From positions 672,001 to 736,000 of the forward strand of contig CAWFQB010000014.1 of assembly GCA_963817895.1 (NCBI GenBank): DNA of 64,000 bases, read 5' to 3'. The notes beneath the pieces were generated by a model that searched no databases, had not been told where the DNA came from, and saw nothing but the letters and a program-made list of their open reading frames with translations. Shown here piece by piece: positions 1 through 64,000 of this stretch. Made by a program: the position numbers and the translations under genes. The stretch is from an uncultured Chthonomonadaceae bacterium. Its GTDB lineage: Bacteria > Armatimonadota > Chthonomonadetes > Chthonomonadales > Chthonomonadaceae. The number at the start of each line of letters is the position of its first letter. Position 1 is the stretch's first letter.

Positions 1-278
1 TCCACGCCCCCGATGAGTTCGCAGACAATATCCACATCCGGGTCGTCCAGAATTTCCCCGGCGTCCGTCGTCAGCAATTCGCGGTCAACCGTTACGGCGC
101 GTGGTTTATGAACGTCGCGCACGGCGATTTTCTTAATCTCGAACGGCAAGCCGATTTTTTGCTCGATGGCCCGCCGGTTGCGCTGCAATAAATCCACCGT
201 TCCCGACCCAACCACGCCCAACCCCAACACGCCAATAACAATTTTTTCTTTGTCCCCATCAGAACCGCGACCGCTCAT
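1..278 (-). CDS. hom: Homoserine dehydrogenase, N-terminal part (runs off window)
   Basis: Manual translation from ATG at 278: MSGRGSDGDKEKIVIGVLGLGVVGSGTVDLL...KIAVRD...ILDDPDVDIVCELIGG, the Rossmann N-terminus of homoserine dehydrogenase. Confidence 0.9.
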   Translation of the reverse strand, partial: MSGRGSDGDKEKIVIGVLGLGVVGSGTVDLLQRNRRAIEQKIGLPFEIKKIAVRDVHKPRAVTVDRELLTTDAGEILDDPDVDIVCELIGGV

Positions 279-290
279 GCAAAACCTCCA

Positions 291-396
291 GGTTAGGTTG
301 TTAGGTTGTTAGGTTGTTAGTTGTTAGGAATAACGGTTCTATATTATACGGTTCCCTTGAATACCAAATATCCTAACAACCTAACAACCTAACAAC
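291..396. repeat. Intergenic hairpin built from 8-nt tandem units (GTTGTTAG / CTAACAAC)
   Basis: ggttaggttgttaggttgttaggttgttag at 291-329 and its reverse complement tcctaacaacctaacaacctaacaac at 371-396. Confidence 0.85.
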
Positions 397-397
397 T

Positions 398-895
398 CTA
401 TTCCTTCCTTAAAACAATTAACGGCGCTCCGGCCTGTACCAGTTGGCCGTCTTTGGCGGGAATGGATGTTATCATGCCCGCATGTTCCGCCTTAAATTCG
501 GAAAAAACTTTCATGGCTTCGAGGACGCCGACAGTTTGGCCGATGCTCACGCGGTCGCCGACATTGACGAGCGGGGGCGCGCCGACTTTCTCCGCCCGAT
601 AGAATACGCCCACCATCGGCGATTCAAGTATCAGTTGGTCGGCAGGAGCAACCGCTTCGGTTTTCTTCGCGGGCGGCGCGGCGCGGCGCGGCGCTGAAGC
701 GGCGGGAGCAGGCGCAACACTGGGAACCATCGTACCGGGCGCGGCGAAGTGGACGCGGGGCGCTTTGGCGGGGCGTGGCCCGCGAATTCGGAGGAACCGG
801 CCCTCCTCCTCGTAAATAAACTCTTCCAGCCCCTGCGCATCCACGAGCGCGACAAGGCGGGCGATCTCCTCCAATTCAAAACCAAAAAGCGCCAT
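398..895 (-). CDS. accB: Acetyl-CoA carboxylase biotin carboxyl carrier protein
   Basis: SPMVGVFY, EAMK biotinylation motif, Ala/Pro-rich linker; start placed at ATG 895 (MALFGFELEE). Confidence 0.92.
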   Translation of the reverse strand: MALFGFELEEIARLVALVDAQGLEEFIYEEEGRFLRIRGPRPAKAPRVHFAAPGTMVPSVAPAPAASAPRRAAPPAKKTEAVAPADQLILESPMVGVFYRAEKVGAPPLVNVGDRVSIGQTVGVLEAMKVFSEFKAEHAGMITSIPAKDGQLVQAGAPLIVLRKE

Positions 896-1057
896 GCGGC
901 GTATCCTTCTCCGAACCTGTTTATAGTCGTGCTGAGAGTGAAAATCGTAGCCCGGAGTACGTAATTTGTCTGCCGGGCATGTTGAGGGAGTATACCTACC
1001 GTAAGGGGGGAGTGTCAAGTTATTACTCTTATTGCTGCGCCCAGGCCGGCAAGCCTT

Positions 1058-2155
1058 TCAGCCTGCCAGCGCATAATCCGCTTCTTTCACTCCTGTCGGC
1101 TCTTCGTAAATTCGGTCGCGCATGATGGCGAAGATAACTTCTATATCGGCGATGGTATTGGCGCGGACGATGGCTTCGCGCAGGCGGGGCGCGCCGGGGT
1201 AGCCTTTGACATAGTTCGGCAACTGCCCGCGCAAGTGCCGGACGGCGTTGTTTTCGCCCATCACGCTTGCAAGATCGGTAACGTGTTCCAGCGCCACTTG
1301 AACCCGTTCGTCATAGTCCGGGTGCGGCAATAATTCGCCTGTGCGCAGATAATGGGTAATGTCACGGACGGCCCACGGATTGCCGATTGCCGCGCGTCCG
1401 ATCATTACGCCATCGCAGCCGGTTTCGCGCAGCATCCGTTCCGCGTCGTGGGGCGTCCGCACATCGCCGTTACCGACAACGGGCTTGGTGAGAACGGACT
1501 TCATTTCGCGGATGAGGTTCCAGTCGGCTTCTCCCGTATGCCCCTGCACGGCAAAGCGGGCGTGAAGCGCGAACGCCTGCGCCCCCACCGCTTCCAATTT
1601 TTTCGCGAGGGACGCGGTTGCCAGATGCCCGTAGTTCCAGCCCGCCCGCGTTTTCACGGTAACGGGTACAGCAACCGCATTGGCAATCGCTTCCACCACG
1701 CGGCAGGCGGTCGCCTCGTCCTTCATCATGGCCGCTCCCCCGCCGGATTTGCACACTTTGGGAACCCAGCAGCCCATGTTGATATCAATAATGTCCGCGC
1801 CCTCGCCTACCGCCACTTTCGCCGCTTCCGCCATGACAAACGGATCGCTGCCGAACAGTTGCACGGCAATCGGACGCTGATCCTCGGTCACGTCGAACAT
1901 GGACAGGGTTTTCTTGCTCTTATATTGAATGGCGTTCGTGCTGATTAGTTCGGTGACAAGCAACCCTGGTCCACCGATACGCTTCACCAGCCGCCGGTAC
2001 GCGCCATTGGTCACATCCGCCATGGGGGCGAGGACAACGGCCGGGTTTACGCGGATCGGGCCAATGGTGTAACTTGGTGACTGGTGGTTGGTGGTTGGTG
2101 GTTTATACTCGTTCTCAGGTTGTTTGACCAATGTTTGCATGGAAAGGTTAGACAT
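1058..2155 (-). CDS. dusB: tRNA-dihydrouridine synthase DusB
   Basis: LAPMA, QLFGS, DINMGC, GNGDV, GVMIGRAAIGNPW motifs. Confidence 0.92.
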   Translation of the reverse strand: MSNLSMQTLVKQPENEYKPPTTNHQSPSYTIGPIRVNPAVVLAPMADVTNGAYRRLVKRIGGPGLLVTELISTNAIQYKSKKTLSMFDVTEDQRPIAVQLFGSDPFVMAEAAKVAVGEGADIIDINMGCWVPKVCKSGGGAAMMKDEATACRVVEAIANAVAVPVTVKTRAGWNYGHLATASLAKKLEAVGAQAFALHARFAVQGHTGEADWNLIREMKSVLTKPVVGNGDVRTPHDAERMLRETGCDGVMIGRAAIGNPWAVRDITHYLRTGELLPHPDYDERVQVALEHVTDLASVMGENNAVRHLRGQLPNYVKGYPGAPRLREAIVRANTIADIEVIFAIMRDRIYEEPTGVKEADYALAG

Positions 2156-2231
2156 ACTCCTATTGTACTACAGACCAACGTAGAGCGTAGTTTGTTGGCG
2201 AACAGCCAGATAATTTCAAACCAAGTCACTA

Positions 2232-4160
2232 TTACTCAATCGGTATCCACACCTGCATCGCGCCGGGTTCCCGATTCGCCCACGCATAATACGGAATGGC
2301 GGTAATCTGCACAGGTCGTACCGCGCTCGGATCAATGAAATGACGCGGCGCGTACAGGTATTGCCCCCGCTTCACGGCAATTCCGCCGCTGTAATACTCC
2401 ATTTTCTGTGCCATTGCCGAACCGCTCAAGGCCATGATGCCGCCGAGACAATCAGGCTTCATCGTGGCTTTCAAAGCCGTCTCATCGTCTTCCAGATACA
2501 CATTCCATACATCCACATCCGGGTTATCGGCCTGTTCTATGCAGTAGATAAGCGGCCCACGCTGTATTGCAACGCGCCCCCGGTTGTTCAGAACATGCGG
2601 GTGGCTTTGCAGGCGCGTCACGTCCATGGGCAGGCGCAGCGTAATGGTGGTTCCGGCTTCTCCAATCGGCAGTTCGGCGTAAGTTCCCGGCGCGGCAGCC
2701 ACACGTCGGGGCTGTCCATTGATTTCGATAACGGCGTCCATTTCATACGCGCGCAGGACATGCGCCCATTCGGGAATACGCAGGTACAGGAACTCCGCCA
2801 GCCCATTGGTTTCTTCAATCGTGATTTCTATCGCGCCATCCCATGGATAATTGGTACGCTGCTTCAAACGAACTACGCCGCCGTTCTCCGTATGTAGCGT
2901 TGCGGTTCCACTCGCGTACAGGTGAACCCAAATACTGGCGTTTTCTACGCTGTAGAAATAGCCGGGAAGGGAGGCGAGCAGGCGGGCGATGTTGGGCGGG
3001 CAGCAGGCGCAGCCGAACCACTCCTGCCGCCGATGGTTGCCGTTATCCGCAAGAGGGTTTTCATAAAAATAGCGCGTTCCGTCCAGTGACAGACCGGGCA
3101 GAACCGCGTTGTAAAGCGTATGCTCCATCAGGTCGGCGTATTTGGCCTGTCCTGTAATGTTGAGCATCCGCCAGTTCCACATCACACTGCCGATAGCCGC
3201 GCAGGTTTCCGCGTACGCGCGGTCGTTGGGCAGTTCGTAATCCTCGCCGAACGCTTCCCCATCGTGCCGCGAACCCGCCCCGCCCGTGACATACATGCGT
3301 TTAGTGGTGAAGTTGTTCCAAAGCGTTTCCAGCGCGTTGCGATATGCCCACGCATCCTGTTCCGCCGACACGTCCGCCGCGCCGCAGTTCAGGTACATCT
3401 GCCGCACGGCATGGCCCGTCATATCCTTCTGCTCGATGAACGGCGCGTGATCCTGAAAGTACCTGCCGTTTCCGAACAAGCCGGGTTTGCCGCCCCGCGC
3501 GTCTATCATAAACCGCGCCAGATGCAGATACCGCTCCTGTCCGGTTTCGCGGTACAGTTCCACGAGCGCCATTTCCGCCTCTTCATGCCCGCATGTTCCC
3601 AACCGTTTCGGTTCCGGCCCGAAAAGGCTGTCCAGTAAATCCGCGAAACGAATGGCGACATCGAGCAGCGTGGTTTTGCCCGTTGCCCGCTTGTGCGCAA
3701 TCGCCGCCTGTATCAGATGCCCCGCGCAGTAAATCTCGTGTTTGTCTTTCAGGTTCGTGAACCGCTCGGCCTCGCGCTCGAACATGAAGTAGGTATTCAG
3801 ATAGCCGTCCGACCCTTGCGCGTCCGCAATCTCCTGAATTACCGCGTCCAGATCGGCTTCCAATTTCGGATCAGGATGCGTGGCAAGCGACCACGACGCG
3901 GCTTCCGCCCACTTGTACACGTCCGAATCATCGAACGAATACAAGCCCTTAAACTCGCCGCCAATTTTGCCTGCCGCCCGCCGGAAATTGTCAATCCTTC
4001 CCGTCTCGTAACAATGCTTCAACTGCGCGGGTATCGTAACCTCGCGATTGGTATCCAGACGCGGCTTCCAAAAGCTGTCTTCCAGCCGTACCGCATCCAC
4101 GCCCACTGGCCGCAACCGGACATACGGACTGCGCGACAAATCTACCGGCCCCGTTGCCAT
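2232..4160 (-). CDS. GH127 beta-L-arabinofuranosidase family glycoside hydrolase
   Basis: DSDVYKWAEAAS, HEIYCAGHL, GHAVR, AETCAAIG, CACCPPN, IPYYAWANR motifs. Confidence 0.9.
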   Translation of the reverse strand: MATGPVDLSRSPYVRLRPVGVDAVRLEDSFWKPRLDTNREVTIPAQLKHCYETGRIDNFRRAAGKIGGEFKGLYSFDDSDVYKWAEAASWSLATHPDPKLEADLDAVIQEIADAQGSDGYLNTYFMFEREAERFTNLKDKHEIYCAGHLIQAAIAHKRATGKTTLLDVAIRFADLLDSLFGPEPKRLGTCGHEEAEMALVELYRETGQERYLHLARFMIDARGGKPGLFGNGRYFQDHAPFIEQKDMTGHAVRQMYLNCGAADVSAEQDAWAYRNALETLWNNFTTKRMYVTGGAGSRHDGEAFGEDYELPNDRAYAETCAAIGSVMWNWRMLNITGQAKYADLMEHTLYNAVLPGLSLDGTRYFYENPLADNGNHRRQEWFGCACCPPNIARLLASLPGYFYSVENASIWVHLYASGTATLHTENGGVVRLKQRTNYPWDGAIEITIEETNGLAEFLYLRIPEWAHVLRAYEMDAVIEINGQPRRVAAAPGTYAELPIGEAGTTITLRLPMDVTRLQSHPHVLNNRGRVAIQRGPLIYCIEQADNPDVDVWNVYLEDDETALKATMKPDCLGGIMALSGSAMAQKMEYYSGGIAVKRGQYLYAPRHFIDPSAVRPVQITAIPYYAWANREPGAMQVWIPIE

Positions 4161-4236
4161 AGCAACCTCCTTGCACAAGAGAATACAGAAGAAATAGACA
4201 GGATTAACAGGATTTTCAGGATTAACAAGATTATTT

Positions 4237-5661
4237 CAGTATCTTTGCACTTTTTGAAGAAGGGGTAGCGGACATGGCTTTCTTTGTGGAAAATGGAAAG
4301 TGCCAACCATCCATTCCCGAGGAAAACCATGCCCACTCCTATTATCTGCGCAAGTCAGGCACTTTGTCAATTCCTAGCCGCATTTCGTTGCGTGTTCAGC
4401 AAGCCTCAGTTCAAGTACCTCGAAACCGTACTGCTGGCGCTCATGCAAGTCGAAGGCCGACGCACACTCTCAGGAATGTTGCACAAAGTGCAATGCAGTG
4501 TCACTTTAGCCGGACTGTCGCGCTTCTTTGCCCGTGCGCCGTGGAGCGAAGCCGCTTTAGCAGAGCAGTGGCAAGCCCGTTTTCGGCAACAGCAGCAAGC
4601 AAGCGTTCAGTACGCGCATCAACACCAACGACAACAGCGCGGCAAAGCGCCCGGTCGTCCGAAGGCAACCCTGCTCACCGGTTACCTGATTATGGATGAC
4701 AGCACCCATGCCAAGCCGTATGCCAAAACGATGCGCGGTTTAGGGCGTCACCACAGCAGCACACACGGCAAGCGGGTGAGCGGGCATAGCCTGTTCCAAG
4801 CGTTGTATGTGCTTGTTGGCAGGCGTTGTCCCTTGCTGCCACGTATGTACCGGACCAAGAACGTGTGCCAAGCGCAAGAAACGCCGTTCGTGAGCAAGGT
4901 CGCGATGGCGGTTTCGTGTGTGCAAACCTTTGTCCCTGCCCCCGACACGCACACGCATGCGCTGGTAGATGCGTGGTACATGAACAAAGCGCTGTGGAAA
5001 GCGGCCAAGCAACGCGGCTTCGACCTCAGCGGCGGTCTAGCCTGCAACCGCAGTCTGCGCGTGACGGACGCGCAGGAAAACAAAGTCTGGCAAAAGCTGT
5101 CGGTTTACGCCGCATCTGTGACGGACGAGCAGTTCGAGAAGGTGGTCTGGCCTTCGGACACGGGCGGGCAGGTTCTCTGGGTGCATCGGCGGCGAACGCT
5201 GGTGCGCAAGTTAGGCGCGTGTCAAGTGCTGTGCGTGAAGCGTCACCTGGAGGATCCGCCGCACAAGACAACCTTCTACGTCAGCAGTCTGGTAGACGCG
5301 GACACCCCAACGCTTGTTGCCATTATCGCCGTCCGCTGGCACATCGAGACGTTCTTTGCCGATGTCAAGGAACTCTTCGGCACCGACCACTACCAGATGA
5401 TGAGCGATGTTGCCGTCGTGCGCTTCTGGACGCTTGCGTGTCTGGCCTACGTGTTTCTGGAAGAACAACGCGCCTCTCTACCGAAGCCGAGGGTTGAGAA
5501 CAGACAGCAAAGTGTCAGTATCGGACACATGAGACGCCAAATACAGGCACAACACCAGAACAATCTGCTGCAATGGGTATTCGACCACTACCAACAAGGA
5601 ACCACGCCAGAGCAGGTGCAGCTACTCTTGGCGGCCTGAACCCAAAAGTGCAAAGATACTG
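4237..5661 (+). mobile_element. IS701-family insertion sequence
   Basis: Terminal inverted repeats CAGTATCTTTGCACTTTT (4237) and AAAAGTGCAAAGATACTG (ends 5661) around a DDE transposase. Confidence 0.88.
4329..5639 (+). CDS. IS701-family DDE transposase
   Basis: LSRFF..APW, YLIMDDS, LVDAWY, RWHIETFFADVKELFG motifs. Confidence 0.88.
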   Translation: MPTPIICASQALCQFLAAFRCVFSKPQFKYLETVLLALMQVEGRRTLSGMLHKVQCSVTLAGLSRFFARAPWSEAALAEQWQARFRQQQQASVQYAHQHQRQQRGKAPGRPKATLLTGYLIMDDSTHAKPYAKTMRGLGRHHSSTHGKRVSGHSLFQALYVLVGRRCPLLPRMYRTKNVCQAQETPFVSKVAMAVSCVQTFVPAPDTHTHALVDAWYMNKALWKAAKQRGFDLSGGLACNRSLRVTDAQENKVWQKLSVYAASVTDEQFEKVVWPSDTGGQVLWVHRRRTLVRKLGACQVLCVKRHLEDPPHKTTFYVSSLVDADTPTLVAIIAVRWHIETFFADVKELFGTDHYQMMSDVAVVRFWTLACLAYVFLEEQRASLPKPRVENRQQSVSIGHMRRQIQAQHQNNLLQWVFDHYQQGTTPEQVQLLLAA

Positions 5662-5796
5662 CAGTATTTCAGGCGCACAGGGCATCTGTGCTGTATCGAG
5701 TATAAGCGCGTCTCAATAGCCGAACACATCCTGTTGTACCTACACTTCAAAAATCCTGTTTAATCCTGAAAATCCTGTTAATCCTGTCTATTATCC

Positions 5797-6435
5797 TCAT
5801 CGTTCTTTGCTTGCCGCGACCATTTCGAGGAAGTAGGCATGAACTTGCGGGTCGTCGGTCAGTTCGGGATGGAAGGCGGTGGCGAGAATATTGCCTTGCC
5901 GCGCGGCCACGATTTTGTCGCGGAAATGGCCTAAAATCTGCACATCCGGCGACGCTTCCACGATGTAGGGGGCGCGAATGAACACTCCGCGCACACTATT
6001 TTGGTTCTCGTTCGCGTCTGGTGCAGTGGAAACGTTATTTAGCGAGGTGAACGGAACGTCGGCCTCGAAGCTGTCAATCTGGCGTCCGAAGGCGTTGCGG
6101 GCGACGGTCACGTTCAGCGCGGCAAGGGTGGGCTGTTCCGGCCTGTCCTGAATGGTTTTCGCCAGCAGAATCATGCCGGCGCAGGTTCCATAAGCGGGCA
6201 TTCCCTTTTCGAGACGCGCTTGAATGGCGGTGTCAAGGCCGATACGCTGCATCAGTTTACCGATAGTCGTGCTTTCGCCGCCGGGCAAAACAAGCGCGTC
6301 GACTGCCTGCAAATCCTCTAAAGCGCGAACAAACCGGGTTGTTGCCCCAAGCTGTTCTTCAAGCATTTTGCGGTGCGCGTCATAATCGCCCTGAAGCGCT
6401 AGGATACCGATAATTTTGTTGTTACTTTCGTTCAT
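5797..6435 (-). CDS. pdxT: Pyridoxal 5'-phosphate synthase glutaminase subunit
   Basis: GILALQG, LPGGESTT, GTCAG, RNAFGRQ, FIRAP, FHPEL motifs. Confidence 0.95.
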   Translation of the reverse strand: MNESNNKIIGILALQGDYDAHRKMLEEQLGATTRFVRALEDLQAVDALVLPGGESTTIGKLMQRIGLDTAIQARLEKGMPAYGTCAGMILLAKTIQDRPEQPTLAALNVTVARNAFGRQIDSFEADVPFTSLNNVSTAPDANENQNSVRGVFIRAPYIVEASPDVQILGHFRDKIVAARQGNILATAFHPELTDDPQVHAYFLEMVAASKER

Positions 6436-6436
6436 A

Positions 6437-6823
6437 TCATAAAATCACATTTGGATTGTCAGGTTCGATGTTTCGCGATACCAGTTCAACACGATGCCCC
6501 TTCGGGTCTTCCACAACCGCCCGCCTGCCCCATTCCGAGTTCGCAGGTTTCGTTACAATCTTGACTCCAGCCATTGTCAGTTTGCTTACAAGTCCGTCAA
6601 CATCCTCGACTTGAAACCCCAGTCGGATGGATGCAGTACTGTCTGCTTCCTTCCGGCGCGGATAAATTTCAAATACGCAGCCGTTCAGTTCGGCAGAATA
6701 GTGTTCGGGGCCGGAACCATGCCGATGTTTCGTAAACGTCAGGCCTAACTGTCGGTAGAATTGCGCCGTGTTTTCAGTATCGCCACAACGAATGACGAGC
6801 AGTTTAAGCGCAGGTTCAGCCAT
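6437..6823 (-). CDS. VOC/glyoxalase family protein
   Basis: FY..LGL, HRHGSGPEHY, LGFQV, WGRRAVVEDPKGHRVEL. Confidence 0.8.
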   Translation of the reverse strand: MAEPALKLLVIRCGDTENTAQFYRQLGLTFTKHRHGSGPEHYSAELNGCVFEIYPRRKEADSTASIRLGFQVEDVDGLVSKLTMAGVKIVTKPANSEWGRRAVVEDPKGHRVELVSRNIEPDNPNVIL

Positions 6824-7142
6824 CTTGCTTTTGTCCATAAAGTACATTGAGATTGAGCAGATGATGACCAAAAACAGTCTTTGCGGCATTATCTGTCACT
6901 ACAACCAGAAATTGCTCGGCCACGCCGTAAGATAACATAACATGCGTGTATTTCTCATCAGCGCTAATGTACACGTAGGAGATGTCAATGGAATCAAGCG
7001 TCGCTGGCAATGAATGTTGCCGAATACAGGACACCACGTAGTCTTTGATATTGATTGCGCCGTCTTCATCCTCTCCCTGCAAACACATGGGTGAGATGAA
7101 CGCGCTCTGAAACTCAACAGCGTCAAGTTCCCGAATATTCAT
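6816..7142 (-). CDS. Hypothetical protein (108 aa)
   Basis: ORF with SD-like sequence whose stop overlaps the VOC gene start; no recognisable motif. Confidence 0.6.
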   Translation of the reverse strand: MNIRELDAVEFQSAFISPMCLQGEDEDGAINIKDYVVSCIRQHSLPATLDSIDISYVYISADEKYTHVMLSYGVAEQFLVVVTDNAAKTVFGHHLLNLNVLYGQKQDG

Positions 7143-7188
7143 CGAAGCCGTTCCTTTTTCCTCGTTCGCGCAAAACTGCCTTTACAAG

Positions 7189-8014
7189 TCAGGGCAAGCG
7201 GGTGCAGCGCAAGCCTTCCGCATACTGGACGCGCAGCAGTTTGCCGTCATTTTCCGCGCTGTGCTGAACGAAGCCTTCAATACGGCGTAGTTTCTCGCCG
7301 TAAAACTGGCTTTTGTGGATGGCAAGCAGTTCGCGCTTGATCGGCCATTGATTGGTAACATCTAAGGCGAAGTTGGGGGCAGCGGTCGAAAAGCGCAGCA
7401 GCCATGCCGCAATCCCGGCCTGACGCGCGGCGCGTTCCGCCGCTTCGCCCGCGTTGCGGTGGTCGCGGTGGCTAAAACGTGGGGGATATTCGGTATCGAA
7501 CGCGAGTACATAGTCGGGCTGTACGCGCTTCATAACGGCGGCGATACGTTCTACGACATCAAGATTGGCGAACAGGCGGCCATCCGGGTACGATAGGAAT
7601 TCCACCGACTGCGCGTTCCAGATTTTGGCGGCGTCGCGCTGCTCCTGCTGTCGGACGCGGCGGTTGCGCTGCCAATCCTCAAACGGATAATAGCCCTTGT
7701 CGCCGTCCGTGCAGACCACAAGGGTAATCTGCGCCCCTGCCGCTCCCAACCGCGTCAGCAAGCCGCCGATGTAAAATTCGGCGTCGTCCGGGTGCGCCGT
7801 GACCACGAGTATCTTCGCGCCAACGTGGAACAGTATTGGCGCTGTCCGGGTCGGTCCACGGGTTGTTTGTCGGTAGGGCGCGGGGAACAAAGTCGTACCG
7901 CTGCGGCTGGTACTCGTAAAGGCCAACGAGAACGCCGCTCAAAATCGCCAGCGTACCCAATCCACGCCGCAGCCAGCGGGATTTACGGGAACGCGGTTTA
8001 CGCTCAGTTGACAT
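7189..8014 (-). CDS. PIG-L family deacetylase with N-terminal membrane anchor (one apparent frameshift near 7830-7850)
   Basis: AHPDDAE, TDGDKG, YPDG, HRDHR motifs; N-terminus with TM helix in ORF 7679-8014. Confidence 0.8.
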
Positions 8015-11000
8015 AGATAAACTCGTTGGCGGCTAACAAAACCTGACACAGCGACTGCCACGTTTTTTCCTGCCGCTTGTTCGCGTCCGGCACTGCCGCC
8101 GCCAATGCCTGCCCATAGCGCGTCAAGAACGACGAGGCGTTGGCGATTTCGGCGGGAGTGGCAGAGCGCGAGTAGGCTTTGCGATAGGCGTAGTTGATCT
8201 TCTCCGTATCCGTTTTGCCCGCTTTCATCGTATCCTGCGCGAAAGCAAGCGCCTGTTCCTGCACAAACGGGCTGTTCATCACATATAACGCCTGCGGCGA
8301 AACGATTGTTGTGGAACGGCGGGCGTTCACCATCGAAGGATCGCCCATGTCGAACGCCTGAAACATGTCGAACAGGGCGTTGCGGATAATGGGCAGGTAG
8401 ATGCTCCGGCGCGGCGCGTTGTACTGCGCTGCGTTGCCGGACTGGTCATTGGTCACATAATCGTTGTTTCGGGTTCCGAGGAGGGAACCGCCCTGTTTCA
8501 AGTCCAGTTTGCCCGCCACGAACAGCAGGCTGTCGCGGAAGGGTTCGGCTTCCAGACGGCGGCGGGTGAAGTGCGAAAGGTATTTATTATCCGGGTCGGC
8601 AAGCGCGGCTTTCGAATCCGCCTGCGTACTCATCTGATACGCGCTCGACAGCATCATAAGACGGTGCATCTGCTTGATAGACCAGCCCTTTTCCACAAAG
8701 GTAGACGCCAGCCAGTCCAGCAGTTCGGGATGCGTGGGCTTTTCGCTCAACAGGCCGAAGTTTTCCGGGGTGCGAACGATACCCTGCCCGAAATGCTCCT
8801 GCCAGATGCGATTTACTTCTACGCGGCCTGTCAGGGGATTGTCAGGCCGGGTTATCCATTGCGCGAGTTCCAAGCGTCCGCTGTGTTTGTCATCCACAAT
8901 CTGCTTGTCGCCGTCGGCATACCACGCTCAGGAAGTGGCGCGGAACCTCGTCGCCCAATGTCTGCGTGTTGCCGCGCAGATGAACGCGGACGTTTTCGAT
9001 TTTACCCTCGTCCACAGCCAGCGCGAGGGGAACTTCGGTCATGGTCGCTTTCGCGGCGGCAACCGCCTGCTGCTTATCCTTGATTGCTTTCGCCACACTC
9101 GCCGGATAAAAGGCGTCGAACTTGCCGGGGGGCGACAGCAGGCCGTTCTTCGTGGTCAGCGTGGTATTCAGCGCGGACAGTGGTCCCTGCTTTCGCTTGC
9201 TGCGCGTTGGCAAATACTTCCTGATATTTGGCGGCAACCTGCTCCAGATTGGCGGGCGCGAACCCGGCGAACGCCTGCGCAATGGCAGGGTCGGCGTGGG
9301 CATCCGCCAGCTGTCGCGGCAACGAGGGGCGCGTTTTGGGCAAAGCGGTCGGCAGGCAGATGCGCGTACCGCGCAAAGGCTCCCATAACGGGATCATTCT
9401 GCGCCACTCGCAGACGGGACGACCAGAGTTGCACGAACGCGGGATTGAGATTTGCGGCGGCAGAAATCTGTTCTTTGGTGCGAACGGGTTTGCCGCTGCC
9501 GTCATTTCCGGCGTCCGCCGCAACGAGCATCAGTTTGTCAATGTGCGGAATGTCGCCATTATTTTCAATTCGGATCGTGTTCTTTCCGGCTTGCAGCGGA
9601 TACACGCCCTGCACTTCCCATTTCTGGCCGTCCGGGTTCCAGCTTCCCGTCACGCTCCCCGCCGCCTGCGCGTTAAGCACTTTGCCGTTCGCCAACAGTC
9701 GAATCGGACGCGACAGCATCGCCGCATAGCGCATTTCGATCTGATAATTGCCCGCTTTGGCAACGTTTATGTCCCATTCGGCAAACGTCGGAACGGTTAC
9801 GGTATGGATTACGCCGATACCCTTGCCGTAGTTATCGAAATCGCGGTTGGCGTTGCCCCGGTCGAACTTTTCCGCTTCCACGAACAGGCGCGTATCGCCC
9901 GCATGGGGAGGAAGTTCGGCAAGCGATTGCGTTCCCGGTTGCTGCGCCAGTTCCCAACCCGCCAGCAGGTATTTGGCGAGATTGCTGCGCTGTTCGGCAA
10001 TCAAATCCTGATTGGCCTTGCCGGTTTCGCGCTTCAATTCGTCTTCCAACTGCTTTACTTTGCGCTGTTGCTCTTCCGCCTGCGCTTTTTCCACTGCCGT
10101 CACGAGGGGACGCTCATAGCAGCGGGCAACGGTATTGAGCGTTTCCATCGTGCGCGTACTTTTGAAAGATTCCGGCAAGCGCGTAGTAATCTTTGGTGGG
10201 AATGGGATCGAACTTGTGGTCATGGCAGCGGGCGCAGGCGACGGTCAGGCCGAGAAACGCTTTGCTCGTCACTTCGATCTGCTCGTCTACAATGTCCATC
10301 ACCATTTTGGGCTTGTCGGGTTCGGCAAGCACTTTGGGGCCGAGGGAGAGGAAGCCGGTCGCCGTGAGATGCTCGTTGCGCTCCTCGTCCGTGCTGGCGG
10401 GCAGCAGGTCGCCGGCAAGCTGTTCGCGTACCAGTTGGTCGTAGGGCTTGTCTTTGTTGAAGGCGTTGATGATGTAGTCGCGGTAGCGGAAAGCGTTGCC
10501 GAACGCGGTATTCTCGTCCAGTCCGTTGCTGTCGGCGTAGCGGGCCACGTCCAGCCAGTGCCGCCCCCAGCGTTCGCCATACTGCGGCGACGCCAGCAGT
10601 TTATCCACTACGCGGGCAAAAGCGTCGGGAGATTTGTCGGCGATAAAAGCATCCACTTCGGCAGGGCGTCGGAGGCAGGCCAATCAGGTCGAAATAAGCG
10701 CGGCGAAGCAGGTCTTTTTTAGAAGCGGACGGGGCAGGCTTCAAGCCTTTGGCTTCCAGTCCCGCAAGAATAAATCGGTCAATGGGCGACTGACACCACG
10801 CGCTGTTTTTCACGGCAGGCAACGCGGGCTTTCCAAACGGCTTGAACGGCCACATGCTCTTATCCGCAGCGGAAACAATCTTCTCCGGCTTGCCACCGGA
10901 CACGGAGGCAGCGGGGGAGGGCACAACATGTTGTGTCCCTACGGGCCAGGGCGCGCCCATTTTCACCCATGCGGTCAGGGCGGCGATCTCTTCCGCGCGT

Positions 11001-11350
11001 AATTTGCCGGACGGGGGCATTTTCACTTTGCCGTCGTAGTTGAGGACGTGGATCAGAACGCTCTTGTCGGGTTCGCCGGGAACCAGAACGGGGCCATGCG
11101 CGTTGCCTTTGAGCAGAGCAGCCGGGGAATCAAGGCTGATGTCGGCGCGGATATTCTTACCTGCGTGACAGCCATAGCAGTTGTTGACCAGAACCGGCCG
11201 CACCTTGCTTTCAAAGAACATCGCCTGCTGCGGCGTGATCGCGGTTGCCGCCGACTTTTCCTGCCGCGCCTGTACACCCGTCACCGCCCCAATCGCCAGC
11301 AATCCCCCGCTCACAATGCCAACGCCCGCTGTTCGCCGTATGCCTGTCAT
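8004..11350 (-). CDS. Planctomycete-type cytochrome c / DUF1549 / DUF1553 (PSD1) protein with a CBM-like beta-sandwich insert; several apparent frameshifts
   Basis: FFESKVRPVL..NCYGCH, IDRFI, YGERWGRHWLDVARYADS, CARCHDHKFDPI, GRLELAQWI, THPELLDWLA, RRLEAE distributed over consecutive ORF fragments. Confidence 0.85.
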
Positions 11351-11586
11351 GCCTTCTCCCGCCAACTCGTAATCGCGCCCAAATCGTTGCTACTACTATA
11401 CCATGCGACACGATTTTACGCCCGTTGTTACCGGAAAGATGAGGAATGACAAACTGCGAAATACGCGAAATAAACGAAAAGAAGACATAGAACCGACGTA
11501 TCACGCTATTAAGAAGTTACGGAAGTTGCGCAAGCGCGAGTCGGTAAAAACGTCTGATGCTTCGAAATACAATGCTGTTGAAAAAT

Positions 11587-12042
11587 TCAGTAGGAGTAAA
11601 ATGGCTCGACATAACACCAATGTGGACGAATAATATTTCTCTTGTCCCATATTTTTACATCGTTCATTCCATCAAATGTGAACCACGCATCGCCTGGCAG
11701 AGAACCTGAACAGTAGACATATCCGGCAATGTCTTGCGCCATCTTTATCTTTCCATCGCCCCAATCCACTGAATACTTATCTACTGCTGCAGGAAACAAA
11801 AGCGCAAGCCCGGATCGCTTATCTTTGGTTTGGTAAACATGTCCGTTCTGAGTTAGCCAGGCCCATGATTGCGGAAGTGTAATATCTCCCGAAGAATTAG
11901 CTCGGAGTTTGCCTTCCTGCACCTGTGAGACAATCTCTTCATAACCAGAAAAACGTTGAGCCTCGCGCCGTTGATACAAGCCAAGCCCTACAAGAAGCAG
12001 ACAAATTATAAAAGCTAAAATAGAAAATAGACGTGTCTTCAT
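11587..12042 (-). CDS. Hypothetical protein with N-terminal TM helix, AT-richer
   Basis: MKTRLFSILAFIICLLLVGLGLY then a soluble domain. Confidence 0.6.
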   Translation of the reverse strand: MKTRLFSILAFIICLLLVGLGLYQRREAQRFSGYEEIVSQVQEGKLRANSSGDITLPQSWAWLTQNGHVYQTKDKRSGLALLFPAAVDKYSVDWGDGKIKMAQDIAGYVYCSGSLPGDAWFTFDGMNDVKIWDKRNIIRPHWCYVEPFYSY

Positions 12043-12049
12043 ACGCTCA

Positions 12050-12196
12050 TTATTCCTCCAATTCATCAGAACCACTGCCGCCAACAGCCGAACTTGTGTA
12101 GACCTTGAAAGGAACTTATAATGCTGCTTCCGACGCGCGACAATATACGAAACGATTGTAGGCGCGTTCAGCCACAGGCGGGTACAACGGATTCAT
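12050..12196 (-). pseudogene. Decayed HNH-endonuclease N-terminal remnant
   Basis: Manual translation MNPLYPPVAERAYNRFVYCRASEAAL*VPFKVYTSSAVGGSGSDELEE*, resembling the V..RA..RCEYC...GG.D start of small HNH nucleases; start overlaps the upstream gene stop. Confidence 0.5.
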
Positions 12197-12534
12197 GGCT
12201 GCGCCAATTTTCCCTGCTGTTCGAGGCGGGCCACAGTGGCATCCAGTTCCGTAAACATCAGCGAAGCGAGTTCCTGACGTTCCTGCGGGGCCAGCGTTTC
12301 ACGACGAGCCAGCAGTTCTTCCTTGCGGTCTTGCTGCGCCTGCGAAAAAAAGGCGTCCGGGCCGAACCTTTGGATCAGGACAACAGTTTCGCGCGCTTCC
12401 TCGCCCCAACCTATCATCAAGGCGTCGAGCGCCTCTCCCATCGTGCTTCCAACCGCCTCCTTCTCTCCCGCTGTGACGCGAAAGCGAGGAACATCCAGTG
12501 GCACACTATCGAGACGAATGGATATAGCCGTCAT
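12193..12534 (-). CDS. Small hypothetical protein, putative HNH-associated partner
   Basis: 113 aa, G.T.GEALDAL and PD.FF...QQ.R..EL motifs; directly upstream of the HNH remnant. Confidence 0.6.
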   Translation of the reverse strand: MTAISIRLDSVPLDVPRFRVTAGEKEAVGSTMGEALDALMIGWGEEARETVVLIQRFGPDAFFSQAQQDRKEELLARRETLAPQERQELASLMFTELDATVARLEQQGKLAQP

Positions 12535-12577
12535 AATTTTTCTTCCTTCCTTACTCACCTTCGGCTGACGAAGATTG

Positions 12578-12730
12578 TCTTGAACCATGATTTTTGTGAT
12601 TTCAGGATTACCATGATAAGACTTCCCAAAACGTAATCTCCACTCAACTTACTGAATGAGAGTTCAAGAAAGAGGAACGCGCCTCCTCCATCATGGTACT
12701 CATTTCAATCATATAAATCATGGTTCAAGA
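12578..12730. repeat. Intergenic inverted repeat (TCTTGAACCATGATTT arms)
   Basis: tcttgaaccatgattt at 12578 and aaatcatggttcaaga at 12715-12730. Confidence 0.75.
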
Positions 12731-12771
12731 AAAGTTTCTTCTATTTTGCCAATCAAATCGCGTTAGTGGCA

Positions 12772-14019
12772 TCAGGGCGCAGGAGAAATTTCAGCCGCTT
12801 TGGCCGCGTCCCGCGCGTTGTGAGGGTGTCCCGGCATGAAGCGCCGCTCTACCACGATATGAAATAGATAGGATACAACTATCGCAAAGGGAACGAAAAC
12901 AAATATCTCGAACATCAGAGCTGACCAGCCTACAAGATGTAATGCCTTCATGGACCCCTGCATCAGCCAACTCGCGGGCATGTGAATCAGATACAGACTG
13001 TAGGAGAACACCCCAACGCCTACCAACGCCCGCGACTCCAATACGCGCATCACCATAGACTGTCTCCCCTCACTCACCTTACCGGCCTGAGCCGCGCAAT
13101 AAATGAGTAATGCACTCATAAACGCGCCAGCCAAAAGATCGTCCCAGAGCGGTTTGAGGGTATCCATTAAAGCAAAGCCAACAATACACATGCCTAAACC
13201 AACGGCAACAGCGGCCCAGGGAACGTCATCCCGCAAACGCGCGGCACGAGCCGATTTGGAGAAACTGACAACGGCGCTCATCATTCCCACTGTAAACAGA
13301 GCAATGTACCACACGCAGAGATAATCGCCATTTCGTTCAGCCGGCAGCAGCAGGCGCGGCAGAATTCCTACTGCCAGCATCGCCAGCAGTGGAAACAACA
13401 TTCCGAACCGCCGCCAGAGTGGCAGCAGTATCAGAGGAAACAGAAAGTAAATCTGCCATTCCGGCGCGACGCTCCACATGGGTGGATCAATCGTCAGATA
13501 CCACGTCTGACTCAGGTTGTGCAGCAAAGTGACGTGCAGCAGCAGATTGACCGGGGCAAATACAGTGTCTGCCCTGAGTGGATGTATCAGAAGCGGGGAG
13601 TGCGCCCTGATGCGCCCGAATAGTATTATCGCGCTTGTGAACACCAGAGCGGCATAATAGGGGGGCAGGATGCGGCGGGCGCGGCGTTTGAAATAGTCCC
13701 ATGTGCCGCCCCGCAATTCCCCACTGGCGGAACGCGCTACCGGCAACATCAGACAGTACCCGGACAAAACGATGAATACGGCTACGCACATATTGGCATG
13801 CGCCAGCAACCGGAGCAGCCACACAGGCAAAATGCCTCTGTCAAGCAACAAATGAGTCTGCACGACGTATAAGGCCGCAAAGCCACGTGTCCCATCTAAA
13901 AACTCTAGCCTGACACGCCGCGCGCCAGTCTCAGCAGAGGAACGAACCGTCTCGGGTATTCCCTGTGTAAATGTCACTCCAATCTCCTTAACAACGACGT
14001 TTCGTTCCGCCTCTACCAC
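12772..14019 (-). CDS. Acyltransferase family 3 (OafA-like) membrane O-acyltransferase
   Basis: LDGTRGFAAL.V...H, FIVLSGY, RRARRILPPYY, WSVAPEWQIY, SYSLYLIH, VERRF. Confidence 0.88.
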   Translation of the reverse strand: MVEAERNVVVKEIGVTFTQGIPETVRSSAETGARRVRLEFLDGTRGFAALYVVQTHLLLDRGILPVWLLRLLAHANMCVAVFIVLSGYCLMLPVARSASGELRGGTWDYFKRRARRILPPYYAALVFTSAIILFGRIRAHSPLLIHPLRADTVFAPVNLLLHVTLLHNLSQTWYLTIDPPMWSVAPEWQIYFLFPLILLPLWRRFGMLFPLLAMLAVGILPRLLLPAERNGDYLCVWYIALFTVGMMSAVVSFSKSARAARLRDDVPWAAVAVGLGMCIVGFALMDTLKPLWDDLLAGAFMSALLIYCAAQAGKVSEGRQSMVMRVLESRALVGVGVFSYSLYLIHMPASWLMQGSMKALHLVGWSALMFEIFVFVPFAIVVSYLFHIVVERRFMPGHPHNARDAAKAAEISPAP

Positions 14020-14080
14020 ACCCGCGTTCGAAGTTTTCTGCCCCGAACGCGAACACTACACCATTTATCGTGAAGCCTTG

Positions 14081-15130
14081 TTACGCGCCGGGTTTGAGGA
14101 GTTTTTGCGCGTCGGGCGTGTTCATGTTTTCTTTAGTGATGACCATGACGCCGCTGTCTTGCAGTTTCTTGTCTATGGTTTCCTTCTTGATGGCTCTGAC
14201 AACGGTTTCCACGCCCTGATAGCCCATCTGGTACGGGTTCTGCACAATCAACGCCTGTATCGCGCCGTCTTGCAGAGCCTTGATCTCGTCTTCCGAACTG
14301 TCGAAGGCGACGAGTTTCACTTTGCCTTCCAGTCTCTTCTGCTTCAGCACCTGCGCCGCGCCCTCGCCGTTGGGCTGATTGGCCGCGAAGATACCGGCTA
14401 AATCTTTGTTGGCGGTCAGCATGTCATTGGTGCGGTCTACGGCTTTGGTCGGGTCGCCGCCCTCCAGATTGGAAACCACTTTGATGTCCGGGTACTTCTT
14501 CATCGCTTCCAGAAAGCCGCTTTCCCGCTCGTCATTGGAAGCGGAACCCTTCTTGAAGATTAAAATTCCGACATTGCCCTTTTTGCCAATCGCGTCCGCC
14601 AGTTTGTCCGCCGCCAGCTGCCCGCCCTTGACGTTATCCGTCGCGATATAGCAGACGGAATCGTCCTTGCCTTTGACAATTCCCGAGTCAACGGTGACGG
14701 TGGGAATGTTAGCCGCTTTCGCTGTTGTGACCGGTTGCGCGAGGGCCTCTGAATCAACAGCCGCCAGAACTATGCCGTCCACTTTATTACTAATCTGCGT
14801 TTGCACCACGTCTACCTGCTGCGTCACATCGTTTTCGGTTGCGGGGCCTTTCCAGAGTATCTCGACGTTGCCCATTTTCTTCGCCGCATCTTCGGCGCCC
14901 GCCTTGACTCCAAGCCAGAACGAGTTGGACGTGCCTTTGGGAATCACGGCAATCCGCAACCCCTTGCCCGCGCCACCGCTCCCGCCACCCCCGGTTGTGG
15001 GCGTTGCGGCAGTCGTCGTATCCCCCGTTGTCCCGCCACTCGCGCCCGTATTCTCTTTAGGGCAACCCCACAGCAACACGCTGCCCAAACAACTGACTGT
15101 CAACACGCCGATTTTTTGAACTGTTCGCAT
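14081..15130 (-). CDS. Sugar ABC transporter substrate-binding lipoprotein (RbsB-like)
   Basis: Lipobox LWGC, IAVIPKGTSNSFW, IATDN..GG, VAFD, QNPYQMGY. Confidence 0.9.
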   Translation of the reverse strand: MRTVQKIGVLTVSCLGSVLLWGCPKENTGASGGTTGDTTTAATPTTGGGGSGGAGKGLRIAVIPKGTSNSFWLGVKAGAEDAAKKMGNVEILWKGPATENDVTQQVDVVQTQISNKVDGIVLAAVDSEALAQPVTTAKAANIPTVTVDSGIVKGKDDSVCYIATDNVKGGQLAADKLADAIGKKGNVGILIFKKGSASNDERESGFLEAMKKYPDIKVVSNLEGGDPTKAVDRTNDMLTANKDLAGIFAANQPNGEGAAQVLKQKRLEGKVKLVAFDSSEDEIKALQDGAIQALIVQNPYQMGYQGVETVVRAIKKETIDKKLQDSGVMVITKENMNTPDAQKLLKPGA

Positions 15131-15141
15131 GGAAACTCCTT

Positions 15142-15260
15142 GAGAGTAGAGAGTAGGGGGTAGGCAGTAGGGAGTTGAAGGTGCCATTTCTGGCGTTCCA
15201 GGCAGATGTTAAACCTCACGGAAAGCATTTGCTACTCCCTACTGCCTACCCCCTACTCCC
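15142..15260. repeat. Hairpin of 7-nt tandem units (GAGTAGG / CCTACTC)
   Basis: gagtagagagtagggggtaggcagtagggagt versus ctactccctactgcctaccccctactccct. Confidence 0.8.
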
Positions 15261-16265
15261 TCGTTTTCTTCCCGGCCCAAACCGGTCATACAGTACCGCC
15301 AGAATCACGACCGCGCCGATAATCATGCGCTCGAAATTCGGGCTGACGTTGCTCAGGGCACAGCCGTTGCGGATGGTGAACATCAGCAGCGCCCCGATAA
15401 TGGTTCCCGGTATGCCGCCCTGCCCGCCGAAGAGGGATGTTCCGCCGATTACGGTAGCGGCGACAGCATACAACTCATAACTGGTTCCCGCGTCATACGC
15501 GGCAATGCTGGTGCGCGAAATGTTGACCACTGCCGCAATCCCCGCCAGCAGGCCGGAAAGCGCGAAGACTGAAATCACGCCCTTATCGAGCGATATACCG
15601 GACAGGCGCGCGGCCTCTTTGTTGCCGCCCATCGCGTAAATCGCCCGCCCCCATCGCGTTCGCGTCAGCAGGATACTGACGCCAATGGCGACAGCGATCA
15701 TAATCAGCACGGCGTAGGGAATGCCGTCGCGGTTCGCGCTGCCGAACAATTCCTGCGTTCCGAACACCTCAAAACCCGGCGCAAGCCCGCCGATGTTTTT
15801 GGAACCGGCCAGCATACCGCCCGCGCCGTATACCACGCCCATCATGCCCAATGTTACGATGAATGAGGGGATTTTGCCGAACGCGGTAATCAGCCCTGTC
15901 AGCGTTCCCGCCGCCAGCCCAGACATAATCGCCAGCAGAACGGCGGGCCACACGCCCACCCCATGATGCGCCATCGCTTCCGCAGCGGCAACCCCGGCAA
16001 ACGCCATCACCGCGCCTACCGATAAATCTATGTTACCGGAGATAATCACCGCTGTCTGCCCACACGCCAGTATCGCGATAACGGCGGACTGAATGGCGAT
16101 CTGCTTGAGGTTGTCCCGTTCCGCGAAATGCGGCACGCGCAGAGCAAGCGCGGTGCCAAGCAGCAGCAGAAACGAGAGGGGAGCCAGCGTGCTGGAAACG
16201 CGCTGCAACAGGGTTCCGCGCTTTACCAACGTCGGTTCGCTCGAAGGAAGGGAGGTTGTCCCCAT
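15246..16265 (-). CDS. Sugar ABC transporter permease (RbsC-like)
   Basis: GNIDLSVG, IPSFIVTLG, GRAIYAMGGNKEAARLSGI, IGGTSLFGGQG. Confidence 0.9.
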   Translation of the reverse strand: MGTTSLPSSEPTLVKRGTLLQRVSSTLAPLSFLLLLGTALALRVPHFAERDNLKQIAIQSAVIAILACGQTAVIISGNIDLSVGAVMAFAGVAAAEAMAHHGVGVWPAVLLAIMSGLAAGTLTGLITAFGKIPSFIVTLGMMGVVYGAGGMLAGSKNIGGLAPGFEVFGTQELFGSANRDGIPYAVLIMIAVAIGVSILLTRTRWGRAIYAMGGNKEAARLSGISLDKGVISVFALSGLLAGIAAVVNISRTSIAAYDAGTSYELYAVAATVIGGTSLFGGQGGIPGTIIGALLMFTIRNGCALSNVSPNFERMIIGAVVILAVLYDRFGPGRKRGSRG

Positions 16266-16570
16266 AAACGCTGCCCTTTCCATGATAGCAGGAGATTGCT
16301 TCGGGTTGTCCCGAAAACGCCTAATCATAGCAGACACGCCGCTCCATGTCAATTATTTTCTTGTTTTGGACACGGCAGCGCGTATTATTTTCTGTTTTTC
16401 AGGTTTCATTGCGCAGGAATTTGTTACTGGAAGCGCGAATGAGTGGTTTGTGGTATTCTTTAAGTAGTATCCTCACAGGATGATAGTTTCTCATAATCAA
16501 TTTATAAATTCCCGCCACAATAGAATTCACAGGGGATGATTGTATCCCGCCTGCCCGTTCCAAGGAATCT

Positions 16571-17953
16571 ATGCGCCCTACTTTGCCACCAACTGTTGTT
16601 CTCCTACAGGATATGCTGCGGCGTCCGCGCGTTGTGTTTGCTTCCATCACAGACGGCTCCTTTCTGGCCTCCGCCCTGCTATGGGTCGTCACGCTGGGCG
16701 TCCTTGCGGGCGCTACGGGGACCTTTGCCGGCCTGAGCGGCAAGACAAGTTATGGAGAGGATTGGTGGCGCGCGATGCCCCTGACGCGCGCCGTCACGCT
16801 GTCCATCTGGTTCAGCCTGACGGACATATTATGGGCAACCCTGCTGACCTGGGCGCTGGCCCGCCTCGCGCGAGAAGCGCTCCGCTTCGACGCGCTGCTC
16901 ACCGCTCTTTGCCTCGCCTCCGCGCCCTGCCTGCTGACCACGCTCACCTTTCCCATGCGCGACACCGGATGGATAGCTTTGCACATCTGGCAGGGATTGA
17001 ACGTCATTGTTGTCGTGTGGGTGTCCCTGCTGACCTGTTGGGGCGTACAAAACTGCCTCCACTCTTCGTTCGGCAAAGCCGCGCAATGCAGCCTGCCTGC
17101 CCTGCTGATTGTGTGGACTATCGGTTACAAAGCGCATATCGCGAATCCGACAAATTTCCGCGCCGCCTGTCGTTGGGAAGTGTGGGAGGGCAAACACACG
17201 CGCGTGTTCACGCTTCCGGGCAAGAGTCCCAGAGACATCTCCCTGCTGGCGCAGGGGCTGGACAAACTGACCGAACAGGACTGCGCTGTATTGGGCGAAT
17301 CGCCGTTGAACTTCAAGATAGATTTTTTCTGCTTCGACGATGATGCGCAACAGCGCCGCTATGCCGGTTCCCCCGAAGAACCGGAGAATACCGCGCATAC
17401 CTTCTGGGACGCGATCACGCTCTCGTATGATACGTGGGATCATCTGCACACGCAAATGGCGCACGAAATCTGCCATGTCGCGCTGGCAAACCATCTTTCG
17501 GACAAAGTGCATGGGCTGTTGGATGAGGGGCTGTGCGAGTATGTCGCCCATACGGTCGTGCCGGACGCCAACGCCCTGCCGCCCCTGCCCGCCTCCACCC
17601 TGCCCCTGCGAACTCTGGCGCGTTCCGAAGTGTTTCTGGATTGGGAACAGATGAACGAAGAGGGCGCAGACGAGGAGGACTCGGAATGGAAGCACTACCG
17701 CAGCGCGGAATCGCTGACGGAATATCTGGTACAGCGCTACGGCATGACAAAGTTCAAGACGCTGTATCGCCGCTTCGCCTGGCACGGACGCGACCGCGAC
17801 CCGGACAATGACGAGGGCAAGCAGTTCGCCCATGCCGTTCAGGACGTGTACGGCCTCACCTTAAAGGAACTGGAAACCCAATGGCGCGCGACCGCCGCCG
17901 CTTCTCCTGAACCTGCCGTTAAAATCCCTACCGCCGCTGTTCCCGCGCAATAA
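16571..17953 (+). CDS. Multi-TM (Yip1-like) domain fused to a zincin (peptidase MA-like) domain
   Basis: Five hydrophobic helices followed by HEICH...LDEGLCEY and Y..A....YL...YG motifs. Confidence 0.65.
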   Translation: MRPTLPPTVVLLQDMLRRPRVVFASITDGSFLASALLWVVTLGVLAGATGTFAGLSGKTSYGEDWWRAMPLTRAVTLSIWFSLTDILWATLLTWALARLAREALRFDALLTALCLASAPCLLTTLTFPMRDTGWIALHIWQGLNVIVVVWVSLLTCWGVQNCLHSSFGKAAQCSLPALLIVWTIGYKAHIANPTNFRAACRWEVWEGKHTRVFTLPGKSPRDISLLAQGLDKLTEQDCAVLGESPLNFKIDFFCFDDDAQQRRYAGSPEEPENTAHTFWDAITLSYDTWDHLHTQMAHEICHVALANHLSDKVHGLLDEGLCEYVAHTVVPDANALPPLPASTLPLRTLARSEVFLDWEQMNEEGADEEDSEWKHYRSAESLTEYLVQRYGMTKFKTLYRRFAWHGRDRDPDNDEGKQFAHAVQDVYGLTLKELETQWRATAAASPEPAVKIPTAAVPAQ

Positions 17954-17974
17954 CGCTCACACCGATATTGACAG

Positions 17975-18015
17975 GCAGCCTCCGGCAAACAAATGTTGTG
18001 TTTGCCGGAGGCTGC
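17975..18015. terminator. Hairpin between convergent genes, probable bidirectional terminator
   Basis: gcagcctccggcaaaca ... tgtttgccggaggctgc perfect 17-bp stem. Confidence 0.6.
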
Positions 18016-18176
18016 TTCTTGCCATTTCAAACCAGACGGCATGAGCTTCGTTCGCCGCCTCAACAGTACGTTTTCAATGAAGGCTCGAATACGCCCTCTC
18101 GTTACGGAGAGTTTGACAGCTACGCTCTCCCCTCTCCTGGCGCGTTGCGCGGCAAGGAGAGGGGCCGGGGGTGAGG

Positions 18177-19112
18177 TTAACGCGGGGGCATGGGCGGGCT
18201 GGGAATGGTCTGTGCGCTCTGCCCGCTGTTGCTGACGCTTGTTGTCGTGGTTGGCTGAACCGGCAGGTCGAGGCGCGGCGACACAATGGCCTGTGTCGCC
18301 CCCGGCACGTTAATCTGCCCCGTAATGCTGCTCACGCCGACCTGCGAACCGACCGCCTGAAACGTGCCGTCCGAGCCGATGCCTGTAACCATCAGACCAT
18401 CCAGAACCAGACTGGGAACCACGTAATTTCCCGTTTGCGCGCTAATCAGCGGCATGTTGTTGTGGTTGAGCAGGCGCGCGACAAACTGGAATGTTGTGCC
18501 GGAAACCACGCCGCTGCTGTTCGTGGCCGGCGACGAGATGCTGACTCCACCCACCTGATTGACGTCGAAGGCGGTCGGCGGCATGGCAAGCACCACTTCT
18601 GTAGCGCGGTTTTCGGTCAGCAACAGACTGACTTTCTGCGCCTGGTACGGCGTTTTGGCCGGGTCTACGCTGACAACAACATTGGTGACACTGAGCGGCC
18701 CGTTCGCCAGATGCTTGCCCGTGACAATGCCGTCTACGCTAAACTGCCCCTGCGCATCGGTTATCACCCGGTAACTCACAGTCTGCTTCCCGGTGGGCGT
18801 GGAAACAACCGTCACGACCAGATTGGCAAGCGACTGCTGTGGATTGTCCGCAACCAGCACCTTCCCCACAATTCGAGACTTGCCATCTGGAACGCCATCC
18901 CCGGTAAACCCCACGCCGCATCCGCAGAGGCCGCATAACAGCGCGCTGCCGACCAGCAGGACACAACGCCGCGTCCATTTTGCGGCAGGAGTGAATGACA
19001 TATTCATCGGCATATTCTGCTCCGGTTCAGGCGCAGTCGGCGGCAGCGCGCAGCGTCGCGCGCCTTTGACCGTTGGTTCATCGTCAGTTACAGGCGTCAT
19101 GTCACTCCTCAA
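18177..19112 (-). CDS. Exported/lipoprotein with carboxypeptidase-regulatory-like and Ig-like beta domains (start uncertain)
   Basis: LLCGLCGCG lipobox-like segment, TDAQGQFSVDG, beta-strand-rich composition. Confidence 0.6.
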   Translation of the reverse strand: MRSDMTPVTDDEPTVKGARRCALPPTAPEPEQNMPMNMSFTPAAKWTRRCVLLVGSALLCGLCGCGVGFTGDGVPDGKSRIVGKVLVADNPQQSLANLVVTVVSTPTGKQTVSYRVITDAQGQFSVDGIVTGKHLANGPLSVTNVVVSVDPAKTPYQAQKVSLLLTENRATEVVLAMPPTAFDVNQVGGVSISSPATNSSGVVSGTTFQFVARLLNHNNMPLISAQTGNYVVPSLVLDGLMVTGIGSDGTFQAVGSQVGVSSITGQINVPGATQAIVSPRLDLPVQPTTTTSVSNSGQSAQTIPSPPMPPR

Positions 19113-21113
19113 GATTGGGAAGGGGCAGAATCGCTTTCCACAGCAATCATGTCATTAAGCGGCGGCCAACCGGCCTGTTCCAGGAACGAGTTCAGTTCCG
19201 TGGCGCGTCCCTGTTGCCGCAATAATCGCGCCAGACGCGCGTACACCGCGAGACAATCCTCGTTTTCCAGCAGCGTGTCAGAAAGATCGGCGGCAAGCAG
19301 GCTTGTCCGTAACGCTTCCAGAATGGCAACGGCAGCCTGTAAATGCTGTTCGGCGCGTTCCGTAGCCGGAGTGGGAGCGGCAAGCGCGATTTGCGCCAGA
19401 ACATCATTGGCCCGCCAGCGCGACTCAATAAACTGCGTGTCATTCGCAAGCGTCAGCGCGGTCTGGGCTTCGATTTGCGCCTGCGCCAGCAATGGCTCTT
19501 GCGGCGCGTTTTGTCCCCCGTCAATCGCGGTATTTGGACGAGATTCCTGCGGGGCGGTTACAGCCGTTTGCGCGGTTCGCAGCAGGATTTCCGCTTGCCG
19601 GACACGCGCCAGACTTTCCAGATGCCGCGCTCCGAGATTGCGGGCAAGCGCGAGCGCGCGACCGGACGCTTCCTGTAATCCGGCTGCATCTCCGTTAAGC
19701 GCGGCTAAACGCGCGAACCGCAGGCGACACTCCACCTCGGAACGGGCGTAATTGACGGACGTAGTGACATTGAGGGCTTGCGTGGCGTGGTAACGCGCTT
19801 CGCCGCGCCTTCCACTCGCGCCGGTGTAAGCATCCGTCAGCGCGAGATGGGCGTACAGTTCCCCAAGCCGATCCCCACGCGACAGGGCAAAGGCAAGCGC
19901 GTCCTTGCCGTTGTTAATTGCGGCGTCAAAATCGCCCGACGTGGCCTGAAAAATGCCCAGCGCGATTCGCGCCATCGTTTCCCGGCGCAGGTCGCCTACG
20001 AACCGCGCCAACTGCAGCATAGTTGTCAGTCCTGCGCTGCGCCTGCGCCCACTGTCCTGTATACAGGTCGCACCATCCCAGGTCAAGTCGCGCAGGAAGA
20101 TTCTGATCGGCATTGCCCAACGCTTCGGCATCCGAAAGACACTTTTCCGCCAGTCGCCGCGCTTCCGCCAGATCGCCTCCTGCAAGATAGACGTTGCGGC
20201 GATTGGTATTGACGTACAGCAGGCCAACGGCAATCTCCTGCGCGTCCCCGGCGCGATTTGCCTGCCCCTCTTCCAGCAGAATAGCGGCCTCCTCAAATCG
20301 CTGCATCGCCTGCGCATATTCTCCCTTTTGCTCATGGATACTGCCAAGCGACAGCAGGCTGCGCCATCGGGCGGAGAAATCATCGCTATCCATAATGCGC
20401 TGAAATTGTTCGCGCGCCTCTTCGGTTCGGCCCATCATCAACAGCGCTTTGCCAAGACTCTGGCGGGCGGATAGTTCGCGCAGCGCGTTACCTGTCTCGA
20501 TGGACAGGGCAATGGCGCGGTTGAGAGCTTCGACGGCGCGGGGAAAATCGCCGATTTTGTTCAGCGCGATGCCTAAATCCAACTGGGCGCGGGACTGCGT
20601 CGGGGTATCGCCCGTCTGCGCAGCCAGCGAAAGGATACGCTCGCAGGTAGACGCGACAGCGCGATAATCCGGCGGGCTTTCCTGCGCGTCGGCGAGTTCC
20701 TGAAGCGCGCGCAGTCCCTCATTAAGGCGCGTGGTAACATCCTGTGGCGTCAGGGTGGGTGAAGGAGTCGGGGAAACTTCGGGCGTGGGTGTGGAAGGTG
20801 TTTCTACAGAAGGCGCAGGAGTAGCATTGGCTTCAGCGGACGCGCCTGAAGCCTGTGATGCGACGCGTAGTTCGGTATCTGCGATTTCAGAAGATTCGCT
20901 ATAAAAGAAGGTAAGAGGAACGCCGCATTGTACGGCGATTTGCTGAAGGCGATCCGGCTGCGCCAGTGTGGAACCGGAAAGGTATTGATAAATAAGAGCG
21001 CGTGAACAGCCGATGCGTCCCGCCAATTCCTCAATGGAAATGCCGGCGCGTTCTACGGCCTGCTGAATGCGTTGTCCCTGTTCACGTCGTCCCTGTCGGG
21101 TGCTTAAATCCAT
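19109..21113 (-). CDS. XRE-family HTH regulator fused to TPR repeats (apparent frameshifts near 20030-20100)
   Basis: GISIEELAGRIGCSRALIYQYLSG HTH; TPR-like LG..L...GD...A repeats continue into ORF 19109-20383. Confidence 0.75.
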
Positions 21114-21405
21114 GCCGCGCGGTGCTTTCTGCTCGCCAGCCTGGGGGGAAATCGGGAAATTTAAGGTAGGCTACTCAATTCAGGTGTCAGGTTTCAGGTT
21201 TCAGGTGATTGGACGCGACGGCATTATTTTGCGCCGGACCAACACCTTTCAACGATTGCCTGCTGCATCCTGTATAGCGTTATTTTTATGGCGTTATATC
21301 GGGCGCGTGGAGGGACACGGCCAACTATAAATTCAGTTTAGCACGTTTGCCCTGTCCGCGTCAAGACGAATCAACAGAAAATACAAAATATCCCTGTCCG
21401 TCGTG

Positions 21406-22368
21406 TCATCGCGTAAATGGCTGGTTTACTTCCGCTTCGGAAAACGCCAGATTGCATGTCTCGCCGGTATCCTGTAGAATTTTGGCGGCGATGAGTTCGT
21501 TAGTTGGGGCCAGCGTGGCGAAATGGCTGACGCCGTTTAGCTCAATGAAATGCGTTTTTGGATTGGTGGAGGCTTTCGCCATTGCCCGCAGTGGCCCGCT
21601 GTTGCCCTCGCTGCCCTCAAAAACCCATGTGGGCGACTGAATGGAGTCCAGCCAGTAGCCGGGGGACCTTAACTCGACTTCCTGACGGTTGGAAGCGTCA
21701 AAAGGCAGAAATTCCGAGTTGGAGCCGTAATTGGAAACATCATCTATCGGGCCAAACGAGAACACGGCGCGGAAACCATCCGTTGACTCCGCGACGAGCA
21801 GAGCCAGAGTGCCGCCCGTGCTATGCCCGCCAAGATAGATGCGTTTTGGATCCACATAACTCTGTGCCTGCAAGTATTTCGCGGCGTGAAGCACATCATC
21901 CACTTCGCCCAAAAAGCCCTCTTTGATACCCGGATTCGTGTTGCCGCCGCGCAGCGAGGGGAACATCATGATGATGCCCGCCTGACGATAAGCCGCCGCC
22001 GTTTGATCATTATCGCGACCGGCGGGCGACCACACATCTCCAATGGAATTGCAGTCGCCGCCCGTAATCCAGACAATTGCCGGATGCTTTTTGCCGTCAC
22101 CGGGATCGGGAGTAAGGTACGCGGCCAGATTGCCGCTCGGCGCCGGGTAGGTAATGGCGCGGAAGATACTCGGCGGGGGCGCGTCCACCGGTTCCCTCGC
22201 GGCGCTCCGGGGCGACAGCCGGGTCTTGAAACCGCTACGCGCCTGCGGCAGGGATTGGGTTTGCCCGGACAACGGCTTTTGGGGAGCGCAGCCCGCGAAC
22301 AAAAGCAGCAGCGCGAAAACGTGAAGGTAATGAAGGGACAAACGATTTACTTGAAATGAGTTGTTCAT
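21406..22368 (-). CDS. Lipoprotein alpha/beta hydrolase (prolyl oligopeptidase-like)
   Basis: FAGC lipobox, GHSTGG nucleophile elbow, SHF catalytic His. Confidence 0.85.
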   Translation of the reverse strand: MNNSFQVNRLSLHYLHVFALLLLFAGCAPQKPLSGQTQSLPQARSGFKTRLSPRSAAREPVDAPPPSIFRAITYPAPSGNLAAYLTPDPGDGKKHPAIVWITGGDCNSIGDVWSPAGRDNDQTAAAYRQAGIIMMFPSLRGGNTNPGIKEGFLGEVDDVLHAAKYLQAQSYVDPKRIYLGGHSTGGTLALLVAESTDGFRAVFSFGPIDDVSNYGSNSEFLPFDASNRQEVELRSPGYWLDSIQSPTWVFEGSEGNSGPLRAMAKASTNPKTHFIELNGVSHFATLAPTNELIAAKILQDTGETCNLAFSEAEVNQPFTR

Positions 22369-23045
22369 CAGTTTTGCGGGGCGGACTCGTCGAGTGGTGG
22401 AGCAAGGGTGTCGCGCCACTCTTTGGTTTGTAATCGGGCGCGGTGAGAGGCTTCCCGCGCCTGCTGCAATATCTCATCGCTCGGCAGAGCATCTTCGATC
22501 TCCTCGGCTTCCGTGGCGACGATACGATCCGCGAACACGCAGCCAAGCCCCGCCGTAAATCCTGTGCCGCACAACAGCAACGCCTGCCAGCTGAAACGCC
22601 AGAAGAGATTCACCACGCCCATGCCGAGAAAATACAGGGAGGCCGCGCCGAAATAGCAGCGCCGCGCCCATACGGTTCCCGGCTGCCGGGTTTCCACAAC
22701 GCCCGCCATCGCCGCCAGACCCGCTACCGTAAGCAGCGCGACGTTGCGGCCCACTTCGTAGCTTTCGTAGTTGAGTTGGGGAGGCAGCCACACCCGAGAC
22801 AGGCGCACAATATCCCGCAGCGCCAGAAACGATACGCCATAACATAGCGTAATCATCAACAGGTGGCGCAGGCGCGGATGCACGAGGATGGAAACGGCCA
22901 GCAGCGTTACCAGCGGCAGCGCTTCCAGACGCCCCACGCTCGATGTGGAAAGATAAGGCTCGACGCGAACCGCTATGTAGGCTACGCCCGCCGAAACGGC
23001 CGTCATCCACCAGAACGTCATGGATTGCGTTTGCTTTGTCGTCAC
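22368..23045 (-). CDS. Hypothetical multi-pass membrane protein
   Basis: About six hydrophobic segments and a charged C-terminus. Confidence 0.65.
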   Translation of the reverse strand: MTTKQTQSMTFWWMTAVSAGVAYIAVRVEPYLSTSSVGRLEALPLVTLLAVSILVHPRLRHLLMITLCYGVSFLALRDIVRLSRVWLPPQLNYESYEVGRNVALLTVAGLAAMAGVVETRQPGTVWARRCYFGAASLYFLGMGVVNLFWRFSWQALLLCGTGFTAGLGCVFADRIVATEAEEIEDALPSDEILQQAREASHRARLQTKEWRDTLAPPLDESAPQN

Positions 23046-23441
23046 CAGAGTTCCTCTCGCAGACAGCGCGCGACTCGCCTGCGCAGAATTGCCGACACCA
23101 AACGGGGTTAGGATTGCTGTTCCCGCCTGTGCTACAATGCGCAGGCAAACCTATCGGAATGTGAATCGAATGTGTTAGTATACAGATTCCCCACCATTCT
23201 GTCAACATGCTGTAACACGAGTTTCTGCTATGAATTGGTTCCCTTTAGAACAGGCTTGATTTCCGCGTAATGTGGCATGGGGATCGCGCCTGCGGTTTCC
23301 GATGATTTTAATAGAAACGTCCCGATAAAACAGGAATTTCGCCGGATTTGTCGAACTTGGTTCCACCGGGCAGTTTATCCTGCTGCGGAATGGTATTTCA
23401 CGCTAAAATCACGCTCTCTTCGAGGAGGAGTTGTCTTTCTT

Positions 23442-25100
<1,659 letters not shown>

Positions 25101-25102
25101 AA

Positions 25103-25163
25103 AGTGAGAGTGGAGAGTGAGAGTGAGAGAAAAGACCTGATTACTCTCACTTTCCACTCTCAC
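25103..25163. repeat. Hairpin of GTGAGA(GT) tandem units; same unit again at 28394-28442
   Basis: gtgagagtggagagtgagagtgagag versus actctcactttccactctcac. Confidence 0.75.
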
Positions 25164-25174
25164 TTGGAGACTTT

Positions 25175-26014
25175 ATGTCCCGCACTATAACGGTGATTAC
25201 GCCGGAAAATATAACGATTACCTATCAGGCGGCGGGAATCGCGTCGCGGTTTATGGCCGTGATTGTGGATTTGCTGATTCAGATGGCGAGTATGCTGCTT
25301 GTAGTGCTGACGGTACAGGCGCTGTCGGGCGGCAGTGAGCATAGCAGCGTCGGGCCGGCCAGTCTGGTATCCACGATTGGCATCATCCTCGTGGGCATCG
25401 TGATTCCGTTCGCGTATTCCATCTTTTTCGAGATGATCTGGGGCGGCAGGACACCGGGCAAACGCCTGTTCGGGCTGCGGGCGGTGCGGGACGGCGGCTA
25501 CCCGATTAATTTCTTCAGCAGCGTGGTTCGCAACATTCTGCGCATCATTGATTTCGGGCTTGTGCCGCTTGCCACGCCCCTGATTTTATGCGGGCTGCCG
25601 GGACTGGCCTGCATGTTTCTCAGCCCCACGTACAAGCGCATTGGCGATTACGCGGCGGGTACGCTGGTGGTTGTGGATAACATCGCAACCGAAAATTCGC
25701 AGCCAAAAACCCGGCGCGGCAGGCGCAAGGCGGCGAATTTGGCCCCGGCTGTGAGCGTGGATACCGTTGCCCCGTTTCTGCCACTGGTGAAAAATGTGGA
25801 TCGCCTGACGCGGGAAGAGTACGAATTGATACGCCGTTTTACGACGCGCCGTAATCAGTTCGATCTTGTGGTTCAGGCGGGGCTTGCCGAGCGGCTGGCG
25901 CGTCCCCTGCTGGCTAAATTGGACATGAACATCGCCATGCATTATCAACTTCAGTATCTGGACGCGCTGCTGGCGATTGAACGCCGCTATGCGGAGGAGC
26001 GCGGCCTGTTGTGA
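25175..26014 (+). CDS. RDD family membrane protein
   Basis: TPENI...Y..AG..SRF.A...D, GRTPGKR..GLR.V, RNILR.ID, RIGD..AGT.VV. Confidence 0.9.
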   Translation: MSRTITVITPENITITYQAAGIASRFMAVIVDLLIQMASMLLVVLTVQALSGGSEHSSVGPASLVSTIGIILVGIVIPFAYSIFFEMIWGGRTPGKRLFGLRAVRDGGYPINFFSSVVRNILRIIDFGLVPLATPLILCGLPGLACMFLSPTYKRIGDYAAGTLVVVDNIATENSQPKTRRGRRKAANLAPAVSVDTVAPFLPLVKNVDRLTREEYELIRRFTTRRNQFDLVVQAGLAERLARPLLAKLDMNIAMHYQLQYLDALLAIERRYAEERGLL

Positions 26015-28398
26015 CATTTCCAGAACCCTTATCCCCGCCGGTTGAAAACACGCCTGAACATAACGAAGCCGCGATTCTGCCGGACGAACCTTCAGCCGTA
26101 TCGGTTACGCCTGCGGATGATTCCGACAACGGTTCCATATTGATGGGCGAACCTGTGTCTTCGGCGGAAACTTTGCCGTTGATGGATGAACCTCATACGG
26201 CAAGTGCGGAACCCGCCACCCTGCCGGATGAAGAGTTGCCTGTCCCTGCGCCGGATACGCCGGTAACATCCGTTCCCCTCTCGTTTGCGGCTTCGCTCAG
26301 GATGGCCGCGCTGCCCACCCTCGCGTTTCTGCTTGTCGGGCTGCTGTTGGGATTGCGGGTTGTCGCGCAGGCAACGCTGCCGCACATTTTTCAGCCGGGG
26401 GATTACGTCACGTACCAGAACGTGGTGGATGGGCTGCCCGTGCCGCGTCCGCTCGACTGGAATACGGAACTGCTGGATTTTCTGGCGGGACTGCGCGACC
26501 TTTCTGGCGTGACGCTGCCCCTGCTGGTTTTGTTTGTGATTGGCCCGCTGTGGCTCATCATCGTGCGCCGGGTGAACCCCACTTTTCGATTGACAAGCCA
26601 TACGCCGCCTACCCCTGATAACTCCGCTGCGGGAGAAGCCGTTGCCTCATCCGCAAAAACTTCCGCTGCAACGCGGTCTACCGCATCCGCCGCGCTTTCT
26701 ACGCCGCTGGAATTTTATGGATTGATTAAAGCGCTCACCCTGCTTGTGGCGTTGGGGATGCCTGTGGGAGCCGTGTGGATACTCGTGGATTGGGAGGATT
26801 TCTCCACCCCATCAACGCAATTTGACTTTGCCCCGAACAGTGGCCTACTCATCGGTTCTGTTTGGGCGCTGCGGCTTGCCCTGTTGGGAGCGATGTTGTG
26901 GGCGGGATTTCACCGGGACGGACTGGCGGGGGATTTTACTCACCCGGAATGGAATCCTTCCCGCCGTAAACTGCCGATGCTGGCCCTGCGCGGCGCGTGT
27001 TTCGGCCTGCTGGCGTACATTGCCTGCCGCGCCGGACTGCCACAGCATCTTGAAGATGTGTTGATTCGCCTGCAAACACTCGGCGGTTTCAATATCCAAA
27101 CGTGGAATCAGATTGCCGTTCATGTCCTGCTCAGTTTCGGCCTTGTGTGGTTCGCGCTCGGCAGTTTGTTCGCGTTTTTCAGTCCCCTACCGAATGTTCG
27201 CTCAAGCCGCGCCCTGCTGCTATTGCCCCTGCTTGCCTGCCTGCTGGCGGGAGGGGTACAGCGCAGATTATCGCAGGAATCGCTGGCGTCGCGCTACGAC
27301 ATTCGGCCTGCCGTCCTGCAAACCATACCGGATAACATGCCTTATAAACCGGATGTATCCGCATCGGGCATTCCCGAAGGCATGGAAGCGAGCCGGGAGT
27401 TGGCGCGGGAACTGCATCTGCCCTTCAACCCGCCCGCCAATCCGCCCGGACGAACGCTGGTACTGTTCACGCCGGAACAGCCCCTGCTCGCGTTCCAAAA
27501 TAATCTGACACTGGACGGATTTGCGCCCGATGCCGCGCTGGTTACGCAAACCACGCAGTTTCTCCAGAAGCGCGATTATCAGTCCGCGCTCTCGTGGGTG
27601 GCAAGCAAAAACCTGTTCAATGTTCCCCTGCTGCGCTTCGATACGACGGGGGCAATTCGCGTCAGTTTACAAGATTTGGCGCATTACCCGCACAACGCGC
27701 AATTCGCGCCCACGCTGGAACAGATGTTTGCCGTGTGCGCCGCCACGCCCGAAAACGAGGCGTTGCTGGATCAGTGGGCGGATGAGTCGAAGTTCGCGTT
27801 TCCTGACCGGGAGAGTCGCCGACTGATGGGCGACCTGTACCGGCGGTTCGGCAACATCAAACAGGCGTTGATATGGTATCGCAAAGCCGATATGCCCGCC
27901 ACATTCATGCAGCGCGTGGGAGCGGAACAGCCGATGTTTGGAGAGGGAACCGTACACGGCGTTTTGCGCTGGAACGGCAAACCGCTTGCCGGGGCGCAAG
28001 TGGCCGTTGTCCCCTACCTGATGAACGGCCTGCCCGTTATTCCGCCCTTGATGAACGGCATACCGGTCAGCATGGAGGCGCAGGTGCGGGGCGCGTTATT
28101 AAGCATGTTGAACCCCATACCCCGCGTTAATCCCGACCTGTTTCCCCCCTACCATCCCTTTCCGTGGCAACTTCGGTTTATCAGCGCGTCCGCCACAACG
28201 GACAGACGGGGCGCGTACCGCATTGACCATCTGACGGAGGGAACGTACAGCGCGATATGTACGTTGCCCGATGGCATACACACCACGCTGCCGGTAGACA
28301 ATCGCCTGCGCATCACCCACCCCATTCCGCGCTTCAACCTGAACTACGGACAAAAGGGCTATGATTTGGGGACGACGGAGTTTGAGTGGATAAAGTGA
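26011..28398 (+). CDS. Large hypothetical membrane protein (multi-TM, TPR-like, C-terminal carboxypeptidase-regulatory-like domain)
   Basis: Several TM helices, MGDLYRRFGN..QAL.WYRKA, G.V.G......GKPLAGAQV ... TDRRGAYRIDHL.EGTY. Confidence 0.65.
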   Translation: MTFPEPLSPPVENTPEHNEAAILPDEPSAVSVTPADDSDNGSILMGEPVSSAETLPLMDEPHTASAEPATLPDEELPVPAPDTPVTSVPLSFAASLRMAALPTLAFLLVGLLLGLRVVAQATLPHIFQPGDYVTYQNVVDGLPVPRPLDWNTELLDFLAGLRDLSGVTLPLLVLFVIGPLWLIIVRRVNPTFRLTSHTPPTPDNSAAGEAVASSAKTSAATRSTASAALSTPLEFYGLIKALTLLVALGMPVGAVWILVDWEDFSTPSTQFDFAPNSGLLIGSVWALRLALLGAMLWAGFHRDGLAGDFTHPEWNPSRRKLPMLALRGACFGLLAYIACRAGLPQHLEDVLIRLQTLGGFNIQTWNQIAVHVLLSFGLVWFALGSLFAFFSPLPNVRSSRALLLLPLLACLLAGGVQRRLSQESLASRYDIRPAVLQTIPDNMPYKPDVSASGIPEGMEASRELARELHLPFNPPANPPGRTLVLFTPEQPLLAFQNNLTLDGFAPDAALVTQTTQFLQKRDYQSALSWVASKNLFNVPLLRFDTTGAIRVSLQDLAHYPHNAQFAPTLEQMFAVCAATPENEALLDQWADESKFAFPDRESRRLMGDLYRRFGNIKQALIWYRKADMPATFMQRVGAEQPMFGEGTVHGVLRWNGKPLAGAQVAVVPYLMNGLPVIPPLMNGIPVSMEAQVRGALLSMLNPIPRVNPDLFPPYHPFPWQLRFISASATTDRRGAYRIDHLTEGTYSAICTLPDGIHTTLPVDNRLRITHPIPRFNLNYGQKGYDLGTTEFEWIK

Positions 28399-28453
28399 GA
28401 GTGAGAGCAAATGCGTATGTACTCTCACTCTCACTCTCCACTTGGAGTTTTCT

Positions 28454-29227
28454 ATGACCGACATTGACATCAACTATGTGCAGCAGGTGGCGCGGGAGGC
28501 GGGAATTCGGGCGGTTTCCATGCTCGACGGCATGAAGCCGGAACTGAAGGCCGACAACTCCTACGTCACCAACATTGACCGCGAAGTGGAAGAGTTTGTC
28601 CGCGCCCGGTTGGAGGAGCTATACCCGGATTTCGCTTTTTTGGGCGAGGAGTTCGGGCGGCATGGCGAAGCGGATGCGCCATTGTGGGCGGTGGACCCCA
28701 TTGACGGCACGACCAACATGGTGTTCGGCCTGCCCTTCTGGTGCGTGTCTATCGGCCTGATCGTGGGCGGGGAAGCGATTGCGGGAGCCATTTATATGCC
28801 GCGCACGGGCGACATGTTTCATGGGCAAAAGGGGCAGGGCGCGTTCTGTAACGGCGTCCGGTTACAGGCGCAGGACCGCGACAAACTCCATGCGGAAGAC
28901 ACGCTCGGCTTCACCAGCGCGGCCATCAAGAATTTGGACGTGTCCGTACTGCGCGGCAGGCTGCGGTGTCTTGGCAGTATCGCGCTCGACATCGCGTATA
29001 CCGCCAAAGGAAGTTTGTGCTGTCTGGTCGGCTGGAGCGAGGGCGCGTATGACATGGCCGCCGCCCTGTGCATCGCCAAAGAAGCGGGCTGCATCGCCGA
29101 ATACCTGTCCGGCGAACCGCTGAATTTAACCCATATCCTGCGCGACGGCAAAACCCTCGCGCCCTTCACCGTCGCCCCGCCCCGCCTCGCCGCCCTGCTG
29201 CAAGCCAACCTGCACCGCAGAACGTAG
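28454..29227 (+). CDS. Inositol monophosphatase family protein
   Basis: VT..D..VE, GEE, W.VDPIDGTTN, GS.ALD, YD.AA. Confidence 0.92.
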   Translation: MTDIDINYVQQVAREAGIRAVSMLDGMKPELKADNSYVTNIDREVEEFVRARLEELYPDFAFLGEEFGRHGEADAPLWAVDPIDGTTNMVFGLPFWCVSIGLIVGGEAIAGAIYMPRTGDMFHGQKGQGAFCNGVRLQAQDRDKLHAEDTLGFTSAAIKNLDVSVLRGRLRCLGSIALDIAYTAKGSLCCLVGWSEGAYDMAAALCIAKEAGCIAEYLSGEPLNLTHILRDGKTLAPFTVAPPRLAALLQANLHRRT

Positions 29228-29234
29228 GAGAGAT

Positions 29235-29437
29235 AAACCACGGGGAACACGGGGGACACGGGGAGGAGAAGAGGGGAAATAGACAGGATTAAACAGGATT
29301 GAAAACAAAAACAAAGTATCAGCCTCTTTGCATGATCTGCGTTCATCCGTTCTATTCGTTTCATCCGTGGTAAATTTCCCCTGTTTTCCTTTGTTCTTCC
29401 CCTCTCCTCCCCGTGTCCCCCGTGTTCCCCGTGGTTT
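29235..29437. repeat. Composite inverted repeat between convergent genes (CACGGGG units plus an ACAGGATT unit)
   Basis: aaaccacggggaacacgggggacacggggaggaga versus tctcctccccgtgtcccccgtgttccccgtggttt. Confidence 0.85.
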
Positions 29438-30302
29438 AGTCTGATCTGATTCCTGCGTGTTGGAAGATGGTATCAAGCGCGGTGGACACGGTTTGCAGGC
29501 GGGCGTCGTCGGAGGGCAGGGCGTCGAGTTCTTTTGCAAAGGGTTCTGCGACAACGGGGCCTTCATAGCCGATGGTTTGCAGGGATTGCAGGAAGCCCAC
29601 GATGTTGATAACGCCGGTTACGCCGGGCAGGCCGCGTTTGTTGTCTACCTGCGCGTCGATTTCCACATCGGCGGGCGCGTCGTTGACGTGGACATAGACG
29701 ACCTGTTCCGGCGTCAGGTTGCGCAGTTCGGCAACGGTTCCGTGTGACGTGTGCCAATGCCAGCAATCCAGAAGCAGGCCGACGTTGGGGCCAATCTGCC
29801 GCGCCATGTCCAGCATTTGCGGCATGGTATGAATGAACGGGAACTTCTGGCTGTCGCGCAGTGTTTTCGGGCCAATGAATTCCAGTCCGAGATGAACCCC
29901 TTCCTGTTCCAGGATGTGGGCAATCGGCTGAAACCGCCCAATGTGGTAGGCCAAATTCTCTTCCCATTCGCGCTCATTGGAACACGGCATAATCCATGTG
30001 GACACGCGGGTTCCGCCAATCGCCGCGGCGGCTTTGGCAAGTCGGGGCAAGTCGTGCAGTTCCGCCCGCCACTTCTCTTCCGGCCCGCGCCAATCTGTCG
30101 GCAAGCCCCACCCCGCCGGTTTCACGTTCGCGCCGGCAAACAGGTCTTTCACGGCTTCCACGCCCTGCTCGTCAATGAGCGTCGCCACTTCCTGCGGGCT
30201 GAATTCAACGCCCGCAAAGCCGTGTTGGGCGGCAAGCGCAATCGCGTTGGACAAATTGCCCGCCCGGACGCCGATAGCCCCCGCGCTCAATGCTTTATAC
30301 AT
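29436..30302 (-). CDS. Sugar phosphate isomerase/epimerase (xylose isomerase-like TIM barrel)
   Basis: GFAGVE, LGLEF, GLLLDCWH, VHVND, R.LPG..G.I, GY.G.V..E. Confidence 0.85.
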   Translation of the reverse strand: MYKALSAGAIGVRAGNLSNAIALAAQHGFAGVEFSPQEVATLIDEQGVEAVKDLFAGANVKPAGWGLPTDWRGPEEKWRAELHDLPRLAKAAAAIGGTRVSTWIMPCSNEREWEENLAYHIGRFQPIAHILEQEGVHLGLEFIGPKTLRDSQKFPFIHTMPQMLDMARQIGPNVGLLLDCWHWHTSHGTVAELRNLTPEQVVYVHVNDAPADVEIDAQVDNKRGLPGVTGVINIVGFLQSLQTIGYEGPVVAEPFAKELDALPSDDARLQTVSTALDTIFQHAGIRSD

Positions 30303-30344
30303 GATACAATCCTCCAAAATCAGTTTAGAACCTATTCCGATAGA

Positions 30345-30393
30345 CCGGGGATTGAAAATCCCCGGCAGGAAAGTGCAAGCGTCCTGCGGACGC
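30345..30393 (+). repeat. REP-like double-palindrome element, copy 1 of 5 (others at 39651-39698, 39737-39785, 58313-58367, 58391-58444)
   Basis: CCGGGGATTGAAAATCCCCGG followed by GCAAGCGTCCT(T/G)CGGACGC. Confidence 0.8.
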
Positions 30394-30446
30394 GGATGCT
30401 ATGCCGATCAAGATTGGCGCTTTGTTTGAGATTTATGACTGCGGGG

Positions 30447-31232
30447 TTATTCTGCATTTTCGTTAGGATTTCCTGCGTTCAATCCGGCTCGGAGCAGGTG
30501 AGCGGGATCGGAGGCGATAGGAGCGGCGGGGCGAAGCAGAATGTCGGGGGTTGCGGTTTGGCTGTCGGAAGCGCGTAACAGAGTGTGCTGGATTTCCTGA
30601 CGCTCGGCGTTGGCCTGTAAAAATGGCAGGCACTCCTGCGCGGCGCGGATGACTTCAGGATTCGCTTTCGCTTTGCCTTTTAGCTTGCCATTCGCAAGGT
30701 TCTGCACGGCGTTCCAATCGCGCATATCGCCTACCTGTTCCAGCGTATGAAGCAGAATCAGCGTGAGTTCCGTATCCTGTTGTTTGAGGATGCCGTGTAG
30801 ATGCTGTCGCTGCGTGGTGCTGAGCAAATCGGCATCGGTGGACTGAAGACGCGGCAGCAATATTTTGAGCGCGTCGCGGGCAATCTTTTTCAATTCCACA
30901 TCTTCAAAGCCAAGCACGTCCGCCATTGCGCCACACGCCTGCTTGTCCTCTATACTGGCAAGTTTTTTAACCAGATATTGGCGCTTATTGCTGTTGATCA
31001 GATACGCAAGCATCATTGCACTCACATTAACTGTCTGTAACGCTAAGTTGACGTAGTTCAATTTGTTGTGCCAACCAAACACATGCGCTAGCAGGAAGTA
31101 GATGGGCAACCCTGCCACCCAACTAAATGCTATTCCTATACGGACTTTATATAAGGCTCTGGCTTTACGCGCTTCCCGCTTCATTGCGGTGAGCAGGCTA
31201 TCAAGTTGTGGGGATGTGTCGTACAGTTCCAT
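30447..31232 (-). CDS. Two-TM protein with HEAT-like helical domain and triple-LLR C-terminal tail
   Basis: Two hydrophobic helices, ARDALKILLPRL, LEQVGD, tail TLLRAS..PDILLRP..PAHLLRA. Confidence 0.7.
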   Translation of the reverse strand: MELYDTSPQLDSLLTAMKREARKARALYKVRIGIAFSWVAGLPIYFLLAHVFGWHNKLNYVNLALQTVNVSAMMLAYLINSNKRQYLVKKLASIEDKQACGAMADVLGFEDVELKKIARDALKILLPRLQSTDADLLSTTQRQHLHGILKQQDTELTLILLHTLEQVGDMRDWNAVQNLANGKLKGKAKANPEVIRAAQECLPFLQANAERQEIQHTLLRASDSQTATPDILLRPAAPIASDPAHLLRAGLNAGNPNENAE

Positions 31233-31319
31233 GCGTGAATATTCTCTGTTGGATTGCGCTTTCCCTGTGCGCTGAAACGTAGTTTGTACTGGTTGTTGAT
31301 TATTTCCGCTTTGTTGCTC

Positions 31320-32780
31320 ATGATGAAATTGAATTCACACGATACCATTGCCGCTGTTGCCACGCCGCCGGGAGAGGGCGGGATTGCCGTTATTCGCGTT
31401 TCGGGACCGGACGCGCTGACGGTTGCGAGTCGCGTGTTCCGTTCGCGCAATGCCGGGGATGCTACGCAATGGGCGGGTTATACCGTGCGCTACGGGCAAT
31501 TTGTCGAACCGGAAAGCGGCGACATTGTTGACGATGGCCTGCTGACCGTGTTTCGCGGCCCACACTCTTATACGGGCGAAGATACCATTGAACTCTCCTG
31601 TCATGGAGGGCGCGTCACTTCAGCGCGAACCCTGCAACTCACACTGGACGCCGGGGCGCGATTGGCCCTTCCCGGCGAGTTCACGCAGCGCGCGTTTTTG
31701 AACGGGCGCATGGATCTGGCGCAGGCGGAGGCGGTTGCGGATGTGATTCGAGCGCGGACGGAGGGGGCGCAGCGGGTGGCGAGACAGCAGCTTGACGGCG
31801 CGTTGTCCCAGGCAATTGTCAAACTGAAAGACGAACTCATCGGCATTGTGGCTGCTATCGAAGTGACGATTGATTACAGCGATGAGGTCGGCGATCTGGA
31901 ACACGCCCTGATTTTGCCGCGCATTGAAGCCGCGCGTTCGGAAATCGCGCGCCTGCTGTCCACAGCGGAACGGGGGCGGATTTTGCGGGAGGGTTTGCGC
32001 GTCGCCATTGTGGGCCGTCCCAATGTCGGCAAATCGTCCCTGCTCAACGCGCTTTTGCGGCAGGAACGCGCCATTGTCACGCCGATTGCAGGCACAACGC
32101 GCGATCTGGTTGAGGAATCCGCCAACATCGGCGGCGTACCCGTCGTGTTTGTGGATACGGCGGGTATCCGCTCAACCGACGATGTTGTGGAAAGCATCGG
32201 GGTGGAACGAGCGCGTAAAGCCGCCGGTCATGCCGACATTATCCTGTGGGTTCTGGACGCGACAACAGAATTTACGAGTGAAGACGAGGAGATTGGCATC
32301 TGGCTCGGAAACGAGACGGAAACTCCTGTCATTATTGTGGTGAACAAGTGCGACATGGCTTCCGGCGAGAATTACGTTGATAATGCGGCGGTTGGTCGGT
32401 TGGGAGCGTTGTCCTCTACCCGAATTCGCTATGCGTATCTTTCCGCTAAAACAGGAGAAGGGCTGGACACGCTGGAAGCGAATTTAGTTGCCCGCGCTTC
32501 CAAAAATCTTTCTTCCGATGCGGAACAGGCCGCGAATTCGATCCACAACCATGAAACCGTTGACGCCGTTGTTGTCGCCAATGCGCGGCACAAGCAGGCG
32601 TTAGCCGCCGCCTATGCCAGTTTGCAGGAGGCGGAAGCCACCACACGGCTGTTGTTGCCCGGTGACTTCATCGCCATTGACGCGCGGGGCGCGTTGGACG
32701 CGCTCGGCCAGATTACGGGCGAAACCGTCACCGAAGACATTATTCATCGCATTTTTCGGGATTTTTGCGTTGGAAAATAG
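31320..32780 (+). CDS. mnmE: tRNA modification GTPase MnmE/TrmE
   Basis: DTIAAVATPPG, GEFTQRAFLNG, GRPNVGKSS, GTTRD, DTAG, NKCD, FCVGK. Confidence 0.97.
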   Translation: MMKLNSHDTIAAVATPPGEGGIAVIRVSGPDALTVASRVFRSRNAGDATQWAGYTVRYGQFVEPESGDIVDDGLLTVFRGPHSYTGEDTIELSCHGGRVTSARTLQLTLDAGARLALPGEFTQRAFLNGRMDLAQAEAVADVIRARTEGAQRVARQQLDGALSQAIVKLKDELIGIVAAIEVTIDYSDEVGDLEHALILPRIEAARSEIARLLSTAERGRILREGLRVAIVGRPNVGKSSLLNALLRQERAIVTPIAGTTRDLVEESANIGGVPVVFVDTAGIRSTDDVVESIGVERARKAAGHADIILWVLDATTEFTSEDEEIGIWLGNETETPVIIVVNKCDMASGENYVDNAAVGRLGALSSTRIRYAYLSAKTGEGLDTLEANLVARASKNLSSDAEQAANSIHNHETVDAVVVANARHKQALAAAYASLQEAEATTRLLLPGDFIAIDARGALDALGQITGETVTEDIIHRIFRDFCVGK

Positions 32781-33373
32781 GGGAGATCAAATTGACAACT
32801 ACTGCCGCGCAGCAGGCGCAAAGCGGGCTTACCGGGGGCGTGACGCGGGAAACGCTTCCCAACGGCCTGACGGTCTTGATTAAAGCGAACCATGCCGCCC
32901 CGGTTGCCGCCGTGCTGGTGTCCATCAAGGCCGGGTACTTTCAGGAAGAGGATCGCGTCAACGGGATCGCGCATGTCATTGAACATATGCTGTTCAAAGG
33001 CACGACAAAGCGGCCCGAAGATGAGCAGATTGCCCGCGAAGTGCGCGAGTTGGGCGGCTATATAAACGCGGGAACCTATTACGAGGAGACTACTTACTAT
33101 TTGACGGTTCCCTCGCGGCATGTCCTTGCGGCAATGGATATACTCGCGGACGCCTGCCAGAACTCGCTTTTCGACGGGGAGGAACTGGCGAAAGAGATCG
33201 AAGTGATTGTACAGGAGAGCCTGCAAAAGCGGGACAATCCCAACGCCATGCTGCTCGAATCGCTGTACGCCCTTGCCTTTGACGCGCACCGTATCCGCCG
33301 ATGGCGTATCGGACACCCGGAAACGCTACGGGCGTTCCGTTCCGACGATTTGAAACAGTTCGCAGCCGATAAC

Positions 33374-34628
33374 GGTAGCACCGCATTAAACGGTGAAAAG
33401 TAGGGTTGCGGCGCAACAGGGTGGGTGAATGCGCAAGTGGGTTCGGCTGCTTCGTAGAGTTGGTTACCACACCAAAACTCACGGAGGTCGCCATGAACCC
33501 ACAACCCCTATTCTGCCTTAATCTGGCCTGTTCGTCAAGAGGCTTGCAAAATGCAGGCAACATCATCGTTCACGACAGTCTGCGCGACCGCTTTCGCTGC
33601 AAGACCTGCGGACACACCTTTAGCGCCAGCAAAGGAACCCTGTTCTACCGGCTGCGCACCGACCCCAAGATCGTCATCTGTGTGCTGACACTTCTCGCCT
33701 GTGGGTGTCCGCTTCCTGCCATTGTCCGCGCTTTCGGCTTTGACGAGCGAACCGTCACGAACTGGCAGCACAAAGCGGGGCAACATTGTGAAGCCGTCCA
33801 CACGCATCTGGTGACAGGACACGCGCGCGACTTGCAGCAGGTGCAAGCCGATGAGGTTCGCGTCAAGCTGCAAGCGCGTCTGGTGATCTGGATGGCGATG
33901 GCAATCTGCGTTCCCTCGCGCTTGTGGCTGGGCGGGGTTCTCTCGCCGCACCGAGACAAACGCCTGATTGTCCGTCTGGTCGCTGTGGTCAAAGCCTGTG
34001 CGCAACACGCGCCCTTGCTGCTGATGAGCGATGGCTTGAGCAGTTATGTTCCGGCCTGGTGCCACGCCTTCCGCGAGGCGGTTCGTACCGGCAAGGTAGG
34101 TCGCCCGCGTTTACAGACGTGGCCGCATCTGGTAATCGGGCAAGTGGTCAAGCAGTACGAACGTGGGCGCGTGATTGGCGTCGCGCAACGTCTGATACAC
34201 GGCACGGTGGATCAACTGCAAGGCTTGCAGCCCGACGAACACAAACTCAACACGGCCTATATCGAACGGCTCAATGCGACCTTCCGGCAACGGCTGTGTT
34301 GCTTGACACGGCGCGGTCGGTGTTTAGTTCGCCACGAAGCCACATTGCAGGCGGGCATGTACTTGCTCGGTTGCGTGTACAACTTCTGTACGTTTCACAA
34401 GAGCCTGCGCCAGGAGCAGGGCAAAGGTTCGGGCAAGTGGCAACAGCGTACTCCGGCGATGGCCGCGGGGATCACGCAAGAGTGCTGGAGCGTGACCGAT
34501 TTGTTCGCCTACCGAGTACCGCCTGCGCCGTTTGTTGCCAGAAAGCGGCGGGGCCGCCCACCGGGAAGCGGCAAGAAAACGGCGCAAACGAGCGCACAAG
34601 CATAATCACACTTAACTGTGGGGCTACC
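33374..34628 (+). mobile_element. IS1-like insertion sequence, 1255 bp, with 9-bp target site duplication
   Basis: Ends GGTAGCACCGCATTAAACGGTGA and rc GGTAGCCCCACAGTTAAGTGTGA (17 of 23 identical); GCCGATAAC duplicated at 33365-33373 and 34629-34637. Confidence 0.9.
33493..34605 (+). CDS. IS1-like transposase (Zn ribbon, HTH and DDE in one ORF)
   Basis: C.N..C, RFRCKTCGHTF, HTH, QADE, SDG, NTAYIERLNATFRQ, RTPAMAAG. Confidence 0.85.
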   Translation: MNPQPLFCLNLACSSRGLQNAGNIIVHDSLRDRFRCKTCGHTFSASKGTLFYRLRTDPKIVICVLTLLACGCPLPAIVRAFGFDERTVTNWQHKAGQHCEAVHTHLVTGHARDLQQVQADEVRVKLQARLVIWMAMAICVPSRLWLGGVLSPHRDKRLIVRLVAVVKACAQHAPLLLMSDGLSSYVPAWCHAFREAVRTGKVGRPRLQTWPHLVIGQVVKQYERGRVIGVAQRLIHGTVDQLQGLQPDEHKLNTAYIERLNATFRQRLCCLTRRGRCLVRHEATLQAGMYLLGCVYNFCTFHKSLRQEQGKGSGKWQQRTPAMAAGITQECWSVTDLFAYRVPPAPFVARKRRGRPPGSGKKTAQTSAQA

Positions 34629-36740
34629 GCCGATAACTACCGCCCCGACAATATGGTTTTAACGATTGTGGGGGATGTGGATGTGGCGCAAGTGTTGGAT
34701 ACGGCGCGAAATTTGTGGGGAAACGTGCCGCAAAATGATAAACCGCGCGAACTGTCGCCGATGGATGCCGCGCATGAGGGCTTTCGCTATCAGCGCATCA
34801 ACGGCGAAACCAAACAACGCTTATTGCTGTTTGCCATGCCCGCCCCCGATACGCTGCACCCGGACGCCGCGCCGCTGATGGTGTTAAGTTCCCTGCTGAG
34901 TGACGGACGCTCGGCGCGTTTGTACCGGCGGCTGAAAGAGGAACTAAATCTCGTCAACAGCGCGTGGGCCGGTTACGAGAGTTTCGAGCAGATGGGGATT
35001 TTTACGCTTGGCGCGGAAGTGGTTGGCGACAATCCGCTTCCGGCTGAACGCGCCCTTTGGGACGAAGTTCGCCGCGTCCAAAACGAGACAGTTGATCCCG
35101 CCGATCTGGAACGCATCAAAACCCGTATCCAAACTCGCCGCCTGTTCGCGCAGGAGGAGGTGATGGGCATGGCGCGTAACCTGTCTCACTACCAGCAGTT
35201 AGGCGATTACCACCTTGCCGATACGCTTGTCGAGCGTTTACGCGCCGTCACTCCCGAAGATGTGCAGCGCGTTGCGCAAACCTACATACAGGTATCATTG
35301 TCTTCGCTGATGGAGTACCTTCCGGTTGACAGCGCGGCCCCCGCCCCTCTTTCCGCTGCGGAACTCGCCGAAACCCTCGAGAAACAACATGTTGTGTCCG
35401 CGCCCGATGAAGCCGACATGACAGAGGATGAGGTTCCCGGCAGCCTGACAATCCTCGTCCGTTCGCAAATCGGCGACACGCAGGAGATCGAACTCCCTGA
35501 GGGCGGCAAACTGCTGTACAAAGAGCGGCGCGACCTGCCGATTATCGCCTTCAACGCCCTGTTTCGCGGCGGCAAAAAGCGCGAAACGCGCCTTACTGCC
35601 GGCCTGACCAGCCTGATGCTGAAAACCTCGCTGAAAGGCACACACGGCACTGGCGTTTTGGATGCCCTTTCCGCCGAGGAGATCGCCAACCGCGTGGAGA
35701 GTCTGGGAACGGGGATTGGCCTATCCGTCGGCATGGAATACTTCGGTTGGGGCCTAAAAAGCAGCCGGGACGTGTTTCGGGAAGCGTTCGACATTTTTGC
35801 CGCCGTTGTTTCCGCGCCCGCCTTTGAGAGCGCGGAAATGGAGAAAGAGCGGCAATCCATTTACGCCGAAATCCGCCGCCAGCAGGACCACAACTATTCC
35901 CTTGCCAACGACCTGTTTGCCGCCGCCCGCTTCGGCGACGAACACCCCTACGGCCTGCCTTCCAGCGGTCTTGCGGAAGCGGTGGAACGGCTGTATCCAT
36001 TGGATTTGCGGAACTGGTATGCCGCGCAGGTGCAGCCGGAAAATCTCATCGTGTCCTGCGTCGGCGACATAGATGCGCAGGAAGCCGTTGATTTATTCGG
36101 AAGGTTAATTCAAGAAAGATGGAAGCCGGAAGAGAAAGAAGTAATCCCACCTAATACCCAATACCCAACACCCAACACCCGTATTCTCCAACGTCAAAAG
36201 CAGCAGACAGCCGCCATGATGGGTTTTGACGGGGCGGACATGTTCAGCCCGGATCGGTACGCGCTGGATGTGCTGAATGAGATCACGTCGGGCATGGGCG
36301 GGCGGCTGTTTCGGGCGGTCAGGGGTGAAAACTCGCTGGCGTATCAGGTGACGAGCGCGCACCGTTCCCGCGTGGATGTAGGCAGTTTCATCACGTACAC
36401 GTCTACCGCGCCCGAAAACGAGGAACGCGCCCGCGACCTGATTCTGAACGCACTGCGCGAATTGCAGCGCGAACACGTCACCGGGGAAGAGTTGCGCATG
36501 GCGAAAGCCTCCCTTGTGGGCGAACACGTCATCAACATGCAAACCTTCGCGGCACAGGCGGGTGAACTGGCAGTCATTGGCGTCTACGGCCTGCCGCTCG
36601 ACGAGTCGGAACGCTACTTGCAGGAAGTTCAAAAAGTTACGACGGAACAAATACGGGATGTTGCCATGCGCTACCTGAACACCGACAAATATTGGCTCGG
36701 CGTGGTACGGGGCGGCAAAACAGAGGAGGCTTGATTGCAG

Positions 36741-36984
36741 ATGGAAGCGACTAAAATGAGTATGAAAGAAGTGGCGCGGCGAAGCGTTGTACGCGCAGAA
36801 TATTCGCGCAAAGGTCGAAACAGAGGAGAACATCGGCAAGGTGTTGGTGATTGACGTAGAAACAGGCGAGTACGCCATTGACGATATGGGATTGATGGAT
36901 CACGACTTCTTCACGCCAAACGTCCTGACGCGCCCCTGTACGGCATCCGTATTGGCTATCGGGCGATGGAAACGTTTGGCGTAA
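36741..36984 (+). pseudogene. Frameshifted small protein (DUF5678-like)
   Basis: MEATKMSMKEVARR / LYAQNIRAKVETEENIGKVLVIDVETGEY / LYGIRIGY in shifting frames. Confidence 0.5.
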
Positions 36985-37280
36985 TGAGGGTACGAATCGC
37001 TTCATGCTGACCGGCTACATCCTCTAAAATTTCGGCAAGAGTTTGCGCGTTTTCAATTTGCGCTTCGATGTAAGCCAATTCTCCCTTCTCCGCTGTCGAG
37101 CGGCGGCTCGCCGGATGGTTTGAACATTTGCCCTCTGCTGCCATACCTACCAGACCGGACGGCAAAACGCCTACAGTCGTCATTAATTTTCTCCCCTGCC
37201 GACAATCTGACACTCATAGCCTCGATCTACGTTATAACATACATTTTCAGTATACTCCCCATGAACCACGTTCACCTGCA

Positions 37281-37431
37281 TACTTCGTCAGGGTAGAAGA
37301 ATTAGTAGGGGCGTTGCTTGCTGCGCCCTGCTTTGCGGCATTACATCCATTTTAGAGAAGGGTTAACTTAGAGGAGGGTTCAGCAAGCAGAACCCCTACA
37401 AAGCACCCTAAAATTCTACTTTGACGGAGTA
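37281..37431. repeat. Nested inverted repeats: GTAG-type REP doublet inside a 24-bp imperfect IR
   Basis: gtaggggcgttgcttgctgcgccct (37305) versus agggttcagcaagcagaacccctac (ends 37399); outer tacttcgtcagggtagaa versus ttctactttgacggagta. Confidence 0.75.
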
Positions 37432-37498
37432 ATAGATATGAAAATTCCCTCTCCTGGCGGAATGAAGCGCGGACAGGAGAGGGTTGGAGTGAGGTGTT

Positions 37499-39362
37499 TC
37501 AGCGCGTCTCGAACGCCTGCACCATTGGAGTGATAATGTCGAAGCCGGGAAGCGGCGTGTTGATGAGCAGCGCGGCGTCGTGCCCGTCCGTGAAATGGAT
37601 GACGCCCGTGGTTTCGCCCTGCTGCGGGGTCGAGCCGTTAATCAGCGCGCCATTGTGATGGTAATAACGCCCGTACTTGCCATCGTAGGGATACCAGCCC
37701 ATGCCCTCCGTGAACATCATGTCCGTAGTCTGCTGCGAGAGAACCACATTGCCGCGCACGCCGACCATGAACTTCAGCAGTTCGCCGCGCCGAAGCCACC
37801 CACCCACCGGGGGCCACGAAACGGAACGCTCCCCAATACTGCCCCGGCTGTGTGTCGGCAAGCCCGGAATACGTCAGGGCGGAGGTATCCACCGGGTCGG
37901 GCGTGGCGTTAAACACGTTGGAGTTGATGCCCATCGGATTCAGGACGTTGATGCGCGCGTAATCCACGTAACTCATGCCCGACAGATGTTCGATCACCGC
38001 CTGTATAATCGTATAGTTGGTGTTGGAGTACAATTCCGTCACGCCGGGCGTACCGACCACAAGGTTGGGCTGATTCAGGTAATTCGTCAGGAACGGCCAC
38101 AGGTCGCCATCCAGTGTGCCGTCGCCCACCATGCCGCTTTTCATCGTCAGCAGATTTTTCAGCGTGATCGTCGGCATTTTCGGGTTTGTGTTGGGATTTA
38201 CGCCCGGTAGTTGGCCTTTTATGATCGGATAGAACGGACTGTCAACCGTGATGTTCTGCGCCTTGATGTTCGGTTGCTCCAACAGGTGCAGGAGAACTAC
38301 AGCAGTAATGGGCTTGGACACGCTGGCAAGGTGGAAGCGGGTGTCCGGCGTCCATGCCTGAGAAGGGTTGTGCGCCTCATGCGAGGATCGCGCCAGATTC
38401 AGGTTTCCTGTTGGCCCGTTTCCGAATTGCGCGGTGGCGAAGGCGTATCCCTCCACTTTCGCGCCCAACTGCGCCTGAAACGACTGCGCCCATTTGGGCG
38501 GAGAGGCCAGATCAATGCTCTGATACTGCTCGATGTGCTTCAGCCGATACCCCGACGCGGACAGCGTGTTCCATTTGCTGACGAAACTGCTCCAATCCAG
38601 ATTGTAGACAAACTCGTGTTTGGCCTGAGTTTCGCGCCACACGCCGATGCAGGTTCTTGCGCCGTTCAGGTCCACCACCTGAAAATCCACCAGTTCCATC
38701 GTGGCAGCGTAGCCCTGGTATGTTTGAATGAAACTGTTCCAATCCGTCGTGTTATACAGAGCGTAGCCGCCACTGCCCGGCTCGAACACGCCCGTATAAT
38801 GGAGATCGTTGCCAACCGGATACGCCTGTATGCGCGTCAGGCGCATACCGTGATGCGTGGACAGTTCCGTCCACTGCTGAACGAAGTTGTTCCAGGTGAG
38901 ATTGGAAACCAGTTGCTGGCCGTTCGGCGCTCCGAGCCACACGCCCGTATACCACAGCGCCCCATTCTCCATCTTGAAATCCAGGTCTATCAGGCGCAGT
39001 TTGCTCTGATTGTCCTGATAGAACTTGTTGAACGTGTTCCAATCCGACGCGCGCCACAGAGCGTATCCATTCGTACCCTGCACATACACGCCGTTGTAGT
39101 AAATGATGCCGCTCTGCGTATACGTGTCAATGTCCACCAGCCGAAGGTTGGCTTTGCTGAGTTCGGTCCATTTGGCGGTGAAGTTGTTCCAGTCAGTCAC
39201 GCTCCACAAGTAGTAGTCGCCGCTCCCGGCCTCGTACAGTCCCGCGTAAAGCGGCGTAGACGGAGTGAGGGTGGACGCGGTGAACTGACCGCCACGCGCG
39301 GCATGGGCCAGATATAGAGTGTTCGCGTCAATTACGTTGAGCTGTTTGTTCGCATCCATCAT
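37499..39362 (-). CDS. Serine hydrolase (beta-lactamase fold) with N-terminal ~50-aa tandem repeats (polyglycine-hydrolase-like); frameshift near 37790
   Basis: ASVSK (SxxK), LLTMKSG, YSN, HNG; repeats W..F......L.....RL.D. Confidence 0.82.
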
Positions 39363-39936
39363 TTCATTTCTCCAGGGTGTTCAAAAAAGATACTTGCTTA
39401 AAGCCTGTTCCGCTTATTGGCGGGCAACCCGGTCCTCTATCCACGAGGCGGCTGACCTGGCAGCAAAGAGTCTGCCAGGGAGTAGAAACGTTTGCGACGC
39501 ATCATCGCGTCTTCTTCAAGCAGAGTATTATTCACTTCATTGTGCTAATTGGATGGAATTAGTCTAATCTAAAATTACAATTTTTGCTATTACTATATAC
39601 ATAGAATTCCTGTGAAATAAAGCACAGTATTTGTACTGGCGCGTCGGTTCCAGGGATTGAAAATCCCTGCCTGTACAAAGCAAGTCCTTCGAATGCAGAC
39701 ACAACAAGTTGTGTCCCTACGCTTCAACAATGTTCTGCGTCCGAAGGACGCTTGCGCTTTCCTGCCGGGGATTTTCAATACCCGGCCCTGCGTATAGCCG
39801 CAGGCACATATTTTGCTCTGGATTGTGCATTTTTGCACAGACGCGCAACGCGCCCGATACCGGCGCGTATATAGAAATAAGCAGTCCTGTTACAGCGTAT
39901 GATTGTTTTGCGTGAGCAGAGGGAGGGTAGTGAGTC

Positions 39937-41314
39937 ATGAACGACAGCAAGGTTTCTGTTCCGCGCGTGGTGATTGTGGGGGGCGGGTTTGGCGGATTGT
40001 ACGCCGCTCGAACGCTTGGCAACGCGCCCGTCGAAGTGACGCTGATTGACAAGACCAATCATCACGTTTTTCAGCCCCTGCTGTATCAGGTGGCGACGGC
40101 GAGTTTGTCGCCCGCGCAGATCACGGCTCCCCTGCGCAGCGTGGTGCGCAACGCCCGCAATACCGAAGTGATGATGAGCGAAGTGACGGGCGTGGACACG
40201 GCAAAGCAGTTGGTACTCACGGACACGAAGCCGGTTCCCTACGACTATCTGATTCTGGCAATGGGATCGCGGCACAGCTACTTCTGGGCATCCCGAATGG
40301 GAAAAGTTCGCGCCCGGTTTGAAGGCTGTCACGGACGCCACAAACGTTCGGCGCAACATCCTGATGGCGTTTGAAGCGGCGGAAATAGAGGACAATGAGG
40401 CGAAGCGGCGCGCCCTGATGACCTTCGTGATGGTGGGCGGCGGGCCGACGGGCGTGGAAATGGCCGGACAAATCGCGGAAATCGCGCATCGCGCCCTGAC
40501 CACAGATTTCCGCCATATCAACCCGAATTGGGCGCGTATTCTGCTGGTGGAAGCCGGCCCGCGCATTCTGGCCGGTTTCGACGAAGCGCTGGCGGCGAAA
40601 TCTCAAAAGTATCTGGAGGGCATGGGCGTCGAGGTACGAACGAGTTCCCGTGTGGAAATGGTGGACGCGCATAGCGTTACCGTCAACGGCGAACGTATCG
40701 GCTGCGGCTCCATTTTGTGGGCGGCGGGCAATATGGCGTCCCCGGCAGGCAAGTGGGTGGGCGCGGAACTCAGCAAATCGGGGCAGGCCAAAATCGGGCC
40801 AAAATGCAATGTGCCGGGACTGGAAAACGTCTTCGTCATCGGCGACTCGGCGTACTTCGAGCAGGACGGGCATCCCCTTCCTGCTGTTGCGCAGCCCGCC
40901 ATTCAGATGGGCAAGTACGTCGCCATACGCATCAAAAATATCACAACCGGCAAGCCCGACCTGCCGCCCTTCCGCTATTTCGACAAGGGGAACATGGCGA
41001 CGATTGGCCGCCGTTTCGCCATTTACGACCTTGCCGAGTTGAAAACTCCGTCCGGCAAGCGCATTACCGGGCCAATCCGTTTCGCCGGATTCTTCGCGTG
41101 GCTGATGTGGCTGGCAATCCACATTACCTATCTCATCGGCTTCGGCAACCGCCTGATGGTGATGCTCAACTGGGCCGGCTCCTATCTGACCTTTTCGCGC
41201 GGCGCGCGCCTCATCACGCCCGACGCGGGGGCCAACACGCCGGAACCGGCTGCCATTATCAACAGCATCCCGGCGCAAACCGCTGTTCCTGAACGGGAGT
41301 TGGCGCGGCGCTGA
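39937..41314 (+). CDS. ndh: Type II NADH dehydrogenase (frameshift near 40290)
   Basis: VGGGFGG, FQPLLYQVAT, VGGGPTGVEMAG, WAAG, IGD, AQPAIQMG, DKGNMATIGR. Confidence 0.9.
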
Positions 41315-42415
41315 TTACGAACAAACCGGCTGCGTTTGAAACAGTTTCATCAGTTCCACTTCCTCAAGCGTGTATTCCTCATGGTGGCGGCGGATGACAC
41401 GCTTTGCTTCCGGGCGGAAATCCTGTAGGGTAATCCCCTGACTGTACCGCTCGAATACGACGGGATGGATGTAACTTTCGCGGCAAACGGTGGGGGTGTT
41501 GCCAAGCCGGTCCGCCACGATTTTCGCCGCTTCGATGATGTTCTTTTTAATCTCTTTCTCGCTGTTCGGCTTGCCCATTTCGGCAAGGGCAATCGCGGCC
41601 TGCAGGGTTCCGCCCCACGTCCGAAAGTCTTTGGCGGAAAACGCGCTGCCCATTGCCGTTTTGATATAATGGTTGACATCGGCAGGCGTGATGGCATGAG
41701 GATTGCCCTGCCCGTCCAGATAGTTGAACAGACGCGCGTCCCCGATGGCTTTGATCTCGCTCATCAATGTGACCAGTTCCCCATCTACCAGTATGCGCCG
41801 CTGGTGAATATGGTGTTTGCCCGTAAATTGGAACAGCAGGTGCGATTCGTCCAATTCATGCAGATGGTAGTTGCGCAGGGACGTGATGCCGAACGTCTTG
41901 TACCGCTCCACGCTGCCTTCCGAGCCGAGCCGGAAATACAGGTCGTTAATCAGCCGCGTCACTACCGCCAGAACCCGCTCCTTGCCCAACCCCTCTTGGG
42001 CAATATGCTGATTGCTGACATGGCGCAGTTTCGGCAGGTGTTCCCCAAAGTGTTCAATCTTTTCAAACTTTTTCCGCGCCTGACACTCTGCGTAAACGTC
42101 GCCATACCGATACTGAATACGCCCGCTCGTGTCCACGGCAATGGCCTGCAAATTACTGCGGGAGGTGGGCGCGACCCGCACATCCGTATAGCCGGGAGGA
42201 ATGGCGAGATGCGCAATCCGCTCAAGCTCCTGTTCATTCGTAACGCGATGGCCTTTCGCGTCCTCGTACCAGAAGCCCTCTTCCTTCGTGCCGCGCCGAT
42301 GCCACCACTGCGCCCGCGCCCCGCGCTCCATTACGCGCCGCAAACGCTCGGCAATCTCCTGCCCCGGAATGGACGTATTTCGACTGGATTGTGAGATCAA
42401 TTCTACTGCTGTCAT
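41315..42415 (-). CDS. Bacterial DNA topoisomerase IB
   Basis: LAIPPGY, GRIQYRY, FRLG, FTGK, KDFRTWGGT, LGNTPTVCRESYIHP (catalytic Tyr). Confidence 0.92.
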   Translation of the reverse strand: MTAVELISQSSRNTSIPGQEIAERLRRVMERGARAQWWHRRGTKEEGFWYEDAKGHRVTNEQELERIAHLAIPPGYTDVRVAPTSRSNLQAIAVDTSGRIQYRYGDVYAECQARKKFEKIEHFGEHLPKLRHVSNQHIAQEGLGKERVLAVVTRLINDLYFRLGSEGSVERYKTFGITSLRNYHLHELDESHLLFQFTGKHHIHQRRILVDGELVTLMSEIKAIGDARLFNYLDGQGNPHAITPADVNHYIKTAMGSAFSAKDFRTWGGTLQAAIALAEMGKPNSEKEIKKNIIEAAKIVADRLGNTPTVCRESYIHPVVFERYSQGITLQDFRPEAKRVIRRHHEEYTLEEVELMKLFQTQPVCS

Positions 42416-42684
42416 AAGGCTTTGCTGACTTCCTGTTTTCAATGGGTTGATTTCAGGTGGTCTTCCCTGAAATTAATACCCGCCTGCGCTGTGTCGTTTC
42501 ATGCAGGCAAAAGACTGCAAATCAAACAGGCAGGTTCCGGCACTTGCGCGTTTCACAATCAAACCCGCGCCTCATCCCTGTTTGCCGAAACCAATTCATA
42601 GAACGAGCGTATTCACAGGGAGAATATCCACGTGTATTATGTTTTTGACGCGCATCAAAAGCAATCGGGAAAGATCAGCAAACT

Positions 42685-43744
42685 ATGCTGCTGCACGAAG
42701 AACAAGCCCCATCGGAATACGCTCCTTCCAGCAGGCGCGTCACTCCCCGGGAATTGGCGGAAGCCGTCGCCGCTCTTGAAGCCCGCAAAGAAACCGAACG
42801 CGCGCGGGAAGCCGAAACCGTTTCAATCGGGGATGCTCTGAATCACCTTGGGCTGAATACGTCGGAAGTAGAAGTTCTCTCCGAAGTGGAAACATTGCGC
42901 AAGCGCAACGCGCAGAAAGCGCAGCAGGAACAGATTGCACGAACCACCCGCCGCCTGTTTTTCGGAATGTTTGTCGTTAGTACGGTTCTGGTTATCGCCA
43001 CGCTCGGCATGATGAACTTCCGCCTCAGTCACGCGCTGAAAAACGCAACCCTTCCCTTCACACCGCTGCCGACGATGCTGCTGTCGCAGGTTCCCGACGG
43101 ACGCATCGTACATTGCGACAGCGCGACGCTCAGACAATTAGCCGACGGCTGGGTACTGCCTGACAAAGGTTCTGTAAGATGCCCGCCCATTCACACCTGA
43201 TGCAGCCGCCGAACAGCAGTTTCTGAATGAGTGGACGATTACCCGTAGCAACGGTCAGTTTGTAGTCACAGCATGGGCCAGCGTAGATCAGGCGCTTGCC
43301 GTCAAAAATGACCTACCGGCGGGTGTCTTTTCCAATCGTCCGCCCTGGCTTCCGACTTCCAACGTCGCGCCGGTTCAACTGCCGGTCTATCGCTTTGCAG
43401 ACAGTAATCAGGTTGATTATCTGGCAAACGGCACAGTGTCCAAAGAGGGTTCCGGCATGGTACAGGCTTTGTCTGTACTTCCGAACAACACCGCCCTGGA
43501 AACGCTCGTGAAACATCATATAGATGCTGCTGAAAATGCCCGTCACAAAGATGGGCAGCCTGATGACGCTTACTTTACGCACTATGAAGTAAAATCCGAT
43601 GGGCTTCATTTGGCGGAAAATTCAGTAGGAGATGCAGATTACAAGCAACGCGCCACGCGGCTTGCAGAGGAAGCGCTTCAGCGCGTCAATGTTCGTATGC
43701 CTGTCATCAACGATATGAAACTGACTTCGTCACAAACGCAGTAA
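42685..43744 (+). CDS. Single-TM hypothetical protein, paralog A (frameshift near 43170)
   Basis: ORF 42685-43200 continues in the frame of 43436-43744 (EWTITRSNGQFVVTAW...). Confidence 0.65.
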
Positions 43745-43769
43745 TGGCGATGAACACCGGGATACAAGA

Positions 43770-44564
43770 ATGTTAAAACACGAACAACAGCCGGAAGCAA
43801 CCGCCTTCACGATAAAGGGAGTGGATATCGCTTCACACACGCCCATTACGCCGCAGGAAATCGCGCAGGCGATTACAGCTGTGGAAGCGCGGAAGGAAGC
43901 CGAAGCGCAGAAACAGGCAGAAGCCGCTTCGTTGGCGAATACCATTCAGCATTTCGGCCTTGATGTCACCCCGGAGGAACTGCTTGCCGCTGTACAATCC
44001 CAAAGACAAGAGCGGATTAAGCAGCAGAAACTGCAACAGTTCAAAAAAGACGAGTTTCGAATTACTTCACTCGTCTTAACACTAGGTGTACTTTTCCTTT
44101 CAGGGTTATACTTTATCGTGTCACATTCACATGCTCACAGGAGGCTTGTGGCTCAAGCCGTCCAATCTAGCACTATAACCTCATCGCTGCTTCCCCTTGA
44201 TATAGTCGCCGAAGGGCAACCCGTTTACGTCACTTTCAGCGACATTGTTTCCCTTGCAAATGGCAAATCAGCGCAAGAGGTATTGACTGCGCCCACTGTT
44301 ACCTCAACGGCTTCCGGCGCGCGGCAGTGGACAATCCTGAAATTTCGCGGTCACTATTTTGTGCGCGGGTGGCGCTATCGTACCGATGGCGACTACAAAG
44401 AGTATGCTGACTGGCTCTCCTCCGTACCTCTCAACGAAGCTGCCGAAGAAACGGGTGAAACACCCGTAGAGCGCTTCAAGGTCATCAACAACCCGCCCTC
44501 CATTTCCGATGATAGCGCACAGCAGGGCGAGCAAATCAAATTGCCTGATCTCAACTCCAAATAA
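43770..44564 (+). CDS. Single-TM hypothetical protein, paralog B
   Basis: Shares TP.E.A.A..A.EARKE.E and WTI....G...V..W with paralog A. Confidence 0.7.
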   Translation: MLKHEQQPEATAFTIKGVDIASHTPITPQEIAQAITAVEARKEAEAQKQAEAASLANTIQHFGLDVTPEELLAAVQSQRQERIKQQKLQQFKKDEFRITSLVLTLGVLFLSGLYFIVSHSHAHRRLVAQAVQSSTITSSLLPLDIVAEGQPVYVTFSDIVSLANGKSAQEVLTAPTVTSTASGARQWTILKFRGHYFVRGWRYRTDGDYKEYADWLSSVPLNEAAEETGETPVERFKVINNPPSISDDSAQQGEQIKLPDLNSK

Positions 44565-44609
44565 TCTCCTCTACTGCCTGTACTATGCAAAAACCGGGTT
44601 TATGTCCGC

Positions 44610-44638
44610 TTGACAAAACCGCCCGTTTGCATCACAAT
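44610..44638 (+). promoter_or_regulatory. Sigma70-type promoter upstream of rpoZ
   Basis: TTGACA - 17 nt - CACAAT. Confidence 0.6.
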
Positions 44639-44804
44639 GTAAGGTCAATCCGCGCTCGTATGCGCTTTTCCCACGAGTTCGTCAACAATGATTGTAGTAT
44701 GATAAAAGCAAGGCTGCCGAGTCGCGGCCTTGCTTTTGGCGAGATACGCTGATTTGAGCTTGTTCTGTTACGCGCAGCCAGGCGTTACCCGGAGAATTTA
44801 CAAC

Positions 44805-45289
44805 ATGAGCATTTATCCCTCCCCCGATAAACTCGACGCGCAGGAAAGCAAATACGCGCTCGTGATTCTGGCCGCCAAACGCGCCCGCCAGATCAAGGAC
44901 GGCGCGCGCGCCCTTGTTCCCAACCGCTCCACCAATCCGCTTACGGGCGCGTTGGAAGAGATTGCCGAAGGGGCTATAATTGCCCGCGTCGTAGAAGATT
45001 CCGCCGCCGCCGCGCAGAAAGCCGCGCTCCGGCCCACCACGCCAACGCTGGAAGACATCATTGCCGCCGGCCCGGTTATTTCTCTGGAACCCGATCCCGA
45101 CAGCCCCGCCGGTCAGATCGCCGCGCTCCGCGCCGCTGACTCTGATGACGACGATGAGATCTCGTGGAAGATGACCGCGACGACGTGCTGACGCCCGTAG
45201 ACGTGTTCGCGCAGGACGCCCCCGGCCTGATGAGCGAAATGGACGAAGAAGACGACCTGATTCCCTCCATTGAAGATGAGGACGAGTAG
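44805..45289 (+). CDS. rpoZ: RNA polymerase omega subunit with long acidic tail (frameshift near 45160)
   Basis: YPS.D.L....SKYALVILAAKRARQI, NPLTGALEEI; tail continues LVEDDRDD...IEDEDE* to 45289. Confidence 0.88.
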
Positions 45290-45299
45290 AGGAAGATAG

Positions 45300-45368
45300 G
45301 AGATACAAGATACGAGATACGAGGTAGTAGAACAGTTGCATTTACTCGTATCTCGTATCTTGTATCTC
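45300..45368. repeat. Hairpin of 7-nt tandem units (GAGATAC / GTATCTC)
   Basis: gagatacaagatacgagatacgag versus ctcgtatctcgtatcttgtatctc. Confidence 0.85.
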
Positions 45369-45383
45369 TTCCCTGGATTTCTC

Positions 45384-46865
45384 ATGCCAAAAATCGTAGG
45401 AATTGATCTCGGCACGACCAACTCGGTCATTGCTGTTATGGAGGGCGCGGAGCCGGTCGTGATTTCCCTTGCCGAAGGGACGCGGCTTTGCCCTTCTGTC
45501 GTCGGCTTCACCCGTACGGGGGAACGCTTGGTCGGGCCGCTTGCCAAACGGCAGGCATTGGCTGCGCCGGAACGCACTATTCGCAGCATCAAGCGTCACA
45601 TGGGTACGGATTACACGGTGGAAATTGACAATCGGCGCATTGACGCCGCAGGAGATTTCCGCCCTGATTTTGCAAAAACTAAAAGCGGACGCGGAAAGCT
45701 ATCTCGGCGAACCCGTTGAAAAGGCCGTGATTACGGTTCCCGCCTATTTTTCGGACGCGCAGCGGCAGGCCACCAAGGACGCGGGTACGATTGCCGGGCT
45801 GGACGTGGTTCGCATACTCAATGAGCCGACGGCTGCCGCGCTCGCATACGGAGCCAATCAAGAGGATGTGCAAAACGTTCTGGTGTGGGATTTGGGCGGC
45901 GGCACGTTCGACGTGTCCCTGCTGGAAGCGGGCGACGGCCTGTTCCATGTCCGCGCGACGAATGGCGATACCGAGTTAGGCGGCGACGATTGGGATTCGC
46001 GCCTGATGGAGTGGCTTGCCGATCAGTTCGCGAAGACGACAAGCCTCAATGTGCGCGGGGATCGCGCCGCCATGCAGCGATTGAAGGAAGCGGCGGAAAA
46101 AGCCAAAATTGAACTGAGCGCCCTGACGCAAACCAATATCAATCTGCCCTTTTTGTCGGTTGGCGCGGACGGCCCGCAGCATCTCGACATAGACCTTACG
46201 CGGGCGCAGATGGAAAAAATTTGCTCTGACCTGCTGGATCGCCTGATTGCGCCCTCCAAACAGGCGCTTGCCGACGCCAAAATGCAGGCCAGAGACATTG
46301 ACCGTATCCTGCTTGTCGGCGGTTCCACGCGAATGCCCGCCGTGCAGGAACTTGCGCGCCGAATGTTCGGTAAAGAACCCTACAAAGGCTTGAATCCCGA
46401 AGAGGCCATCGCGCTTGGCGCAGCCTTGCAGGGCGGCGTTCTGAATGAAGAGGTCACGGATTTACTGCTGCTGGACGTGACCCCGCTTTCGCTTGGCATC
46501 GAAACACTGGGCGGCGAAATCACGCACATCATCAGCCGCAACACTACCGTTCCCACGCAGAGCCGAAAAGTGTTTACAACCGCCAATGACGGGCAAACGA
46601 CGGTCGAGATCAAAGTGTATCAGGGCGAACACCGATTGGCGCGTTACAATAAGTTTCTCGCCAATTTTCAACTGACGGACATTCCCCGTTTGGGACGCGG
46701 CCTGCCCAAAATCGAAGTGGTCTTCGACATAGACGTGAACGGCATCGTCCACGTCACCGCCGTAGAACAAACTACGGGGCGACAGCAGCATATTCAGATC
46801 AACCATGCCATCGGCCTAGCGCGGAAGAGATCGCCCGGTTAAGTCAGGTCGTACAGCAGAAGTGA
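45384..46865 (+). CDS. dnaK: Hsp70 chaperone DnaK, C-terminally short; frameshifts near 45635 and 46820
   Basis: [59 protein letters not shown]; ends [14 protein letters not shown]. Confidence 0.9.
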
Positions 46866-46971
46866 GGTTTTAGGGTTCTAGGGTTTTAGGGTTACAGGGT
46901 GTTGCTGGTATCAAACTCTACTTCCCTTTCTGAAATCCAGATTCCTTAAAACCCTAGAACCCTAAAACCCT
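46866..46971. repeat. Hairpin of 8-nt tandem units (TTTTAGGG / CCCTAAAA) between dnaK and dnaJ
   Basis: ggttttagggttctagggttttagggtt versus aaaaccctagaaccctaaaaccct. Confidence 0.85.
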
Positions 46972-46988
46972 ACGTTTTGAGGAGCAAC

Positions 46989-48131
46989 ATGGCGACGGAA
47001 TCGCGTGACTATTACGAAGTGCTGGGAGTATCTCGCAGCGCCAGCCCGGAAGAGCTGAAGCGCGCCTACCGCAACCTTGCCAAAAAGTTCCACCCGGACA
47101 TCAACAAGGCCCCGGATGCGGCGGAAAAGTTCAAGGAGATACAGTCCGCATACGACGTGTTAAGCGACGAGGGCAAGCGCCGCCAGTTTGACCGCTTTGG
47201 CGTGGAGGGCTTGAACGGCGCGAGTGGCGGTGGCTTCGGCGGCGACTTTGGCGGCGGGGGCGCGGCTCCGTTCGGCGACATTTTTGATATTCTGTTCAAT
47301 CAGGCGGGGGGCGGGGCTACCAACCGTCCGGCGGAACCGGCGCGGGGCGACAACCTGCGCGAAGATCTGGAATTGTCGCTGGAAGAGGTGGCGACCGGCG
47401 TTGAAAAAACCATCAAGTACGCCCGCATGGAAACCTGCGAAACCTGTCACGGCGAGGGAGCGAAACCCGGAACCACGACGGAAACCTGCCCGCAGTGTCA
47501 CGGTCAGGGCCAGATACGCTTTTCGCAAAACACCCTGCTCGGCACGTTTCATACCAGCCAGCCGTGCAACAAATGCCGGGGAACGGGCAAAGTGATCCCC
47601 TCCCCCTGCCAGACGTGCAGCGGGGCCGGACGGGTCCGCAAAACAACGGAACGGACGCTGAAAATACCCGCAGGTATCGAATCGGGCAAGCATCTGCGCG
47701 TTGTGGGCATGGGCGATGTGGGCGAACGCGACGGACGCGCGGGCGATCTGTACGTGGTCATTTATGTGCGCGATCATGAGGTTTTCGAGCGGCAGGGTAA
47801 CGATATTTACTGCGAAATCAAGATTTCCATCGCGCGCGCCGCATTGGGCGGCCCTATCGAAATCCCTGTTCTCGGCGGCAAAGATGAATTGAAGCTGAAT
47901 GAGGGTACACAGCCCGCGCAGGTGTATACCCTGCGCGGCAAGGGGCTGCCCGATATGAACGGCAGGGGCAAGGGCGACCAACACATCGTCGTCAAGGTGG
48001 AAGTGCCAACCCGTCTTACCGGCGAACAGCGCGAACTCCTGCGCCAGTTCGCCGCCACAACCGGCGAAAAACTAAACGAACATAAACACGACGGCCCGAA
48101 CATACTGGGCCGTATTTTAGGAAAACATTAA
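46989..48131 (+). CDS. dnaJ: Chaperone DnaJ
   Basis: [13 protein letters not shown] region, four CxxCxGxG repeats. Confidence 0.97.
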
Positions 48132-49006
48132 TGCGTTGGGCGCAAATGACGGTGCAGTGCGCGCCGGAAGCGACGGAAGCGGTCAGTTACGCTTTTTTGC
48201 AGGCGGGCTGTGGCGGCGTGATGATGCGCGGGAGCGATCCGGTTTCCGTGCAGGGCAGCCTCCCCGTTTCGGATGAACTGTCCGCCCGATTGACGGATTT
48301 GAAGGCGCATCTGGAGCGTTTGCCGGAATTCGGCTTGCCGCCGCTTGTGGACGGCCTGACCATTCAGTACGCGGAAGACGAGGATTGGGCCAACGCCTGG
48401 AAGCAGTATTTCAAGCCGTCCAGAGTAGGCGAACGGCTTGTCATTGTGCCGTCGTGGGAAGACTACGCGCCCGAAGCCACAGACCTCATCCTCAAACTAG
48501 ATCCCGGCATGGCGTTCGGCACGGGCGGGCATCCCACCACGCGCCTGTGCATGGAGGTTCTGGAAACAACCGTTACGGCAGGCATGAGAGTGGCAGATGT
48601 GGGAACGGGCAGCGGCATCCTTGCCATTGCCGCCGCCCGATTGGGCGCAGAACAGGTTTGGGCAACCGACATTGACCCGCTCGCCTGCCGGATTGCTGCG
48701 GAGAATGTCGCCATCAATGAACTGGCGGATACAGTTCATGTTCTGGATTTGCCCGCGTGGGACAGGCAGGCGCAGGATTGCGATTTGATTGTCGCCAACA
48801 TCTTAGCGGGAACCATCATTGAACTCGCGCCCGGTCTCGCGCCGCGCTTGAAGCCCAACGGCATTTTCATCGCGTCCGGCATTGTGGAAGAGTATCGCGC
48901 GGATGTTGTGAACGCGCTTGCCGCTGTCGGGCTGCGCCACGTTTCCACGCGCAATGAGGATATATGGGTCTGCCTTGTAGCTGAAATGGGGTCAGGCTCG
49001 GAATAG
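48131..49006 (+). CDS. prmA: Ribosomal protein L11 methyltransferase
   Basis: DWANAWKQYF, DPGMAFGTG.HPTT, DVGTGSGILA, ANI. Confidence 0.95.
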   Translation: MRWAQMTVQCAPEATEAVSYAFLQAGCGGVMMRGSDPVSVQGSLPVSDELSARLTDLKAHLERLPEFGLPPLVDGLTIQYAEDEDWANAWKQYFKPSRVGERLVIVPSWEDYAPEATDLILKLDPGMAFGTGGHPTTRLCMEVLETTVTAGMRVADVGTGSGILAIAAARLGAEQVWATDIDPLACRIAAENVAINELADTVHVLDLPAWDRQAQDCDLIVANILAGTIIELAPGLAPRLKPNGIFIASGIVEEYRADVVNALAAVGLRHVSTRNEDIWVCLVAEMGSGSE

Positions 49007-49019
49007 AGGATTGCCGGGG

Positions 49020-50045
49020 ATGATCCTGTATGAGTATGTGGAAGACACGCTTGACTGGCTGACCGCTGTTGGCGGCGGAACCGGACGCGAAAACGCGCCT
49101 CGCGCCCTACGCGCCGCCATTCGCCATCTCGACAGCCCGCTTCCCGCCCGCCGCTCTCATGCCGAAGCGCAATTACGCCGCGCGCCCCTGCGCCATGCGA
49201 CTCCCCTGCTTCACCGCGCCGCCCGTTCTCGTGTTCCGCTGCGCGCCGTCCGCGCCGCCGTGCTGCTGTCGCAAATGGGCGATCAGGCGGGCAATGAACT
49301 GCTGCACCACCTTGTTTCCGAACCTCTATTTCGGGAGGGGCAGGAGCGCGAAAGCCTGCGCCATGCCGCCCGCTTGCTTCTTGCGCCCGAAACCTATATT
49401 CGTCAGGCCACAGCCGCGCTTGCGCAGGTGGAGCAGCGCGCGGACAGTTGCCGCGCTATCGCCCGCTTTCGGCAGGCGACGGAAATCCTGCGGTTTTTAC
49501 ATGCGCCCCTTCCGTTTCAACTTCTGGATCGCGCGCTTGTCACGCGCGCGGTTGGCGGCGAGAACCTGAGTCTGGCGCGGCAGGTCTTGCGCGGATCGCA
49601 GGGCGTGGATGTGGAACATGTTTGCCTTGTCCGTATGCAGGCCGTTCTGATGCTCCTTCAGGCGCAGGATCACTCGTCTGCCCTGCGGAAGTTGATGCAA
49701 ACGGTCACGTATCCCAATCCTGCCGTGCAGATTACCGCTCTGTATGGTTTGGAGATACTGCGCGATACCCGCGCCATTAATGCGCTGTTGCCCATCGCGC
49801 AGGACGAGCGCAGTCCCATACGGGAGGATGCGCGGGAACTGGTTGCGCTGCTCGGCACAAAGGGTTCCGGCGCGCTGACCCTGCTGCGCGCGTCGGGGCG
49901 TCACGAGGACGCGACTGATGAGTTGTTGCGTCCCCTGCGCCCCCGTAACGATGAGCCGCAAACCCTGATGCGCTCGATTTCCCCACCCTCCTTTATCGGC
50001 AATGAGCAAATCGCGCAGGAGATTGATAGCCGCGCAGGTGAATAG
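49020..50045 (+). CDS. HEAT-repeat-like protein with triple-LLR tail
   Basis: PNPAVQITALYGL, RAINALLPIA, tail TLLRAS..DELLRP..QTLMR. Confidence 0.7.
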   Translation: MILYEYVEDTLDWLTAVGGGTGRENAPRALRAAIRHLDSPLPARRSHAEAQLRRAPLRHATPLLHRAARSRVPLRAVRAAVLLSQMGDQAGNELLHHLVSEPLFREGQERESLRHAARLLLAPETYIRQATAALAQVEQRADSCRAIARFRQATEILRFLHAPLPFQLLDRALVTRAVGGENLSLARQVLRGSQGVDVEHVCLVRMQAVLMLLQAQDHSSALRKLMQTVTYPNPAVQITALYGLEILRDTRAINALLPIAQDERSPIREDARELVALLGTKGSGALTLLRASGRHEDATDELLRPLRPRNDEPQTLMRSISPPSFIGNEQIAQEIDSRAGE

Positions 50046-50051
50046 TCCCTC

Positions 50052-51012
50052 ATGTTATCCCAACCCATCGGCAGGCTTTACGCCCGTTATGCAATTTACC
50101 GCGCCATTCGCCTCCTGAACGATCCTCGCCCGGACGTTCGCAAAGCGGCGGCGGTTCAGCTGCGGGGCGCGCAATCCCTGAGCGTGAAACCGCTGCGGCA
50201 GGTGGCGTTTCGGCAGCGTTCCCTGCTTGCCGTCCACGCGGCGGAACTGCTGGTGGAAATGGAGGACGCGCAGGGGTTGTACGCCCTGCTCGCGCAATAC
50301 TCCGACCGCTATTTATCCGTCTGGTACGGGCAGCATCTGCGCCTGATTCTGGCGCGAGTCGGCAGCGAGCGCATTTTGCGCGTTCTGGAAGCCGCCTTAG
50401 ATTGGATGGAAACTTCTCCCCTGTTGCGCGAACACTGGTGCCTGTCGCTGTCGGTTTATTCCCTTCACGCGCTGGAAGCCCTCCGCGCCCCTGTTCCCAT
50501 TGCGCTGTGGCGGCGCGCGCTGGCCGCGTACGCGCCCGGTTTCGAAGACCTGCGCGTATGCAGAACCGTTGTCACAACGCAGGATAACGTGGGCGGCACT
50601 GCCTCCACCTTCGACGATAACTGGCGGGTCGGTTCCACGCTGGCCGCCGTGCGCCGCGTGGCTGTGGATGCCCTGCTCACGCTGGATCGCGCGCGCGCTT
50701 TCGACCTGCTGCGCGACGCCCTTGCCCACCCTTCACCGGAAGTTCAGATTACCGCGATGTACGGCATGGCGCATCTTCAAGATCTCCCGAGCCTACGTGC
50801 TGCTACAACCCATTGCCGCCGACCGCCGCCATCCCCTATCCAAAGACGCCCGCCGCGTGATCGAGTCGTTCGGTTCGCGTCAGCCCGACGCCCTGACCCT
50901 CGTTCGCGCTGCGGTTCCACAAGAAGCCGCGCCCGATGAACTGCTGCGCCCCTCCGTACCGCTTGAAGACGCCGACCCCGACACGCTGTTAAGAGTTGTC
51001 GGCAGCCCGTAA
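50052..51012 (+). CDS. HEAT-repeat-like protein, paralog of the preceding gene (frameshift near 50790)
   Basis: LNDPRPDVRKAAA, HPSPEVQITAMYGM; C-terminus in ORF 50500-51012 TLVRAA..DELLRP..DTLLRV. Confidence 0.7.
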
Positions 51013-51024
51013 AAGGAGATTTAT

Positions 51025-51843
51025 TTGTCTGAATTGCCCTACCATTTGTGCGCGGTTGATATGGACGATACGCTGCTCGATCCAAACCATGAGATTACGC
51101 CTGTAAGCGCCGTCGCCGTGCAGAAAGTTCGGGATTTGGGAGTTACCGTTGTCGTGGCGTCGGGGAGGATGCATGCCGCTACACGACGCTATACGCGGCA
51201 ACTGAATCTGGATACGCCCGTAATCTCCTATAACGGCGCAATGGTGAAGAACGCGGCAACCGGGGAGGTGTGGCTGGAAGAGCATGTCAGCGCGGAACTG
51301 GCCGCCACAATTCGGCAATACGCGCGGGAAAACAACCTGCAACTGAACTACTACCTGCATGATATGCTGTATTCCGCCGCGCAAACGCAGTGGCTGGACT
51401 TGTATCAGGGGCGCACGGGCGCGCCCATTGAGATACTGCCCGATTTTGAGGAGAAACTGCGCGGCACGACGCCTACCAAACTGGTCTTTGTGGATTCGCC
51501 GGAGCGTATTGCCGGATTGCTTAAACCGATGCAGGAGCGGTTCGGAAAGCAGGCGTATGTCACGCGCAGCAACGACGAGTATCTGGAATTCATGCCGCCC
51601 GATGCCGACAAAGGCAAGGCGCTGGCATTAGTCGCCGCAAAGTTAAACATACCCGCCGCGCAAATCATCGCCTTTGGAGATAGCTGGAACGATATTCCCA
51701 TGCTGAAATGGGCCGGACATAGCTGCGCCATGTCCAACGCCAAGCCCGAAGTATGCAGCGTTGCCACTGAAGTTATTGGCAGCAACGCGGAAGATGGCGT
51801 AGCCCACGCATTGGCGAATATTTACGGCTTTACGCTTGACTAA
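51025..51843 (+). CDS. Cof-type HAD hydrolase
   Basis: DMDDTLL, ASGR, NGA, DKG, FGDSWND..M, N.EDGVA. Confidence 0.92.
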   Translation: MSELPYHLCAVDMDDTLLDPNHEITPVSAVAVQKVRDLGVTVVVASGRMHAATRRYTRQLNLDTPVISYNGAMVKNAATGEVWLEEHVSAELAATIRQYARENNLQLNYYLHDMLYSAAQTQWLDLYQGRTGAPIEILPDFEEKLRGTTPTKLVFVDSPERIAGLLKPMQERFGKQAYVTRSNDEYLEFMPPDADKGKALALVAAKLNIPAAQIIAFGDSWNDIPMLKWAGHSCAMSNAKPEVCSVATEVIGSNAEDGVAHALANIYGFTLD

Positions 51844-51953
51844 GAGCCTATACTGAGTAGCCCTCAACCCCTGACCCCTTCTCCCAAAAAGGCTTGGGAG
51901 AAGGGGAACCTATTGGCATAGACTGATTTAAACGCCTTGCAGGAGAAAATTTT

Positions 51954-52784
51954 ATGTCACTCTTGAAACCGCTCGACGGCAGTAAGAAGGTTCAGCTTTC
52001 CAAAATTGACCCGTCCGATACGGGCAAGATGAATCATGACGACGCAAGGAAGCAGGAGGACGATCTGAAGACGGAGTTGGCAGAACTGCAAACGCTGCTG
52101 TACGCCGCGCAGCAAACGCCCCTGCTGATTGTGCTACAGGGCATGGATACGGCGGGTAAAGATGGCGCGATTCGCGGATTGTCCGGCGCGATGAATCCGC
52201 AAAGCTGCCGGGTCGCCACCTTCAAAGTGCCGACGCCTGCCGAGGCCTCTCACGATTTTCTCTGGCGCGTCCATGCCGAAACACCCGGCAAAGGCAACGT
52301 CACTATTTTCAACCGTTCGCACTATGAGGATGTGCTGGTCGTTCGCGTCCACAATCTGATTCCCAAAGCGGATTGGGAAAAGCGGTACGACCATATCAAC
52401 AACTTCGAGCGCCTGCTGACGGATTCGGGTACGATTGTGCGTAAATTCTTCCTGCACATCAGCAAGGACGAGCAGGAACAGCGGCTCCTGGCGCGGGAAC
52501 AGGACCCCACAAAATCGTGGAAGTTGTCGCCACAGGACTGGAAAGAGCGAGAACTGTGGGACGACTATCAGACCGCCTATGAGGACGCGCTCAACCGCTG
52601 CGCCACGCCCGACGCGCCCTGGTATATTGTTCCCGCCGACCACAAATGGTTCCGCGACATCGCCATTGCTCAAACGCTGGTAGATACGCTCAAGCCCCTG
52701 CGCAACGATTGGATGCAACTGCTGAAATCGAGAGGCGCGGAAGAACTGAAACAACTCCGCGCCATGCGCCAGCAGCACTCATAG
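51954..52784 (+). CDS. ppk2: Polyphosphate kinase 2 family protein (class III-like)
   Basis: QGMDTAGKDG, FKVP..E..HDFLWR, FNRSHYEDVL, KFFLHISK, W..VPAD.KW. Confidence 0.92.
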   Translation: MSLLKPLDGSKKVQLSKIDPSDTGKMNHDDARKQEDDLKTELAELQTLLYAAQQTPLLIVLQGMDTAGKDGAIRGLSGAMNPQSCRVATFKVPTPAEASHDFLWRVHAETPGKGNVTIFNRSHYEDVLVVRVHNLIPKADWEKRYDHINNFERLLTDSGTIVRKFFLHISKDEQEQRLLAREQDPTKSWKLSPQDWKERELWDDYQTAYEDALNRCATPDAPWYIVPADHKWFRDIAIAQTLVDTLKPLRNDWMQLLKSRGAEELKQLRAMRQQHS

Positions 52785-53231
52785 GCTGTCCTGTAACAAC
52801 TGTATCGTTTGCAGCGCGTCGGGGCGGGGAACCTGACGGATTTCAAAGCCGTCCGCAAAATAGATCGCGCGGCTGTCATGCAGATGGAAGTTTGCCCACT
52901 GCGCGGCGGACAGGCCGAAATGATCCTGTATGTGGACGTTCGCGCCATGCGCCAACAAGAGGCGAACCACATTCGGGCGCGCGTTTCGGGCCGCCGCCAT
53001 CAGGGGCGTATCGCCGAACCGATCCTGCGCGTTGATGTTCGCGCCCCTGCCAAGCCAGTACGCCGCTTCCTGCGCCTGCCCCTCGTCGGCAGCCTGCGCC
53101 AAACGCGCGCTCACATAGGCCACGCAGCAGGCGCGTTCAACCGTCTGCCCCGCAAAACCTCCTGCCGCAAACGCGAACATCGCCAGAGCGGTTCGCAGCG
53201 GCAGCGACATTTTAATGCCAATTGTTACCAT
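52779..53231 (-). CDS. Exported ankyrin-repeat protein
   Basis: GANINAQDRFGDTPLMAAA, LLLAHGANV. Confidence 0.8.
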   Translation of the reverse strand: MVTIGIKMSLPLRTALAMFAFAAGGFAGQTVERACCVAYVSARLAQAADEGQAQEAAYWLGRGANINAQDRFGDTPLMAAARNARPNVVRLLLAHGANVHIQDHFGLSAAQWANFHLHDSRAIYFADGFEIRQVPRPDALQTIQLLQDSL

Positions 53232-53316
53232 AGCGCTTTGTTCTCCATAAAGGGGTATTGCTCATGCCCGAACAGGCGCATTTCGGAGACGCGCCTGGGA
53301 TACTGGCGAAAAGTAG

Positions 53317-54135
53317 TCAGCGCCCCATGTAGGGACTATCATCCCATAACGCCAATTGACTTGATGTACCCGGCAGGCTCACATTGCCTTGTTTGTCTAA
53401 CTTATGCTGGTCTGCTATCGCTCCGAACCATTTGCACAGGAGGTCTGCATCCATAACAACACGCCCATAGTGATTCCGCTGAACGCTTAACAATTCTTCA
53501 ATCTCAATGTTACGCCGGTGGTGCAGAATGTACCGGGTGAGCAACGGCCCCATCGTAAAATTAAGGCGTGATGTTGTTAGCAAAGAGCGAACAATGCACA
53601 AAGCGGGGTAAGGATTCGCCTCCAAGTTGATTTCGACAGTCTGATTGAGAAAAGCCTCGAAGAAACCATGAGAGTAGATTGTTCGCTTCCGTTTTTTACC
53701 GCCCAGTTCAACGGCAATGGCTTCGACATTCAAAAAGGTGGTTTGGGGCAGGTCAGCAAAATCAGCATGTCGAACATGGCTTTCTCGGAAAGCCCAGGTA
53801 TCGTTCAGCGTCCACATGTCGAATAGCCAACCTTGATGTTCCATGTGCAAACCGCCAAACCGCGTATCTCGTATGAAGTGCCTTTTCATAGTTTTGCGCA
53901 TGTCGCAAGTGGAAACACCGCCAATGACTACATCCACATCGCGCACTTGCGCTTTCAAACCATTACTCAGCAGATCACGCGCGACGCCGCCGAATATATA
54001 TGCCGACCATTGATTTTCGTAGATGTGACCAAGCACAGACTGCATCGGCTTACGCCTGCGCGTCTCTTTAGTCAGAAAGTCACTGATTCTATGGCGGAGA
54101 ATTTGCTCCTGTTGTTCAATCTTTGCGTCAGCCAT
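53317..54135 (-). CDS. Divergent class II nucleotidyltransferase (CCA/poly(A) polymerase head-like)
   Basis: YIFGGVARD...VRDVDVV (GGxxRD/DxD), FG motif, FDMW putative third Asp, DLPQTTFLNVEAIA in place of DLxRRDFTINA. Confidence 0.7.
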   Translation of the reverse strand: MADAKIEQQEQILRHRISDFLTKETRRRKPMQSVLGHIYENQWSAYIFGGVARDLLSNGLKAQVRDVDVVIGGVSTCDMRKTMKRHFIRDTRFGGLHMEHQGWLFDMWTLNDTWAFRESHVRHADFADLPQTTFLNVEAIAVELGGKKRKRTIYSHGFFEAFLNQTVEINLEANPYPALCIVRSLLTTSRLNFTMGPLLTRYILHHRRNIEIEELLSVQRNHYGRVVMDADLLCKWFGAIADQHKLDKQGNVSLPGTSSQLALWDDSPYMGR

Positions 54136-55498
54136 TTTTTAGTTGTTTGTGCAATGTACAGGCGAATGTATCCGTCATGCCGCAAACATAATCGGTGAGC
54201 AGCTGCCGTTGACAGTAGATTTTGGGCAGCCCCTCTTTAAGCGCCTCATTGTAAACTTTACGGTAGTTGTTAGACATCATATTGTGAATTTTGCCGGGAA
54301 ATGTTTTCACGCCCCGCCCACCTTCAGCATCTGACGCTCCCTCCCAGAAAATGTCCATCAAATCGTGTATAACCTCCCTGCCCATCACTTCAAGCCGAAG
54401 CGTTTCCTTAGATGTATATACATGCTTCTTCGCAAATTCCTTACAAGCCTCGACAAAGCGAGCGGCCTCACAGTAAGGATCACTAATGAGTTCTTTATGA
54501 TACTCGCCACGCATGATCGTCTCGTAGTAATGCTTGAACGCTTCAATAACGGCAACAACCATCGCGCCTATGCCATTGACGCGGAAATACTGAACGTTTA
54601 CTTCATCATCATTTCCCTTATCCGAAGCAGCCAAACATTTATTTATCATAGGACAGTTATATTGCTTCAATTCCTCTTTGATTGTATTCCAACGTACCAC
54701 ACCTTTCTTGACAGCATCCTCTATATCTACGACAGAGTAGACAATATCATCGCTTGCTTCAACGAGGTAAGTAATCGGGTTACGCGCTTCGCCAGTTCCG
54801 GTTGCGGCACGAATCTCTTCAATTACCCTGTTTTCCGAGGCAAAGTAGCCCGGCTTTTTCTTTTCCTGCTCGGCTGTGATTTTATCCGAAGCGGCAATAT
54901 ACTTGCACACAGCAGAGAGTGTGCCATACGTAAGGTTCAGGCCGAAATAATCCTCCAGAATTTGCAGACGAGCAATTAGGCGCAACGTTTGCGCGTTGCC
55001 TTCAAAATTCCAGAAATCGTTCGCAAGCTGTTCTGAACGATATGTTGCTACAGACGCATTGAATGAGTGTGCAAAATCTCGAACAGGATCAAGACTGAGC
55101 GGATACAATTTATGGAACCAACTGCTAATTGCCTGTTCGCCAGCGTGACCAAAAGGCGGGTTGCCAAGATCATGAAGTAAGCCGCAAGTAGCGGCAATAA
55201 TTGGAATTTCTTTCGCCTGTGATAAAGGTAAACCCTCTTTCTGCATAATCCACTCTGCCGCTTTACCTGACAAATCGCGGGCGACAGTGGACACTTCAAG
55301 CGAATGGGTAAGACGAGTTCTCACGGCATCGTGTGGCTCCAAAGGAAACACCTGCGCTTTGTCTTGTAAGCGACGTACAGGCGTGGAGAAAACAGAACGA
55401 TCATAGTCTCGCTCGAACTCAGACCTGAATTCTCCACTTCGCTTTTGTGTTCCGCGTCGGCGTTCGCTATTTAGAAGTTGGTTCCACTGCATTCTCAT
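54128..55498 (-). CDS. dgt: dGTP triphosphohydrolase (HD family)
   Basis: RLQDKAQV, RTRLTHSLEV, HDLGNPPFGHAGE, FEGNAQ, KY, EASDDIVYSVVDIED, DYVCGMTD. Confidence 0.93.
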   Translation of the reverse strand: MRMQWNQLLNSERRRGTQKRSGEFRSEFERDYDRSVFSTPVRRLQDKAQVFPLEPHDAVRTRLTHSLEVSTVARDLSGKAAEWIMQKEGLPLSQAKEIPIIAATCGLLHDLGNPPFGHAGEQAISSWFHKLYPLSLDPVRDFAHSFNASVATYRSEQLANDFWNFEGNAQTLRLIARLQILEDYFGLNLTYGTLSAVCKYIAASDKITAEQEKKKPGYFASENRVIEEIRAATGTGEARNPITYLVEASDDIVYSVVDIEDAVKKGVVRWNTIKEELKQYNCPMINKCLAASDKGNDDEVNVQYFRVNGIGAMVVAVIEAFKHYYETIMRGEYHKELISDPYCEAARFVEACKEFAKKHVYTSKETLRLEVMGREVIHDLMDIFWEGASDAEGGRGVKTFPGKIHNMMSNNYRKVYNEALKEGLPKIYCQRQLLTDYVCGMTDTFACTLHKQLKNG

Positions 55499-55594
55499 TG
55501 GCTATTCTCCATCCACAAAGTTACCAAAGCATTATACTTCATTCAGGATACAAGAATGGTTAATTTACTACGCCTTGCTTTACGCCCATAAGCA

Positions 55595-56422
55595 CTAACT
55601 GCCGGTCGAGCGATAGTGGCGGACGCCGAAGTTCCAGAGGCGGAAGGAGAGCAACAGGAACAGGACGCCGACAAATGGGGACAGCCACGCGATTACAATG
55701 GCAGATGAATCCGGTTTCATGCCCGCATGATGCAGCAGGACTCGCGACGGCAGGTAGTTGATGCAGGCGAGGGGAATGACGTACGTAAAGAATTTCTGCA
55801 TCCATTGCGGATAGATTTCGAGGGGGTACTGCGCGGTTTCCGTGCCGCCATACGTGACCGTGTTCATGATTTCCAGACCCTCTACCGTCCAAAACGAAAG
55901 GGTTGCCTGTAGTACCTGTAGCCCGTAAAACAGACACGTTCCCCCCACAATGGAGAGCGCGATGAGCAGCAGGCTTGCAGACGTTTGCGCGGAAGGCAAT
56001 TGCATGATGGCCCACGTCAGCACAACCGACGCCTGCAACAATCGCCCGAACCGCATCAACTGCAACTCCTGCGCGGCTACCTGAAAAGCCGTGCTGCGCG
56101 GACGCAACAGCAGCCGGTCGAAATCTCCCGCCTTGACCACATTGCCGAACGTATCAAACCCCCGCCCTGCCGCTTCCGCGATGGCAAAGGCGATGCCAAC
56201 CATGCCATAGAACAGCGCGATTTCCGACAACTGCCAGCCCCGCAGACTGCCGAAGCGGGCAAACAGCGCCCATATTCCCACAAATTCAATGAGGGTCGCA
56301 AACAGGTTCCCGAACGCCAGCATCAGGAAGGAAGCGCGGTACTGCAATTGTCCGCGTATCGAAATCGCCGCATATCGCCAGTACAGTCGCCATGTATCTT
56401 GCAGGGATTTTTGAATAACCAT
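55595..56422 (-). CDS. ABC-2 family permease
   Basis: QYRASF, GDFDRLLLRP, QYPLEIY, G.RHY.STGS. Confidence 0.85.
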   Translation of the reverse strand: MVIQKSLQDTWRLYWRYAAISIRGQLQYRASFLMLAFGNLFATLIEFVGIWALFARFGSLRGWQLSEIALFYGMVGIAFAIAEAAGRGFDTFGNVVKAGDFDRLLLRPRSTAFQVAAQELQLMRFGRLLQASVVLTWAIMQLPSAQTSASLLLIALSIVGGTCLFYGLQVLQATLSFWTVEGLEIMNTVTYGGTETAQYPLEIYPQWMQKFFTYVIPLACINYLPSRVLLHHAGMKPDSSAIVIAWLSPFVGVLFLLLSFRLWNFGVRHYRSTGS

Positions 56423-56426
56423 AATT

Positions 56427-57230
56427 TTACCCTCCCTGAACAACGAGGCGGCGCGTGGCGTTGCGCAGCAGCAGGCGGCCAAGCATGACGAGTATCAGCG
56501 TCCACAAGGTTTGATGCAACAGCGTAGCGGGCAATTGCGCTATGGGAATGTTACCCGTATACAGGCGGAACGGCGTGTCCATCATGGCGCGGAACGGCAG
56601 AAAGTTGACGACGGGCTGCGCCCATGCGGGCATTAGCGGCACAGGGATGAGCAGGCCGGAAAACGTGTACATGACCGTCGGCGCGAGGCGCGTGATGCCG
56701 TCACCCGCAAGCGTGTACAGCAGCGTAATCGTCAGCAGGGTGGAAAACGCGGCGGCAAGGGCAAACGCTCCACAGGTTGCCGCTATCCACGCGACAAAAG
56801 CCGCAAACGTCGGCGGCAGGCGCAGGCCGAAAAACAGACCGGCAACCACAAACATCGGAATGGCGCGAAGCAGGGTTGGCGCGACGCGGGCGGCAAGGGC
56901 GCGGCTGTACCACAGGCCGTATAAATCCAGTGGACGCAGCATCTCATACGCCACGGTTCCCGTCCGTATCATGCTCCGAACATCGGTATCCACGTTCCAC
57001 ATGGCAAGCGCGAACATCGCCTGCGCCAGCCATAAATAACTCACCATATCTTCAAGCGCAATCGGTTGAGGCCGCGTGGTGGACTTGTAGAACGCGGTAA
57101 AGATGGCGACGCGCAGCAGGCCCCAGAACAACTGCGTTCCAAAGCCCGCAATCGCCGCCGCGCGATATTGCAGCAGGGCGCGAAACCGGGCGGCGGCAAC
57201 GGATATGTAGGGGCGCAGGGCGGCAGACAT
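56427..57230 (-). CDS. ABC-2 family permease
   Basis: LQYRAA, IRTG.VAYE.LRP, SGLLIP, LVVQGG. Confidence 0.85.
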   Translation of the reverse strand: MSAALRPYISVAAARFRALLQYRAAAIAGFGTQLFWGLLRVAIFTAFYKSTTRPQPIALEDMVSYLWLAQAMFALAMWNVDTDVRSMIRTGTVAYEMLRPLDLYGLWYSRALAARVAPTLLRAIPMFVVAGLFFGLRLPPTFAAFVAWIAATCGAFALAAAFSTLLTITLLYTLAGDGITRLAPTVMYTFSGLLIPVPLMPAWAQPVVNFLPFRAMMDTPFRLYTGNIPIAQLPATLLHQTLWTLILVMLGRLLLRNATRRLVVQGG

Positions 57231-57231
57231 A

Positions 57232-58221
57232 TCAGGCTTTCCCCTCACTGCTCTTATACAACCGCGCAATGATTTCTTCTATCGGCGGGTTTTGCACGAA
57301 CAAGTCTTTTACATTGTAAGCAGCGGTAATGCGGGCGATAAGGGCAGCGGTGGACACACATTCGGGATCGAAGCGCAGGCGGAATTGGCGTCCCTCCTGT
57401 TTGTCAACGGTCGCGTCCGGGTCGTGAACAATCCCCTGCTCGTCTTCCAGATCAACGATTAGCCAGCGTTCCCGCGTGACGCGCTGCCGCAGATGTTCCA
57501 GGCTGCCGTCGGAGAGTATCTGCCCGCCCCCGATGACAATGACGCGCTTGCACAGAGCTTCGATGTCGTCCATGTCGTGCGTCGTCAAAATCACGGTGAC
57601 GCCGCGTTCCCGGTTCAGAACCTTGATGAAATCGCGCACGGCCAGTTTGGAAACCGCGTCCAGTCCAATCGTCGGCTCGTCCAGAAACAGCAGCGGGGGC
57701 GCGTGAATCAGGGCGGCGGCAAGGTCGCAACGCATCCGCTGCCCTAAACTCAGTTGACGGACGGGCGTATCCAGAAACGACGCGAGCGACAGCAGTTCAA
57801 TCAGTTCGTCGCGCGTTTTTCGGTACTGTTCGGCGGGAACCCGGTAAATATCGCGCAGCAAATCAAAGGACTCGACAACGGGCAAGTCCCACCACAATTG
57901 CGTCCTCTGCCCGAAAACAACGCCGATATGCGCCACATAATCGCGCCGGTCACGCCAGGGCACATACCCTAAAACTTCGCACCGCCCCCCATCCGGCACG
58001 AGGATACCCGACAGGGCTTTGACCGTCGTGCTTTTGCCCGCGCCGTTCGGCCCGATATAGCCGACCAGTTCGCCCGCGTCCAATTGGAAGGAGATGTCGT
58101 TCAGCGCGGTCACAGTCCGGTACTTGCGCGTCGCCAGTCCCCGTATCGCGCCCCACATTCCCGCCTGCCGCTCCGCAATCTGAAACGTTTTGCGCAAGTT
58201 TTCGACAATTATTTGTGGCAT
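57232..58221 (-). CDS. ABC transporter ATP-binding protein
   Basis: GPNGAGKST, LSLGQRMR, FLDEPTIGLD, TTH. Confidence 0.93.
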   Translation of the reverse strand: MPQIIVENLRKTFQIAERQAGMWGAIRGLATRKYRTVTALNDISFQLDAGELVGYIGPNGAGKSTTVKALSGILVPDGGRCEVLGYVPWRDRRDYVAHIGVVFGQRTQLWWDLPVVESFDLLRDIYRVPAEQYRKTRDELIELLSLASFLDTPVRQLSLGQRMRCDLAAALIHAPPLLFLDEPTIGLDAVSKLAVRDFIKVLNRERGVTVILTTHDMDDIEALCKRVIVIGGGQILSDGSLEHLRQRVTRERWLIVDLEDEQGIVHDPDATVDKQEGRQFRLRFDPECVSTAALIARITAAYNVKDLFVQNPPIEEIIARLYKSSEGKA

Positions 58222-58613
58222 CAAAACTCCCGAAGAGATACGAGATACAAGAAGAGGAGAATAGACAGGATTTTCAGGAGGGAACAGGATTTCACTACCG
58301 CGCGCCTTGTTTCCGGGCATTGAAAATACCCGTCTGAGTGGCGTTCCGTCAAGCGTCCTTCGGACGCGATTCACTGGAAAATAAGCATTTGCGTCCGAAG
58401 GACGCTTGGCCGTAGGCCGTGTAGACAGGGGTTTTCAACCCCTGCAAGAATGTGTCCGGTAGTGAGAACAGAATTAGCATCGGTATCTATAACTAACGCG
58501 CAACAAGGCACAGGACGCGCCACTTGTCCTGTGCCTGCAAGCCTTATTTCAGGTACGGTTGTACCAGGCGAGAATATTCTCTGACGACGTTACAATCTCC
58601 TGCTGAATTTTTC

Positions 58614-59141
58614 TTATCGAGATAATTTTTCCAGAATTCTGCGTTCAAAGGCGAGGAGCGTTTGCTTGCGGGAAAGGCCACCACTGTAACCGGTCAGTTT
58701 ACCGTTGGCTCCGACGACACGATGGCATGGCACGACAATGGAAACGGGATTCTGGCCGTTGGCAAGCCCCACAGCGCGGCAGGCTTTCGGGTTGCCGATG
58801 CGCCGCGCCAGTTCGCCATAAGAGATTGTGGCGCCGTAGGGAAGTTTGCGCAGTTCTGCCCACACCTGTTGCTGAAACGACGTGCCTTTGAGATTGAGCG
58901 GCAAATTGAACGTGGTTTGCCCGCCCGATAGATAGGCTTCAAGCTGCTGTTTCACTTCGGCAAAGGGCGCGGCGTTCTCATCGCTTACCCATTCCGCCGA
59001 CGCAGCCGCCTTTTGCTGTATTTCCGCCTGCGCCCGTTCTGACAGGTACAACCCGGTGAGCGCGTCACCATCCGAGGTTAAGAGAACGGGCTGATTCGGC
59101 TGGTCTATGGTGGCATAGATGGTTGTGTAATATGTGGTCAT
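58614..59141 (-). CDS. ogt: O6-methylguanine-DNA methyltransferase
   Basis: GT.FQ..VW, SYGELA, RAVG.A...NP, PCHRV. Confidence 0.95.
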   Translation of the reverse strand: MTTYYTTIYATIDQPNQPVLLTSDGDALTGLYLSERAQAEIQQKAAASAEWVSDENAAPFAEVKQQLEAYLSGGQTTFNLPLNLKGTSFQQQVWAELRKLPYGATISYGELARRIGNPKACRAVGLANGQNPVSIVVPCHRVVGANGKLTGYSGGLSRKQTLLAFERRILEKLSR

Positions 59142-60703
59142 GCGGGTTCCTCCAATGACTTCCACAGGTGCATGGTGGCATACGCGCGCCAGGGACGCCA
59201 CGCTTCCGAAAGAGCCAGCACCCGCTTCGGGTTCGTCTCGCCCAGCGCCTTATAAATGCCCAGGTCTGTATGCGGAAAAGCGTCCGGCCAAGCGAGGACG
59301 CGCATGGCAATATATTGCGCCGTCCAGTCGCCGATACCCGGAATGGATTTCAATTGTATCAGGGTTGGTTCAATGTCCACGCCGGGCGTCAGCGCCAGTT
59401 TGCCTTCCGCCACCATTCGGGCAAGCGCGAGAATGGAATTGGCCCGCGTGGTGATAATGCCAGGCGCGATTAGCTCCGCCGCGTTCGCCTGCGCAACCCG
59501 CTCGGCTGTGGGCGGCAGATGCGTCAGACAGGCAAACGGCGTTGCTACCGGTTCGCCGAACGCGGCTGCAAACCGCCCGGAGATTGTAGTCGCCGCCCGA
59601 ACGCTGATCTGCTGTCCCAAAATGGCGCGTGTCGCCATTTCAAAGCCGTCGAACGCGCCGGGAACGCGCAGGCCGGGGCGGGCTTGCGCCAGTTCGCCCA
59701 GATGTGCGGCAATGTGCAGCGGCGACGCTTCCAGATCGAACAACCGCTTTACTCGCGCAAGCGTGGGCAGGATAACCGGGGCCAGCGAAGCCGACAGTTC
59801 TACGCGCAGCGCGGGTTTATCGGGAATGGGGTCAACGGCAATCCAGCCCCGATGTTCACCGATACCGACCACGCGCAGATAACGCCCCTCATCCACCGTT
59901 TCCACGCCGCTCGAAGACCGCCCGACCAGAAACGCCAGCAACGCCTCCCAATCCAGCGGCGGACGGTACGCCAATTCAAACGTCAAAGCAAAGGAGGAAG
60001 GAGGAAGGAGGAAGGAGGAATCTTCTCCTCCTCGTATTTCGTATCTCGTATCTTGTATCTTCCCTGTTCCCTGCCCTTGCATCTCCCTTTCTCCTTTTCT
60101 CCTCTTCTCCTCTTCTCCTTGTCTTCCCCGGCGCAGTTGGGTCGGGTTCAGGCGATAGCGTTCCTTGAACAGCGCGTTGAAACGACGCAGGCTGGAAAAT
60201 CCACTGGCGGCAGCCACTTCGCTGACAGCCATGTTCGTGTCGGTGAGCAGGCGTTTGGCGAGCAGCAGGCGTTGTGTTTGCGCCAGAGCGACGGGCGATA
60301 CGCCGAATTCCGTTTCAACGACGCGCCGCAGATGGCGGGAACTGATGCCGGTGTCCGCAGCCAGATCTTCCACGCTGCCTTCCGTCAACGCGCCATCTTC
60401 GATGCGTCCGGCAATTTGGGCGGCAAGACGGCTTGTAGCGTCAACACCCGCGTTTCCCGGCGCGCGTTCCGGGCGGCAGCGCAGGCAGGGGCGAAAACCG
60501 GCGCGTTCCGCCGCTGCCGCGCTCGGATAAAAGGCGCAGTTTTCCCGGCGCGGCGTTCGGGCGGGGCAAACCGTACGGCAGTAAATTCCGGTTGTGGCAA
60601 CGCCGACGAAGAAAACGCCGTCGAAACGCGCGTCATGCGTGAGCAGAGCCTGATAGCAAGCGTCTTTATCCAGTGTTCTGGTTACTGCCATGTTGCTTTT
60701 CAT
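59138..60703 (-). CDS. alkA: Ada Zn/AraC domain fused to AlkA DNA-3-methyladenine glycosylase
   Basis: TTGIYC..C, FRPCLRC, AraC HTH, AILGQQIS, GIGDWTAQY, WRPWRAYA. Confidence 0.92.
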   Translation of the reverse strand: MKSNMAVTRTLDKDACYQALLTHDARFDGVFFVGVATTGIYCRTVCPARTPRRENCAFYPSAAAAERAGFRPCLRCRPERAPGNAGVDATSRLAAQIAGRIEDGALTEGSVEDLAADTGISSRHLRRVVETEFGVSPVALAQTQRLLLAKRLLTDTNMAVSEVAAASGFSSLRRFNALFKERYRLNPTQLRRGRQGEEEKRRKGEREMQGQGTGKIQDTRYEIRGGEDSSFLLPPSSFALTFELAYRPPLDWEALLAFLVGRSSSGVETVDEGRYLRVVGIGEHRGWIAVDPIPDKPALRVELSASLAPVILPTLARVKRLFDLEASPLHIAAHLGELAQARPGLRVPGAFDGFEMATRAILGQQISVRAATTISGRFAAAFGEPVATPFACLTHLPPTAERVAQANAAELIAPGIITTRANSILALARMVAEGKLALTPGVDIEPTLIQLKSIPGIGDWTAQYIAMRVLAWPDAFPHTDLGIYKALGETNPKRVLALSEAWRPWRAYATMHLWKSLEEPA

Positions 60704-60858
60704 GCCGACAGTATACAGGTTTACGCGCGTGTTGTCTCGCCATTTTCGGACATCGGAATCAAATTCGGGTATTCTCTATGTTACATCTGGAGTTTAGCCG
60801 CGAAAATACGCGAATACACGCGAATAGGCGAGACTTCTTTCAATGAAGGAACATCTGA

Positions 60859-62604
60859 ATGAACCGTTATCGGCGCTTTGCGCTTCCTATTCGATTGCTT
60901 GTTTCGTTTGGCTTGTGCGTTGTTCAGGGCGGCGCGTGTCCGGCGCAGACATTTTCGGCGGTCCAGCCTGTTCGGTCGGCGCATGGCATGGTGGCGTCGG
61001 CAAGCGGATTGGCGTCACAGGCGGGCGTGGAAATACTAAAACGGGGCGGAAATGCTGTGGATGCGGCCTGCGCAACCGCGTTCGCGCTTGCCGTGACGTA
61101 CCCGGTCGCGGGCAATCTGGGCGGCGGCGGGTTCATGCTGATACGGCTTGGCGGATGGCCGCGCGGTTGCCATTGATTACCGCGAAACGGCCCCGGCAGC
61201 GGCGACAAGCGGGATGTATCAGGACAAGGCGGGCAACATCATTCCCAATGCGTCGCTTGTCGGCTATCGGGCGTCGGGCGTACCCGGAACCGTTGCCGGG
61301 TTGGAACTGGCGCAGCGCAAGTACGGCAAACTGAAATGGCGGGAGGTGATTGAACCGGCGCGGCGTCTGGCGTCAGAAGGTTTTCCGGTCAGCGCGGCAA
61401 TGGCGTCCGGCCTGCGGGGTGAAAAATCTCTGGCGCAGTTTCCCGAAAGCCGCCGCGTTTTTCTGAAGCAGGGCGCATTTTACCAGAGCCGGGGAAACGT
61501 TCCGGCAGCCGGAACTGGCGGCGACACTGGCGCGTTTGCAGCAGATACGGCGCAAAAGACTTTTACGAGGGACACACGGCGGAACTCATCGCAAAGGCGA
61601 TGCAGCGCGAACGACGGCCTGATTACCCGCGAGGATTTACGACATTACAAAGCGGTCGAGCGCGAACCATTGCGGGGAACCTATCGGGGTTATGAGGTTC
61701 TCACCATGCCGCCGCCGAGTTCGGGCGGCATCGCCCTGCTGGAAATGCTCAACATTCTGGAACCCCATGATCTGGCGAAATGGGGGCATGACGCGCCCGA
61801 AACCAACCACCTGCTGATTGAAGCCATGCGCCGCGCGTTTGCGGACCGGGCGGAGTTTTTGGGCGACCCGGATTTTGTCCGCGTCCCCGCCAAAGCCCTG
61901 ATTGCCAAACCGTATGCGGCGGAAGTTGCCCGCAGCATTGATCGCCGAACACGCCACGCCGAGCGCAGAAATCAAGCACGGTCAGCCTGCCGGTTACGAG
62001 TCGCCGCAAACCACGCATTTTTCGGTTGTGGATGCGGAAGGCAATGCGGTTTCCAACACGTACACGCTCAACATGGCGTATGGCAGCGGCGTGACCGTAA
62101 AGGGCGCGGGCTTTCTGCTCAACGACGAAATGGACGATTTCACCAGCAAGCCGGGCGTTCCCAACGGCTTCGGCTTGATTCAGGGCGCGGCGAACGCGAT
62201 TGCGCCCACATAAGCGCCCTCTCTCCTCCATGACGCCCACCATTCTGGTCAAGAACGGCAAACTGTTTCTGGTAATCGGCAGTCCCGGCGGCCCGACGAT
62301 CATCAACACGGTGTTGCAGGTGATTGTCAACGTCGTGGACCACAACATGAACATCGCGCAGGCCATCGCCGCGCCCCGCCTGCACCACCAATGGCTGCCG
62401 GATCAAGTCCGAGTGGAAACCAACGGCCTGACGCCCGAAACCCGCCGCAAACTGGAACAAATGGGACACGTCTTCGCCAAACGCGCCGGACTGCCCAACG
62501 AGCATTGGGGCGACGCGGAAGGCATACTGGTTGATCCTCTCACCGGCAAGCGCTATGGCGCGTCCGACCCACGTTCCCGCGACGCGGCGGCCGTTGGTTA
62601 TTAA
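60859..62604 (+). CDS. ggt: Gamma-glutamyltransferase (several apparent frameshifts)
   Basis: [77 protein letters not shown]. Confidence 0.9.
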
Positions 62605-63125
62605 AGGTTTGTGTTCCCGCACTCGCGGGAAGCCTGTCCTGTTCAACCTGTTCAACCCGGGGCGCGTTGGATAAAAGGGAGAAATATGTAGAGACAGCGT
62701 CGAAATCTTGGCAATGCAGCGCTTCCAGCCCGGTGTCTCGTTGTGTCAGATTTTTTCTAAGGAGGCGTCGTGGCCTCGGAATGGTTACGGTGAACGAGAA
62801 GTATATACAGGCATCTTCTTGCACCTCCCTTCCAGGTTAGATTGTTGAAGAGTGGAGAGTTGATAGCAACTCCGAACTTTCAACATCCCGCCGCCTGGCT
62901 AGTTCGCTCACACTGTTTAGTAGACGTGTGTGCGAAATTGGACGATGCAGATACAGCGAAGTTTCATTTTTGCTGCTGATTACGTAGATATTTTTCTAGT
63001 TTTTTGTGTCTGATTTCTGGCACTGGCAACCAGTAGAACAAATCGGAGCAATATGGGGGCGAACGCCCCACGACAGGATAGTGTTGAGCATTTCAGATGT
63101 GCCAGCCCCGGTGCCTGACAAATTC

Positions 63126-63154
63126 TTGACGCCCTCTCGAAAGCGGCGTACAAT
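63126..63154 (+). promoter_or_regulatory. Sigma70-type promoter immediately before the LexA-like ORF
   Basis: TTGACG - 17 nt - TACAAT, with ATG at 63163. Confidence 0.6.
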
Positions 63155-63162
63155 AATTTATT

Positions 63163-63489
63163 ATGAGAAGCAAAGGCATGATCGCCAAACAAGAAGCCAT
63201 CCTGCGCTACATCCGCGTGTGTACTCAGTAGAATGAATTGCCGCCTACGTTTAATCAGATGATGCAGACGTTCGACCTCGCATCCACGCAGAGCGTTACG
63301 CAGCATCTGGACGCTCTGGAGCGTCGGGAGATGCTTTTGCGCACTCACAAGGCGCGACGCGGATTAAAGGTTACGGAGGCGGGCAAGCGGGCGATAGGCG
63401 AGTACCCGGAGATGCCCGGAACCTTCGCCTACTTCCTCTATGACGAAACGGCGAGGTGTATGGAACCGCTGGAGCGCAAGGCAGTCTGA
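63163..63489 (+). pseudogene. Stand-alone LexA-type winged-helix DNA-binding domain with an in-frame TAG at 63229-63231
   Basis: MRSKGMIAKQEAILRYIRVCTQ*NELPPTFNQMMQTFDLASTQSVTQHLDALERREML..R..RGLKV matches the LexA N-domain pattern; no peptidase domain. Confidence 0.65.
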
Positions 63490-64000
63490 GTTCCACCGCC
63501 CTCTTTTGACTTGCAAGCCGCCTTTTTCTTCACAGAAGAGGCGGCTTGCTGTTTCAGCGCCCTGTTTGCCGCCCAACGTCCGGGCGCGTTCCGGGCAGAC
63601 ATTGCGGAAGACTACGCTTTTCAGAAAGTCTTAACCGCCTGTGTGACGTAGTGAAAGTGGAACACCTGTCAGGGCGCGTTCTGCCCGATTTGCGCAACTC
63701 GGAGTAGGACACGGACGCGAAACGCAAACATGTCAACCATGCCGCGCAGAACTTTGCCGCCCGTTGGCTGGAGTCAGAACTGCGCAAACGCAACTGCTAA
63801 CCTGCCCACTGCCTGCCCGTCTTTGAAGCCGACGGGCAGGCAGTGGGCAGGAATGCAAATAACTTATGACGACTTCAAGCGTTTAGTTGACATAGAAGGA
63901 GTGTTCCTACGCCAGCAATTGTTCATGTTCATCAATATGAAGAATTAATTTTGTTTCGCTGGATAGCTGTTGGTACAAAATTTCAATATTGCTATGTGCT

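Follow-up and report, generated by a model that had tools for sequence, protein, structure and literature searches.

A dGTPase and nucleotidyltransferase gene pair of an uncultured Chthonomonadaceae bacterium is very probably a divergent Clover anti-phage operon

Two overlapping genes in the genome of an uncultured Chthonomonadaceae bacterium, one encoding an HD-family dGTPase and the other a small nucleotidyltransferase (NTase), raise the question whether they form an anti-phage system and, if so, whether this system is a new one. The original prediction, made from the letters of the DNA, regarded the pair as an undescribed defence module. We analyzed the whole stretch of 64,000 nucleotides in which the pair lies (contig CAWFQB010000014.1), here called the window, together with related loci. 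The pair is very probably the Clover anti-phage operon, consisting of the dGTPase CloA and the NTase CloB, with a function of the Clover type in which the dGTPase is restrained by a nucleotide made by CloB. As Clover has already been published, the locus is a further, divergent copy of a known system, and the predicted novelty is thereby refuted; the assignment as an acquired dGTPase and NTase module stands, with phage defence as its most likely role. Statements on Clover are taken from its description by Yamaguchi et al. (10.1101/2025.07.09.663793; PMC12265719).

The cassette and its tested relatives

The features of the cassette and its surroundings are as follows.

53317..54135, minus strand: putative cloB, a minimal nucleotidyltransferase of 272 aa with a class II (CCA/poly(A)-polymerase-like) predicted fold and predicted catalytic residues D66/D68/D106 (BLASTP, profile, AF2)
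54128..55498, minus strand: putative cloA, an HD-family dGTPase effector of 456 aa with predicted dTTP and p3diT allosteric pockets (PDB matches, homology, pocket residues, tree)
54128..54135, minus strand: start/stop overlap of cloA and cloB, 8 nt, ATGGCTGA (sequence)
55507..55510, minus strand: GGAG, Shine-Dalgarno-like, 8 nt 5' of the cloA ATG (sequence)
55531..55536, minus strand: TATAAT hexamer without a matching -35, its promoter role unsupported (sequence; missed by the promoter scan)
52779-53231: ankyrin gene, one flank of the cassette
55595-56482: ABC-2 permease gene, the other flank

The cassette has a GC content of 0.473 as compared with 0.568 (sd 0.029) on average in the genome, a value reached or undercut by only 0.95% of 14,903 genome windows matched in size, and the GC3 of its genes (0.46 and 0.53) is lower than that of six neighbours (0.65–0.72), in agreement with the earlier description of two AT-richer genes amid host-like ones. 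Both open reading frames and their overlap were also found as described, and the two genes may be translationally coupled through it. The TATAAT and GGAG motifs are indeed present upstream of cloA, but the promoter reading is not supported, since a promoter and terminator scan performed at chance level (2 promoter-like sites in 53000-55800 vs 2.9 expected) and did not call the TATAAT at 55531-55536. The translation of the NTase contains the motifs FGGVARD (residues 48–54), RDVD (65–68), FDMW (105–108), which carries the proposed third Asp, and DLPQTTFLNVEAIA (128–141), and the HD tail is absent from its 272 residues, all as predicted. Elsewhere in the window the ORFs at 45469-48131 (dnaK-like) and 61148-62233 (gamma-glutamyltransferase-like) appear split or truncated, possibly due to assembly frameshift errors.

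The best four of the 17 PDB matches of the window dGTPase are 9P8S, 9P8T, 9P8U and 9P8V (E 4e-83 to 7e-81), which are structures of Salmonella CloA and comprise eight chains apiece; the remaining PDB dGTPases were matched at E 1e-50 or weaker, the stand-alone SpdGTPase 9P8W at E 9e-24. The preprint gives the CloA entries as '8P9S-8P9V' plus 9P8W (10.1101/2025.07.09.663793). We take '8P9S-8P9V' as a transposition of 9P8S-9P8V, because, by a count made by hand, the residues cited in the paper fit the chain of 9P8S when offset by 2.

The Clover systems that have been tested are those of Salmonella enterica SA20044414 and of E. coli H5 (Yamaguchi et al. 2025; reviewed in PMC13434031). In the H5 genome (NZ_CP010169.1) the window dGTPase matches 1123677-1125056 with E 1e-79, as against just 3e-48 for the housekeeping Dgt, and a profile of the window NTase matches the gene adjoining this CloA at E 8e-32. 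For this profile 72 window-NTase homologues were used, 71 of the 93 other hits being taken, mostly for near-full coverage. The resulting two-gene operon, 1122857-1125056, measures 2,200 bp, which is also the distance spanned by the coordinates in the paper, 82910-85109 (PMC12265719); these coordinates do not map to the RefSeq numbering and the operon was located by sequence search. Residues 71 and 73 of its NTase are both Asp, and D71A/D73A is the CloB mutant of the Clover study (10.1101/2025.07.09.663793). Because length and Asp residues agree with the paper, we infer that this operon is the experimentally tested E. coli Clover.

In pairwise comparisons the window dGTPase is 35% identical to H5 CloA (E 6e-94) and the window NTase 25% identical to H5 CloB (EcCloB) over 190 of 272 residues (E 4e-14, a single BLASTP comparison). 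CloB homologues were collected in the Clover paper by BLAST at E 0.005, about 650 of them being listed in its Supplementary Table 1 (PMC12265719), and the window NTase lies well within this threshold in both the pairwise and the profile comparison. Its residues D66/D68/D106 align to D71/D73/D113 of EcCloB, the active-site pattern [D/E]h[D/E]..h[D/E]h of CloB is present, and the gene order, dNTPase followed by accessory NTase, is that of Clover. The first bioinformatic report of such a pair, according to the Clover paper, is said to be that of Nicastro et al. 2023.

The AlphaFold2 model of the NTase (mean pLDDT 92.9) is nearest to class II CCA-adding enzymes and poly(A) polymerases (Foldseek E 3.5e-9; VIA Z 11.6–14.2, rmsd 3.8–4.5 Å over about 210 residues), whereas Z is at most 5.1 with CD-NTases (VIA), and the class II kinship suggested beforehand is thus supported by the predicted fold. 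It shares with the CCA-adding enzymes and PcnB the head and neck fold and the GGxxRD..DxD motif, but has only 272 residues, lacks the body and tail as well as the RRD motif and is coupled to a dGTPase; with scores of 17.3 for PF01743 (cutoff 23), 16.5 for PRK13299 (290) and 12 for pcnB (305.65) an assignment as such an enzyme was rejected. As modelled, a stripped, template-free polymerase head would suit an enzyme linking two nucleotides.

No family above cutoff was found for the NTase in Pfam, PADLOC (2023 library) or NCBIfam, which is no sign of novelty because EcCloB itself also has no Pfam match at E 0.01. A search for a solved CloB structure by sequence or fold returned none, an absence that excludes no family. 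The dGTPase is matched by the PADLOC dGTPase model at E 1e-73; the stand-alone anti-phage dGTPase family NF041026 was rejected for it (198.6 bits vs a cutoff of 400, NTase partner present). As the Pfam, NCBIfam and PADLOC versions searched contain no CloB model, such loci can be expected to go on surfacing as 'dGTPase + hypothetical protein'.

Allosteric pockets and the identity of the signal

If the window copy works like the Salmonella and E. coli systems, CloB would join two dTTP to the linear dinucleotide p3diT (pppTpT), which at the CloA dimer interface would hold the dGTPase inactive as long as the cell is uninfected. Infection with a phage under which the dNTP pool swells would cause dTTP to rise and to fill an adjacent, mutually exclusive pocket, thereby completing the active site, and the activated CloA would hydrolyse dGTP and starve phage DNA replication. 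CloA is described as inactive alone, switched on by dTTP only and hydrolysing dGTP only, with p3diT occupying the pocket adjacent to that of dTTP and raising the dTTP threshold (10.1101/2025.07.09.663793). According to the paper, Clover strongly protects from T5-like phages, CloB inactivation is toxic and its product inhibitory in both tested orthologues, p3diT was likewise the product of a distantly related CloB from Xanthomonas, and CloB-like genes occur with other effectors as well (Extended Data Fig. 1a; PMC12265719). By analogy, the window copy would be expressed, make p3diT, respond to dTTP, form octamers and confer protection.

For the residue test, the window protein and E. coli H5 CloA (EcCloA) were aligned with 39 NTase-linked partners and, as controls, 11 dGTPases that have no NTase next to them. 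Of the partners, 35 came from the 50 genome loci described below and 4 were plasmid copies, 15 loci being dropped because the gene was partial, interrupted or missing; the row of the host dgt is empty in this alignment and was left unscored. The CloA features named in the preprint are the HD motif, the metal ligands H69/D242 and a catalytic dyad, HE (10.1101/2025.07.09.663793). All seven catalytic residues are kept in the window protein (H65, H109, D110, H118, E121, D250 and D251), confirming that the first gene has the full set of HD dGTPase motifs.

Of the eight dTTP pocket positions scored (R47, D61, Q172, K256, S418, N420, T449 and Y452), seven are identical in the window protein, the exception being the conservative change of Y452 to F445. 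Ten of the 11 controls reach at most 5/8, but the dTTP pocket alone is not diagnostic because a stand-alone enzyme from Listeria also scores 7/8. The p3diT pocket (R29, R34, D37, R38, F41, N75, N181, Q311 and R314; T25 was omitted as it lies in an indel region) is identical at 8/9 positions, N75 being replaced by T71, and all 11 controls have at most 6/9. Elsewhere, the window protein carries the substitutions Q127A, N175E and, at an octamer contact, H263N; this stacking residue corresponds to N271, at a position that is variable among the partners. The Listeria monocytogenes enzyme (L070:2001-3398, plus strand) is encoded beside rpsL without an NTase, its p3diT pocket scores 4/9, and in the tree its place is near the CloA-like proteins of Bacillus; it is possibly a dTTP-activated housekeeping relative of CloA.

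The change at N75 bears on the nature of the signal, as this is the residue that reads the base of the second thymine of p3diT (10.1101/2025.07.09.663793). The pair might be Clover by descent and yet belong to a clade with a different or looser inhibitory dinucleotide, e.g. pppTpN with a second base other than T, and with an altered nucleotide-selecting region of CloB. The N75 position is T, S or A not only in the window but in each of the 35 genome partners of full length, 22 of the 39 partners have S, T, A or V in place of Q311, and the window NTase has TTFLNVEA and NPYP where EcCloB has TTLMSWDS and TPDV. However, the window CloA itself retains D37, Q311, R314 and F41 as well as all triphosphate and linkage contacts scored (R29, R34, R38 and N181), a Thr or Ser may still hydrogen-bond the base, and p3diT was also obtained from the distant Xanthomonas CloB (PMC12265719). 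We therefore consider it unlikely, though conceivable, that this clade, having lost the N75 thymine reader and often Q311 too and having a remodelled CloB selection motif, signals with a dinucleotide other than p3diT.

The pair had been suggested to work through an NTase that makes an activator for the dGTPase, modifies it or acts as a second effector, i.e. a toxin. NTases of the Pol-beta superfamily are indeed signal synthases or toxins in CBASS, AbiE and MenT, and CloB-like genes without a dGTPase were found in 2 of 49 informative loci. The published role is a different one, since CloB makes the inhibitor p3diT and the activator is dTTP; although CloB-like genes also stand beside other effectors (Extended Data Fig. 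1a), CloB loss is toxic and the product inhibitory in both tested orthologues (PMC12265719). The window CloA has kept the inhibitor pocket (8/9), and an activating, modifying or toxic NTase is very improbable here.

Descent, recurrence and genomic context

In a quick IQ-TREE analysis of 60 rows the window dGTPase forms a single clade with EcCloA, a Phaeobacter copy and 35 loci (SH-aLRT 95), while the CloA-like proteins of Bacillus and the Listeria enzyme lie outside this supported clade with no fixed placement. The host carries a separate housekeeping dgt of 373 aa (orthologue at C4:273782-274072), whose branch is distant from the window dGTPase and which groups with the copies of relatives. 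With the window dGTPase as query, only weak matches of the housekeeping type (E about 1e-14) were obtained in 38/40 relatives, and one more in the host. The window protein thus lies in the CloA clade, far from both the host dgt and the stand-alone defence dGTPase, and a vertically inherited housekeeping dgt was rejected.

Among 50%-identity representatives 1,183 relatives of the NTase were found at E ≤0.001. Species-representative genomes, when scanned, yielded 50 NTase loci; the search pattern favours the subclade of the window, and EcCloB would escape it. In 47/50 the NTase is preceded upstream by a CloA-like gene of the same strand (38–59% identity in matched segments), which is adjacent to the NTase in 46 and about 2.6 kb off in L031. 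The remaining three consist of L026 at a contig edge and of two solo NTases, L003 and L046. The co-occurrence that had been called for is therefore present. The pairs are spread over many phyla, the 8-nt in-frame overlap recurs in 38 of the 47, and their GC content is below that of the flanks in 34/36 scorable loci. On plasmids, a dGTPase is directly upstream in 8/8 NTase matches (6 from Bacillus and 2 from Phaeobacter, which are not independent), and a search of 50,697 phage records gave no homologue of the NTase.

A housekeeping dGTPase of the dNTP pool that happens to lie beside an unrelated tRNA/RNA nucleotidyltransferase is the least probable reading of all. In its favour, the NCBIfam model matched best is PRK01096 (380.9 bits, under its cutoff of 439), the flanking genes are ordinary and a close stand-alone relative lies by rpsL in Listeria. 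Against it, the host has its own dgt and the pair has a GC content under that of its flanks, and the recurrence of the pair across phyla largely refutes it.

The NTase was not found in 40/40 relatives. A phylum-wide profile search of 300 other genomes gave 2 strong full-length matches, which may duplicate members of the 50 loci and were added to no count, and 22 weak N-terminal ones in long ORFs, which are taken as CCA/poly(A)-type enzymes. In a genome of the same genus (G002) the cassette is absent, and the contig with the ABC cluster is not the one with the ppk2/ankyrin genes; there, an unrelated gene comes after the ABC permease, and the cassette junction is at the same time a break in synteny, so that it offers no clean empty site. 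A search for a target-site duplication or terminal repeat at the cassette gave nothing convincing. Low GC, recurrence, patchy distribution and absence from the 40 relatives agree with the proposal of a single horizontally acquired module.

The window copy is flanked by ordinary genes and lies outside any defence island. The E. coli H5 Clover lies in a selC integrase island, and one Bacillus copy in an island that also holds restriction genes and three-component ABC genes. Directly downstream of the pair, a type I restriction hsdR is encoded in three loci (L013:6877-9969, L019:6910-10065 and L023:6895-10050) and a TIR-domain protein in another (L001:6864-8261); these finds come from 16 selected downstream ORFs and do not measure enrichment.

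Several of the loci deviate from the common arrangement. The two solo CloB-like NTases (L003:1281-2084 and L046:3874-5007, plus strand), with no dGTPase upstream, fit the 'single NTase' class of the paper. In L030, L031, L047 and L050 the CloA-like gene is in at least two segments, likely due to frameshifts, with the NTase present. L049 encodes a CloB-like protein of 405 aa (5962-7179, plus strand) 3' of a CloA-like gene, in which about 130 aa are inserted between GGxxRD and DxD and match Pfam HD (E 1.3e-8, residues 75–169); a fusion of synthase and phosphohydrolase, a fragment or an artefact of the assembly may account for this protein.

Relation to known systems

The window pair resembles Clover in gene order, overlap and size (456/272 aa vs 471/276 aa), in the homology of both proteins, in the HD motif and HE dyad, the DxD..D triad, the dTTP (7/8) and p3diT (8/9) pockets and in falling into one tree clade. 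It differs from it by identities of only 35% and 25%, by the substitutions N75T, Y452F, Q127A, N175E and H263N, by the lack of a defence island, and by close relatives that are mostly Planctomycetota, Acidobacteriota, Myxococcota, Verrucomicrobiota and Armatimonadota.

As system and mechanism are already published, the locus reveals no new kind of biology and is of modest value. With it, Clover extends to a divergent clade, and the named members of this clade are mostly from phyla beyond the classes named by the preprint, which are Gamma- and Alphaproteobacteria, Bacilli, Clostridia, Myxococcia, Flavobacteriia and 'other' (10.1101/2025.07.09.663793). The clade-wide changes in the inhibitor pocket point to a possibly different signal; a signal other than p3diT would, if true, add a further nucleotide to the inhibitory ones of immunity, a new one, and be the first diversification of the signal within Clover. 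No published test of this clade was found in the literature searched, whose coverage mostly leaves out subscription journals.

Stand-alone anti-phage dGTPases were reportedly described by Tal et al. 2022. Like the window dGTPase, these enzymes (SpdGTPase 9P8W, NF041026, PADLOC dGTPase) belong to the HD dGTPase family and deplete dGTP, but they are far off in the tree, active without a cue and have no NTase partner (PMC12265719). Hailong and Panoptes are likened to Clover in the paper's description, as a constitutively made nucleotide restrains an effector in each of them (PMC12265719), whereas their signals and effectors set them apart. On a Geminocystis plasmid (L071:1-3326) a stand-alone dGTPase gene is divergent from a gene annotated as an anti-phage dCTP deaminase.
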